Positions 1 through 64,000 of a stretch of DNA of 64,000 nucleotides are shown piece after piece. How positions within the stretch are numbered: position 1 is the stretch's first letter; every line of letters begins with the position of its first letter. The stretch spans positions 56,730,001 through 56,794,000 of the forward strand of contig OX597823.1 of the NCBI GenBank assembly GCA_951406725.2. Direction: 5' to 3'. Both the position numbers and the translations under genes were made by a program. This stretch comes from Octopus vulgaris. Taxonomy: Eukaryota. The notes under the pieces were generated by a model. That model made no database searches. It was not told the DNA's origin and was given only the letters and a program-made list of their open reading frames with translations.

Positions 1-46
<46 letters not shown>

Positions 47-50
47 GGTA

Positions 51-449
51 TTCTTTTCTGCTCCAGGCACAAGATCTGAAATTCTTGCGGAGGGGGGAGT
101 CCATTGGATCGACCCCAGTACGCAACTGGTACTTAATTTATCGGCCCCGAAGGGATGAAAGGTAAAGTCGACCTCGGCGGAATTTGAACTCAGAACGTAA
201 AGGCAGACGAAATACCTATTTCTGTACTACCCACAAGGAGCTAAACACAGAAGGGACAAACAAGGACAGACAAACGGATTAAGTCGATTATATCGACCCC
301 AGTGCGTAACTGGTACTTATTTAATCGACCCCGAAAAGATGAAAGGCAAAATCGACCTAGGCAGAATTTGAACTCAGAACGTATCGGCAGACGAAATACC
401 GCTAAGCATTTCGTCCGACGTGCTAACGTTTCTGCCAGTTCGTAGCCTT
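51..449 (-). mobile_element. SINE family C dimer (183-bp period)
   Basis: Same unit and junction as 47347-47894. Confidence 0.85.
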
Positions 450-1831
450 ATATAGATAAAGATTTTGCCTATGTTGTTAGCAAGTTGCATTCCTAGTGTG
501 CCTGAATAGGAGAGGGCTCTTGTATATCCGCGCGCGTGTGTGTTGTGTCTGTTTGGATGAATGTATCTACCAAATTTTACTCACAAGGCATTGGTTGTCT
601 CAAGGCTATACTGGACGACATTTACCCAAGGCACCGCGCCGTGGATTTGAACCCGAACCTCGCGGTTGCAGAATTTTTTATACCCACATGACTGCGTCTA
701 TATATATTGTATTTATATATATATTTGCATGTATTCGTTTATTCTTTTATCCATGCTGAAGCACTATCGTGCACATGAATATATATACACCTACATATAT
801 ATATATATATATATCTTACATATATACAGAATGTACTTGCATACATAGATGCATACATACATACATACATACATACATACATACATACATAGATGTATGC
901 ATACATGCATGCATACACACTCACTCACTCACACATAGACGCACACACACTGACACACTGACACACATATATACACATATATACACACACATATATCAGT
1001 ACGTATGTATATTATTAATGCTCAACGAACTACGTATCTATGTATTGAATTGCCTGTTAATACTAATACGTGCTTTTACAGCATATGGTCGCACACAAGC
1101 GCACACATATATAAAAATATAAATGCATATGTGAGCGTGTATTATATATACATATGTTTTAGTGTATTTGTCTCCATATATATATACATACCTATAGCTA
1201 CTAAAGTACGTATATTCCTCTCATAGTTCCTATATCAAAATAAAATATATAAATTGTAAATGCCTGGTAATACATTTTGCTTATTAAGACGAAATGGATT
1301 TTCTTGTTTATCTCAATTACACAGGCTGAATTTGATTTAGTGAGCGTTGAATACACGCTCACACACACACACATACAAAACTTGCTCACAGCTCTTCGTA
1401 AATATACCTTCTACGTAAAAATTCTCGCACACATATTCATCCAAACAGACACGCGACACACACACATATACACGCATGCATGTATGCACGAATACAGACA
1501 TGTTACTCTCCTATTCAGACACGCATAGAATACAACTTGCTGGCAACATAGACAAAATCTGAAAATTAAGGAAGCTAATCAGAAGAAGCCTGGCATTAAA
1601 CTAGCTTTAATTTCTTGATAGCGCTCCACCTTGGATTCAGTCTCGCTTGCACATATTACTTTTCCATGCAAGCACAACACACACACATACACATACACAT
1701 ACACACACACACGAGTGCGCACACGCACACATGCATACCCAGAGACACACCGATGCACAAATAGATAGGTAGACAAACATTTATATATATACATATATGC
1801 ATATCTGTAATCTCAGAGTTTTATGATATAA

Positions 1832-1901
<70 letters not shown>

Positions 1902-1915
1902 TTGTGTATACACAC

Positions 1916-1965
<50 letters not shown>

Positions 1966-1967
<2 letters not shown>

Positions 1968-2241
1968 AGGCGCAATGGCCCAGTGGTTAGGGCAACGGAC
2001 TCGCGATCGTAGAGTCGTGGTTTGGATTCCCATACCGGGCGTTGTGAGTGCTTATTGAGCGAAAACACCTAAAGCTCCACGAGGCTACGGCAGGGGGTGG
2101 TGCGATCTCTGCTGTACGCTTTCGCCACAACTTTCTCTCATTCTTTCTTCTGTTGGCCTGCTCGCTTAGCCACCGGGGTGGCGTCATTTGAAGGCTAAAA
2201 CAATTCAAGGCGCATTGTGACCAGAGATGTGTAGCAACACG

Positions 2242-2244
<3 letters not shown>
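1966..2244 (+). mobile_element. tRNA(Arg-like)-derived SINE family A
   Basis: A-box TGGCCCAGTGG, degenerate B-box and TGAGCGAAAACACCTAAAGCTCCAC. Copies at 11230-11420 (-), 12453-12557 (+), 13064-13368 (+), 33251-33559 (-) and 60743-60862 (+). Confidence 0.85.
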
Positions 2245-2280
<36 letters not shown>

Positions 2281-2283
<3 letters not shown>

Positions 2284-2375
2284 TAAGCCAAACAAGAAAA
2301 CAAAAAAACACAACAACGCAAGGACGTGGAACAAATATAGTATTATTGGACGCTCAGAAAAGAAGGGAAGAAGGA
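2281..2375 (-). mobile_element. Short PLE 3'-tail fragment in (TA)n
   Basis: Reverse complement CTGAGCGTCCAATAATACTAT...TTCCACGTCCTTGCG resembles 20443-20520. Confidence 0.5.
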
Positions 2376-2906
2376 TATATGTATATATGTTCATCACCTA
2401 AAAGTGGATGTTGCGTTTGAACATACATATACTGCGAGAGAATACCAAGAGAGAAATCTCTCACATGCTTATCTGGTGCATAAAAGCACATCATAGCTAT
2501 CACCAGCAGCAGATAATCAATACTGCTTCCGCTGCCAGAACTATCAGATCACGTTGATTTCGGCCTCTTTTGCCCTTGTCAATGATAGACATCTAACCAC
2601 TGAAAACAGCAGAAACTGCCGTGCTAGCGATATAAATAGAAATACAGAACCTAAAAAGGCACTGCTGTCGCTAAAACCCAGTTGGCTTATTAAAAACCAA
2701 ACAGAAGCCGTATTAATATCAGAAGATAAGATAATCAGCAATTAAGCATGGATACTGCATTAGAACACAAACCATATGATAATGTACTATCTTGGTAAAT
2801 ATTGCCGTATCTGTGTGTGTTCTAATGCAGCTTCCACTTTTAAAAGGTGAATATTTTACTATTTTGGTATTGATACTTCTTCTGTCCCTCCTCCCTCCTC
2901 CCTCCT

Positions 2907-2991
<85 letters not shown>

Positions 2992-4483
2992 AAACAATAC
3001 TGGGAGGATAAGAGACGGAACGAAGCGAAAATTCGAAAATTCGAAAATTCGAACGAACCCGACGCGAAGCGCTGTCAGACAATAGTGTAATAAATAAAAT
3101 ATATGCATACATACAAACATATATGTACGTACCGACATCTACATGTATATATATACATGCATATATAAATATATATACGTACAGGACACCACAAAATGAC
3201 GTAAAACTCAACAGAAACGAAAACGGAGAAGCCATTTTGTTACAACAGAAAGACAGAGACGTGGAACAGGACGAGAACGAAAACGGGAAAAACATTATTT
3301 ACAACAGAAAAAAAAAGGTACAGGACATGCTACACAAGGAAAAATCCCCTTCATCAGCTGTCACTAGTAGACTTAGCGTGTTTCGAAGGCAAGACAGGAC
3401 ACGACTCGTCAATACTAGGCCTTCCTGCGAGAGAATTAAAATAAAATAACCTCGCAGAATAGATAGATATAGTATCACTTCAGAGCAATTAATTTATAAT
3501 TTACACAGAGTGCGGAGTAATTGTAGTAAATAGGTAAAATCTTTCGCAGCTGTTTCTAGAATAGCTAAGCAGTTGGATCTTATATTATCAAGTACAGATT
3601 TACACGTTGGGTAGGTATTCCGTTATTGGAAAGAGAGGGAGAGAGAGAGGGGGAGAGAGAAATAAGGAATATCCTTAACCCAGGATATTATTAGTTACCG
3701 GTTTATTGAAGGATTGAAGAATTAAAGAGTGTCCAAAGTAAAAGATGGTATTAATTGGTAGATCCATGATCAAAAGATTAAGGAGGCCCATAGTAAAAGA
3801 TAGTGCCAGTTTGCAGATTCATTGTTGAAGCATCATGAAAATCCGTGGTAAAAGACGTTAAAAGTTACTAGTTCCTGCGTTGAAAATAGAGGTAGATATG
3901 AGTGGAAGTCCTTCATATAGTATATGAGAATATGAAGGTGAGTAGTAAATGCATGAGCGCCTTCCACTCAGTCTATCTCACTCGCGAGCCATGTTTTGTA
4001 TTCACATATTGAAAGGATGAATAGAACAACCTGTACATTGAACCCTGACAGGTTGGGATTGGTTGTCCAGCTACATCGAAAGATCATCGTCTTACGATAA
4101 TTGAGCACAGTCTCAGGACTGACAACCACAAGGAACACATACACACAGAAATAGCTCTCACTTCAATAACTTCACTGGCCTGTGAACACTGGAATTTATA
4201 TCAGCGACAGGTGTGGAGAACACACAGTTGTTCATCGCATTCTGAAGGAGTCCATCTTTGCCTGTTTCCACTGAGTCCACTATCAGAGTTGCCCGAACAA
4301 AACTAGAATGGAGAGTGGAAAGAGTGCTACACGTCCACACAATCATGTTCGTTCCTCGTGATTCATCATTACGTGTCGGAGTGTGTAGTAATGGTCATCA
4401 GATTGATGTTGTACCACAGGTAACTTGGTTCTGTGTGGTGCGTCTCGTTGATCGGCCGACTATATGAATGATGTGGGGTTATA

Positions 4484-4820
4484 CCAGCAGCACCAGCACC
4501 ATCAGCACCCCCACCAGCTCCAGCAGTACAAGCACCACCTTAGGGTCCACCACCCGCAACACCGCAGGCTCCACCACCAGCACCACCGCAGGCTCCACCA
4601 CCCGCACCACCGCAGGCTCCACCACCCGCACCACCGCAGGCTCCACCACCAGCACCACCGCAGGCTCCACCACTAGCACCAACACTACCAGCATCTCCAA
4701 CACTATCAGCATCTCCAGCACCACCGCAGGCTCCACCACTAGCACCAACACTACCAGCATCTCCAACACTATCACCGCCACAACCACTACCACTACCTCC
4801 ACCATCATTACCAGCACCAC
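4484..4820. repeat. 24-bp GC-rich minisatellite (CACCACCGCAGGCTCCACCACCCG)
   Basis: About 6 tandem units, plus a duplicated 66-nt block. Confidence 0.85.
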
Positions 4821-4948
4821 GTGGAGATCTTCCAGTCCTTATGCATGAAAATATTTCCATATAGCATACGAAACATACTTTTACAACAATATACATGCAT
4901 ACAAATACACACATACACATTTACACACACACACACACACACACACAT

Positions 4949-4993
<45 letters not shown>

Positions 4994-5414
4994 TGCTTTC
5001 CGTCACTTAATATTTGAGCCAAGTTCAATAATATTAGCAACAAATATATTATAGTTGATAATAGTTGAATGGTAATAGTTGATAATAGTTGAATGGTAAA
5101 CGTTTCTTGTTCTTATAATACATAAATAAATGACCACCACAGACACATTCCAGAAGTCATGTATGGATGGCATGGAACTTAAGATTTTGGGTTTTTTTTT
5201 TCTTTTGTTTTCCTCATCATTACAGCTGGGAAGATATACGATGTTGAAAACCTTCCAAGACAATGCTAAGATAAATATGGAAGAATTATAGCTAAAACTG
5301 CAGATTACAATGAATTAGGCTATTTGTGAGTGTAGTGTGTATGTGTGTGTGTGTGTATGCGTGGTTGTGAGCGCGTGCGTGTGTATATATGTATATGTAT
5401 ACACACACACACAC

Positions 5415-5445
<31 letters not shown>

Positions 5446-5527
5446 CATACATATATATATTATATATTACAAACACATATACGTATATGCATATGTGCAT
5501 ATATATATATGTGCATATATATATATA

Positions 5528-5558
<31 letters not shown>

Positions 5559-5594
5559 GAGTGTAAATATATATATATATATAAAAACTTATTA

Positions 5595-5625
<31 letters not shown>

Positions 5626-6172
5626 TGTATGTGTGTGTGTGTGTGTGTGTGTTTTGGGAGAGTTTGTTCAAGAAATTTATGATTGCTCTGTCAGAAAAAC
5701 TTCACTTAGCCATTGATTTGAGGACAGTATAACGGAAGGTAGAAAAAAAAAATATATATATAGTTTGGAAAAATTACTGAATGTATGTCAATATGCAGCA
5801 GCAGCAGCCGAAGCAGCATTGGCAACAGCATGAACATCGGCAGCAACAGCAGCAGTAACATCGACAGGAACAACAACAGCAACAGTCATAACGTGTTCAT
5901 TTGTTAGAGAACACGAGATGCAGTTGAAATGTCGACAACAGTAGAAATGTATATATAACACACCATGGGGATCAAATTGTTACGGTTGATATGTGCGTCT
6001 GTCTGTAAGACATTGGGAACCGAGAGAAAACTTCTGAATGATAACAGAGTACACAAATTCACGTGTTAGTGTATATTTATCATCATTGCTTGCAAAAAGA
6101 ATGGTCAAATTCGCCACCTGAGCAGAGTGATGAAGTGTTGTGCATATCGGAGAATTATATTACATATATATG

Positions 6173-6324
<152 letters not shown>

Positions 6325-6392
6325 TGTGTGTGTATGTATGTGTGTATGTGTGTATGTGTGTGTATATGTATATATATGTATGCATATGTATG

Positions 6393-6439
<47 letters not shown>

Positions 6440-6637
6440 ATATATACATATGTATGAATATGACTATATATATACATATATATGTATATAAATATATTAT
6501 TTTACACATACACACATATTTATATACATATATGTATATATGTATTTATATACATATGTATCACTCTCTCCCTCCCTCTCTGTCTGTCTGTCTGTCTGTC
6601 TCTGTCTCTGTCTCTCTGTCTCTCTGTCTCTCTCTCT

Positions 6638-6706
<69 letters not shown>

Positions 6707-7582
6707 GAGTGTAAGTTCAAAATATATTGCTGAGTAAAACTCGTAAAACATAAAGGAAAGAACAGAAGACGACGAAGTTACTCTGCTCCTGACAGAAAAC
6801 TAACGTGCAGAAAATATTCTACGTCATATTAAATCAATAAAAAATACAAAACTACATCTTGTATAAGAGAGACCGATCAGTTCTCTAAATGTTCGTACGG
6901 TCTGCTAGATATAACAACCAAACAACCTTCATACGTATTCTTTTGTCTGAAAGAAATAGATAGGTTTGAGAAAGTATATTCCAAGATAAACTGTCTTCGA
7001 AATAAGATGAAATATATATAGCTGGAATAAGTATGGTTATACTACTCTTCGATCAGCACTAATCTAGAGCTATAAAAGAAGAACAAGGAAAGGTCTATGC
7101 GGTCAATTGGCCTTTTAGAAATAGGAGTTAAGTTTTCTTAATTCATAGTGGCGTCTTGAAAATCATATCCATGAGCAAGGGACTTTTACTACAGCCGTGA
7201 GTGGATTTGGTAGACGGAAACTGATAGAAGCCTGTCATATTATATATATATCTATATCTCTATCTCTATATATATGTATGTATGTATGTGTATATGTATC
7301 TATGTTTGTCCCCCATGGCCGCTTGACAGCCGGACCGGTGTTGGTGTGTTTATATGCCAGTAAATTAGAAGTTCGGCAAAAGATACCGATAAAATGAGTA
7401 CTAGGATTTAAAAAATCCTAGGGTAAATTTGTTTCTACTAAAAGTCTTCAAGGCTGTGTGCCCCAGTATGGCCGAAGTCAAATGACTGAAACAAGTAAAA
7501 GATAAAAGATAATGTTGAAAGTATTTCAACATTTCAACCACACACACACACATTCACACAAGCGCTCGACACAAACATACGA

Positions 7583-7687
<105 letters not shown>

Positions 7688-7707
7688 GTATGTGTATGTG
7701 TTTGTGA

Positions 7708-7738
<31 letters not shown>

Positions 7739-8189
7739 CATGAATATATTAATAATAAAAGGGTAAAATTAATTAATTTAAGTAATAATTTTACCAAGTA
7801 GATCGGTACGTTAAAATTATACAAATATTCTATAATAATAAACATAATTATAATTAGGGGTCAGCTAATTGCTTTCCCACATACCGAATTTAGAAATACG
7901 AGTTAGAAATTCCTCTTCTACTACTAAGAATCTCCCAGATAGTAACACACTTTTTTATGTAGGCAAAAAGAAAAGTAATGAATCCACACGACTCCGATTA
8001 GCCACATCTTCAGTATTCGTAACATACACGTAGGTACAACGGATAAATATGTATTCACATTCGGTTGTGTAAATTTTGGAAGTGTTGGTTGGATATCTGT
8101 TGCGTGATGACGCAGAGTTGTGCTGGCAGAGAACAGCACAACTATTCCATGCTCAAAATTCAGTATTATTCCTGGATGAATAAGAAAAC

Positions 8190-8997
8190 AGAGCTCCTAG
8201 ACGTGTTCAAACATAGGAATACAATACCTCCTAAAACAACAGCCGTTAGATGTATCAATTATTGGTCCTTTCAAGAAAGCCCTTCGTGTTGAATGGGAGA
8301 ATTGGTTTTCAAATGGAAAAAAGGAGTATACAAATAAAGGATATCGCAAAAACCCTTCTTATCAAGAGATAGTGAACTTTGTGACCCAAGCTGTTACCAC
8401 TTTAAATAAAGAAACTATAAAGCATGCTTTTGAATGTTGTGGAATTGCTCCTCATGGACAGACTGTAGAACACAGCCTCTTAAACTCATGCTTAAAGGAT
8501 GTTTTGTCTGGCCTTGAAGTAAATGCGCCAGATGCACATAATGACAAAATTGAAGAAGATGAGATACAAGTAAGTGAAATTTGCTGATGTGAATTATGGC
8601 CAAGGAACAAATAAAGAAATACGTGATATTTAATTTGAAACTTTTCGGTTATTATTCTAGCAGAAATGCCTAAGGATATTATTTGTTCATATGAGGCTTC
8701 TGTTCATGTTTTCAACAGTTTAATTTTCAATATTTCCTAATAGATCCATTGTTAACTTCAGAATATTTTTTAATATGCTACTCCTTTTCGGGCTGTTTCA
8801 GTTTCTTTATATCTATATATCTGATAACTGAAATGATAGAAGTTCAATGGAATTGTATAAAATAAATCTGGTTTTTCCTAGGTGATAAATCTTACTTCCA
8901 TATTACTGCCCATGGGTGCTTATTTAAGCCATAAAAAAGTGTTGTAAAACAGAATTTTTCGTTTAACAGCCCTGGGCGGATTTTCGGAAAACCCTGG
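8190..8997 (+). pseudogene. pogo/Tigger DDE transposase relic with probable 3' TIR
   Basis: IPPKTT(fs)QPLDVSIIGPFKKALRVEWENWF...PSYQEIVNFV...IKHAFECCGI. Ends GGATTTTCGGAAAACCCTGG-TA. Confidence 0.8.
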
Positions 8998-9004
8998 TAA
9001 GAAC

Positions 9005-9039
<35 letters not shown>

Positions 9040-9057
9040 TGTATGTATGTATGTATG

Positions 9058-9091
<34 letters not shown>

Positions 9092-9905
9092 TGTATGTAT
9101 GTATGTATGTATGTATGTATGTATGTATGTGTGTATGTATGTATGCATGCATGCATGCATGTATGTAGGTATGTATGTATGTATGGATGAATGGATGGAT
9201 GTATGTATGGATGAATGGATGGATGCATGTATGCGTGTGTTTGTGTGTGTGAGTGTGTGTTTGTGTTTGAGTTTATTAATGTGCGCGTATATATGGTTGG
9301 CAAAAGAGACCGACAGAGAAAGAACCAGGCTTAAATTAGTTCGATCAAAATTATTCAAGGCGGTGCCCCAGCATGGCCACGGCCTAGTGATTAAAAGAAG
9401 TAAAAGATAAAACACACACACACGCATATTTGCGTAAATAGGAAACAGCTTTTATGTTAAACAGGTTTTAATAAAAAGACAAATATGAAATCTAGAATTC
9501 ACAATTATATTATTATAAATCCGGTGTTGATGATGATTTAAAAAAAAAAATAAATCATAAAATTATTGCCAAGACCCCTTGCATCTAATCGCAAAGCGTA
9601 CGAACAACAAACTAAACCAAACCATTAACACCACTTTATCTTTTAAAAAATGGGATTGTGAAATTTTTGAAACGTCAGTAGACTAATGCATTTGGGAACA
9701 TAATAGTTTTAAAGTAAACACAAAGGACTAATACAAAAATAAGTAAAATATTTTTACATAAAAGAGTAATCTGTAACAAAGGTGTGTTTTAAATATAGCG
9801 CAGACATAATTACACCCATCACCAAAGATATGTAGATGTTTCTAGCGATGTACATTCGTAAAACTTACTTGAAGCACAATCTCTCCACCTCTCTCTCTCT
9901 ACCCC

Positions 9906-9970
<65 letters not shown>

Positions 9971-10189
9971 TATATATATATGTTCTTTTACTTGCTTCAC
10001 TCATTTGACTGCGGGCATGCCGGAGCACCTCCCTAAAAAGTTTTAGTCTAACAACTCCACCCCAGGACTCATTTTTAAGCCTAATACTTATGTTATCAGT
10101 CCCTTTTGCCGTAAACATACCTACACCGGTTGTCAATCGGTGATGGGAAAAAGCACAGACAGAAAGACACACTTAGATATACATATATG

Positions 10190-10258
<69 letters not shown>

Positions 10259-10398
10259 GTATATATAAGTTCAGCAAAATTTAGATTCAGATGAATATGG
10301 TACTTAAGTTAAAGGCACCAGAATTTGATATAGTATTATCCATATAAATCAAATGGGGTGATTATAATCAAAATAAGCAACAAGGATATCCAAGGTAG

Positions 10399-10486
10399 TG
10401 TAGTACAATCGTTTCATGCTACTTCATTATATTAAACAATGTAAGTATTACATCAATTTTAAAATGTAAAGCAATCTTCAGCCACA
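10399..10486 (-). ncRNA. Type-I hammerhead ribozyme with long stem II
   Basis: Reverse complement TGTGG-CTGAAGA-TTGC...(~65 nt)...GCAT-GAAAC-GATT-GTA-CTACA. Canonical core and 5-bp stem I. Confidence 0.75.
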
Positions 10487-10884
10487 TATAGAATTTTTAA
10501 AATTAAATGGACAATGTATATTTTTATACTTATTTCATTTTCCAACATTACAAAGAGGGTAGATATATAGACAGTGATATATATATCACTCAGTTCACTT
10601 TATGCTAGACTTAATATTTATTAACTGAAAAAAACCCCAAATAAAGAAACCCCCTCCCCATTGATAAATGTAAATAACAAAGTGAACTCAGTGATAAAAA
10701 AATCTACCAATGGAGAAGGATCTTCTACTACCATGTTCTTAATGTTCTTAATCAACCTCTCTATCTATATATCTACCCTCTTTGTAATGTTGGCAAATGA
10801 AATAAGTATAAAAATGTACATTGTCCATTTAATTAAAAATATTCTATATGTGACTGAAGATTGCATTACATTTTAAAACTGATG
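10451..10884. repeat. Inverted repeat (10451-10572 / 10763-10884) duplicating the 5' half of the HHR
   Basis: The arms are reverse-complementary. The right arm ends just after CTGAAGA-TTGC, next to (TA)n. Confidence 0.8.
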
Positions 10885-10895
10885 GGATATATATA

Positions 10896-10931
<36 letters not shown>

Positions 10932-10985
10932 CGTAAGCATGTATAATCGCTAAGCGTACGAACAATAAACCAACACACACACACA

Positions 10986-11050
<65 letters not shown>

Positions 11051-12712
11051 GATGCAGCACGAAGTTTTGTCAGGCACGATAGACTAGCGGTTGCACAGGC
11101 GCGAAAGCTACGTTGTTATGCTCATTCTGTAAACCATCCTGGAGTAAAGAGGATTCGTAATCAAGACTAGAGTCTTAAAATTTTACCACACCATAGTGGG
11201 TTACGCCATGGTTCCTCTGCTTTGTGGCAAAAGTAGGAAGAAAGAGTGAGAGAAAGCTGTGGCGAAAGGGTACCGCGGGGTTCACCACTACCCCCGCCAG
11301 AGCCCCGTGAAGCTTAGGTGTTTTTGCTCAATAAAATTTCTCACAATGCCCGGTCTGTGAATCGAAACCGCGTTCTTACGACCGTGAGTCCGCTACCTTA
11401 ACCACTGTGCCATTGCGCCGCCACGCTGTTGCTGTTGCTCCTGATGCTCGTGTTGACGACGACGACGGGGATGATGATGATGATGATGATGAAAATTACA
11501 AAACGTGCGTAAAGGTGTACAGCAACAGTTATGATGAGGATTTCTTCCTTTTCCACTTTTTCCTTTCCTTTCTTTCTTAAAGAGGACAAGAACGATAACA
11601 ATAACAGTAAGATCGACGCTGACGACGCTGACGATGTGAACGATATTGAGACGATACAAAAAAAGCGGGGGAAACAGCGTGAAACTAATAGTATAAAATC
11701 ATCTGTAAAGATTAGCAACAGTGTTCCGCCAATTAACACCTTAGATGTACAAGTCCATCTTCGCATTTTCATATGGTTAAGTGGAATGGACAGAAATTAT
11801 AGTAAATGGTTGAAAAATCTAAGAAATGCTTCCAAGGTCGTTGCATGCACCACTGTAAAGCATTCACTTAGTGTATATATATTTCCCTCGTGGTGAAGAC
11901 AGGTAAAAATTGGCTTAATTAGCAAGTGCTCTTAAATTAGCAAAAATGGGCCAATAATAGCTCTTGGAGTTAGATGATGAGGACACAAATAAGCTAGTCT
12001 TGAGGGATAAATATAAAAGAATGAAGCTCACACGGCAATTCTGAGTAAATGGCTTTTGTTAACATCGCTAATAGTAAACTGTCAGAGATTGTTACTGCAA
12101 AAAGTAGTAATATAGTAGTTTAGCTTAATCACAGAATTTAACTGTGGCATTGGCATTTGAAGAGAAGATAAATTGGAGGGGGAGAGTGTGGGGAGAAAGA
12201 CAATGTGTATGAATAAGGCAAAGTAGGGTGGAGAGTTTAAACGGCTTAATATCAGTTCAAACAGTTTAACATCAGGATCTTGTATTTAGCGAAAGTGTAT
12301 GCTCTATTGCTAGCATTTGAGCCAGATGTCCTATTCCTACTCAATCGATGTTATCTTTTTTTTTAATCCTTTCCAGACTTCATTTCTAGCCCCGCCAATG
12401 AAGGGCATCGCCATTGTCCTACCTCTCCATTATTAATATTACCACTACACGTGGGGGCACTTGGCCTAGTGGTTAGAGCAGCGTACTCGCGGTCGAGGGA
12501 TCGCGGGTTCGAATCTCAGACCGGGCGATGTGTGTGTTTATGAGCGAAACACCTAAGTAACCTATTATGTAGTGATAGAGACGTAAGAAAAAATGGTTTA
12601 GAGGAGGAGGTAAGCGCTTGCTAATGAAATCCTGAAGGCGGTTGAAACTATTGTCGAGGTGATCTTTCTTTTGTTCGCTTTAGTGAATCTGTATAAAGAC
12701 AGCATATCTATC

Positions 12713-12771
<59 letters not shown>

Positions 12772-13063
12772 TTACCGCTTTAGTCTTTGCCAAGGATTCA
12801 TCACGATGCCCTGGGTCTTACACACGCCCCCCCCCACAAAAGTGAGTTTAAACGGATATAATCCTGGCGATTACCGTGATTCCTCTTAAATCAGTTTCAT
12901 ATGCCGGCTAATCACAACGGTCCTGTAGTGATACCCGGGTAACAACTCTAGCTTGGTAAATTTGATTGTTCCATTTAGAACTGCATAGCTTCTGTAGTGT
13001 AATAGTATTATCATTAATATTATTAATTTTATTAATATTAATATCATTATTAATACTCCATGT

Positions 13064-13368
13064 GAAGGCACATGGTCTAGTGGTTACAGCAGCTGACTCG
13101 TGGTCGAGGAATCGCGAGTTCGAATCCCAGACCGGGCGATGTGCGTATTTATGAGCGAAGCATTTAAGCTCAACGCGGCTCCGGCAGAAGGTAATGGCGA
13201 ACTCCTGCAGACTCTTTCGCCACAACTTTCTCTCACTCTTTCCTCCTGCATCTTGCAGCTCACCTGCGACGGACCGGCATCCCGTTCAGGTGGGGAACCT
13301 ATACACCAAGGAAACCGGGAGACCGGCCCTTATGAGCCAGGCGTGGCTCGAGAAGGAACAAACAACAA
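13064..13368 (+). mobile_element. SINE family A with (AAC)n tail
   Basis: tRNA head GAGTTCGAATCCC; ends GAAGGAACAAACAACAA. Confidence 0.85.
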
Positions 13369-13384
13369 TTAATAATACACACAC

Positions 13385-13867
<483 letters not shown>

Positions 13868-14106
13868 ATTTTCGCTGTAGATTATATGCAGTTATACTTG
13901 CACTCAGTCTACCAACTATTGTTGGTAAATAATACTGAATAAAACAATAATATTCTGAAGATCTGCAATTTCAACCCTATTAATGCAACCGTTTGCGTAT
14001 CAATTATCGTATAACATACTACAATTCTCTAATGAAACATGCATAAGGTCATGTGATTTATGGTGAAGTAAAAACTTAGACACAGCCTCCCGTTTGTCTC
14101 TGCTTT

Positions 14107-14151
<45 letters not shown>

Positions 14152-14180
14152 TCAAATAAACAATAAAATAAAATGAACTA

Positions 14181-14390
14181 CAGTAATCCCTCAGCATATC
14201 GCGGTTTGTTACCTAAGCTTACGTCGATTCCTCCATGGTGTTGTTTTGCATTTATAATAAAATAAATATAAGCAAATTATAAAAATGATAACAAATATTT
14301 AAAAAGAGTGAAAGAGTACAATACTGTTTCTACTTTGCGGATTTTGAGATGGGAATGGAAGTAACACCCGAGATAGTCGAGGGTTTACTG
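14181..14390. mobile_element. Tigger/pogo-type MITE
   Basis: TA-CAGTAATCCCTC ... GAGGGTTTACTG-TA: TIRs with a TA target duplication. Confidence 0.8.
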
Positions 14391-14414
14391 TATACAGGCA
14401 ACAAATGGATGTGC

Positions 14415-14545
14415 ACAAGGAGTATATTAGTTAATAGTTTGACGCTCAGTGAAAAGGGAGAGTCTTTGACGTTTCGAGCAAAGTTCTTCGTCGGAAAGGA
14501 GAAAGGGATAAGCCTTAAGAAGGAAAAGAAGACGTGAGGATTTAT
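14415..14545 (-). mobile_element. Diverged PLE 3'-end fragment, with HHR at 14464-14498
   Basis: Reverse complement CTTT-CCGACGA-A-GAAC(TTT)GCTC-GAAAC-GTC-AAAG, followed by CTGAGCGTCAAACTA, similar to the PLE tail. Confidence 0.65.
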
Positions 14546-14743
14546 GCATGTACATCTTTGCTTTTGAGTTTGTTCCTCCTGATCACCGCCCTACTAGAGC
14601 CGTTGGTTTCTTTATGTCAGCATAACTTAGCAACTAAATACAAGACAACGACTAGACTAGCACTAGACTTGGAATATGTACTGGCGTCGATTTTATCGAC
14701 TCAACCTTTTGTCCAATGACCGAAATCTATCAAAGTGTAAATA

Positions 14744-14845
<102 letters not shown>

Positions 14846-14956
14846 GATGTATTATATATAGATAGAAAGACAGACAGATAGATAGATAGATAGGTAGACA
14901 GACAGGCAGACAGATAGGTAGATAGATGAAGACGTCCGTCAAGAATGTATGGCAGA

Positions 14957-15023
<67 letters not shown>

Positions 15024-15489
15024 AACAGAGGGGGAAAGGAAAGGAAGAGAAAGATATATATAGAGAGAGGAGGAAAAGCATTCAGTGTTAATATATTTCA
15101 ACTTGAAATACATACTGATATGATTACCCTTGCAACATGTCCACTTATTTTTCTTGTTCACACCTCATCTTAGACAATGTATCATAGAGGTCTTGATGGA
15201 AGCACGCGCTTTTTCTCACGCACATATAAATATTATATAAATACACTCACGCACATGTTCACACGCGTTCGTGCATACACATATATATTATATATGTGTG
15301 TATGTGCGTATGTGTGTGAGCGTGTGAGTGTGTGCGTGTGTACTTGTATATTTATGTATATATAAATCTATTTGTACGCACATACATACACACATAGGTA
15401 TACACAAATGTATATTTTATATATATTCACAAATAAATATGTGTACACATACACACACACACACATATATATATAGACATAAAACACCC

Positions 15490-15561
<72 letters not shown>

Positions 15562-15598
15562 CCCTCTCTGTCTCTGTCTCTGTCACTGTCTGTCTGTC

Positions 15599-15672
<74 letters not shown>

Positions 15673-15728
15673 AATATATAGATAAATAGATAGATAGGTA
15701 TATACATACACATGTACATGTATTGTTT

Positions 15729-15856
15729 CCCAATCAGATGGTTCCGGGTTCAGTCCACTGCGTGGCACCTTGGGCAGGTGTCTTCTAGTATAGCCTCGGG
15801 TCGACCAAAGCCTTGTGAGTGGATTTGGTAGACGGAATCTGAAAGAAGCCCGTCGT

Positions 15857-15915
<59 letters not shown>

Positions 15916-15933
15916 TGTATGTATGTATGTATG

Positions 15934-15967
<34 letters not shown>

Positions 15968-16210
15968 TGTATGTATGTATGTGTATATGTTTGTGTGTCT
16001 GTGTTTGTCCCCACAGCATCACTAGACAGCCGATGCTGGTGTGTTTACGTCCCTGTAACTTAGCGGTTCGATAAAAGAGACCGATAAAATAAGTACTAGG
16101 CTTACAAAGAATAAATCTTGGGGTCGATTTGCTCGATCGACTAAAGGTGGTGCTCCAGCATGGCCACAGTCAAATGACTGAAACGAGTAAAAGAGTAAAG
16201 GAATAAAAGA
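15729..16210 (+). mobile_element. SINE family B, immediately upstream of the PLE
   Basis: Similar to 45103-45498. Confidence 0.9.
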
Positions 16211-16667
16211 ATATATGTATATTTATGTACATATATATATATATATTTGAACTTTCAACCTTGAACTTGTTCGCATAAACTGTCCCGTTTGTTGTATTTT
16301 TATTTTCTCTTATATTACCACTTTTTTTACATTCATTTCATGCTTCCCACATTTTCCTGAATTTTTGTTCTCCTTTCCGTCTTTCTGCCCTCTCTGGATG
16401 TCCATACTCCGTTTCCTCTGCCTGCACCCCCCCTTTTTTGCCTCCCCCTCTCTCTGCTTCCCTTCTTTCTTTCCTTTTCCGTTTGCCCCGTCTTTTCTGC
16501 CCCTATCGCTTACTTATCTAGTTTTTTCATACGATTATTATTTTTTTTGTTTTTTTGAACGTTTGTTTTTTCCCCTTTTTTCGCTATCCCCTTTTTTTCT
16601 ATTTTTTTCATACGATAATTTTTGTTTTTTTTGTTTTTTCGAACGTTTTTTTTTCCGCTATCCCATC

Positions 16668-19600
16668 ATGCCGGATCCTAGGTCCTACCTCCTCACCCTC
16701 CATCACCGTTTGAAGGATCATCTACGTTCGCTTCCTGTATATTGCCTTCAGCCGTCCGTTAATCTCTCTCTACTTCTTTTTAAAAAAACCCGCTTCTCTA
16801 GCCATGTCTCTTTCCTAAGCCGCTGCCTACATCACCGACTCATCCCTAAAGGTTTCCGCCTCCACTTCCACCCTGCTCTCCACTCGGATTCTTCCATCTT
16901 ACCCATACTCCGCACCACATCTTACCGCCTTATGCGGGCCACCATTCGCTCCAATCTCTCCAAACTACATGCCATCAACCGCCTTCTTCCTCCTGCTTTC
17001 TCCACCTTCTTCTCCTCTCTGCCGCCTCTCTATGCTCCAAACACGCTACGCTTCATTATCCATTTGAATCAACTCTTCCATCAATTTCTTTCTGATACCA
17101 AACTTCGTAAACTCCAATCACTCTTCCATTCCACCCTACCCGACGCCACTACCCCAACTCCTCCACCACCCTTCTCCCCTCCCGATAGGCTCCATCCACC
17201 CACACCTAACCCCACTGCCCCTCCCTACAACCCCTTCTCCCCTCCCGTTAGGCTCCATCCACCTACACCTAACCCTACTGCCCCGCCCAACCACCCCCCA
17301 CACACCTCCCCAATCCCTCCCCCTCAGACCTCCACGAGACCTACCACCCCTCCTACTTCTATTCCACCCACCCCTTCTCCACTTCCGTCTGTTGTTACCA
17401 TTCCCCCCGATCTTCCCCTCTCTGCGGCTGAACGCTCCGTCCTTGGTAGGGGTCTGCGTTTCATCCCCCTCACTCCATCCTGTAAGGAATTCCAGACGCG
17501 AGTTGATGTCCACAGCTTTGTGCGCCGTGTCCGGTTGGGTGCGCATTACCACGACTCGCCACCCACACCCAACGAAGAGGACGACTGCTTCACTGGCCTG
17601 GGCCGCCGACCATCCCCGTGGACGCCTGCTCCTGGCCAGATCCTAGCAGTGGATCTTTTCGCGGGCGCTTGTCAGCGTGCATTGGAGCGGTTCAACTTCT
17701 CCAGGCGCCAACGCCGCCTCAACATCTCCCCGGCTGAGCTCTTGGCTCTTCGTTCCCTCCAACGGCGCGCTGACATTATCATCAAACCGGCTGACAAGGG
17801 TGGAGCTGTAGTGGTGTGGCGCGCGGACCTCTATAGGGCCGAGGCTTTCCGCCAACTCAATGACACCTCCTTCTATTCCCCTCTGCCCTCTAACCCCACA
17901 CGTAGCTACCAACAGACGGTATCCTCTACTGTCCAAGACCTCATCTCGTCCTCCCGTCTCCCCCGCACCGCATCCAACCTAATTGTGCGAACCCCACGTA
18001 CCCCCACCATTTACTTCCTCCCCAAAATCCACAAACCCAACAACCCTGGCCGCCCCATCGTCTCCGCCTGTAACTGCCCCACGGAGATCATCTCTAAATA
18101 CCTCGACCGTGTCCTTGCCCCCCTAGTGGCATCTCTTCCCTCCCACATCCACGATACCAACCATGCTCTCCGGCTTTTCAACTCTTTCTCCTTTCCTCCC
18201 GGCTCCTCCAAAATCCTTTTTACTATGGACATCCAAAGCCTCTATACTGTTATCCCTCACCACGAAGGACTGCAGGCCCTTCGACACTTTCTTGACCTCC
18301 GCTCTAACCCTGTACCTGACACCTCCACACTCATTCGTCTGGCCGAACTTGTCCTTACTCTGAACTGCTTCTCGTTCGCGGGCGAGTTCTACCATCAGTT
18401 CTCGGGAGTGGCCATGGGAACGCGAATGGGCCCCAACTATGCGAACCTGTTCGTTGGCTATGTTGAGGCCCAAATATTCTCTAATTTCACTGGTCCCACT
18501 CCTGAACTATATGGTCGTTATATTGACGACATTATCGGTGCCACCTCACTCTCCCGCGAACATCTAGATTCCTTCCTCTCTTTCGTCCAATCTTTCCATC
18601 CAGCCCTCCACTTCACTTCCACTATCTCCAACACCTCTGTCTCCTTCCTCGACATTTCGGTTAGCATTCTTCACTCCACTCTTACCACCTCCATTCACTA
18701 CAAACACACAGACTCACACTCATACCTCAACTTCTCTTCCTCCCACCCAGAACACACCAAGCTTTCCATCCCCTATTCCCAATTCCTCCGTCTACGTAGG
18801 CTCTGTAGTGACGACCATGACTTTGAGACTCAGTCTCAACGTATGGCTCACCACTTCACCCTACGTGGATACCCCCTCACCACTATCCACACCGCCCTTG
18901 CCAGAGCACGGTCCGTGGACCGTGTATCTGCTCTCTCTCCCCGAACCCGCCCTGTAGTCTCCCGCCTCCCTTTTCCCCTCACTTACCACCCCACGACTCT
19001 ACGTCTCCAACGCACCATTCTTCGAGCTTTCCGTCATCTCCAGTCCGACCCGTCCACTTCACACCTCTTCCCTAACCGACCCCTCCCCTCTTTCAAACGA
19101 GCCCACAACCTTCGAGACCTTTTGGTCCATAGCTCCTTCCCTGACCCTACCTCCCAACCCGGCTCGTTCCCCTGCTCCCGCCCACGTTGCCGCACTTGCC
19201 CTTACCTCTCCAACACCACCCGCCTCACTAGCACCCACCATCGACCCTATCCCATCATCCACTCCTTCACCTGCACCTCCAGCAATATTATCTATTGCAT
19301 CTCTTGCTCTCTCTGCAATTCCTTGTATATCGGACAAACGGGACGCCGCTTGGCTGACCGGTTCGCGGAACACCTTCGTGACATCCACCTTGCGAACGAC
19401 ACACCGGTCTCACGCCATTTCCGCTCCACCGGTCACTCCTTGCAACACCTATCTGTGTTCGGTTTGTCCTTACACAGAGGCCATCCGGATTCCCGTTTGC
19501 GCCGTGAACAGGAATTAATCTTCTCTCTTCGCTCTTATACGCCATTTGGTCTCAACTCTCCCTCCTCCTCATCTAACCCCCCCTCCCCCTCCTCACCTAT

Positions 19601-19886
19601 CCTTTCTCCCCCCCGACCCCTACTTCTTCAGTCCTTCATCCTTTCACCCCTACTCCCCTTCCCTTCTTCCCTCTTTCTCCCTCCCTCTTCCCCTTCCCTC
19701 TGCTCCCTCACTCCCTCTCTCCCTCTTTCCTCCTTCATCCCCCTTCTCCCCATCCTCTCCTCTTCCCCCTTCTCCTCCCCCTCTTCTTACCCTCGCCTTC
19801 TCTCCCCCTCTTCTCCCCCTCCCCCTCTTCTCCTCACTACACCACATGACTTTACACATCACATCACATATGATGTGCCATACTAA
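16668..19886 (+). CDS. Penelope-like element (Neptune-type) polyprotein: N-terminal domain, reverse transcriptase, Cys linker, GIY-YIG endonuclease (~1072 aa)
   Basis: Uninterrupted ORF with an in-frame ATG at 16668 (MPDPRS) that precedes the PLE N-terminal motif FLSRCLHHRLIPKGFRL. RT motifs: KPADKGG, YFLPKIHK..PGRPIVS, FTMDIQSLYT, GVAMGTRMGPNYANLF, YGRYIDD (YIDD at 18519-18530). Linker CSRPRCRTC is Neptune-type. Endonuclease NIIYCISCSLCNSLYIGQTGRRLADRFAEH, ending PFGLN. Confidence 0.95.
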   Translation: MPDPRSYLLTLHHRLKDHLRSLPVYCLQPSVNLSLLLFKKTRFSSHVSFLSRCLHHRLIPKGFRLHFHPALHSDSSILPILRTTSYRLMRATIRSNLSKLHAINRLLPPAFSTFFSSLPPLYAPNTLRFIIHLNQLFHQFLSDTKLRKLQSLFHSTLPDATTPTPPPPFSPPDRLHPPTPNPTAPPYNPFSPPVRLHPPTPNPTAPPNHPPHTSPIPPPQTSTRPTTPPTSIPPTPSPLPSVVTIPPDLPLSAAERSVLGRGLRFIPLTPSCKEFQTRVDVHSFVRRVRLGAHYHDSPPTPNEEDDCFTGLGRRPSPWTPAPGQILAVDLFAGACQRALERFNFSRRQRRLNISPAELLALRSLQRRADIIIKPADKGGAVVVWRADLYRAEAFRQLNDTSFYSPLPSNPTRSYQQTVSSTVQDLISSSRLPRTASNLIVRTPRTPTIYFLPKIHKPNNPGRPIVSACNCPTEIISKYLDRVLAPLVASLPSHIHDTNHALRLFNSFSFPPGSSKILFTMDIQSLYTVIPHHEGLQALRHFLDLRSNPVPDTSTLIRLAELVLTLNCFSFAGEFYHQFSGVAMGTRMGPNYANLFVGYVEAQIFSNFTGPTPELYGRYIDDIIGATSLSREHLDSFLSFVQSFHPALHFTSTISNTSVSFLDISVSILHSTLTTSIHYKHTDSHSYLNFSSSHPEHTKLSIPYSQFLRLRRLCSDDHDFETQSQRMAHHFTLRGYPLTTIHTALARARSVDRVSALSPRTRPVVSRLPFPLTYHPTTLRLQRTILRAFRHLQSDPSTSHLFPNRPLPSFKRAHNLRDLLVHSSFPDPTSQPGSFPCSRPRCRTCPYLSNTTRLTSTHHRPYPIIHSFTCTSSNIIYCISCSLCNSLYIGQTGRRLADRFAEHLRDIHLANDTPVSRHFRSTGHSLQHLSVFGLSLHRGHPDSRLRREQELIFSLRSYTPFGLNSPSSSSNPPSPSSPILSPPRPLLLQSFILSPLLPFPSSLFLPPSSPSLCSLTPSLPLSSFIPLLPILSSSPFSSPSSYPRLLSPSSPPPPLLLTTPHDFTHHITYDVPY

Positions 19887-20216
19887 TACACACACCAACT
19901 AATACATACTAATACGTACTAATACATACCAGTACATACTAATACTTACACCAACCCTATACATACACACGTCCAGACCCCGCATACGCACTTATACTCT
20001 CTCACACACACACACACACACCTATACATACCAATACGTACTAATACATACTAATACATACTAATACATACACCAACCCCATACATACGCACGTCCAGAC
20101 CAATCTTACGCACTAATACTCTCTCATACACACACACACACACACACACCCTTATACATACTAATACATACACCAACCCTATACATACACACATCCAGAC
20201 CCCTCCCACGCACTTT
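19879..20216 (+). repeat. Hierarchical tandem repeat in the PLE 3' UTR (10-nt ATACTAATAC units inside 3 copies of a 100-122 nt unit)
   Basis: TCCAGAC recurs at 19972, 20094 and 20194, each preceded by (CATACTAATA)n and CACCAACCCYATACATAC. Confidence 0.85.
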
Positions 20217-20385
20217 TAGCTGGTCCCTCAACCCTTTTATCAACCCTATTATCTCCCCTTATTTCGCTCTCGCGTCTCATGTTTGATCTTTGACCTCTGG
20301 CCGAAATCAGATCGCCATGTTGATTCGTTAGCTACTGCACGCATTTTTTTCTCTCCTTCTTTCTGTGTTTTTCTCTCTCTGTGTA

Positions 20386-20423
20386 TCTTTCTGTTGAAGA
20401 GCGTAGGCTCGAAACGTTAAAGA
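20386..20423 (+). ncRNA. Minimal type-I hammerhead-like ribozyme in the PLE 3' end (variant core)
   Basis: TCTTT-CTGTTGA-A-GAGC(GTAG)GCTC-GAAAC-GTT-AAAGA. Stem I is TCTTT/AAAGA, stem II is GAGC/GCTC, and stem III is the loopless palindrome ACGT. Confidence 0.7.
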
Positions 20424-20517
20424 CTTGTTTTATTTATATTTCCTGAGCGCCATACTAATACAATTGTTCGTTTGTTTTCCACCTGCCTTCGTCTTTTGTT
20501 TATTTTCATAAAGCTTC

Positions 20518-20599
<82 letters not shown>

Positions 20600-20619
20600 G
20601 TGTTTGTGTGTGTGTATTT

Positions 20620-20830
20620 GTGTGTCTGTGTCCCCTCACCATCGCTTGACAACCGATGTTGGTGTGTTTACCTGCCCGTAACTTAGCGGTTCGGCAAAAG
20701 AGACTGATAGAATAAGTACTAGGCTTACAACGAATAAGTCCTGGGTGTCGATTTGTTCGACTAAAGGCGGTGCTCCAGCTTGGCCGCAGTCAAATGACTG
20801 AAACAAGTAAAAGAATAAATGAATAAAAGA
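20620..20830 (+). mobile_element. SINE family B 3' half
   Basis: Similar to 45300-45498. Confidence 0.85.
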
Positions 20831-20968
20831 ATATATGTGTATATGTGAATTGTTGCGGAACAGTTCCTTCCTCGAGTCTGAATGCAACATATTTCTTTCT
20901 TTCTTTCTTTCTTTCTTTAGTTATTTTAAATAATAATAATAATAATGATAGTAATGATAATAATATTA

Positions 20969-21079
<111 letters not shown>

Positions 21080-21360
21080 GGTAACTAGAATGTGGAACCT
21101 GAAAACAGAAACAATTCCTATCATAGTAGGTGCATTAGGCATGATAAAAAAATATTCAGACAAATACATAACAAAAACACCAGGACTTACAAACACATAT
21201 AACATACAGAAAATTGCACTACTAGGCACTGCACACATCCTACGCAGAACACTTTCCATACAATAACCATCAGAGCATCACAACAAATCACAGCACATAC
21301 CCAAGGCACACAGAGCTGCGCTCGGTAGTGAAGTGAAAGCACGCTATAAAAATAAAACTA

Positions 21361-21365
<5 letters not shown>
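21080..21365 (+). mobile_element. R4/Dong-type non-LTR retrotransposon 3' end in (TAA)n
   Basis: Translates RMWNLKTETIPIIVGALGMI...IQKIALLGTAHILRRTL*, the REL endonuclease C-terminus. Flanked by (TAA)n, the known Dong target. Confidence 0.85.
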
Positions 21366-21391
<26 letters not shown>

Positions 21392-21394
<3 letters not shown>

Positions 21395-21948
21395 GCCCTG
21401 ATGCAGTACCAGGCAGTGGCTCTCATGGCTTCTGATCTTAACTGATTGGAAGTGTTATCATGTACATTGTTTTGTCTTGTTATAAAAGATGGGCTACAGC
21501 AAATATTCTGCTCAATACCACAGATTTGCTTGTCAGTTGTTTGACCTTAACCAGTTGAGCATGTCCCTTAGTGGCTGACGATATGTGCATCTCTGATCAC
21601 GAGCAGAAGTAGTGGGGGAGCATCATAGCCATGTGTTGAGAGGGATTCTTTGGGGTTTGAATAATTCACCTCTGGAAACATGGGTGGTTCTTTCAACATC
21701 CTTAAACAACCCTTATTCAGGGACCTTTTGAGCGGGATGGGCTACTCAACCTGAAGAAAATTCTAACTGGGCCCCACAAGCAAGGTCATGTGCTGTTTAT
21801 CTTGATATGAGATCACCATGTCGCGCACATATGGTTGTGATGCATGTGCCTGGTGTACCCTTATCAGACGGGTAGTCATGATGGGTATATTGGGCTTCGT
21901 ATATTTTACCCCAGTGTCACTTTGATGGCATGCACTGCTCTCTCACTC
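21392..21948 (+). mobile_element. ~555-bp non-coding element targeting (TAA)n (copies 36263-36800 -, 36858-37195 -, 41015-41475 +)
   Basis: Four copies share sequence. The 5' end ATGCCCTGATGCA is identical in two copies. The 3' end CTCTCTCACTC is followed by a microsatellite in most copies. Confidence 0.8.
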
Positions 21949-21985
21949 AATAATAATAATAATAATAATAATAACAATAATAATA

Positions 21986-22061
<76 letters not shown>

Positions 22062-22092
22062 GAAGAAGAAGAAGAAGAAGAAGAAGATGATG

Positions 22093-22124
<32 letters not shown>

Positions 22125-22194
22125 GATGATGATGATGATTATGATGATGATGATGATGATAAGGATGATGATGATGAAGAAGATGAAGAACAAC

Positions 22195-22928
22195 AACAAT
22201 CCAGGAATAAGGATTCTGATAGATAGAAACAATTGCAATGCAGGCAGCTGGGCAGATGGATCCTATCAACTTTCAGAATGAGAGAACAGGAAACCACGAT
22301 TGTGCTCTGGGGGATATATGTCTTCAGCCGCTTGGACTACAGCTCCGTACTATGGTCACCACACAGTGTAAAAATCAACGGCGGAACTCGAGGCAATGCA
22401 GCGAAGCTGCATAAAGAAGATCGTCTCAATGCAACGTGCCAGCTACTGAGAAAGGCTGAATAACTTATGACTACTCCCAAGAACGGATGCGGGAAAGATA
22501 TGCCGCGATATACATCTGAAGAATCTTGGAAGGATTTGTACCAAATTTTAGCATTGAAAGTTACACAAACAACAGAACCGGTGCCACTGCATAATATAGC
22601 ATCAAGGATCTCAACATTGCCATCAAGATATAAGACCACATACTGCAACGTTTGACTTTCAAAGGCCCACAGTTCTTCATTATCTTTCCAAAAGCCTCAC
22701 AGGCCTGCATGACGTGGATGCAGGTGTGTTCAAAACAAAACCAGATATCCTCCTGTCAAAGATTCCAGATGAGCCTATCTCACGACAGGAAATGCAGATA
22801 CGGGCGGTAGCATCAAACTCCCTCATTCACCAAATGCTGCATAGGCGAACAGGTTTCAAGAAGGTTATAGCAAAGCTCACGGCGGTGCTCAAGCGTGGCC
22901 GCAGATCTCGAGCTGTAACTAGTTAAAG
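22195..22928 (+). pseudogene. CR1-group LINE 3' fragment
   Basis: TFRMRE...LWGIYVFSRLDYSSVLWSP is an RT C-terminal motif, followed by a degenerate ORF end and the 3' tail GGCGGTGCTCAAGCGTGGCCGCAG. Confidence 0.75.
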
Positions 22929-22949
22929 AGTTGTACATATGTATGTATA

Positions 22950-22981
<32 letters not shown>

Positions 22982-22992
<11 letters not shown>

Positions 22993-23107
22993 TTAGAGAC
23001 AAAACCACTATTTTGCAAAACAAACAAGGATCTCAACATTGCCATTGATTAAGTCTTTCCTTGTTTGTTTTGCAAAATAGTGGTTTTGTCTCTAATAATA
23101 TTATATA
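22982..23107. repeat. Perfect ~49-bp fold-back inside (TA)n
   Basis: Arms 22982-23030 and 23058-23107, with a 27-nt spacer. Confidence 0.9.
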
Positions 23108-23178
23108 ATATTTTACTATAAAATTGGATTTAATCCTAAATCTGATTTTTTCCCTGTAAATTTGGATTTATTCCCTAA

Positions 23179-23233
<55 letters not shown>

Positions 23234-23927
23234 GGGTAGATAAACAGAATTATTTTGTCATAACCAAAGATGCGAGCAATCAACATTGCAGACGATCGAA
23301 CTTAACGGAGACTCATTGACAAAAACAGTTTGCTGTTTTACGATGAAATAATCTTGCTTATGCACGTATAGCGTTAATAAATTCTACTGCTTTTCAACGT
23401 ATGTGTGTATTTAATACTTCTGTGACTTTACGAACCCTACCTGAAACAAATACAGTTAATTCATGGAAGAAATGAACACAGGACCGACGAAGGTCACTTC
23501 TTAAACTCAGTAAATCCATGCAAAAGATTCCGAGGGTCCATGAATTTGTTTTGAGCGGATAAAGTGTTTGCACAGTACTGAGCTCAATTTCCAGCGCAAT
23601 CAGCTATAAAACTAGTAGCACAATAGACGTTGAAACGACCAGAAACCAACAGCACTTTCGATTTTTTATGTGTTTGCATTCCCGTATGAGTTCTAACGTA
23701 AACAAGGGGGTCATTCACCTCCAGTGGTTCATGCTGGGACCCTGAAAAGTGCTATTTCTCCGATTGAGAGTTGATCTGGGAACAATTGTGGCTAAGAGAT
23801 AGCTCCACAATCCTTAAAACCCTGGAATACTCCGTGCCAGATCCCCGTTACTGAATGCATACCCAGAACGTACCCAAATACTTCTTGCACACACATACAC
23901 ACACACACGTATATATACATGTATGTA

Positions 23928-23988
<61 letters not shown>

Positions 23989-24005
23989 GTCTGTCTGTCT
24001 GTTTG

Positions 24006-24168
<163 letters not shown>

Positions 24169-24178
24169 GTCTGTCTGA

Positions 24179-24258
<80 letters not shown>

Positions 24259-24330
24259 GTTTATCTATCTCTTTTCTGCCTGTCTATCTCTTTCTCTCCC
24301 CCTCTCACTCTCTCTCTTTATACACACACT

Positions 24331-24361
<31 letters not shown>

Positions 24362-24725
24362 TTATATATGAAAACTAAATAATTAAGGACAGCAAATAAG
24401 ACAGATTGGAAATGAAGAATTTTGATACTGATAAACTTGAATACATAAACAGGCAGATTGTGATAAATTCATCGACAGATAATAAGACATACGTAACTAG
24501 AAAGGTAAACGAACAAATACACATATACACACAAACAGACACATCATGAAAAATAAATAGACGAAAAAAACACAGACATAACTAGAAACACAGGCGCGCA
24601 CACAAACAAGCACAGATAGACACACACACACATACATACACATACAGACACACACACATAAATTCACACGAACACAAACACGTACATATATATGTATATA
24701 TATTTGTCTGAGTGTACGTGCGTGC

Positions 24726-24759
<34 letters not shown>

Positions 24760-25261
24760 GAGCCAATAAATTACAAACACAGACAGCGGGGGGGGGCGGA
24801 ACCATGATTGAATGAAATATTCTAGGAGAGAGAGAGAGAGAGAGAGAACGAGCGAGAGATAGAGAGAGTGAGAGAGAGAAAGGAAGAGAGAGGGGAGAGA
24901 GAAGGAGAGACGGAGAGCGACAGAGAGAGGAAAAGAGTGTAAGAGAGAGAGAGAGAGAAATAGATAGAGGGTGAGCAGACCTCGAATTTTGCGATTGTTT
25001 CAAGCAAAGAAAGTTTGAAGAGAAAAACCATATTGTTTGTGTTGTGACAGTTATTTACAAGGTCTGTCACCATCGGTTCGACAGTTACGGACATATATAT
25101 TTGACAACGTCACATTCAGTTGTCATTGATATAGTGTTGCCATGTTTTCATATATTTTATACTGTCATTCTCTCTCTCTCCCCACATTTCTCTCTCTCTC
25201 TCTGTTTCTCTGTCTCTATCTTTCTCACTTACACACTAATATAAGCTTAAGTATACAGTGC

Positions 25262-25311
<50 letters not shown>

Positions 25312-25343
25312 TATATGAATGCAGGCATACATATGTCTATATA

Positions 25344-25382
<39 letters not shown>

Positions 25383-25529
25383 GCACGAACACACAAACTG
25401 ACACCCACCATGATAGACATAGACGACACACACACATGCTGCTTTATACAAATCAGTATCTGTCTATTAAACTATTAACATATATATATCTAAAAATCAG
25501 TAATATATGTATAAATACACACATACACC

Positions 25530-25633
<104 letters not shown>

Positions 25634-25642
25634 ATACACACA

Positions 25643-25686
<44 letters not shown>

Positions 25687-27217
25687 AATATATATGTGTG
25701 TATGTATATATATATTCTTATCAGCGTGATACTGTATGTTGTTGATGTCATAAGAATTTGCAAAATTTCTAAAGAAATAATAATTTTCTGATTTGTTTTC
25801 GCTTAGAATATACTCTGTGGCATGTCTTTATTAGATGTGGATTCCAGTCTCACGAGCAACCATCGACTTCTTTCTATCCAAAGGACTTTTGTACACAATA
25901 TATGCTGGCTATATTATTAATAAATTTATATGGGATACCGCGCAGCCTATTCTCCAAGAACGAATTATTTCACGTTCTCTCGAAAGTTTATGGATTGCTA
26001 TGACATCAACAATTAATACACACACACACACACATACACATGATATTTATGTCTTTTATCTTTTACTTGTTCCAGTCATTGGACTGCGGCCAAGCTGGAA
26101 CACCACCTTATTGGGTTTTTAGCAGAAAAAATCTGTCCCGGTACTTATTTCTAAAGTGTAGTACTTATTATATCGGTATCTTTTATCGAACCGCTAAGTT
26201 ATGAGGAGGAAACAAAGCAATACATGTTATCAAGCGGTGTAAGAAAAATACAGACATAAATACACTGATACACACACACACACACACAGGCACATGCATA
26301 TGTATACATATTGCGGGCTTCCACACTGTTTCCATCTACCAAATTGTACCACTTACAAGGTTTTGGTTGGCCTGAGATTACAGTAATAAAACACCCGAGG
26401 TGGCGTGGGGATGGAATCTGAAACCACGTGGTTACAAACTTTCAAAGCAAGCTTCTAAACCACACGGCTATATATTCATATATATTATATAAGTACACTT
26501 TGTGTCAAAATATTTTCCTTGCTTTGAAACCGCGACCTGTTCCTGACAAAACTTTGTACTGCATCTGAGATGCAGCATGAAGTTTTGTCAATGAAAAATA
26601 TTTTAACACAAATTAAATTTAAATGTTGAGACGAATCTAACGGTATTTTTTAATGTTCTTAAATGGCTTATAAATTTCTTGCACACTGCAATTGTTTTTG
26701 TTTCAGCAAACCATCTCAGATCAATTTAAAAGATGTTTATTTACTTTACCGGTTTCACTCTTTGGAAAAAGATTGTCAAAAGTAACATTTAGAAGTTTGG
26801 TTGCGTTAATTATTGGTTGTTGCAAATTGCTACATTACATATATACAGTCCTTGGTAACAGGGACATGTTAAGGACATAAAAAAGTCCAACACGTTCCTT
26901 AAAATATTGGGCACAAAAGATTACTACATAAATAATCGTTCTCAAGGACATACTTAAGATAGTTTCCAGAAGGAATTGATATTGGTATTGTATCTGTATA
27001 TTCAAACATGCACAGAATATTGGTTGACACAGAGTACTATAATCCATATAAATATACATTCTTTGGTGACAAGAGTATGTTGAGAATATAAAAAAGTTTA
27101 ACAAGCTCATCGAAGTAATGGGCACAAAAGATTACAACAAATATATTATACATCTCAAGATAATTTCCAGGAGGAATTATTAAAAAAGTTTAGTATACAC
27201 GTACAGAATATTATGAG

Positions 27218-27251
<34 letters not shown>

Positions 27252-27979
27252 TAGATAGATGTATGTATAAAACGGAGATGTACTTGCATAGTAAGTGATC
27301 AGAATAAGTGATAGTAAGTGATCAGAGATCGGGTGCTGAAACAAAAACAATTGCAGAGAGGAAAGTGTTTATAAGCCGTTTAAATCCTGTCGATGAGTTG
27401 TACCTAAGAGGCAACCCTGAACGAACTGATAACGCTTAAAAGCTTTATATATATCATTCAGCCAACACATTGACTGATTTTCAACTAGCCTAAATTGTAA
27501 TTATACGTAAACACTGATTAACGCAATTACGCTTATTTACGTGGCAAATATATACAATTTAACTAAAGATTGTATCATATGCACAGAATGTTTTTCTTTA
27601 TGAGAAAAATGGAAAAATAAGAGCGAATACTTATTTTATGAATGTTATGTATTAAGTCTATAAAATTGTGCATAAAGTATATAAAGTGTATATATAAAAT
27701 GCATTAAGTAATCATCGTATTCCAATTTTTTTCCCTTTTCAATGGTTAGCAGATGAGCGAATATCTTTCTATACTGTCCACAATACAGACTACGCTTTCA
27801 GGCTTTTAGGATAAAGTTTTCAGAAATAACCCAATAGGGTTTCTTGTATGGAAATTATAACGAAACCATCGGTCTGTTGTCACCCTTTAAATTTCTGTGG
27901 ATTAGAAATACATACATACATACATACATACATACAAACATACATACATACATACATGCATACGTACATACATACATAC

Positions 27980-28010
<31 letters not shown>

Positions 28011-28859
28011 CATACATACATACATACATACATACATACATACATACATACGAAAATACCCTGACGTTGATGTTGAAATTCCAATGACGGAGTCTTGAAC
28101 CTAGGTTAGAAACCGAATCTTTCTCTATTGGCTAGAAATCTCGAAATAAAACTAAAGGATGGCATATATACATACACAGACACATACACACATACACACA
28201 CATATATGCATACATACATATATATACATATACATTTATGTATGTATGTATATATGCATACACATGTTGTATATATGTATAATTATGCATAGAATTATAT
28301 TTGCTTATCTACATAATGACTTATAGGTACACCTACATATATGTACATACATATTTGCATATACGTATAAGTTTATAAGTATATATTATATATATGCATA
28401 CAAATATATGCACTTTAACCATACACACATATATGGTCTTTCAGTCTATTATTTGTTTTAGCCATGGTGGGGGTACTCAGGACTTTTGAAGGTGATCATA
28501 TTGACCCCATATTCAGTTTAGCATCGATGATTAGTTTATTGCTAACTCCTATAAGAAAACTATTAGAATATTCTCATATTCGCTATTGTTATTGTTTTCT
28601 TGTTCACGTATAATTTCTTCCCATCCTCCATTACATCTCTTTGACGCCATATCATATCAAAACAACATTACCTTTTTCAACACAAATGTCAGAAGCATTC
28701 CCTTCTCAGAACCTCCAGTTATAGCTTATGTCATATTGCTGACAAGTTTTGACAAAACTTTTGACTTTGAACTTGGCCTTCTTTTCGTTTGCAGTGTTTA
28801 GCAGACATTATTTCTTTCGCATTTATTGCAAAAGAAGAGATCAAAAGAAGCATGAAACA

Positions 28860-28953
<94 letters not shown>

Positions 28954-29187
28954 TGTATGTATGTATGTATGTATGTATGTGATGTATGTTATGATAAAAA
29001 CGATTTTACATTAATCTGATGGGATACTCCATACTTTTGTAGAGTACAAATTTATTATTTTTTACTAAGAATATCATAGATAATGACATCGAAGTTTCAT
29101 CCAGCTAAGTTTCAACGGATGATGGCTTAACTGGCCGAAACTTCGATGTCACGGTCAATACTATTCTTATTAAAGAATAAAATGTGT

Positions 29188-29331
<144 letters not shown>

Positions 29332-29342
29332 ATGTCTGTCTG

Positions 29343-29417
<75 letters not shown>

Positions 29418-30776
29418 CTCTGCACACACTCGTGCAGTGTCCAACAATTTCCGACCTGTGGGCTCATGTCGAACGACTGCTGTCACGTGTGGGACGAGTC
29501 GGTTTATCAGCTGAGTCTATCGTCAATATTGTCACGCCTCCTTCCTTCAAACGGGAAGGAAGAGCTATTTTCATCATCCTTGTGGCTATGGCGAAAGAAT
29601 GTATCTGATGGACGCGTCTGAAAGGATTGGAGACAAACACTTTCCTCTCTGGTCAATCTCTCATCAACTTCTTCAAGTACCACTTGAAAAGGAAAGTGAG
29701 AGTAGAGAGGCAAATTTTATCTAGCGAATGTTTTAAAAACAGATGGGTGAATGTAGCAAGGATGGCACGTATGAATTACGAAGCCACCTTCAGCATAATC
29801 CTATGAACCCAGAAATTGAAAACAGAGGGTTACCCACTTGCAAAAATATGTGGTAACATATAACAATATTGACCGAGGTTACCGTGGTCTTTTTCGTAGG
29901 ATTTTCTTTCCACGGATAAACCTTATCTGCTTCCCCCTTTACTCCGTACATCATGACACTGTGATACACGATCCCTATTGATCGTTTCTTCTTTCCTCTC
30001 CTCCTTTTTTTCCTCTTTTTTCTTCTTTTTTCTTTTCTTTTGTTTCTTTTCCTTTTTTCGTCTTTTTTCCCTTTTACGATCCCTTTTGATCGAAAACCTA
30101 CGCCACTTTTCTTTTGTTTCTTTTGCTTCTTGTTTTTTGTTTTTTTTCATCCCCCAAAAGAAAAGCTCTACCTTGTAATTTGTCCCATCTATGTGGCCAA
30201 TAAAGAAACTTATCTATCTACTTATATCATGCATAGAAAGATATACAAAAAAGGAATTGCGATATAGGAAATGATAGATACGTAACCGTAGATGATAGAT
30301 AGGCAGATAGATTGCACCGGTCGTTGTTTAGCCTGTGGTCGGTCACCACGAAAATTGAAGAAAAATCTATGATTATACATCTGTTCTCTCATTTTTTCCT
30401 TCAGGCAAATTATATAGTACTAGCAACGTACCACGGTGTTGCCCGGGTGTTATTACCTACTGTTACATTGTATTATTTGTTCCTTTCTTACAGGCCGAAT
30501 CCGCACGCGAGGAGTATCAAGCAAACAATTCTTCTTTATAAACATTTTTTCAGTTATTTTCTGATGAACAATGCTGAAATTTTTGATTCCAAAAACATGT
30601 ACAATGGCAGCTTACCCCATTAATTCCCAGAGTACTTAAATTTCTGAATATTACTTTTAAATTTTTACAGATGATTGAAAATAGGTTAAAGTGAAAAAAA
30701 TGTTTTAAATTTTGTAATTCGTATTTGTGATGAGCGTATTTAAAAACCTGATCTTCGTATAAACAACTTTTTCGGA

Positions 30777-31550
30777 AATCGTGTCGTTTAGCTATTGTTT
30801 CTAGCATGTCGGAGGTGACATTTGCACCCCGACCCTATTTTTTTCAAAATTTTTTCGGGTTTCTATGTTTTCAATATAAGAGATTAGGATTTGGTTCCAA
30901 AAACACATTTTCAAAATTTTAATTTCCCCTCTCACCATCATAATTCTTTTGAAAGTTTTTTTTTTATAATCCACGTAGAAGAATGCAGAGATAACGAATC
31001 TTTAAGAATTCATGTTTAAAAATTTTCTTAAAGAAACATTCGAATCCCCTTCCCCAACCTCCAGCCATCACCTCCCCACATTCTAAAAGCCAAAAACTCC
31101 GAATGTTTCACTTTTTGCCTTTTTGAAAACGAGCTAGCTTTTTTCAGAAATAATGTCGTTTAGCTGTTGTTTCTAGCATGTCGGGTTTTCTGGTGGTGGT
31201 CTGATATTTTTGACGTTTGCTATATCAGTAGAATTCTATGCATGCGTAAAACATCAGACGAAAGTGAAGTATTCGGAGATTTTAGCTTTTTGAAAGCGGA
31301 GAGGTGATGGGTGGGTGAGGTGCGGGAAGGAGCATTGAGTATTTCTTTAAGAAAGATTAAAATAATAATTTTAAAAATCCGTGATTCGCAATCTCTCTAT
31401 ATGGATTGGATTAAAAATAATTTCCCCAAAATTTAAATATCACGAAATTGGGGTGGGGATGGGGTGAAATTAAAATTTTGAAAGCGTGATTTTTGGACAA
31501 AATCGTATTCTCCTATATAGAAAACATAGGAAACCGAAGAAATTTTGGAA
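30777..31550. repeat. Large degenerate fold-back (~30840-31135 / 31265-31550) with a direct repeat at 30777 and 31149
   Basis: Reverse-complementary blocks such as TTTCAAAATTTTAATTTC / GAAATTAAAATTTTGAAA; the repeat GTCGTTTAGCTRTTGTTTCTAGCATGTCGG occurs twice. Confidence 0.65.
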
Positions 31551-31690
31551 AAGCAAAGCGGAAGTGGGTAGTACAGAAAATGTGGCAATATTGTGCCAAA
31601 AAAGCATGGTTTTAGGTCAGATTCCGTTGACAAATAAGGTTTTGTGCATCACAAATGCACTCATAACACTCCTTGAACAGTTGCATTTTT

Positions 31691-32135
31691 AGCGTCCCCA
31701 AAGTCCATCCCCTCCTCACTGTGGTGGGGACGCTGGCAACGGGTAGTGTCAGAGCTATGCCGTCAGGAACTTCGGCTCCTGGTAGGGCCACCCAAGGCGG
31801 ATTGGTCTGACACCGAGTGGTATTAGGGCCACAACCCGGCAGACGGTGAAAATCCTCGGAGTGTCAGTTTCGGCAACCGGCGGTTCCTCGGTCGCTCTGC
31901 CCCTGCGTCTGCGGACAATCTGCAGCAAACAGGATGTCTCTACATGCGGGATTGTTGGAGACCGCTTGTCAAATACACATATTCCCACGAAACTTCTTAC
32001 ATGAATTCTCAATGGCGAATACAATGCCTCGAGGGTGGTGGAAGAAGCTAACTCAACCCGCTCAGGGTGAATGTCGCCACAAGTACAAGTTGCATTTTTT
32101 GACACCAAAAACATTAAAATTGGCAATGTAGATTA
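31691..32135 (+). mobile_element. RTE-type LINE 5' end (GC-rich UTR plus first codons)
   Basis: GAGCTATGCC..GCTCCTGGTAGGGCCACCCA resembles RTE 5' UTRs (recalled, unverified). Ends at FLTPKTLKLA, an APE N-terminus-like peptide. Confidence 0.55.
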
Positions 32136-32339
32136 GAAGCAAATCAATATTGGCCGAAAATAATTTGAAAATTGTGCGACCCGACCTCGTTTTCAAGGTT
32201 ACTTTTGTAGTACAAAAGAGTTGTGCAAAAATCATATTTTATTTGGTAGACGAAAGATTACTGAAACTTTTAATACTTCATAGTCAAAATCGGCAACCCA
32301 GTTTTCGAATCCCTAAGGAACATACGCACAACACACACG

Positions 32340-32450
<111 letters not shown>

Positions 32451-32952
32451 ACTCTGTTCTGTAGATATAGGTTACATTGTAGATCAATAAAGACAGAAAG
32501 ATTACTAAGCAGAAAGATAGATAAATAAATGTATATATCTTCATCTTTCGCTTGTTTTAGTCCTTAGCCTGCGGCCATCTTGGGGCTCCGCTTTCAGGAA
32601 TGTTTTAGTCAAGCAAATCGACCTCAGTAATTATTTTAAAACCTGATATTTCTTTTATCGGGCTCTTTTGTCGAACTGCTGGATTACGTGAGCATAAATG
32701 TACCAAACAGCTATTGTCAAGCTGTGGTGGGAGACAAACAAACAAAAAGACACATACATAGATACATACACACATATCCAGTCACACGGCTTTGTTCGGC
32801 CCGAGCCTATAGTAGAAGACACTTGCCCAACTGTCACAGAACCCGGAACCATGTGGTTGGCAAGCACACTTCTTACCACACAGCCACGAAACGGTTGTGA
32901 CTATCTGTCCCAATGTTTTATTGCCCCCTATTGCGCTTTTGTTCCAGTTATA

Positions 32953-33050
<98 letters not shown>

Positions 33051-33218
33051 CGCACATAGATGGAGAGATAACGTGGGTTACGATCATATTCTTTTTCGAT
33101 GTTTACTTTATAGTCTTTCAACGTGACTCTCATGCTTCTTCTTCTTCTTCTTCTTCTTCTTCTTCTTCTTCTTCTTCTTCTTCTTCTTCTTCTTCTTCTT
33201 CTTCTTCTTCTTCTTCTT

Positions 33219-33250
<32 letters not shown>

Positions 33251-33254
<4 letters not shown>

Positions 33255-33557
33255 TATGCGCCCTTTTCAAGCCTAACCAGGCTCGTGGGCCTGGTCTCCC
33301 GGTTTCTGTGGCGTATGTGTTCCCCCCAGCTGGACGGGACGCCAGACCATCGCAGCGTTACTCAAGAAACAGGAGGAAAGAGTGACAGCAAGTCGGGGCG
33401 AAAGAGTACAACAGGGGGTCGCCACCACCCCTTGCAGGAGCCTCGTGGAGCTTTAGGTGTTTTTGCTCAATAAACACACACAACGCCCGGTCTGGGAATC
33501 GAAACCGCAATCCTCCGACCGTAAGTCAGCTGCCCTAACCACTGGGCAATTGCGCCT

Positions 33558-33559
<2 letters not shown>
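33251..33559 (-). mobile_element. SINE family A with an alternative 3' tail
   Basis: Head matches 1966-2150; the tail differs. Confidence 0.85.
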
Positions 33560-33594
<35 letters not shown>

Positions 33595-33602
33595 TGTATC
33601 TG

Positions 33603-33745
<143 letters not shown>

Positions 33746-34130
33746 TTTTGCATTTGCTTTACTCTTTATTTCTGTTTGCTTCTTTGTTTCTTTATTTTTT
33801 TATTTCTGTCATTCGTTCTATGACTCTACCCTCGTCGCTATATTCACCACCTCTTCCAGGGATGCTAAATGTTCATCCAGCCATTCTTATATAATTTTAT
33901 ATCTGTTTATGTTTTTGCTTCACCTCTGCACACGTAGACACACATATAAATACATAAACAACTTGCATTTATACTTATGCACAAAGATTCACAAACATAA
34001 CGACACAGAATAGTCACGTACACACACACACACACGCACACACACATACACATATACACACATATATGTCTACATATATATATACGCATACATATGTGTG
34101 TAAGTGTGTATGCTTATATATATGTACGTA

Positions 34131-34183
<53 letters not shown>

Positions 34184-34212
34184 ATGCATGTATATATATA
34201 TGTATATGCATG

Positions 34213-34245
<33 letters not shown>

Positions 34246-34385
34246 GTATGTATATATATATATATACACACACACACATGTATCCACATAAGCGTTGCAG
34301 GTATAGGTTTGTCTAGAGCCTTTTCATTACTTAAAAGAGTAGCAGAACTAATAATAATGATAATAATAATAATAATAATAATAAT

Positions 34386-34456
<71 letters not shown>

Positions 34457-35515
34457 TAATAATGTTATTATGGTGTATGGTGTGTATTTATTTGGAAATA
34501 AACGTCTACACACTCATATACGCACATACAGACACACAAATATATATTTATATCTGTCAAGAAACAAAAAAGGAAAGACCAGAGAAGAAGGACCACTTTT
34601 AACAAATATTATATTAATCTAAAGCTTGAAAAGAAACGGAAAGAAAAAGAAGTATGCATTTGTATGTGTGTTGTGCATGTGTGTGCGTGTGTATGAGTAT
34701 TTTGTTCGTATGTGAGTGTGTCTAAACACTTGATACTCAGCAATTTCTACAACTCATAATACCAGCGAGCAGAACACAGTTCACGCCCTTGACAGTTATA
34801 CAGTTAATACATAAAACAAAAGAATATGCAACCCACTCATCATAATTGCAGAAACTGTTCTAGTGTCATGCCAAATAAACTTGTAAATCTCCTCTCAGCC
34901 ATCAAATGACAACACATGCTATCACTGTAACAGTCATGGAATATATTTCGTAAGCAATTCTTTATTATTCCACTTCATCTTTTTCCTCCCCCTCCACCAT
35001 CCTCTCTCTCTCTCTCTCTTTCTCTTCCACGTATTGTCATTTTGTTTTATATTCTGCTTGTTTGTTTTTGCAAGCCATTACTGAATCTTCCCAGTATTCT
35101 TTATCTTAACGCTGTCAATGGACCTCTGTCAAAATTTCAAATGCATAGATATGGCTTCTCTTAATAACAGAAAAATCTCCGAGATCGCATCAAAAGTCCA
35201 AAAATCACTTTACCAATTCTGAAAACGTTAGAACAATTTACTTATCTGACCTCTTTTTATTCCTGATATGCTTTCTTCTATGTCATTCTGTTTGTTTCTC
35301 TCTTCTTCGTTCTCTCAGTACATACATACATACATACATACATACATACATACATACATACATACATACATACATACATACATACATACATACATACATA
35401 CATACATACATACATACACACATTCATATATATATATGCATATACAGATATACAAACAATATGTACACACACGTATATATTGTATATATGTATATATATA
35501 TATGTGCGTGTGTCA

Positions 35516-35590
<75 letters not shown>

Positions 35591-37809
35591 AATCAGTCTG
35601 TCTGTCTGTCTATCTAAATATATGTTTGTGTGTGTATGTACAAACACACAAACACACAGAGACACACTTATACGTATTTATATCTATATACACACTGTTG
35701 TCTTTTTTAGCATATATATCTATCAATTTCTGGACATTCTAAGCATTTACCTGAAATTGACTACGATAAAACATGCCACAAATATTACTAAAACTTATAA
35801 ACTTCAAGAAATCGAAGGAAATGCGATGTGACCTTTTCCAAGGGTTGACAATAGCCAAATTTGATACTAAGATTCTTCGGCTATTTTTGCGTTGTAATAA
35901 TGGAATAGTAATGTGAGGTGAAAAAGGTATTCAATAATGATACACTTGTTATTGTTTTGATATGATTGGTAGGCTGGTTTGGGTTGGTAGAAATATCGGA
36001 ATCAGGAATTTTGATTGATGAGTTTCTATGCCGGAAGAAACAAGTCAGTTCAAATCCCTGCTCTACACAGGTTTCCAGTTAATCTTTGGTCCAGTAGGAT
36101 TGATAATATATGTCCTGGACATGTGGTGTGATGAATGTAATGTTATCAGATTATTATTATTAATATTCTTCTCTTCTTCTTCTTCTTCTTCTTCTTCTTC
36201 TTCTTCTTCTTCTTCTTCTTCTTCTTCTTCTTCTTCTTCTTCTTCTTCTTCTTCTTCTTCTGATTGAGAGAGAGGGCAGTGCATGCCATCAAAGTGAGTC
36301 TGGGGCAAAATATACAAAGCCCAGTATACCTATCACGACTACCCGTTTGATAAGGATACACCAGATACAGGCATCACAAGCATATTTGCTCGACATGGTG
36401 ATCTTATATCAAGATAAACAGCGCATGACCTTGCATGTGGGGCTCAGTTAGAATTTTCTTCTGGTCGAGTAGCCCATCCCGCTCAAAGGATGCCTGAATA
36501 AGAGTTGTTTAAGGATGTTGAACGAAAAATTCACGTTTCCAGAGGTGAATTATCGAAACGGCAAAGAATTCCTCTCAATACATGGCAATGATGCTTCCCC
36601 ACTCTTTCTGTTCGTGATCAGAGATGCACATATCTTCACCCACTAAGGGACATGCTCAACTGGTTATGGTCAAACAACTGACAAGCAAATCTGTGGTATT
36701 GAGCAGAATATTTGCTGTAGCCCATCTATACAAGACAAAACAATGTACATGATAACAATTCCAGTCAGTTAAAATGAGAAGCCATGAAAGTCACTGTCTG
36801 GTTATAATAATAATTATAAATATTATTAATATTATAATTATAATTATCATTATTATTGAATGAGGGAGCAGTGCGTGCCATATAAGTGACACTGGAGTAC
36901 AAATATATGAAGCCAATATGCTCATCATGACTACCCATCTGATAAGGGTACACCAGGAACATGCATCACAACCATATGTGCGCGACATGGTGATTTCATA
37001 TCAAGATAAACGGTGCACTAAGGGAATGCTCAACTGGTTAAGGTCAAACAACTGACGGTGCAAATCTTTGGAATTGAGCAGAATATTTGCAGTACCCCAA
37101 TTTTTTTACCAAGACAAAACATGTATATGATAACACTTTCAATCAGTTAAGATCAGAAGCATTGAGAGCTAGTACTTAGTATTGCATCAGGGCATTATTT
37201 TTATTATCCTTGCGAGATCAATAAAATAAGTACCAGTTGAATACTGGGGTCGATGTAACCTCCTAACTCCTTCCCCCGAAATGTCTGGCCTGGTGAAAAC
37301 ATTATTAATATTATTAGGGTGACGAGCTAGGAGAATCGTTAGCAAGCCGAACAAAATATTTATCAGCATTTCTTCCGGCTTTACGTTTTGAGGTTAAATG
37401 CCGCCTAGGGCATCCTTTCGGGGTGGATGAAATAAGAACCAGTTAAGCACTCGGATCGGCAAGCATCTCCTCCCAAAATTTCAAGCCTTGTGCCTATAGT
37501 AGAAAGATAGTTATTATTATTTCGCTTGTCTGGAGAAATGAGTTGCGACGTCACAGGTGCCAAGCTGTATCGGCCGTTGCCTTTCTCTCGGATAACACTA
37601 GTGACGTGGAGAGGGGTGGCCGGTATGCATGGGCGACTGCTGGTCTTCCATAAACAACCTTGCCTGGACTTGTGCCTGGGAGGGTAACTTTCTAGGTGCA
37701 ATCCCATGGTTAGTCATGACCGAAGGGTGTCTCAGCAGATGTATGTATGTATGTATGTATGTATGTATGTATGTATGTATGTATGTATGTATGTATGTAT
37801 GTATGTATG

Positions 37810-37877
<68 letters not shown>

Positions 37878-37882
37878 TATAT

Positions 37883-38074
37883 AGGGAAAGTTTATGAAAA
37901 AAACAAAAGACGAAGACAGGTGGTGTACAAAACAAACAGATGTATTAGTATAGCGCTCAGGAATAGAAAAAGTCCTTTACGTTTCGAGCGTACGCTCTTC
38001 TACAGAAATGTACACAGAAAAAACAAGGAGAGAAATAAGGAAAGATAAAAAATGTGTGTAGTGGCTAGCGATCT

Positions 38075-38077
<3 letters not shown>
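37883..38077 (-). mobile_element. 5'-truncated related PLE 3' end, with HHR at ~37974-38009
   Basis: Reverse complement reads TTT-CTGTAGA-A-GAGC(GTAC)GCTC-GAAAC-GTA-AAG...CCTGAGCGCTATACTAATAC...CATAAACTTTCCC. Flanked by (TA)n. Confidence 0.85.
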
Positions 38078-38142
<65 letters not shown>

Positions 38143-38875
38143 CACACATATACATACATATCTATGAATGTGTGTATCTTTGTACCTGGTTTGTCCCTCA
38201 CCACCGTTTGATATCGGTGTTGGTATGTTTACGTCCCCGTAATGTAGCGGTTCGGTAAAAGTGACCGATAGAATAAGTATCAAGCTTTACAAGACAATAA
38301 TTAGTACTGGGGTCGATTCATTCGACCAAAATTCTTTCAGACGGTATCCCAGCATGTCCGCAGTTAATGACTGAAACGAGTAAAAGATCAAAGATTGAAA
38401 AACAGCAGTTAAGTTTTCCTCAAGTTCCACCTTCAAAAATACATTGCTTATTTTGATTAATAAATACATCATTCGCGGTTGTTGTCGTGAGATGGCCGAG
38501 TGGTTATGAAATTGATAGTGGTTTGAATGAAAAATATACTTCTAAACGTTGCGAAAGAAGGAGCTGTTTGTTTGTGTCCCCATGAGATTCTTCTGATATG
38601 TTCGTACTCTTTTTTATATACACATTTAGTTGTGTTAAAAATAAAAACACAAACATAGGTGCATATATAAGCTTCTGTAACCTTCTAGCACGTGTTTGAA
38701 AGAAGTTAAAGGAAAGCGTTCATGCATTAGAAGGCACTTCTTCTTTCTCCAAAAAGGTTAGTTACATCCTGATAAAAGTAGTAAAAGATTTCATAACATT
38801 TCTTTAAAAAATAAGTTTTAAAAAAATCACCTCCCCATATAAAAACTGTATTAAGTAATTCTCATAGACTTTCTA

Positions 38876-38906
<31 letters not shown>

Positions 38907-39119
38907 TGTATGTATGTATGTATGTATGTATGTATGTATGTATGTATGTATGTATGTATGTATGTATGTATGTATGTGTGTATGTATGTATGTATGTACG
39001 CATGTATGTATGTATGTATGTATGTATGTATGTATGTATGTATGTATGTATGTATGTATGTATGTATGTATGTATGTATGTATGTATGTATGTATGTATA
39101 TATATATATATATATATAC

Positions 39120-39154
<35 letters not shown>

Positions 39155-39225
39155 GAGAGAGAAAGATTAAATCTGTGTTGTTGTAAGTTGTCTTTAGTTA
39201 GACGCAGACATACACGCATACACAT

Positions 39226-39281
<56 letters not shown>

Positions 39282-39754
39282 TTTATGTATGTGTATATAT
39301 GAGTGTTTTGCGTGCTTGTGTGAATGTATGCACTGAGCGTGTGTATGTATATATATATATATATATATACGTGTGTTTGTGAGATTGTCTGTATGCGAGA
39401 ATAGGTGTGTAATGCGGGGTGTTATAACGAGTTACCTAACTTGGAAATATTTCTGGGACGATGATCAAAGCAGAAGAAGCGATGGCAGCACCAGCAGCAG
39501 CAGTAACAAATTGTACTAATACGGTTGTTGTTAAACCAAGCACTCTGTCAGCAAAGCACAGTGATTTGGAACCAATTACTGCAGAAACCAATAACTAACA
39601 CCATTCTTCGAGGTCTTTCAGTACCTCTTTGAGCGGTCAGTTTTATTATAAACAGTAACGAAATAAGCCGATGGTTTTTGTAATGGCGTCTTTGTTAGTG
39701 ATGACACCTTTCGATCGGTCACTAAAGAGATCGAAAGAGAGAAGGAGAGAAAGA

Positions 39755-39788
<34 letters not shown>

Positions 39789-39969
39789 AAGAGACGAAGG
39801 GGAAAGAGTGGGGAGACGAATACTAGGTGGGGAACAAAGAGAGTGACGAAGAAACGGCGGAGGGGTAACTTTAACAAGTATAATTTGGCAGAGTGCAGAA
39901 AAGATAAAATAAAGTGTCATTAATTCAGCTTGCTTCTGTAAAGGTAGAGGACAATGGTAGTAGTAGTAA

Positions 39970-40006
<37 letters not shown>

Positions 40007-40114
40007 TGTAGTAGTAGTAGTAGTAGTAGTAGTAATAATTGCTTCCAAGATGTAGGAGACCAGAAATATTTGGTTGTGTACAGTTGATGAAACAAACACA
40101 CACACACGTGTGCG

Positions 40115-40159
<45 letters not shown>

Positions 40160-40226
40160 TACATGCATAAATATGTATGTCGGTATATATTTGTGTGTGA
40201 GAGTGGATATGAATATATATATATAT

Positions 40227-40305
<79 letters not shown>

Positions 40306-40516
40306 TACATACACATACATATGTATTTCTATACATTAACAGATATGCACACACTTATGAATATGAAAATACATACATACGTATGTATTTATGTGTATTA
40401 TGTAAGTATATATTTATATGTATTTATGTAAGTATATATTTACATGTTTATTTATCTGTGTATACATACACACTGACATACGCTTACAAATATACATAAA
40501 TACGTACATGCCTACG

Positions 40517-40589
<73 letters not shown>

Positions 40590-42519
40590 ATATATATACA
40601 TGTGTGTGTATGTATGTGAGTGATTGTGTTTACATGAGACCGTAGGTGTGGATTAGTGATATAACGTGTTTGGATAGAAGTGAAGAGTTGAGGAAATTGA
40701 CCCAGGTACTTGAGGGGTACTTCCTTTTATTAATTTATTTAAACCTATCGACTTGGGTGGATTTGGATTCAAAACTGAAATGCTCCGGTTCTGTACCAGT
40801 TTTGTAAACCAGCCAATATTAATATTTCTTCAACCATGAATAATAATGATGATGATGATGATGACGACGACGACGACGACGATAATCCTTTCTACTATGG
40901 CAGAGGGCCTGAAATTTTGGAGGGAGGACTAGTGGATTATATCGAGCCCAGCACTTGATTGGTACTTATTTTATCGACCTGGAAGGGATGAAAGGCATAG
41001 TCGACCTCTTGACTTGATGCAATACCAGACGGTGGCTCATGGCTTCTGATCTTAACTGATTGGAAGTGTTATCATGAGTATTCTGCAAATACCACAGATT
41101 TGCTTGTCATTTGCATGACCGTAACCAGCTGAGCATGTCCCTTGATAGCTGACGATCTGTGCATCTCTGATTACGAGCAAAAGTAGTGGGAAAGCAAAGT
41201 AGTCATATTCTGAGATGAATTCTTTGAGTAATTCACTTCTGGAAACATGGGTATTTCGTTCAGGGAGCTCCTTTTGAGCAGGATGGGCGACTCGATGTAA
41301 AGAAAATTCTAACTGGGCCCCCACCTGCGTGGTCATGCACCATTTATCTTGATATGAGATCACCATGCCTCGCGCATTTGGTGGTAATGCATGTGTCTGA
41401 TAAGCTTTATTAGACGGGTAGTTCTGATAGGTAGATTGGGCTTTGTATATTTGTACCCTAGTGCCACCTTAATGGCATGCGCTGCTCTCTCACTTTGACT
41501 GGTGCAGTCAAAGACAAGTTAGCATTTGCTGGGGGTGAAGGAAGGACGTGTTAAGAATGGCCATACCTGCTCGAGTTGTCTTTCTGTAATGTGCTTATAA
41601 GCCTCTGTTGATCATTGGAGTTTTACAGTTCTTTACATGTCTAAACAACTCTTCCGAAAAAAAAAACAAAAAACAAAAAAAGAAACGGTAGAAGTTTTCA
41701 AACTGGTCTGCTATCACATTACTGTGAACCCTTATGATGTTTTCCGGTGGGTGTGGTCACTCCCTCACCTTTTGTTGAGGTTTGTTTTTTTTGCTTTGTT
41801 TTGAAATCTTACATCTTCTTTTACTTATATATTTTTAGCAATGGTTTGTTTTTCTCTTTTGATTTTCTTGCGTCTCCTCTGGCTCATCGCGAAACGGTGG
41901 AGCGGTGCTGCTGGTAACTTTGACTTTCGGGGCCAGACATAAAAGGACCTCTGTCTTCTTCAGTGAAAGTGTTGTTAGTACCTTTTATCTTTGTTACTTG
42001 TTTCAATCATTCGACTGTGGCCATGCTGGAGTACCGTTTTGAAGAAGTTTTAGTCAAACGAATCGACATCAGTATTTAGTTCTTTTATAAAGCCTGGTAC
42101 TTATTCTATCGGACTTTTGTGCCAAACTGCTAAGTTACGAGGATGTAAACACACCAACAGCGGTTGTCAAGCGGTGATGGGGGACAAACACAGACACAAA
42201 GACACACACATATACGACGAGCTTCTTTCAGTTTCCACCAACCAAATCCACTCACAATACTTTGATCAGCCCAAGGCTATAATAGAACACACTTGGTGAA
42301 GGTACCACGTAGTGGGACTGAACTCGGGATCATGTGCTTGAGAAACAGACTTCTTACCATGAAGCCACGCCAGCGCCTATGTATGTGAATAGGTGGCAAT
42401 ATTTTCACGTGACTAATGCAGTGAGCTAGTAGAATCGTTAGCACTCCGGGCGAAATGCTTAGCGGCATTTGGTCCGTCTTCAGGTTCTGAGTTCAAATTC
42501 CACCGTGGCCGACTTTGCC

Positions 42520-42593
<74 letters not shown>

Positions 42594-42596
42594 GTA

Positions 42597-42648
<52 letters not shown>

Positions 42649-42729
42649 GACATGTAACAAATATATATTATTTATAATATACATATATACACATATAGAT
42701 GTGTATATGTATACGCTTATATACAGGTG

Positions 42730-42762
<33 letters not shown>

Positions 42763-43513
42763 TTATATATGTATATTATAAATAATATATATTTGTACAT
42801 GTCTGTATATATACATATATAGAAATACACATGCATATATATATACACATATATACATAGATACATGCGCGCGCGCACACACACACACACATAAGTAAAA
42901 ATGAAAACACAAATCTTATTTTCTTTTGTCATGCCTAGTAAGGGAAGGTAACAAACTTCAGGATGAAAAGTAAAGTTGATCTCGGCGGAATTTGAATGTA
43001 AAGTATGCGTGTGTATGGAATATTCAACTACTTGTGCGATACGAATTATCGGAATGAGTTATAATACGCAACAAAACGAAATAAATAGGAAAACCTTAAT
43101 CAACAGCGCTTTTATCCAATGCAGAATTTCTCCACACCAGTAGAACTATAATTATTTCTTTCTTCAACAAGCTCAAGACCGGTAATTTTGGGGGTAGGAG
43201 TTAATCGATTACATCGACCCTAGTGTTCAACTGGTATTTATTTTATTGATTCCCGAAAAGATTGAAAGCCTGAATCGATCTCAGCGGCATTTAATCTCAG
43301 AACTTAAAACCGGAAGAATTGTCGCTAAGTGTTTTGTCCGGCGGACTAACGATTCTGCCAGTTCGCTGCCCTTAGACGTGTAATAGGGATATAATACATG
43401 CAATATAGCGCAATATTAAGATAAACACACCAGTAAAATGCAGTATTCACAAATAAAAACAATGCACCAACGAATGAAAGTAGAACTTTAAATTCCTATG
43501 TGAGCATCTACAC

Positions 43514-43592
43514 CAGTGGTTCCGAACCTGTGGCCCGTGGAGTCCTGATGGTCCGCAAAGGTAGTACCGGGGATTCGTGAACTAAATTCAAA

Positions 43593-43652
<60 letters not shown>

Positions 43653-43750
43653 TATATATGGGAATAAGCATATTAAAAGGGGTCCGTGAGAAAACTGATT
43701 TAAATAGAAGGGCTGGCTGGGAACCACTGTAAAAAGGTTGGGAACCACTG
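43514..43750. mobile_element. hAT (Charlie-like) MITE
   Basis: TIRs CAGTGGTTCCGAACCT / AGGTTGGGAACCACTG; degenerate 8-bp TSD ATCTACAC/ATATATAC. Confidence 0.75.
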
Positions 43751-43945
43751 ATATATACCAATCACATTGATCCTGCTCGATATGAAGAAGCAACAAATAC
43801 ACAACTACAGCACTTTATCTAGAAGACTTGGGTTAAGGAAAGTCAATGCTCCCAACAAGCTGAAAGGAAAGCAGAAAAAGACAAGTTAAAAAAAAAAAAT
43901 AAATAAAATAATTCTTCTTTAAAAAAGTCTTCTCTCTCTCTCTCT

Positions 43946-44016
<71 letters not shown>

Positions 44017-44055
44017 GTGTACACACACATATAGATGTATGTAGATATGTATGTA

Positions 44056-44099
<44 letters not shown>

Positions 44100-44183
44100 C
44101 ATATATACACATATAGATGTGTATATGTATACGCTTATATACAGGTATATATATATACACATATATATGTATATATGTATATA

Positions 44184-44219
<36 letters not shown>

Positions 44220-44296
44220 GTATATATATATATTTTTTTCTAGTTTCAGCTCAGAGCTGCGGCCATGCTGATGCACATACATACATACATACATAC

Positions 44297-44356
<60 letters not shown>

Positions 44357-44484
44357 AAATAATATATATATGCAATACTTCTTCCATACATAGCATGCAA
44401 ATGGTTTCATGAATCGAATTTGTTGCTTTTAGTAGTCGGAGTATCGATTTTCTTTTTTTTTCTTTTTGCTGTTTTGCTTTGTTT

Positions 44485-44561
<77 letters not shown>

Positions 44562-44680
44562 GACACTACAAAGTAACTTACAGTCTGGACATAAATGAAA
44601 TCGAAATCAACGCAGAATGAAAAAAAAGAAACAAAAATAAAATGAGCTAAAGAAGTGTGAATTATATTGTGAGAACGTAC

Positions 44681-44803
44681 CTTTTCCTTTTCCACCGAAA
44701 CGGACATTTTAAAGAATTAATTACTGACCTAATTTGCTTGAAACTAGGTCACTAAGACTCGTTGAGAATTTACAGTCTTTCTCCTCGAAACAGCCAGGAA
44801 CCT
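44681..44803 (-). CDS. Candidate first coding exon of a host gene (5' UTR plus MSVSVEKEK)
   Basis: Acceptor gtaacaatttcatttacag|, AAAATG at 44707, 9 codons, then donor AAG|gtacgt. The island is non-repetitive. Confidence 0.3.
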
Positions 44804-45040
44804 CTGTAAATGAAATTGTTACTGTCATGACCGTCCCTGTTGTCGACGTCATCGTCGTCGTCGTCGTTGTCGTTGTCATTTTTGTTGTTGTTGGACCCCA
44901 GCTTTATAGCAAAAGATCTAAGCAGAACTACGATCAAAGATATTCCAGCCGTGACAACTTCGTCGTGCTATGCACTGATTCTTTTATCTTTTATTTGTTT
45001 CAGTCATTAGAAGCAAGCTACTTACCACACAGCCACTCCT

Positions 45041-45102
<62 letters not shown>

Positions 45103-45106
<4 letters not shown>

Positions 45107-45498
45107 AGGAGTGGCTGTGTGGTAAGTAGCTTGCTCCCAACCACATGGTTCAGGGTTCAGTCCCACTGCGTGGCATCTTGGGCAAGTGTCTTCTGCTATA
45201 GCCCCGGGCCGACCAATGCCTTGTGAGTGGATTTGGTAGACGGAAACTGAAAGAAGCCTGTCCTATATATGTATATATATGTATGTGTGTTTGTTTGTGT
45301 GTCTGTGTTTGTCCCCCTACCATTGCTTGACAACCGATGCTGGTGTGTTTATGTCCCCGGCAAAAGAGACCGATAGAATAAGTACTGGGCTTACAAAAAG
45401 AATAAGTCCCGGGGTCGAGTTGCTCGATTAAAGGCGGTGCTCCAGCATGGCCGCAGTCAAATGACTGAAACAAGTAAAAGAGTAAAAGAGTAAAAGAA
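45103..45498 (+). mobile_element. SINE family B (tRNA head, internal microsatellite, CR1-like tail), full length
   Basis: A-box TGGCTGTGTGG, B-box GGTTCAGTCCC, CTTGGGCAAG core and (GTAAAAGA)n tail. Confidence 0.9.
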
Positions 45499-45499
45499 T

Positions 45500-45678
45500 A
45501 TACAAAATTAAGAGGAATGACCACTAAAGTGGACACCCTATATGCTAAACATAGACGTCAAATCACCATTACCACGAAGAATGTGTTGAAAACATATTCT
45601 TCGTGGTAATGGCGATTTGACGTCTATGTTTAGCATATAGGGTGTCCACTTTAGTGGTCATTCCTCTTAATTTTGTAT
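45500..45678. repeat. Near-perfect ~88-bp hairpin with 3-nt loop
   Basis: ATACAAAATTAAGAGG...GAAGAATGTGTT-GAA-AACATATTCTTC...CCTCTTAATTTTGTAT. Confidence 0.9.
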
Positions 45679-45810
45679 GTAACAATTTTTAATCTTCGGA
45701 TTTTTAAATATGCTAAGCCACTGTTTTTAATTGAATAACATCAATTTCTACCCTTATTATTCAATTATATATATATATATGTATAAGGGTGAAAAGGAAC
45801 ACACGAGTTG

Positions 45811-46634
45811 ATATATATGAAAAAACAAGTCAAAATAGAAAATGCTAAAATAATTTTATAAAGAACATTTCATTACCGGTTACGGCCATTTTGAGACCTT
45901 TTCAACTGTAACGATTAAATAATTAAATTTAGAAAAATTAAAAGAAAAGTTTTTTTAAAGGAATATTTGTATAGTGTTCAAATATAAGTGGCATTCTGCC
46001 TTTCTCTGTCTCCCTTGTTTGCACTTGTGTGTTCGAGGCCGTTGTGAATTCTTGGTAGGGTAGAAGAAGAAGAAGGTTGATGAGGAGAAGGGGTGGAAAA
46101 ATTTGGGAGTGCCTTGATGGTCGTATTTTGAATGGTCAGTGGCGGCTAGCAGTTGCAGTTCAATTCAGGAGAATATTTCTATTGAAAGGTTTGTTTATGG
46201 AATTTGCGTAGGTGTTATACTAAAAAGCATTAGTGATAAAGTTAAGAGGTAGAAGGTGGAGAAGAAGAAGAAGAAGAAGAAGAAGATGACGATGTTGATG
46301 ATGATGATGATGAGGAAGAAGAAGGAGAACGAGAAGAAGAAGATGATGATGATGGTGATGATGATGGCGTCGATGATGATGATGATAATGATGATGATGA
46401 AGAAGAAGAGGCCTCGAACACACAAGTGCAAACAAGGGAGACAGAGAAAGGCAGAATGCCACTTATATTTGAACACTATACAAATATTCCTTTAAAAAAT
46501 CTTTTCTTTTAATTTTTCTAAATTTAATTATTTAATCGTTACAGTTGAAAAGGTCTCAAAATGACCGAAACCGGTACTGAAATGTTCTTTATAAAATTAT
46601 TTTAGCATTTTCTATTTTGACTTGTTTTTTCATA

Positions 46635-46639
<5 letters not shown>
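45811..46639. mobile_element. ~230-bp inverted repeat pair (45811-46040 / 46410-46639) carrying HHRs; inverted-pLTR-like PLE remnant
   Basis: The arms are near-perfect reverse complements ending in (TA)n. The spacer contains (GAA)n/(GAT)n. Confidence 0.75.
46539..46582 (+). ncRNA. Type-I hammerhead ribozyme, U3:A8 core variant
   Basis: TTACAG-TTGAAAA-GGTC(TCAAAAT)GACC-GAAAC-CG-GTA-CTGAAA. An inverted copy with GAAA>GTAA lies at 45868-45911. Confidence 0.75.
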
Positions 46640-46689
<50 letters not shown>

Positions 46690-46990
46690 GTTGGTTGCAA
46701 GTTCGGATTGGGAGAATGTTTAAGTTTTTGATATTGCTAACAAAGGCTTCTGGGTTTTGGACCATAATATTTACATATTATCATATATTTTTATATATTT
46801 TTATATTGACACTGTTTACATAGGCGCAAGGTGTCAATTGTATTGATCTCATGAACAACTGGTGTTTTGATCACAAAAGGTTGAAAAGTAAATTTGATTT
46901 ACGCGCGATTTGACCCAGGTTGTAGAAAGCCGGAAAAAATGTTGCAAAAAGTTTGTCCGGCTACCATACTAATGTGCTTTTTACACACAT

Positions 46991-47022
<32 letters not shown>

Positions 47023-47346
47023 GCATAGAGGTAAGGGCGAGGGTTTGGGGTAAAAAAGTTTGCTTCTCAGTTACATGGTTCTGGGTTCAAATCCACTGCG
47101 TGTCACCTTCGGCAAGTGTCTTCAACTTCAACCTTGGGTGAAACAACCGCATTGTGAGTTGGTTTGTTGGAGGGAAACAGAAAGAAGTCCACACACAAGC
47201 ACGCACGCACGTGCATGTGTGTGTCTCTGTGTGTGCATGTGTGTGTTTGCGTTTACTCCCAATACCATTTGAAAACAGGTCTTGCCTTTTTTCGGTACAC
47301 GTAACAATAAAAGACCAATACTATAAGTACCAGGCTTAAAAATATA

Positions 47347-47894
47347 CTTTTCTACTCTCGGCACAAGGTCCAAAGTTTTTGGGGAGTGGGCCAGTCGATT
47401 AGATCGACCCCAGTACGCAACTGGTACTTAATTTATCGACCCCGAGAGGATGAAAAGCAAAGTCGATCTCGGCGGAATTTGAACTCAGAACATAAAGACA
47501 GACGAAATACCTATTTCTTTACTACCCACAAGGGGCTAAACACAGAGGAGACAAACAAGGACAGACAAACGGATTAAGTCGATTACATCAACCCCAGTGC
47601 GTAACTGGTTTTTAATTTATCGACCCCAAAAGGATGAAAGGCAAAGTCGACCTCAGCGGAATTTGAACTCACAACATAAAGACAGACGAAATACCTATTT
47701 CTTTACTACCCACAAGGGGCTAAACACAGAGGAGACAAACAAGGACAGACAAACGGATTAAGTCGATTACATCAACCCCAGTGCATAACTGGTTCTTAAT
47801 TTATCGACCCCGAAAGGATGAAAGGCAAAGTCGACCTCGGCGGAATTTGAACTCAGAACGTAACGGCAGACGAAATACCGCTAAGTATTTCGCA
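47347..47894 (-). mobile_element. SINE family C trimer (184-bp period)
   Basis: GACGAAATAC at 47501, 47685 and 47869. B-box GAGTTCAAATTC in each unit. 16-bp TSD CAGRCTTAAAAATATA. Confidence 0.9.
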
Positions 47895-49099
47895 CAGACT
47901 TAAAAATATAAAATATAAGCTATGGTCGATTGCTCGACTAAACTTTTCAAGGTTGTGATCCAGCATGACCGCTGTCCAATGATTGGAACAAACAAAAGAT
48001 AAAAGATATTAATATTCTAAAAATGTTAGGCGATGAGCTGAGAGATTCGTTTGCGCTGGTCAAAATGATTAGCGGCATTTCATCCGTCTTTACCTTCTGC
48101 GTTCAAATTCTGCAAAGGTCAACTTTATTTTCCTTCCTTTCGAGATGGATAAAATAAATACCAGTTGAACACTAGGGATTAATGTAACTGGCTTGCCCTT
48201 CCCCACCGACATTGCTATTCCTGTTCCAAAATTTTAAATCAATAATCTAAAATGTAACAGCTAAATCGCAAGGGAACGAACCTAAGATTCTTGAGACAAG
48301 ATTTGGATATTTTATCAATTCCACCAAACCATCAACGCGTGTTTCATAAACTTAACGTTAAACCACCACCGCCACCACCACCACCACCACCACCACCACC
48401 AGCACCACAACCACCGCCACCACCGCCGCCGCCGCTGCAACAACAAACACAACAACAACAACACGACATAAAAATAAAACCAAAAACTAAAAACTACATA
48501 TAAAATAAAAAGGATATAAAAATAAAATAAAAGAATATTAAAAATAAAATAAAATAAAAACAAAGTAACAACTAAAATCTCAAATAATTTTGTTCCAGAT
48601 AATAAAATCTCTCTCTTGAGGACTTTGGCGAAACCTCTAATTTTCAACTATACGAGTACTAAATGAAGTTAGTTTATCTTACTTAAATGGAATATCACTG
48701 CAAGAAAAAGTCTCATTTAGCCCGGGAATAAAACGGTTTTTAGTTACTTAGCAGACTCTCTCTCTTATAATGTAGTTTTTACTCGCTGTATTGAAAGAAC
48801 ATTGTAGCTAAGTTGATTTTCTTCTGCTTCTCATTTCGACCTTTGCTACATAGAAGAAATCTTCTTTCTGTTAAAATCTTTCATCAGATCTAGATCCACT
48901 GCAGGTCTTATTTGTTAATATTCTCGTTTTCAATAGTGCTTTTTCACATCAAATTCCATTCTCTTTACACTTACCACCTCCTCCCTCATCCCTACTCGCG
49001 CCTTAATCTACTTATTCGCTTACTCTTTCTCGTTTCTTATATTCTTCGATTCGACTCGACTGTGATTTTGTACTTTCGCCTAACTCCATCCACAAATCC

Positions 49100-49828
49100 C
49101 CCTAGCACCACCACCACCACCACCACCACCACCACCACCACCACCACCACCACCCAGCCGCCGCCGCCGCCGCCACCACAACTACAATTGCCACTACCAC
49201 TACCACTACTACGCGCGCTATCGCATATTACATCTCCACCACGACTACAGGCATGCGCATAAGTCGACAAGTCTCCTCCATACGTCAGCACTACCACCGC
49301 AACCACCGTCATAACCACAACCGCAACCACCGCTGCTGTTAACGTCTCCTCCACCTCCACCGCCAACACCATCACCATTACTATCACCACCATTTGTATC
49401 CTACCATTACAATCATCAAGACCACTACCACCACTCCCACCACCACTACCACTACAACCACCACCATCATCATCACCACTACTACCATTGCTACCACAAA
49501 CATCACCACCACCATCATAACCACCACCGTTACCACCACCACCATAACTACCACCACTATCACCACTATCAGCAGCAGCAGCACCACCACCACAAGATTA
49601 ACACCCGTTATTACACTTATTACGCCTATAGATTTTCTAACTCCGGTTTTCTATGACCTATCATACCATGAGCACCACCCACCACCACCACCACCACCAC
49701 CACCACCACCACCACCACCACCACCACAATCTCACCATTGTCACCAACAACATTATTACATCACCTCCAGCAACATCATCACCGTCATTATTATCAGCAC
49801 CTGTACCTACCTCCACGACCATATCCGT

Positions 49829-49864
<36 letters not shown>

Positions 49865-50330
49865 GCCACCGCCGCTGCCACCGCCACCACCGCCGCTGCC
49901 ACCGCTGCCGCCGACAACTTCCTCCACAACGTCCATCACCGGCACCACCAGCTCCGGCAATACCACCACCACTAACACCACCACTATCACCATCACCATC
50001 ACCGTTATCATAAAAAAACCCCACCATCACCATCACCGTCATCATAAACACCACCATTACCATCTTCATAACTCCACCATCATCATAACTCTACTACAAA
50101 CAGTAGCAGCACCATCACCTGCACCACCATCGCGACCACTATCGCGACGACGATGACCACCAGCACCACCATCGTCACCACCACCACCACTACCACCACT
50201 ACCACCACTACCACCACAAGCACCACCACCACCACCACCACCACCACTATTACCACCACCACCATTACTACCACCACCACCACCACCATCACCTCTACCA
50301 GCACCAATAACAACACGAAGACCACTAGCA
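49100..50330. repeat. Degenerate (CCA/CCG/CTA)n trinucleotide field
   Basis: Low-complexity tract, open in several frames on both strands. Confidence 0.9.
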
Positions 50331-50453
50331 ATGCTTATTTTACAGATATGGTTAGCACCATTCCTTATTTCGGTACAGCTTACATTTCAATGCCTTCTAA
50401 ATATCCGAAATCCATTTAACTTGATTTCTCCTTGCAGATTTCATCCACTCAAC

Positions 50454-50487
<34 letters not shown>

Positions 50488-50704
50488 TATATAAATGTTG
50501 ATGATGATGGTGATAGTGGTGTTAGTGATAGCTGAGGACTTAACGGAGCTTTCACTATCTCTCTCTTTCTAGTGACTCTGTTTTGCTGTTCCTTTGTGTA
50601 TTTGCCCGGTTCTTTGTGTCTCTATTTCTTTTTTACTACTTCTCTCTTTCGTCACTTTCTATGCCTGTCTGTCTGTCTGTCTTTCTATATGTCTATCTCT
50701 GTGT

Positions 50705-50740
<36 letters not shown>

Positions 50741-51430
50741 CTCTCTCTCTCTCTCCCTTTCTCGCTCTTTATTTCAAACACACAAAGGAGTGAAACGCAT
50801 AAACTAACAATTCCATACACACACTCAAGCATTCAATTCTTACGCGCAGCTGAATACATATACACACACATCTTGCATAAGCATACACACAAACATGTAT
50901 ATAAGTGCGTTTGTGTGTGTATATATATATACATATACAGACCCATATATATATATTTTTCAGACACATTTACACACATACGCATATATACATACACATA
51001 TACATATGCATTACCTATATATATATACATATATATATACATATATGTATGTGTTAATACATACATATACATACATGCATACATACATTCATACATACAT
51101 ACATATGCATGCATGCATGCATACATACATTCATACATATATACATATACATGCATACATACATATATACATACACACATACACACACACGCATATATAT
51201 ATATATATATGTATATACATGTCTGAATATAAATAATACATATAAGTATATGTAAGTGTGCATAATATGAGTGGATGTATAATTGTATTTGCATACGGTC
51301 ATATATGTATGTGTGTGTATATATACATACATAACTACATACATACATACATACACACATATGTATATGTATATACATACACATATGTATATGCGCTCAT
51401 GCACACACACAGGCACACATATATACACAT

Positions 51431-51483
<53 letters not shown>

Positions 51484-52302
51484 CAAACAGACAGCTCCTC
51501 GTTGTTACATTGAAAAGAAGAAAAAAAAACACAAAGAAAGGTAAACAAAAAGACAGCAAAGAAAATAACGGCATTGCAACACCTCGCAGTTAGCTTTTAA
51601 TTATAGTCACCCCCCTCTCTCTCTCATATGGACACTTACGCACGCACGCACGCATACATATAATGTCTAATGCTTTCTTTCTATTCTTCAGGCCCCGCGA
51701 GCTATTAAATTCCCTTTTAGTGATTTCTGTCATATCTTTCATGTGGTGGCTTTAAATAATCCAATTCCAGACCTAATTCTCATTTCCACGCCTTCTGACT
51801 TGTATAATCTATGGCCCAAAGTGATTTTTCAGTCACTAAGTATCCTTATAATCTATAATCTACACGATTAAATTAAGACTGATATATTTCAAAACATTAC
51901 AATAGCTAATGAATATTTTCTTACTACAGTTGTAAGTACTTTTAGTAACTTTCTCCAATCTGAACTCGAAAGAATCAAATATTTCGTTCCACTTATTCTT
52001 GCTTTCTTTCCCGTTTGGTTTTTGTACTGTTTCTTGGCTGTATCAGTATAGCGGATTTTTGAAAAGCTTAAAGGAAAATGAATAAATATATAGTTGCACC
52101 AATACGTTATTTTAGAATCCACTGAGAGCTAGAATCCATAAATTGATGTACCAGTAATTCACAAGTGTTCATACAATTCAATATACAGACAATGATAATA
52201 TCTTATAAGCTTCAAGATTAGAAGGGATCACCGTCTATTGACTCAAGAAAAAAGTCTAATATTGGGGCATATCAGTCCTCGGCGGAATAAACGGGGTTTT
52301 CC

Positions 52303-52373
52303 GTACGCATGCGACTCGAACTCACACTTGTTACATTCGCGACAAGTGTGCTAACCATTACACCAAAGTGCTC
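52303..52373 (-). pseudogene. tRNA-like sequence (pseudogene or SINE head)
   Basis: Reverse complement has TGGTGTAATGGTTAGCAC (D-arm/A-box), the stem CTTGT..ACAAG with a 10-nt loop, and GAGTTCGAGTC (T-arm). The acceptor stem is poor. Confidence 0.55.
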
Positions 52374-52440
52374 ACTCGCTTCTTCCCGTAAGTTTAAGAA
52401 TTATAATCTATCTATCTATATTTTAGAACTAGCTACTCTG

Positions 52441-52506
<66 letters not shown>

Positions 52507-52575
52507 TATATATATAGTATTTTATTAAGGTAAGAAACCCACCAATAATCTAATATCAGTAATAGTCAATATCTA

Positions 52576-52651
<76 letters not shown>

Positions 52652-52907
52652 TTGGCTGGTTGGCATCCTTTTTTTGTCCCCCGAGACAATATTACTGATA
52701 TTAAACTATTGGTGGGTTTCTTACCTTAAAAATTAATACTTAAAAATTAAAATTAATATTTAACGTTATAATTGATGTTTTGATTTAATCATAATCGTTA
52801 AGTTTCTAGTTTGATAATAGAGTTTTTTATAAGTAAAATTATTATATTATTTATTTCTTAAAAAAATATTGTTTAAATATTTCTGTTTACTTAGTAAAAT
52901 ATTACAA

Positions 52908-53006
52908 TTAACCTGAAGATTGACTGTAACCATAATTCGAATTATTAATTGAATTTAAATTATTGTTATTCGAATTGGTTACGGGCATGAAACGATCGTA
53001 GTGTTT
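52908..53006 (+). ncRNA. Type-I hammerhead ribozyme with long stem II
   Basis: AAC-CTGAAGA-TTGACTGTAACC..AATTCGAAT...ATTCGAATT-GGTTACGGGCAT-GAAAC-GATC-GTA-GTGTT. Stem III is the palindrome ACGATCGT; stem I is short. Confidence 0.7.
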
Positions 53007-53331
53007 TTACTATTTATCTTATATTAAGCTTTTAATACTTTTTGATAGTTATATAATTTACAAAAAAATAATAATAAATAAATAAATAAAATAAAATAAT
53101 AAAATAATAATAATAATAATATATATATATATATATATATATATTTAAAATTTATAAGTTTAAATTATTTAAATAATTTTTAAAATTTTAACTTTAATTT
53201 AAATATTTTAATTTGGAATTTTATATTTTATATTTTTTATATTTATATTTAATATAATTTTTTTCTATGTATTGGCTTATGATTTTCACTGTTTGATTTG
53301 CCTAATAGTGGTTTTATCTCTAATTTAATAT

Positions 53332-53378
<47 letters not shown>

Positions 53379-53518
53379 GTGCAGGAGTAGCTGCGTGGTA
53401 AGTAGCTTGCTTACCAACCACATGGCTCCAGGTTCAGTCCCACAGCATGGCAAGTGTCTTTTACTATAGCCTCGGGCCGACCAAAGCCTTGGCAGACGGA
53501 AACTGAAAGAAGTCCGTC

Positions 53519-53564
<46 letters not shown>

Positions 53565-53595
53565 TGTGTGTGTGTGTGTGTGTGTGTGTATAAAA

Positions 53596-53640
<45 letters not shown>

Positions 53641-55757
53641 CATATACATATATATACATATTTGTTTGTTGTCACTTCAACATGGCTGTTCCGTACACAA
53701 CGAAGTCTCTACTATTTTTACCCCAGGAGAACACACGCACGTTCGCGTGAGGGTACACGGTCTAGTGTTTAGGGTGTTGCAGTCTAGTGGTTACGGTGTT
53801 GATTTCGATTCGTAGACATTCATCTCACGTTGCTCTGGGACTACTATATACATCTGTTCAGGCAAAGTCTATTTGATCGAGGGAGTGAGCTAATATGCAA
53901 CACATACATATGATCATTATAAAGAAATTGCTTGTGCAGGTTGATTGGAAAATAAAAAAAAAAAACTGCATATTCATATATACAAATATGTGTATGTTCA
54001 TATACATACGCCTATTGATCAAAATAGCTGGAAGTATCGTTCTGAGTATTGCATTTTCGAAAACTGAAGTCATGTTTGTAAATATGAAAATCCGGCACAG
54101 CGACAGCCCATAAAAGTCAACGAAAGATGGCAGCAGAAACGTGTAATATGAATAAATTACCTGTGAATGAAATAATAACTTGTAATAATGAAAAGGTGAA
54201 GAATTATCACTAACTTTATCCATATATATTCATGTGTATACTCGTATTTGCTCATGGAAACCGGAACACCTACATGCACTTTTCTCCTCTCCCGTGCGTA
54301 AAACAACGCATTTACACACACACGCACTCACATGTGTAAATCCACACATCTATTATATAAAACCCGTTCTGTTTGCTTGTGTATGTGTCTTCTAGGATAT
54401 CGGGCATCCTCCATCCGATTGCGCTCAAATTTGATTTGCAGATACCGACGGTACCAGGGCGTGTATAAGTCTTGAAAAAATTGCAAAAATCTATTCCAGG
54501 TGAGAATGCGATCGATAAAGCCGTGGGAACGTGCATTTGTAAAATCGTATTTCTTGGAATAGAAAAAAGTCTATCTTTATTTCTTCTTTTGCTGGTTTCT
54601 CAAATTTAGGTTAAATCAGTGTTTCTCAAAGGGGAGGCTATGGGAAGGTCGGACAAGTTGTTTTGAGAAAATTTGGTTTAAATGTTTGACTGCAGCACCG
54701 TCCATTGGCCGGGGGCGTTTTGCTCGTATGTATATATATTCACACATATATGTATATATCCACACATATATGTATATAGATAGTGGGCGAGAACTTTTGG
54801 ATTTTACCAATTTTCTTTTGAGGAGGAACCCGAAGTTCTAGCAATATCTCTGTGTGCTTATTTACAAGTTACATACCCAAGACATTTTACTCATTTCATC
54901 TGCAAATTATGAATTTTACGATTATTACATAACTCCGAGCGTCCTGTAATAGCTGCCGAGTGAAGAAATTATGTAATTCTTTTCGCATATATACTTGTGT
55001 GTCTGTCTGCGCGTGCGCGTCTGTGTGTATGTGTATGTATGTTTGTGCATGTGTGTGTGTATGTATGTATATACCCATCTTTATGAGTATATGAAGCTAT
55101 ATACGTATAAAGTCAAACGAGTACATGATGTATCATCTGGAGACATACATCTTTGGGTTTTGCACAGAACCATATACTGAACCTGGCATTATTTTGAGAA
55201 TTTGAATTACTCGCCCCGCTAAGTGTTGAATGGTTAGGCACCTGGGTGGAATTTAAACTAATGTTGAAGTACTGCTTTAGGTGGTTCACCCGAACATATG
55301 AAGCACTTATATTTTTTAAAGTCTGGTACTTAGCCGATCGGTTTCACTCGCTGTTAGAGGTTTGTAAAAAAGCCCAACGCTGGTTGACAATTGTTGGTTG
55401 TGTAAGGGATAATGACACACGCACAATCGCGCGTACACGTACGCACACGCGTACGCACGTACGCACACACACACACACATGACGAGCTTCCATGCAGTTT
55501 CCGTCTACCAAATTTCCTCTCGACGTATTGGTCCGCTCGGGTTTATAGTTGCGCAGTGGGGCTGAACATGAAGCGGCGTGGTTGTAAAGTGAGTTTCTTA
55601 ACTGCACAACCATACTTACGCCTACACAGACAGACACACACGCACACATACTCTACTCACACACATACACACACACATATATTCATCTAATCATACTTCC
55701 AAACAATACACACACACATACAAATATACATTCATCTAACCATGTTTCCAAACGATA

Positions 55758-55788
<31 letters not shown>

Positions 55789-56184
55789 GCTCACACACAC
55801 AACGAACAATCTAACGACAACAGCATTACTAAAAAAAAAAACAACCAACAAATACACCAAGAGCACTATATATATAAACTCCCTCCAACCATCCACCATC
55901 ACAACCACAACCACAACCACAACCACAACACCGCAAGCACCGCCACCGCTAACACTACCAGTACCAACACTATTACAATAACAACAACAACAACAAGAAC
56001 AACAAGAACAGCAACAACAATAACAACAATAGCAATAGCAATGACAAGAACAAAAAAATTTTTCAAGATAACATCATAAAGAACAAAACTAAAAGTAATC
56101 GCACACTTAGTCTCAACGTTCTGTGTATTTACATCTGCTGTGTTGCGTCTCTTTACTATTTACTATATACCGTATACTATATGT

Positions 56185-56218
<34 letters not shown>

Positions 56219-56952
56219 GTATGTCTTATTTCCCAACTCCCGCCATACACATGACAGCCTTGCACCACTTGAAAGCATTATATTGTACAGTAAACAAGCC
56301 ATTATCTATGCGACAGTTTTTAACATTGAATACAGCTTACTCTAAAGTATTCTAAGTTTTCCACATTTCACGCTGTTCAGTATGAACTAGTCTGGTTTAG
56401 ACCGGCCAAAACTTGTCTGATTTGTCTGGTTTTGTATGGTCTGATCTGATCTGGATATTTGTTTTTTTATTTTGTTTTGTTGTATTTTGTCGTTTTGCTT
56501 TTATCTGGTATCATTTCGTTCGTTCGGCTCGGTTCGGTTCGGTTCGGTTCGGTTCGGTGTGGTGTGTGTGATATGGTCGTGTGATAAGACGTGGTGTATG
56601 TGGCCTGTTGCGTTTTTGTATGATCTGTCCTGATGTTGACTGGTGCTGATGTGATTTGGTGTTTTCTTGAGTGTCTTCGTGGTTCACTTTGTTTTGTCGT
56701 GGTGTCGTATGATTTGGCATATGCATACATACTCCCCACCACGCATGGTTATATATATATATATATATATATACGCATCTATACATATACATGCATACAT
56801 ATATATGTATATACATATATATGTACATATATGCACATCTATACATACACTTAAATACACATATACATATATGTATATATTTATACACACACATATATAC
56901 ACATATATGCATATATATGTATGCATATACATATGTATATATGTGTATATGC

Positions 56953-57005
<53 letters not shown>

Positions 57006-57179
57006 CACATGTATGTGCGTATGCGTTTATATGTATATGTATATGTATGTATATATATATATATATATATATAATACAAATATATATATATCTATCTATG
57101 TATATATGTACGTATATATGTGTAGAGTGTTAGGTGCATAAACATGTACTCACACAAACCCACACATATACACACACAC

Positions 57180-57227
<48 letters not shown>

Positions 57228-57500
57228 AGGATTGATGGCTAGAATTGTATGTATGTAAAGAATTGTATCTATGTATATTTTTCTTTCGTTCAATATATAG
57301 TACTACTCGATACCTAAATACACAATGTCTAGAATTATCTTAATATCATCTATTACATATGCAAACTATAATTCCTAAATATCTTAATTTTATACGTTAC
57401 GACCGTAGGTTCCATGCAATCATCAGCGACTGATATTCATAGCAGGAACCTATACAAGTAAACACTTTCAATTATTTGGTTCTATTATATAGTAGCTATA

Positions 57501-57575
<75 letters not shown>

Positions 57576-57741
57576 TAGTTATCGCCAAGCTAATATGGTA
57601 GTCCATAAATATAAGACTAAAGCTGCCGTTGATTAGCTCCAAGAGGCCATCACATCTAGCTAGCTAATATGACACACGAACCTGTGTCCATTATAACCTT
57701 CGAACAGGGGAGTTCAGCCGCTTCCCCTTGCTGGTCAGACA

Positions 57742-57784
57742 TCTGCAGACATGTTTCAGGGTATTTGCCCTTTATCAACGCAGA
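57742..57784 (-). ncRNA. Type-I hammerhead ribozyme, U3:A8 core variant
   Basis: Reverse complement TCTGCG-TTGATAA-AGGG(CAAATA)CCCT-GAAAC-AT-GTC-TGCAGA. All three stems pair and the cleavage triplet is GUC. Confidence 0.8.
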
Positions 57785-57819
57785 GTAGCCAGACACAGCA
57801 GGCGTCGCTACTAACCGTC

Positions 57820-57856
<37 letters not shown>

Positions 57857-57859
57857 ATT

Positions 57860-58061
57860 TTGATTCGCTAGCTTCTGCACGCATTTTTTCTCTCCTTGTT
57901 TCTTTCCGTATTTCTTTTCTGTGTATCTTTCTGTTGAAGAGCGTAGGCTCGAAACGTAAAAGACTTGTTTTATTTATATTCCTGAGCGCCATACTAATAT
58001 AATTGTTTGTTTGTATTCCACCTGCCTTCGTCTTTTGTTTATTTTCATAAAGCTTCCCGTT
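57860..58061 (+). mobile_element. 5'-truncated copy of the PLE 3' end, with HHR at 57926-57963
   Basis: Near-identical to 20319-20521 (TGATTCG.TAGCT...CTGTTGAAGAGCGTAGGCTCGAAACGTAAAAGAC...CATAAAGCTTCCC), followed by (TA)n. Confidence 0.9.
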
Positions 58062-58439
58062 ATATATATATATATATATATATACATATTTGTATGTATG
58101 TATGTATGTATGTATGTATGTATGTATGTATGTATGTATGTATGTATGTATGTATGTATGTGTGTGTGTGTGTATGTATGCGTGTATCACTGTGTCTTCG
58201 CCTTGGCGTCGTGTGATAAATTTATGCAAATGACATCGTGCAAGCGGTGTCCAGTCTTCTGTGAATACATGTTTGGTCATGGGGAAATATCACCTTATTA
58301 GAAACAAGCGATTTCTGGCGACACTAAGGGCAACCAGCTGTAGAAAATCTGCCCCATAAAATTTCGTCCAACCCATGCGAGCATGGGCTGGACGAAGAAG
58401 TAGGCGTTAAAAGTGGACGTTAAAACGATGATTCAAGCA

Positions 58440-59015
58440 AAAAGATTATTTACAGATATTTACGAGAAACAATGTTCCTCATTCAGGATGACTTTTAAAA
58501 AACTCTCGATTAAAATATCATGCAGCTGGTGCCTGAATATGAAGAACTTTATCACTCGTAAGCATTACCAAGAGACCACACCCAATTGTAACTGCTTAGA
58601 TCCTGAAGCGTGCTCATTTGACCAGTCGTATATGATAAACTCTAGTCTGTATGAAGCAGACGTCACACTAACATTTCAAGACAACGTAACTGAAAACAAA
58701 ATTATATCGCTTTATACGATAGCGATTTCAAAAGACTATGCAAACTACCTATTTTCTTTCCGGCATATCGACAAAACTAAAGCCACTAAGTTAGTTGGCT
58801 AGCCACGTATAGGGTTTTAAGACTAACTTCATACCACGTACGATCAAGCGCCGAATCGTAGAAAAATCCATGCCACATGTAAATAGATCTATGAAATGCA
58901 ACATATGCGTAACTGAAAGATCGCACATTCTTTTTAGATTTAAGAATTTCACCACACTAATTAATTCCAGATCCGAAATATGCGTATGGGCAAATTTATT
59001 ATGGTGAACTGGAAG
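58440..59015 (+). pseudogene. Degenerate Naiad-type PLE GIY-YIG/C-terminal fragment
   Basis: IKISCSWCLNMK...CNCLDPEACSF...SSLYEADV...YANYLFSFRH...ATKL, then RIVEKS...KCNICVTERSHI...LINSRSEI. Contains stops and frameshifts. Confidence 0.75.
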
Positions 59016-59433
59016 ATACCACTCTCCCTGAATAGAGCAGCTGTCTCGCAGATTTTGGGCTCCCCTCCGTTGAATAATTCTATGACAACTAGTTTAATTA
59101 TAACCTTTATAGACAAAGGGAACGTAACTCCAATTTTCTTTCTTTTTTTCTTTCACCTTTCCATTTTTTGCATCTATTTTCTCGTTTTTTCTAATGATTT
59201 CTCATGTATCAGCCTTCTGATTTTCAAACTGAACAGACTAGATACTCAAGCATATTGATCGCTCGCGTACAGACACAAAATGTGTTATAAAAACCTGTAT
59301 AGATACGTGTTTTCAAAGCAAGAAACTATAGTAGAACGTATCTTTATACTGTGTACATTATATATATATAACATACATATAATGATTTGATTGACAAAGT
59401 ATGTTATATTTGTAACGGGCAATTTAACTTAAA

Positions 59434-59484
<51 letters not shown>

Positions 59485-59521
59485 CATACATACATATACA
59501 TACATACATATATACATACAT

Positions 59522-59599
<78 letters not shown>

Positions 59600-59793
59600 G
59601 CATAAATCCAAGGGATGTTCACAGTTAATATCATAAGGTTAACACGCAATGAAGGAAGAAGTTACGAAGGAAAAGAATAACATTTCGTATATAATCCTCG
59701 TCGGACATAGGAGAAGGGGAAAAAGAACGAAGGAAAAGTGAGAACAATGGAGCGCCAAGAAAAGCGCGTATTTAACAGGCATTTCCCTGATAC

Positions 59794-59846
<53 letters not shown>

Positions 59847-59984
59847 GCACACACACACATATACGTAAACAATTATTTGTCATGTACATAAAAATGCATA
59901 ATCGAATTTTAAGAGTATATTACGAAATAATTTAACAAACTCCGTCTAAGTAATAACCATTTGAAATTATATAATTTCTGCAGG

Positions 59985-60053
<69 letters not shown>

Positions 60054-60445
60054 AGGGTGTGTGTGTGTGTGTGTGAAATATTCATGACCGCCGTTGTTTG
60101 AAATCACTTGATCTTGAATTTTATACAAAGAAACAGGATAATAACGGTACATTGACTTTATCTGAACATGGCGAAGATGTGAGTGATAATCAGAATGGTC
60201 TAGTTGCAATGTTGTTTAAGCATTTATAGAGAATACAAGAAGGAAATTTCTACCGGAACAGCATTGAAAATAGAAGCAATATACTGTGTCGAGAAAAGTG
60301 AATAATTTCTCTTATTGGAACTTATATATTTAATGGCTAACATTCTACGAGCTTACTGCTGTTGCTTTCGTTATAGTTTTAGTTGATACTAATTTCGCTT
60401 TTAATTTTCTCTTGTCTCGGGTATAACAGGCAATATAGAGTAACC

Positions 60446-60677
60446 TATTTCTTTATTACCCACAAGGGGCTAAACACAGAGGGGACAAACAAGGACAGAC
60501 ATAGGTATTAAGCCGATTACATCGACCCAGTGCGAAACTGGTACTTTATTTATCGACCCCGAAGGGATGAAAGGCAAAGTCGACCTCGGCGGAATTTGAA
60601 CTCAGAACGTAACGACAGACGAAATACGGCTACGCATTTCGCCCGGCGCGCTAACGATTCTACCAGCTCACCGCCTT
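60446..60677 (-). mobile_element. SINE family C monomer
   Basis: Full tRNA-like head GGCGGTGAGCTGGTAGAATCG; 15-bp TSD CAATATAGAGTAACC (60431-60445 / 60678-60692). Further partial copies near 37200-37500, 40890-41010, 42420-42525, 43160-43370 and 48030-48240. Confidence 0.9.
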
Positions 60678-61508
60678 CAATATAGAGTAACCCCCATCAT
60701 AGAGTAACCACCATCACCACTACCACCACAACAACAACAACAATGGGGGCGCAATGGCTCAGTGGTTAGGGCAGCGGACTCGCGGTCGTAAGAAAGCGAT
60801 TTCGATTCCCAGATCGGGCATCGTGAGTGTTTATTGAGCAAAAACACATAAGCTTGACGAGGTATCAGTTGCTCTCTAATATGTATGTGGTCGAGTGTGT
60901 AGTAGTGGATATCTCTAGCTTTCTCGCCCCCCCCCCCGACCATATCCCTGCTCATCGCTATCGGGGTGGAGATGGCTGTTCGTAAGTGCGAACCCCGCAT
61001 CTCCCTCGCCATCCTCCGGGGTAATGCCTTTTCTATTTTGCTCCTTGGGGCCATGAGACGGACTGGCAACCCTTTTTAGATATTTTTTTGCTATGAGAAA
61101 GATATGATGATTTTGGCAGAGCCCTTCAAATTTAGAAAGCTATTTCATTAAATATTATCTTTTATCTTTTAAGTCATTTGACTGCGGCCATGCTGGGGCA
61201 CCGCCTTGAACTTTTAGTCGAATGAATCGACTCCGGTACTTATTTTTAAGCCTAATATTTATTCTCTCAGTATAGTTACTGGAACTTAAACGTACAAACA
61301 CCTGTTGTCAAGTGATGATGGGGGAACAGACACACACACACACACATATGTATATATACATGTATATACGACGTGCTTTTTTCAGTTTCGTCCACCAATT
61401 TCATTTACAAGGCTTTGGTCGTCCCGAAGCAATAATAGCAAACACTTGCTCTAGGTGCCACGCAGCAGGACTGAACCCGGAACCATGTGGTTGGGAAGCA
61501 AGCTTCTT

Positions 61509-61979
61509 TATTTCATTACATTTGCCATAAAGACAGTACATAGAGTAAAGTAGCTTTGCGGGCTGGACAAGGACATTAATGAAATGAATGATAATGAAAG
61601 AGAGATGATAAGGATGAGAGAAGACAAAAACTGAGAAGACTTCTGCTTCTCTAAAACATTGTTCTTTAAAACCAAACACAAAACGAAGTATTAAATTTCT
61701 TACAACTTTTTTTGGACTTAACATTACAAACAACAACATAGTTCAATAATTACATATAATATATATAAATACAATACACAAATCCCCTCCTCCCAGACCT
61801 GGCTTACGCTTCCCTTAGGCAATGCACCAGCTCTAGGTCGGGGCCCCAGAAGGCGTATCTAAACATGTCCTTTGAGAAGGTGTTCATTACCCTGACCATA
61901 GCGACATCAGATATGATCTTCGTAGTCACCTGCGAAGGCCACTCCTCGCCCTCTCTCCAGGGCATGTGCTCCTCCCTCC
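61509..61979 (-). mobile_element. 471-bp retro-insertion (LINE or mRNA 3' end) inside a SINE
   Basis: 16-bp TSD GGGAAGCAAGCTTCTT at 61493-61508 and 61980-61995. The - strand has an ORF end followed by a 3' UTR ending AAATAAA. Confidence 0.8.
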
Positions 61980-62362
61980 GGGAAGCAAGCTTCTTATCAC
62001 ACAGCCACTCCTGCGCTTATGAGAGACAAATGAGATAATTGAAAAACATAAACAGAACGGCTCCAGCTTGTGTCGAATGATTTAGAAAGTATAAACTTGT
62101 AATCTCATCGATAACCAAACGATTAAAAATAATCCTGACTAGTTTAATTACTTTTGTACTAATTGAAAGGCAAATTTCTTATAATTTATAACCTTTTGCC
62201 TGCGTAATTTAGTGCAGAGACCACCTACCTGAATTATCTAATAAAATCACCGCTGGTCAATCAGTAGACATACTTCAGCAGGTTTTTCTCTTTTTAAGAA
62301 TTGTCTCTTCTCAACCTCCTTGAATTCTCACAAAAACACGGACTACGAAGCGACAAGCAGGG

Positions 62363-62418
62363 CGCTGCTGCTGCTGCTGCTGCTACTACTACTACTACTA
62401 CTACTACTGCTGCTGCTG

Positions 62419-62450
<32 letters not shown>

Positions 62451-62496
62451 GCTGCTGCTGCTACTACTACTACTACTACTACTGCTGCTGCTGCTA

Positions 62497-62571
<75 letters not shown>

Positions 62572-62697
62572 TAACTACTACTACTACAATGATAACGACA
62601 ACGAAGACAGCTACCACGATCACCAACACCATCACTACCAACACCATCAACACTACTATTACTTCTACCACCACCACCACCACCACCACCACTACTG

Positions 62698-62738
<41 letters not shown>

Positions 62739-62768
62739 GCTGCTACTACTACTGCTGCTGCTGCTGCC
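62363..62768. repeat. (CTG)n/(CTA)n compound microsatellite
   Basis: Seen directly in the sequence. Confidence 0.9.
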
Positions 62769-63264
62769 ACCTGCCCAAGGCCAAGTCGTCTCCTACTAGT
62801 AGTATGTGGGGCACTGAAATCAAACACAAAAACACATGCATAATTGTCATCCTTCGATAAGATAACCTATGCGTAGGTGAGACGTGACATACGTATATAT
62901 CAACGAGATGGTTGCCGAGATAAAAACACTCTTATTGATGTATACTTGTAGTGTTTTGACGCGTTAACAACATTTCATTGACTAAACGTGTTCTATACTA
63001 AACTCTGGTAAATAAAAGTGTCGGAAAAACTAAAATAACAGACATCGAACTTCCTTAGAATAAAATGTTTCTGAAGGTTTTTATGGTTCTCTTAATTTGA
63101 TTTGTGTCGTTAAAGATGAGAGACAAGTGGTTAGTTTATAGACGTGTAGGTCATTCTCCAATGGATTGCTACGAGCTAGCTTAGTGGTGATATACAGTAG
63201 GTTTAGGTATTTGAAAAGCATGTTAGAATTCTAATGGGCGAAAGCTATTATTTAACTATTTATT

Positions 63265-63302
<38 letters not shown>

Positions 63303-63586
63303 GGGGGAGGGAGGCAGTATTAATATCAAGAAGTGATATTTATCCCCGCTTGAACGTAGACGTTCTACAAGAATAAACTATACGGCAATAGTTACCATGT
63401 TTCATGTTGGCTTTTAACGCAAAACGCACCTTTGTTTACATAGGTAGCGGGGAGATAAATCCCTGACATCTTCAGAGCTGAGACCACCAGATGACGTGAT
63501 TTCGACCTGCCTTGGTCTCATCAATGATGGACATTCGGCCGCTAGAGATAGCAGCGACTCATCTCCATGCAAGCAATATGTGTGTT

Positions 63587-63625
<39 letters not shown>

Positions 63626-63627
<2 letters not shown>

Positions 63628-64000
63628 TCTTTACTTGTTTTAGTCATTGGACTGCGGCCATGCTGGAGCACTACCTTTAGTCGATCAAATCGACCCCGGG
63701 ACTTATTCTTTGTAAGCCCAGTACTTATTCTATCGGTCTCTTTTGCTGAACCGCTAAGTGACGGGGACGTAAACACACCAGCATCGGTTGTCAAGCAATG
63801 CTAGGGGGACAAATACAGACACACAAACTCCCCCGCCACACACATATATATATATATACATATATACGACAGGCTTCTTTCAGTTTCTGTCTACCAAATC
63901 CACTCACAAGGCATTGGTCGGCCCGGGGCTATAGCAGAAGACACTTGCCCAAGATGCCACGCAGTGGGACTGAACCCGGAACCATGTGGTTGGTTAGCAA
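63626..64000 (-). mobile_element. SINE family B, running off the window end
   Basis: Reverse complement of family B. Other copies at ~560-670, 7195-7510, 9295-9410, 9980-10170, 26050-26470, 32545-32885, 38185-38395, 41985-42380, 47030-48005, 53378-53520, 55300-55625 and 61160-62020. Confidence 0.9.

Follow-up and report, generated by a model that had tools for sequence, protein, structure and literature searches.

A probable recent, coding-intact and 5'-truncated daughter copy of a Neptune-type Penelope-like element family that inserts into (TA)n in Octopus vulgaris

The window, by which we mean the whole 64-kb stretch of DNA that was analysed, contains at 16247..20521 (+) a Penelope-like element (PLE), assigned below to the Neptune type, which forms a single unit without a 5' pLTR and is probably 5'-truncated at 16247. 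Its 5' junction lies at (AT)8 (16231..16246), the end of a TA-rich tract at 16211-16246, and its 3' junction at a perfect (TA)18.5 (20521..20557), beyond which lie (TG)n and the tail of a SINE without its head (20623-20835). The element comprises a 5' untranslated region (16247..16667, +), which is 51% T and contains 19 runs of at least four T, two upstream ATGs and a ~75-nt duplication (16503-16576 and 16584-16659, +); an ORF of 1072 aa (16668..19886, +); a 3' untranslated region (19887..20316, +) with a 122-nt tandem repeat (19888-20171); and a ~205-nt 3' module (20317..20521, +), which corresponds to a pLTR and is amplified more than any other part of the family. The element's 3' end is not repeated upstream, so that the preliminary description was right in noting that the upstream pLTR is missing.

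The ORF, also described earlier as intact, is single, unbroken and complete from Met 16668, which aligns with the N-termini of homologs, to the stop codon at 19884-19886. The stop-to-stop frame (16251-19886) counts 1211 codons. At the element's composition, 969 open codons would be expected by chance with a probability of ~8e-11; the openness of the 5' extension (139 codons, p 0.08) and the 3' extension (102 codons, p 0.63) is explained by composition. A coding role for the in-frame stretch 5' of 16668 was rejected, since this stretch is open by composition and carries indels in other copies. The encoded protein consists of a helical N-terminal region, a Pro-rich hinge, a reverse transcriptase (RT), a linker, a GIY-YIG domain and a low-complexity tail. 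The Pro/Thr-rich hinge (aa 157-237; 17136..17378, +) has a pLDDT < 50, exceeds that of most aligned homologs by ~60 aa and contains a 63-nt tandem duplication. The P/S/L-rich C-terminal tail (19560..19886, +) extends 109 aa past the last conserved motif, compared with 2-18 aa in 91 homologs, and differs in length between copies through indels in C-runs.

All three motifs reported earlier for this single ORF (YIDD, Cys linker and GIY-YIG) were located. The RT (17784..18596, +) runs from the DKG motif (KPADKG at 17784, aa 373) to YIDD (18519-18530) and is followed by a CX4CXXC linker (C836, C841 and C844; 19173..19199, +) and a GIY-YIG endonuclease (19284..19559, +), with CxxC at 19296, YIG at 19326, the CCHH residues C877, C880, H902 and H917, and the conserved residues R898, E947 and N963. 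The Pfam RVT_1 match (E 5.7e-8) lies above its cut-off and the GIY-YIG match (E 0.0076) below its cut-off; the motif residues of the latter align with 22 homologs, and the nuclease deviates from the near-invariant LGT of homologs. A PDB sequence search gave no matches. The AlphaFold model of the protein (pLDDT 82) retrieved TERT at all of ranks 1-8 in Foldseek (E 9e-10 to 5e-8), and the RT, which has a telomerase-like predicted fold, is on this model telomerase-related.

Several features bear on the clade. A CX2-5CxxC linker between RT and endonuclease (EN), here at aa 836-844, is a feature of the Neptune clade, and is found in 82 of the 84 stored YIG-motif proteins, the window's protein counted among them. 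The linker-to-CCHH spacer is 24 aa long, compared by eye with ~25 in Neptune and ~7 in Nematis (Fig. S2 of PMC8557442). The RT3 segment is, by eye, identical at 16/29 and 15/29 positions to two Neptunes and at 7-8/29 to Penelope, Poseidon and Nematis (7/29 to C_remanei); that of the EN-less Coprina-like Selagine1 likewise scores 15/29. In a tree that included no labelled references for Neptune, Poseidon or Nematis, the RT groups in a clade of 9 rows (100/96) with a related locus, L024, whose hammerhead is identical to the one printed for the A. digitifera element typed Neptune (PMC4209133 Table S1). The presence of the linker departs from the Penelope/Poseidon clade, which has no linker Zn finger, and the spacer from the short one of Nematis. 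The C-terminal EN, the DKG motif and the canonical RT3-RT4 spacing (without IFD) differ from the traits of Naiad/Chlamys, and the Hydra-clade traits (DKT, no CCHH, CxCX5C linker) are absent. The motifs, together with the indirect anchor via L024, thus support a Neptune-type, EN+ Penelope-like element, as had been suggested, Neptune itself being described as paraphyletic (PMC8557442).

Among the 240 matches listed, protein identity is at best 55-58% across long matches and peaks at 69% over one fifth of the protein, and no homolog carries a cephalopod label. RT identity is 59% to a shark, 51-59% to anthozoans and 54% to gastropods. Horizontal transfer from cnidarians was weighed and is not claimed, as the gastropod pair falls in separate lineages and the backbone is unresolved. 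In the viral collection 12 stretches fit a pattern, none of which was confirmed as a protein relative.

Examples of the Neptune clade are the A. digitifera element (BACK01051917, PMC4209133 Table S1) and DrerioNep1 and Neptune-1_Ac (PMC8557442 Figs S1-S2). The window element shares with these a single ORF ordered RT, CX2-5CxxC linker and CCHH GIY-YIG, the DKG motif without IFD, a minimal hammerhead (min-HHR) near the 3' end, microsatellite insertion and 5' truncation. Unlike them, it has a hammerhead with U at core position 6 (U6), a longer Pro-rich hinge and the 109-aa low-complexity tail, and its last conserved codon lies ~830 nt from the hammerhead, compared with ~115 nt in L024. Poseidon PAc of Anolis carolinensis (PMC11167929) similarly combines an RT with a C-terminal GIY-YIG, a min-HHR upstream of a fixed 3' end and AT-rich targets. 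However, PAc is without a linker Zn finger and its ORF begins inside the hammerhead, whereas in the window element 421 nt or more separate the ATG from the 5' boundary, and the target is a (TA)n repeat. The octopus Naiads (Naiad_Ovul and Naiad_Obim; PMC8557442 File S1) share the (TA)n preference, the linker Zn finger and CCHH, but have an N-terminal nuclease, DKA, usually an IFD and no canonical hammerhead. Naiads in cephalopods have been described as old remnants (PMC8557442).

Truncated copies of the last ~200 nt, mentioned earlier as present elsewhere in the window, number two, and both have their 3' ends in (TA)n. One (57857..58060, aligned 57857-58058, +) is 92.2% alike and is bordered 5' by a mix of (TG)n and TA; the other (37883..38071, -) is 79.3% alike and has (TA)n on both sides. 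Both carry the U6 core. All three family 3' ends in the window therefore abut (TA)n, for which the chance expectation is ~7e-5, runs of (TA)>=8 making up 4.2% of the window. The loose 3' ends in DNA-type public runs likewise gave a TA consensus in X1 (55 contigs, agreement 0.76) and X4 (74 contigs, 0.67), and two relatives (L081 and L086) end in (TA)n as well. This bears out the earlier claim of (TA)n at the insertion sites. Alternatively, the 3' (TA)n could be a tail written or expanded at integration, with a nuclease that merely favours AT-rich DNA and does not recognize (TA)n. The anole Poseidon cuts AT-rich DNA with a preference for ATT (PMC11167929), the window is very rich in microsatellites, and the 57857 copy has mainly (TG)n in its 5' flank. 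A 3' tail would not, however, account for the full copy and the 38071 copy being flanked by (TA)n at either end, the (TA)n ends of the two relatives speak against it, and a microsatellite bias has been described for linker-bearing PLEs (PMC8557442); we regard this alternative as improbable. A large target-site duplication was rejected, as the SINE tails of the two sides are just 86% alike.

Within the 3' module lies a minimal type-I hammerhead-like motif (20386..20423, +), with a helix I of 5 bp, C3 at 20391, U at position 6 (20394), an extra A, a helix II of 4 bp, G10.1-C11.1, a CG palindrome and a predicted cut after 20418. Compared with the consensus of Cervera and De la Pena 2014 (PMC4209133), helix I, the extra base after A9, G10.1-C11.1, GAAA, the palindromic 15.2-16.2 and NUH are all present, but the core departs from CUGANGA: U6 occurs in all three family copies, while all 21 motifs from 88 related loci carry A. 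A model built from 15 motifs of related loci alone matched the hammerhead with E 1.4e-7. At gathering level, Rfam gave no matches over the 64 kb, and at the 3' end it gave solely microsatellite-driven matches, mostly to miRNA families; the exact 27-nt hammerhead pattern had no matches in viral, metagenome and genome contigs. An alternative register (U3 at 20394) was rejected, as it reduces helix II to 1 bp and abolishes helix I. The stretch is barely more conserved than the 96 nt behind it (37/38 and 32/38 versus 92/96 and 76/96 in the two copies), and this comparison does not support selection on the 38-nt motif. Thus, of the 3' ribozyme proposed earlier, the hammerhead-type motif near the 3' end stands and its activity is doubtful. 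With U6 where 21/21 related motifs carry A, cleavage is probably weak.

A hammerhead that is fully active in vivo, through dimerization or with help from protein, and that sets the ends of the element's RNA seems unlikely to us. In its favour, the remaining min-HHR features are all present, helix I is a perfect 5 bp in two of the three copies, position 17 is just A or U, both of which are permitted, and the anole motif cleaves when protein helps (PMC11167929). Against this stand the invariable U6, the unfavourable fold prediction (z -1.15), the lack of in vitro cleavage by single min-HHRs (PMC4209133), and a natural A6C variant for which a kobs under 0.1 per min is reported, in agreement with earlier mutagenesis (PMC3088659). 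Moreover, genomic copies run across the cut site, and depth does not rise downstream of it. The short copies have one common 5' end, which lies upstream of the cut site. As inserted copies that span this site imply uncleaved templates, the common end points to such templates, in agreement with a weak U6 ribozyme.

We tentatively interpret the ~205-nt copies, with their common 5' end near 20317, as run-off copies of an upstream module that end at the RNA's 5' end, a reading that we hold at a little below an even chance. A less probable explanation is that they represent a separate, non-autonomous, retrozyme-like element moving alone, or that they reflect a strong RT stop near 20317. In favour of this explanation are the sharp step in depth at the module (3.7- to 13-fold in summed depth in 4/4 runs), a joint that leads back from the 3' tail to 20316, and loose ends which show that other families have just the hammerhead stretch in common. 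Animal retrozymes have also been argued to come from PLE pLTRs (bioRxiv 10.64898/2026.07.22.740005). Yet retrozymes form tandem arrays, whereas both window copies are single, and the modules match the end of the full element base for base in register (of the last 96 nt, 92 are identical in the 92% copy and 76 in the 79% copy). Joints from 16316-16357 to 20263-20344 were also considered as signs of an intron; this was rejected, as their sides are shorter than 30 letters, in T/C-rich DNA and without GT-AG ends, and they possibly represent internal deletions.

The window copy differs by ~0.25% from the dominant form in public runs (8 letters in a 2965-nt contig of X3 and 6 in 2541 nt of X11, records 11-15), which agrees with its earlier description as a young copy. 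That description had also regarded high divergence among copies as contrary evidence; this applies in part, as the two short copies in the window are old and not young (8% and 21% diverged). Among 27 selected ORF variant sites listed, with 45 variant rows left out, 15 are synonymous, compared with 26-30% expected (p 0.001-0.005). Between 76 and 85% of the element's 432 words are contained in 20 runs from 8 studies under 3 organism labels. Across these three organism labels the family is abundant, and some of its members are old. From first to last bin, summed depth rises ~42-fold in X1 and X4, although summed contig depth is not equal to copy number. The 2965-nt contig of X3, a run guessed to be RNA, is a single contig without the subfamily variants of X1, X4 and X11; this would agree with a single expressed source locus but was not counted because contigs cannot show expression, and no RNA holder is on record among the runs containing the element's words.

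A SINE-like repeat (15728..16210, +) stops ~36 nt upstream of the element and is a neighbour outside it; it is 5'-truncated and retains a box B-like motif, while its box A-like segment is lost. ARAGORN found no tRNA genes in the window, so that a tRNA derivation of the SINE is presumed from the box B-like motif. SINEs are common here, with at least 10 heads in 64 kb. T>=4 runs stop Pol III. The earlier observation of an upstream SINE is therefore correct as to the repeat, whereas its proposed role as a stand-in for the pLTR is not supported, given the loss of the box A-like segment, the 19 T>=4 runs before the ATG and the frequency of SINEs.

In two contigs (X3 record 17 and X11 record 9) the match begins exactly at 16247; they extend 104 and 219 nt further upstream with different sequence, and the TA flank is not matched. 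These upstream stretches may be host flanks of other copies, in which case 16247 would be a natural boundary. None of the 15 joints listed (there are 89 further) leads from the 3' end back to 16247, and a tandem form of the family was not seen among these 15. The relatives L004, L005 and L063 are tandem-type units, in which the hammerhead precedes the ORF match by ~510 nt (L004) and ~740 nt (L005). A unit with a 3' hammerhead alone is the ordinary 5'-truncated state (PMC4209133 Table S1), and the window copy is probably 5'-truncated at 16247. We consider it highly improbable that the locus is instead an autonomous source, with its complete form starting at 16247 and with transcription driven by the SINE or an internal promoter in place of a pLTR. 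In its favour, the ORF is full-length from the homologous Met onwards and has no break, the two contig starts are also what a natural boundary would produce, and the 421-nt 5' UTR could accommodate an internal promoter like that of D. virilis Penelope (PMC8557442). However, ~12 letters are private to the window copy and missing from most of the family, including the dominant template in X3 and X11. The SINE has lost its box A-like segment, Pol III would stop at the T runs 5' of the ATG, and SINE tails also touch the downstream flank and the 38071 copy. In addition, the short copies in the window are far older than the full copy. The designation as an autonomous master element is not supported, given the missing 5' pLTR, the contigs that continue upstream of 16247 and the private letters. 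As the copy stopped short of the promoter, it probably yields no transcript except by read-through from the host, and is probably a dead end.

The analysis shows how the copy is built, that its junctions lie in TA repeats, that it is young, and that the family is abundant and steeply graded in its 5' truncation. We conclude that the locus is probably a recent, coding-intact, 5'-truncated daughter copy of an abundant and long-lived Neptune-type family inserting into (TA)n. On the model of the PLE cycle as it is known, an RNA containing the 3' module twice would be made at a source locus that possesses an upstream pLTR. The RT-GIY-YIG protein would nick a (TA)n tract and use the nick to prime cDNA synthesis, which would begin at a fixed position in the RNA that lies ~100 nt downstream of the hammerhead's cut site. 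Starts at the downstream module would yield body copies of varying length, of which the window copy would have halted at 16247; starts at the upstream module would yield the ~205-nt run-off copies ending at the RNA's 5' end. Internal RT initiation and the use of uncleaved RNA have been shown for the anole Poseidon (PMC11167929), from which we infer this mechanism for a Neptune. Cleavage would separate the site where the RT starts from the body of the element; the hammerhead fold would then have been kept in full for tens of millions of years with U6 fixed, and could for this reason have been attenuated, or put to a new use in binding protein or positioning the RT, which we offer as speculation and consider rather doubtful.

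Publications already cover Neptune-type PLEs, their microsatellite bias, their minimal hammerheads and the recent activity of PLEs in octopus. For Octopus vulgaris, 190 PLE families making up 6.83% of the genome are reported, with 31 families comprising 336 recently active insertions (PMC13282606). The present family may be among them; the accessible supplement of that study contains no match to the motif and no 'Neptune', and its accessible text gives no clade names, targets or ribozymes. The practical value of the locus lies in a near-consensus intact ORF of a young (TA)n-inserting family, which suits the question raised in PMC8557442 of whether the linker Zn finger steers the nuclease to microsatellites. 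Other Neptunes are equally suitable for this; in the literature searched, in vitro work on a full PLE protein was found for a Poseidon alone. The element also suits a second question of PMC8557442, on the role of hammerheads. The family-wide U6 core is the one detail that a specialist might not expect, and no report of it was found in the literature searched, most subscription papers and repeat databases being outside our reach. If the U6 reading is true, the common 5' end of the ~205-nt copies would mark the transcription start, internal initiation in a Neptune would gain evidence from genomic sequence, and the family would amount to a natural experiment on whether PLE hammerheads act for the element by cleaving at all.

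From our sequence comparisons, we conclude that the Penelope-like element (PLE) at 16247-20521 (+) is a young daughter copy with an intact ORF, not a master element, and that its family type is already known. It lies in animal-type sequence with 37% GC and many microsatellites. An ORF scan of the window gave a single long frame (16251-19886), in which Met 16668 aligns with the N-termini of complete homologs, yielding a protein of 1072 aa with DKG, YIDD, a CX4CXXC linker, CCHH and YIG. Pfam scored RVT_1 over and GIY-YIG under the cut-off, and the top eight PDB matches of a structure predicted from a 23-row alignment (pLDDT 82) were telomerase RTs. The frame, the motifs and these fold matches bear out the intact RT, linker and GIY-YIG ORF of the preliminary description. 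The ORF continues for 109 aa beyond the last conserved motif, compared with 2-18 aa in 91 homologs; this tail is unlikely to be a domain, because an open frame is expected from its composition and it contains indels in other copies. In the nuclease, positions 19527-19535 (aa 954-956) encode LRS, compared with a near-invariant LGT in aligned homologs. No variant of this stretch was present among the variants listed for four public sequencing runs (X1, X3, X4 and X11) whose contigs were aligned to the element, and LRS may be a family trait.

Clades were defined according to the available sections of PMC8557442. The linker rules out Penelope/Poseidon, and neither Naiad nor Hydra is compatible with the domain order, DKG and CCHH. 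Compared by eye with the rows of Fig. S2 in those sections, the linker-to-CCHH spacer of 24 aa is like that of Neptune and unlike that of Nematis. The RT3 segment, also compared by eye, scored 16/29 and 15/29 to two Neptunes and 7-8/29 to Penelope, Poseidon and Nematis, and also 15/29 to the EN-less Selagine1. RT trees were built from fetched sequences only, using FastTree (157 rows) and IQ-TREE (36 chosen from those rows). The IQ-TREE analysis placed the element RT in a 9-row clade with L024, one of the related loci, with support of 100/96. L024 has a hammerhead 116 nt after its ORF match, identical over the 41 nt compared to a motif printed for A. digitifera in the accessible part of PMC4209133, where the element carrying that motif is typed Neptune. 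Linker, spacer, RT3 segment and the clade with L024 thus support the assignment proposed earlier, and we word it as Neptune-type because the anchor through L024 is indirect. Over long matches, identity to the best homologs is 55-58%, and no cephalopod name occurs among those listed (the best 120 of 738 and the best 120 of 612 matches).

The proposal that the element is a master copy is not supported: contigs run past 16247, an upstream module repeat is lacking, and the neighbouring SINE has lost its box A-like segment. One contig each from X3 and X11 has a match starting exactly at 16247 and extends 104 and 219 nt further upstream, and these extensions do not match the element's TA flank. The simplest reading would be that the family is longer and that the element was cut at 16247. 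Self-BLAST of the window found no repeat of the element's 3' end upstream of it, in agreement with the missing upstream pLTR reported before. Table S1 of PMC4209133, as available, contains many partial PLEs with a 3' hammerhead only, and the same text states that more than one unit is required for further PLE transposition. Three relatives (L004, L005 and L063) are tandem-type units. Several low-depth joints connecting 16316-16357 (5' UTR) to 20263-20344 (start of the 3' module) were also observed, which are possibly internally deleted non-autonomous forms and possibly low-complexity artefacts.

The SINE at 15728-16210 had been suggested to stand in for the missing pLTR. Its first ~25 nt are missing, including the box A-like segment, which is present in 4/7 other aligned heads. 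Runs of at least four T end Pol III transcripts, and 19 of them precede the ATG. Both observations argue against such a role. The window holds 10 heads and 14 tail matches of this SINE, with TA tracts, and SINE tails also adjoin the element's downstream flank and the module copy at 37883-38071. Because these SINEs are common here and carry TA tracts, their adjacency is considered a by-product of TA targeting.

Of 432 words sampled from the element, 76-85% were present in 20 public runs (8 studies, 3 organism labels), and four of these runs (X1, X3, X4 and X11), all consisting of contigs, were compared with the element. The 26,542 contigs of X1 were divided into 7,658, 9,457 and 9,427 at 99+, 95-99 and 90-95% likeness, and young and older subfamilies therefore coexist. 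Summed depth, which is not copy number, was ~42-fold higher in the last than in the first bin (X1 and X4), a slope that is the usual 5'-truncation gradient. Between the element and the dominant form, 8 of 2,965 letters (X3) and 6 of 2,541 (X11) are different, a divergence of about 0.25%. Under the calibration given in the available part of PMC13282606 (a distance of 0.09 equals 25 My), which applies provided that the host is an octopus, it would be less than 1 My old, and the corresponding ages of two short copies of its 3' module would be about 20 and 60 My; youth, as previously proposed, thus applies to the element and not to the short copies. At 12 of the 40 variants listed (of 85), at least 85% of the X1 depth differs from the element's letter. 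Within the same 40 of 85, 15 of the 27 ORF variant sites are synonymous, compared with 26-30% expected (p 0.001-0.005), an excess that would be expected of lineages descending from active sources. The PMC13282606 sections report 190 PLE families in O. vulgaris, 31 of them recently active, and the family of this element may be among those catalogued in that repeat library.

The sequence at 20386-20423 fits the minimal type-I hammerhead described in the PMC4209133 text available, with a U-rich lead-in, a 5-bp helix I and NUH, and also has an extra base after A9, G10.1-C11.1, a 4-bp helix II and a CG palindrome. A covariance model trained solely on 15 motifs from related loci, with 89% of its cells paired and two-sided changes in 7/8 pairs, matches the three family copies (E 1.4e-7, 1.1e-6 and 4.9e-5). 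Core position 6 (20394) is U in 3/3 family copies, whereas it is A in 21/21 motifs from the 88 related loci. U6 seems to be family-wide, since no variant at 20394 was found among the 40 of 85 variants listed for the four runs. The 3' ribozyme of the preliminary description is therefore retained as a hammerhead-type motif on the basis of structure and the covariance model, although its core U6 departs from related motifs. In the available portions of the respective papers, a naturally occurring A6C hammerhead cleaves slowly (PMC3088659) and single minimal hammerheads gave no in vitro cleavage (PMC4209133). A literature search on A6U changes listed a single paper, which deals with twister ribozymes. 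What merits further study is the U6 hammerhead, together with the 3' modules of fixed length. The stretch 20387-20426 is matched at 90% or more in 108 (X1) and 132 (X4) contigs with other sequence beyond it, and at least one further family therefore has the same motif. A sister 3' module at 14460-14502 (-) has A6 but a U4 to C change (model E 3.5e-4); short stretches are common to it and the family module, and (TA)n is not directly behind it. Another PLE-type minimal hammerhead at 46539-46630 (+), with U3-A8 core covariation, a CCGG palindrome and (TA)n ~50 nt later, is likely to be the 3' terminus of a second PLE family that targets TA.

The expected (TA)n on both sides of the element was found as (AT)8 on the 5' and (TA)18.5 on the 3' side. 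Self-BLAST of the window also confirmed truncated copies of the last ~200 nt (20317-20521): two were detected, at 57857-58060 (+) and 37883-38071 (-), 92% and 79% alike, and the 3' ends of both lie in (TA)n. Runs of (TA) with at least 8 units make up 4.2% of the window, and the consensus of loose ends beyond 20519 is a TA repeat both in X1 (55 contigs) and in X4 (74 contigs). From these junctions and a hypothesis cited in the PMC8557442 sections, we infer that the linker-bearing nuclease nicks (TA)n. According to the accessible part of PMC11167929, the anole Poseidon protein nicks AT-rich DNA, initiates reverse transcription at an internal RNA site downstream of the hammerhead and works on uncleaved RNA; by analogy, this scheme fits the element. 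Its 3' end has a fixed position ~100 nt past the predicted cut, and depth rises 3.7- to 13-fold at the module-start bin in 4/4 runs. Because both short copies start at about 20317-20325 and there is no added rise past the cut site, the inserted cDNAs appear to have been copied from RNA that had not been cleaved; such templates would be in keeping with a weak U6 core. The common 5' end near 20317 has three possible explanations: the RNA may begin there in an upstream module, which would make the short copies run-off copies; reverse transcription may be strongly arrested at this point; or a separate non-autonomous element may have its end here.

Among the related loci, L081 and L086 carry PLEs that terminate in (TA)n. 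In L086 (93-277 and 3283-3384), a PLE unit lies behind another family's hammerhead module and (TA)11, an arrangement from which it follows that TA-targeting elements accumulate in the same tracts. L081-L083 and L086, and also L084, L085, L087 and L088, are animal-type PLEs on bacterial MAG contigs, which are probably host DNA binned into MAGs; L081-L083 are copies of one family, 97-98% identical. The SINE of the window is in two parts with a microsatellite between head and tail, for example at 45135-45502 (+), 63625-63993 (-) and 41981-42347 (-), and several tails occur without heads. Directly downstream of the element, (AAT)n arrays flank a stretch that resembles a repeat (20929-22186) and possibly represents the 3' ends of other retroelements favouring AAT repeats.

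Follow-up and report, generated by a model that had tools for sequence, protein, structure and literature searches.

The closest described counterparts of the motifs reported here are the minimal hammerhead ribozymes of animal Penelope-like elements (PLEs), which were defined by a base between positions 9 and 10.1, a G10.1-C11.1 pair and a palindromic 15.2-16.2 (Cervera and De la Pena, 2014; PMC4209133). Their consensus is CUGANGAH...GAAAN-palindrome-NUH (PMC4209133), and a review repeats the description (PMC6765202). PLE hammerheads with canonical cores showed no cleavage as monomers and low cleavage as dimers (PMC4209133), and single 3′ motifs are common among the elements that bear them (Table S1 in the supplement of the same paper). 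The hammerhead of an Anolis PLE requires the element's protein in order to cut (Frangieh et al., 2024; PMC11167929). Low but detectable activity was reported for natural A6C and U4C cores, with a kobs below 0.1 per min for A6C and weak activity in vitro for a viroid U4C variant that is nevertheless viable (Perreault, 2011; PMC3088659). A6C strongly lowers activity in Mg2+ and does so far less in Mn2+, in which A6C ribozymes reached 0.31 per min at 1 mM; in a second ribozyme A6C gave a kobs of 3.55e-6 per min in 0.3 mM Mg2+ (Naghdi, 2020; PMC7151607). When the CUGA turn was mutated, activity was low for every mutant but a C3-G8 swap (Roberts, 2023; PMC9901934).

The window analyzed here is a 64,000-nt stretch of Octopus vulgaris DNA (contig OX597823.1). 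A relaxed scan of both strands (core C[TC]GNNGA, stem I of at least 3 bp, stem II of at least 2 bp and a 4-nt palindrome) found exactly four hammerhead motifs in it (Table 1) and none in any of 100 block-wise dinucleotide shuffles. The four sites had been picked out in an earlier note on this DNA, and the scan recovered them with the same GTAG, GTAC and TTT loops, altered cores and extra A. In copies 1-3, stem II is GAGC/GCUC with loops of GUAG, GUAG and GUAC, respectively; in copy 4 it is GAAC/GCUC with a UUU loop, and the one mismatch noted there is an A-C opposition. Stem I spans 5, 5, 3 (one of them G.U) and 4 bp in copies 1 to 4, which qualifies the earlier statement that all four keep it. 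An additional A directly follows the core in all four copies, which all end in GAAACGU-H. Base 9.1, the G10.1-C11.1 pair, a loopless palindromic 15.1-16.1 and stems I and II are therefore all present, as in the metazoan PLE minimal hammerheads. Helix III is, as had been said, the loopless palindrome ACGT, which cannot close inside a single motif, and the cut sites predicted at 20418 and 57958 coincide with H17 of copies 1 and 2. Copies 1-3 have U at position 6 and copy 4 has C at position 4, while the other core positions fit CUGANGA. At 20330-20500 Rfam had no match even with E values as high as 10, and no hammerhead appeared among the 150 listed of 501 window-wide Rfam matches, which were noisy with microsatellites.

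Table 1. Coordinates of the hammerhead motifs, their host element and associated sequences in the window
Feature	Position	Strand	Remarks
Hammerhead copy 1	20386..20423	+	minimal type I; core CUGUUGA; C3 at 20391; H17 = U at 20418
Copy 1, stem I	20386-20390/20419-20423	+	
Copy 1, core	20391-20397	+	
Copy 1, U6 and N7	20394..20395	+	U6 is the departure from CUGANGA
Copy 1, extra A	20398	+	
Copy 1, stem II	20399-20402/20407-20410	+	
Copy 1, GAAA	20411-20414	+	
Copy 1, palindrome	20414-20417	+	ACGU
Copy 1, H17	20418	+	
Hammerhead copy 2	57926-57963	+	core CUGUUGA; C3 at 57931; H17 = A at 57958
Hammerhead copy 3	37973-38010	-	core CUGUAGA; C3 at 38005; H17 = A at 37978; 3-bp stem I
Hammerhead copy 4	14463..14499	-	core CCGACGA; C3 at 14494; mismatched stem II; H17 = C at 14468
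Full-length PLE	16247..20519	+	single unit, (TA)n on both sides; 5′ boundary approximate, taken from the end of the TA run
RT/EN ORF	16668..19886	+	uninterrupted, 1072 aa
Solo 3′ end with copy 2	57857..58058	+	same family as copy 1; BLAST
Solo 3′ end with copy 3	37884..38017	-	diverged subfamily; BLAST
CTGAGCG	20443..20449	+	also at 57982 (+), 37960 (-) and 14449 (-); shortly past the cut site of all four hammerheads

The window looks like invertebrate DNA rich in microsatellites, and masked BLAST was used to relate the copies. Copy 1 matched copy 2 at 92% over 205 nt and copy 3 at 80% over 121 nt, whereas the region of copy 4 matched none of the other three. The four copies are thus two families (copies 1-3 and copy 4) and not the single conserved PLE family first proposed. 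Copy 4 has no PLE ORF attached and resembles the others only in the hammerhead and a short downstream motif; it is probably the decayed solo end of another family.

Copy 1 lies about 500 nt downstream of the intact ORF of a full-length PLE, in the element's 3′ end. The predicted protein carries DKG, the RT motifs DIQSLY, AMGT and YIDD, as well as an endonuclease of the GIY-YIG type at the C terminus (NIIY...YIGQT), with a CX4CxxC linker (CSRPRCRTC at residue 836) between RT and EN. Pfam RVT_1 matched it with E = 4.6e-08 and GIY-YIG did not score on it; its homologues carry PF00078, and some carry PF01541. These traits fit an endonuclease-bearing PLE of the Neptune/Nematis type by published clade features, namely a CX2-5CxxC linker and (TA)n insertion (Craig et al., 2021; PMC8557442), an assignment that covers both clades. 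No upstream copy of the 3′ end (upstream pseudo-LTR) was found at the copy 1 locus, which therefore has no tandem or two-pseudo-LTR layout; tandem or partial-tandem arrangements are present in the related loci L095, L103, L116 and L117. The sequence GCCATACTAATACA occurs twice, at the ORF stop (19877-19890) and just past the hammerhead (20449-20462), and three imperfect repeats rich in AC (19902-20218) lie in the 3′ UTR that separates the two sites. The element is flanked on both sides by a SINE-like repeat of ~240 nt (15982-16222, 20609-20842, 45276-45502, 63630-63828 and about eight more places in the window), and a short interspersed repeat of the window may be akin to octopus SINEs. Elsewhere in the window are a perfect inverted repeat centered on (TA)n (45013-45134), a MITE-like inverted pair of 230 nt that is 98% complementary with 369 nt between its arms (45811-46040 with 46410-46639), and an inverted pair of 554 nt that is 86% complementary (21487-22040 with 36174-36727).

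Like the metazoan PLE minimal hammerheads, the window motif sits in a pseudo-LTR 3′ of an RT/GIY-YIG ORF and has the 9.1 base, the G10.1-C11.1 pair, a palindromic helix III, a short stem I, a U-rich 5′ flank, mostly solo truncated copies and dimer-type folding (PMC4209133). It had been termed non-canonical and obligately dimeric. Its extra base, its palindromic helix III without a loop and cleavage restricted to dimers do not make it non-canonical, because all of these belong to the published consensus, and 48 of the 54 motifs that we found in related loci (see below) have the extra base. The difference lies in the core: the 56 motifs in Figure S3 of PMC4209133 have A6 and U4, both of them fixed by the search descriptor, whereas U6 is found here in copies 1-3 and C4 in copy 4. 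Because the core does not conform to CUGANGA, the motif is filed as a variant of the PLE minimal hammerhead. In all else it is an ordinary minimal hammerhead, lying in the pseudo-LTR of a PLE that bears an endonuclease; A6U is its sole unusual point, the rest having been described already. The Neptune example of Acropora digitifera (CUGACGAA GGGC UAAC GCUC) shares the GCUC 3′ strand of stem II and the CGU end (PMC4209133). The A6C hammerhead of phage Bcep176 shares a natural pyrimidine at position 6, but it is a single phage motif with C6 that cleaves, at a low rate in Mg2+ and better in Mn2+ (PMC3088659, PMC7151607), while the octopus motif has U6 fixed in an abundant animal retroelement family and lacks helix III. 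No natural A6U hammerhead was found in the open literature searched; the alignments of Lünse, Weinberg and Breaker (2017), outside that body, could contain U6. None was present in the supplement of Craig et al. (2021) or in the available portions of PMC11014351, PMC10085705, PMC6466107, PMC6155905 and bioRxiv 10.64898/2026.07.22.740005, and the open literature searched gave no report of U4C in PLE hammerheads.

Half or more of the words sampled from the element occur in each of 20 sequencing runs, which carry five organism labels. Contigs of four of these runs (four organism labels) were aligned to 20290-20545 at 80% likeness, and letters reaching at least 2% of depth were recorded; the resulting figures are depth-weighted contig values, not copy counts. 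Another letter was seen at 22 of 225 covered positions. Within the core and extra A (20391-20398) the sole variable position was N7 (20395), which showed all four letters in all four runs, with A at 9-32%, C at 10-25% and G at 6-15% of summed depth, and it was the only position in the stretch with three alternatives. At position 6 (20394) no other letter reached 2% in any of the four runs, and C3, U4, G5, G8, A9 and GAAA were likewise without a variant. The lack of a variant at 20394 is weak evidence on its own, because only 22 of 225 positions vary at all; it is the neighboring position 7, which took all four letters while U6 stayed, that marks U6 as a maintained family trait and not as decay. 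Position 6 is fixed as U in the family of copies 1-3, and A6U is a true departure at the level of the family, as the earlier note had supposed. H17 was mostly A (59-87%) and otherwise U, with no G recorded. A freely varying N7 together with an H17 without recorded G is the tolerance pattern of a hammerhead. Small fractions of C>T at 20402, which keeps the pair as U.G, and of G>A at 20416, which breaks the palindrome, fit CpG decay. Hundreds of contigs match the 40-nt motif alone and then run into other flanks; in two runs, 202 and 277 loose ends lay before 20387 and 338 and 377 lay behind 20426.

A protein search with the window protein gave 1938 matches among 8000 candidates, and the query was aligned with 61 of the 120 listed. 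With this alignment, relatives were fetched as 80 of 484 confirmed metagenome loci and 47 loci from genome contigs, and these, with one unrelated viral locus, made up 128 loci that were scanned for hammerheads with one core change allowed. The scan returned 54 motifs, a count in which some of the loci overlap on one contig; each of 10 shuffles gave 0-1. U4C was present in 8 of the 54 (five from one assembly, two from one metagenome and one from another), U3-A8 in two and A6G in one; A6U was present in none. The claim that the altered core is unusual therefore holds for A6U but not for U4C, which belongs here to another family. The U4C cores (CCGACGA, CCGAAGA) come from loci L032, L082, L083, L085, L086, L087, L018 and L030. 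Forty loci retained the end of the ORF and at least 150 nt downstream; a motif lay within 1.2 kb in 24 and none in 16. With two core changes allowed, the 24 cores were canonical in 18 cases, CCGACGA in five and A6G in one, with no A6U. A tree built from the window protein and the 24 loci placed the window beside a single locus with a canonical core and the CCGACGA clade (support 0.78), so that U6 probably arose secondarily in this lineage. The CCGACGA Neptune-type loci (L032, L082, L083, L085 and L087) encode RT-EN proteins 48-57% identical to that of the window, share the 4-bp stem II with a GCUC 3′ strand and the GAAACGU end, and have the very core of copy 4. They differ in having A6, a 3-bp GCU/AGC stem I and no CTGAGCG within 48 nt behind their cut sites. 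Hammerhead-bearing PLEs were also seen in contigs filed as bacterial assemblies (L082-L087, L093-L095, L098 and others), which are most likely animal host DNA contaminating the bins.

The stems were examined in 21 aligned motifs, four from the window and 17 of the 54. In these, 93% of cells pair, 9 of 11 pairs show two-sided changes and the covariation score was reached by none of 500 shuffles, a result that is partly circular because the 17 outside motifs came from a scan requiring stems. Among the four window copies there was no compensatory (two-sided) stem change, and within the U6 family none was seen in copies or run contigs. No related PLEs were found in viral contigs, and the pattern GCTCGAAACGTHAARGAC had one viral-contig match, which lacked the core. 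A U6-core pattern gave at least 173 matches in the prokaryote and viral collections, of which two had both stems of at least 3 bp and an allowed H17 and were taken as chance; a family-specific pattern with any base at position 6 had no match in either collection.

As established for the class, two motifs in the transcript of a tandem array would form a double hammerhead, joined by their ACGU sequences and with the stem I strands exchanged, which would then cut after H17; the octopus motifs may follow the same route. It does not follow that two RNAs or tandem copies must pair to process the element, as had been asserted. That statement lacks support because no copy has a nearby same-strand partner in cis (copies 1 and 2 are 37.5 kb apart and copies 3 and 4 are 23.5 kb apart) and because the Anolis PLE inserts in vitro without cleavage (PMC11167929). 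The window copies, having no close partner, are probably silent passengers. For the family, the reading that we favor, at somewhat better than even confidence, is that the U6 motif would cut slowly, as an attenuated ribozyme that works only in dimers and probably depends on the protein of the element itself, by analogy with the natural core variants and the Anolis element. When the isolated motif was folded, stem II had a probability of about 1.0 in copies 1-3 and of 0.39 or less in copy 4; with flanks it ranged from 0.05 to 0.84 in copies 1-3. Against this reading, canonical-core PLE motifs are already poor cleavers, so that A6U on top of this could mean no activity at all, and the inactive monomer hairpin was predicted to beat the active dimer by 5.7-6.7 kcal/mol in copies 1-3, although it also did so by 2.5-13.5 kcal/mol in canonical-core relatives. 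The very low A6C rate in 0.3 mM Mg2+ and the absence of compensatory changes within the family speak against it too.

Unlikely, though the first of the alternatives to be weighed, is a catalytically dead vestige in which cleavage was lost when A6 became U, amplification continued as cleavage is dispensable, and the motif was kept either by common descent or because it serves something else, whether protein binding, promoter function or RNA structure. In favor of this, mutations of the CUGA turn generally remove most of the activity (PMC9901934). In vitro, insertion of the Anolis PLE is normal when its hammerhead is mutated, and RNA-seq reads ending at its cut site were not found (PMC11167929), and Naiad elements reach very high copy numbers without canonical hammerheads (PMC8557442). 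Folding also predicts that U6 permits pairing of U4-G5-U6 with A15.1-C-G in the monomer. We rejected U6 as a special monomer lock, as the inhibitory pairings of canonical-core relatives are at least as strong and the effect varies with N7; a role of the core as splice acceptor was likewise rejected, YAG being there in copy 3 only. Against a vestige, position 7 drifted to four letters while the catalytic positions and GAAA did not vary and H17 showed no G. This drift, and the hundreds of contigs that match just the 40-nt motif, indicate that constraint follows the catalytic pattern.

Less probable still is a fully active variant, which would cut like canonical PLE motifs with the A6U defect rescued through a preference for another metal, through the element's protein or through the downstream CUGAGCG. 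Natural A6C cuts well in Mn2+ (PMC7151607), which would serve as a precedent, and U6 is held across subfamilies where N7 is saturated. CTGAGCG is kept behind all four copies, these sites being four of the seven CTGAGCG in the window, and the fuller motif CTGAGCG...ACTA(A/T)TA (20443-20462 in copy 1) follows all four as well, including the otherwise unrelated copy 4. CTGAGCG is the complement of stem II in its 3′ strand, and the fuller motif had no variant in contigs of the four runs. We tried the downstream CUGAGCG as the true core of a permuted hammerhead (type II or GSC order) and rejected it, as it is not CUGANGA and no stem II strand comes after it; in the permuted block CUGAnGA is directly flanked by stem I and stem II strands (PMC10085705). 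Its pairing with stem II, predicted at a probability of 0.33 at most, would block folding, and no compensating core change was seen, both of which speak against full activity. That A6U is decay or an assembly error in particular copies, with A6 in the working members, is scarcely credible: truncated solo ends make up two of the three U6 copies and stem II of copy 4 looks decayed, but the copy that retains an intact ORF has U6, as does one that is 20% diverged from it, and the absence of T>A at 20394 from all four runs largely refutes it.

Returning to the slow dimeric ribozyme, we regard as possible, if doubtful, the further proposal that a natural U6 hammerhead cleaves as a dimer, perhaps only in Mn2+ or given the element's protein, and that selection acts on it in a retroelement family that is abundant and was recently active. 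PLE hammerheads may be a processing signal or a dispensable passenger, and a family that combines a damaging-looking fixed core change with an intact ORF and many copies offers a simple natural test of their role. If the U6 motif does not cut, cleavage would be dispensable in vivo and the motif would be retained for something else. If it does cut as a dimer, the core consensus would widen, and search descriptors would need broadening with it; searches based on CUGANGA would then miss whole PLE families, and some elements reported to be without hammerheads may carry such variants.
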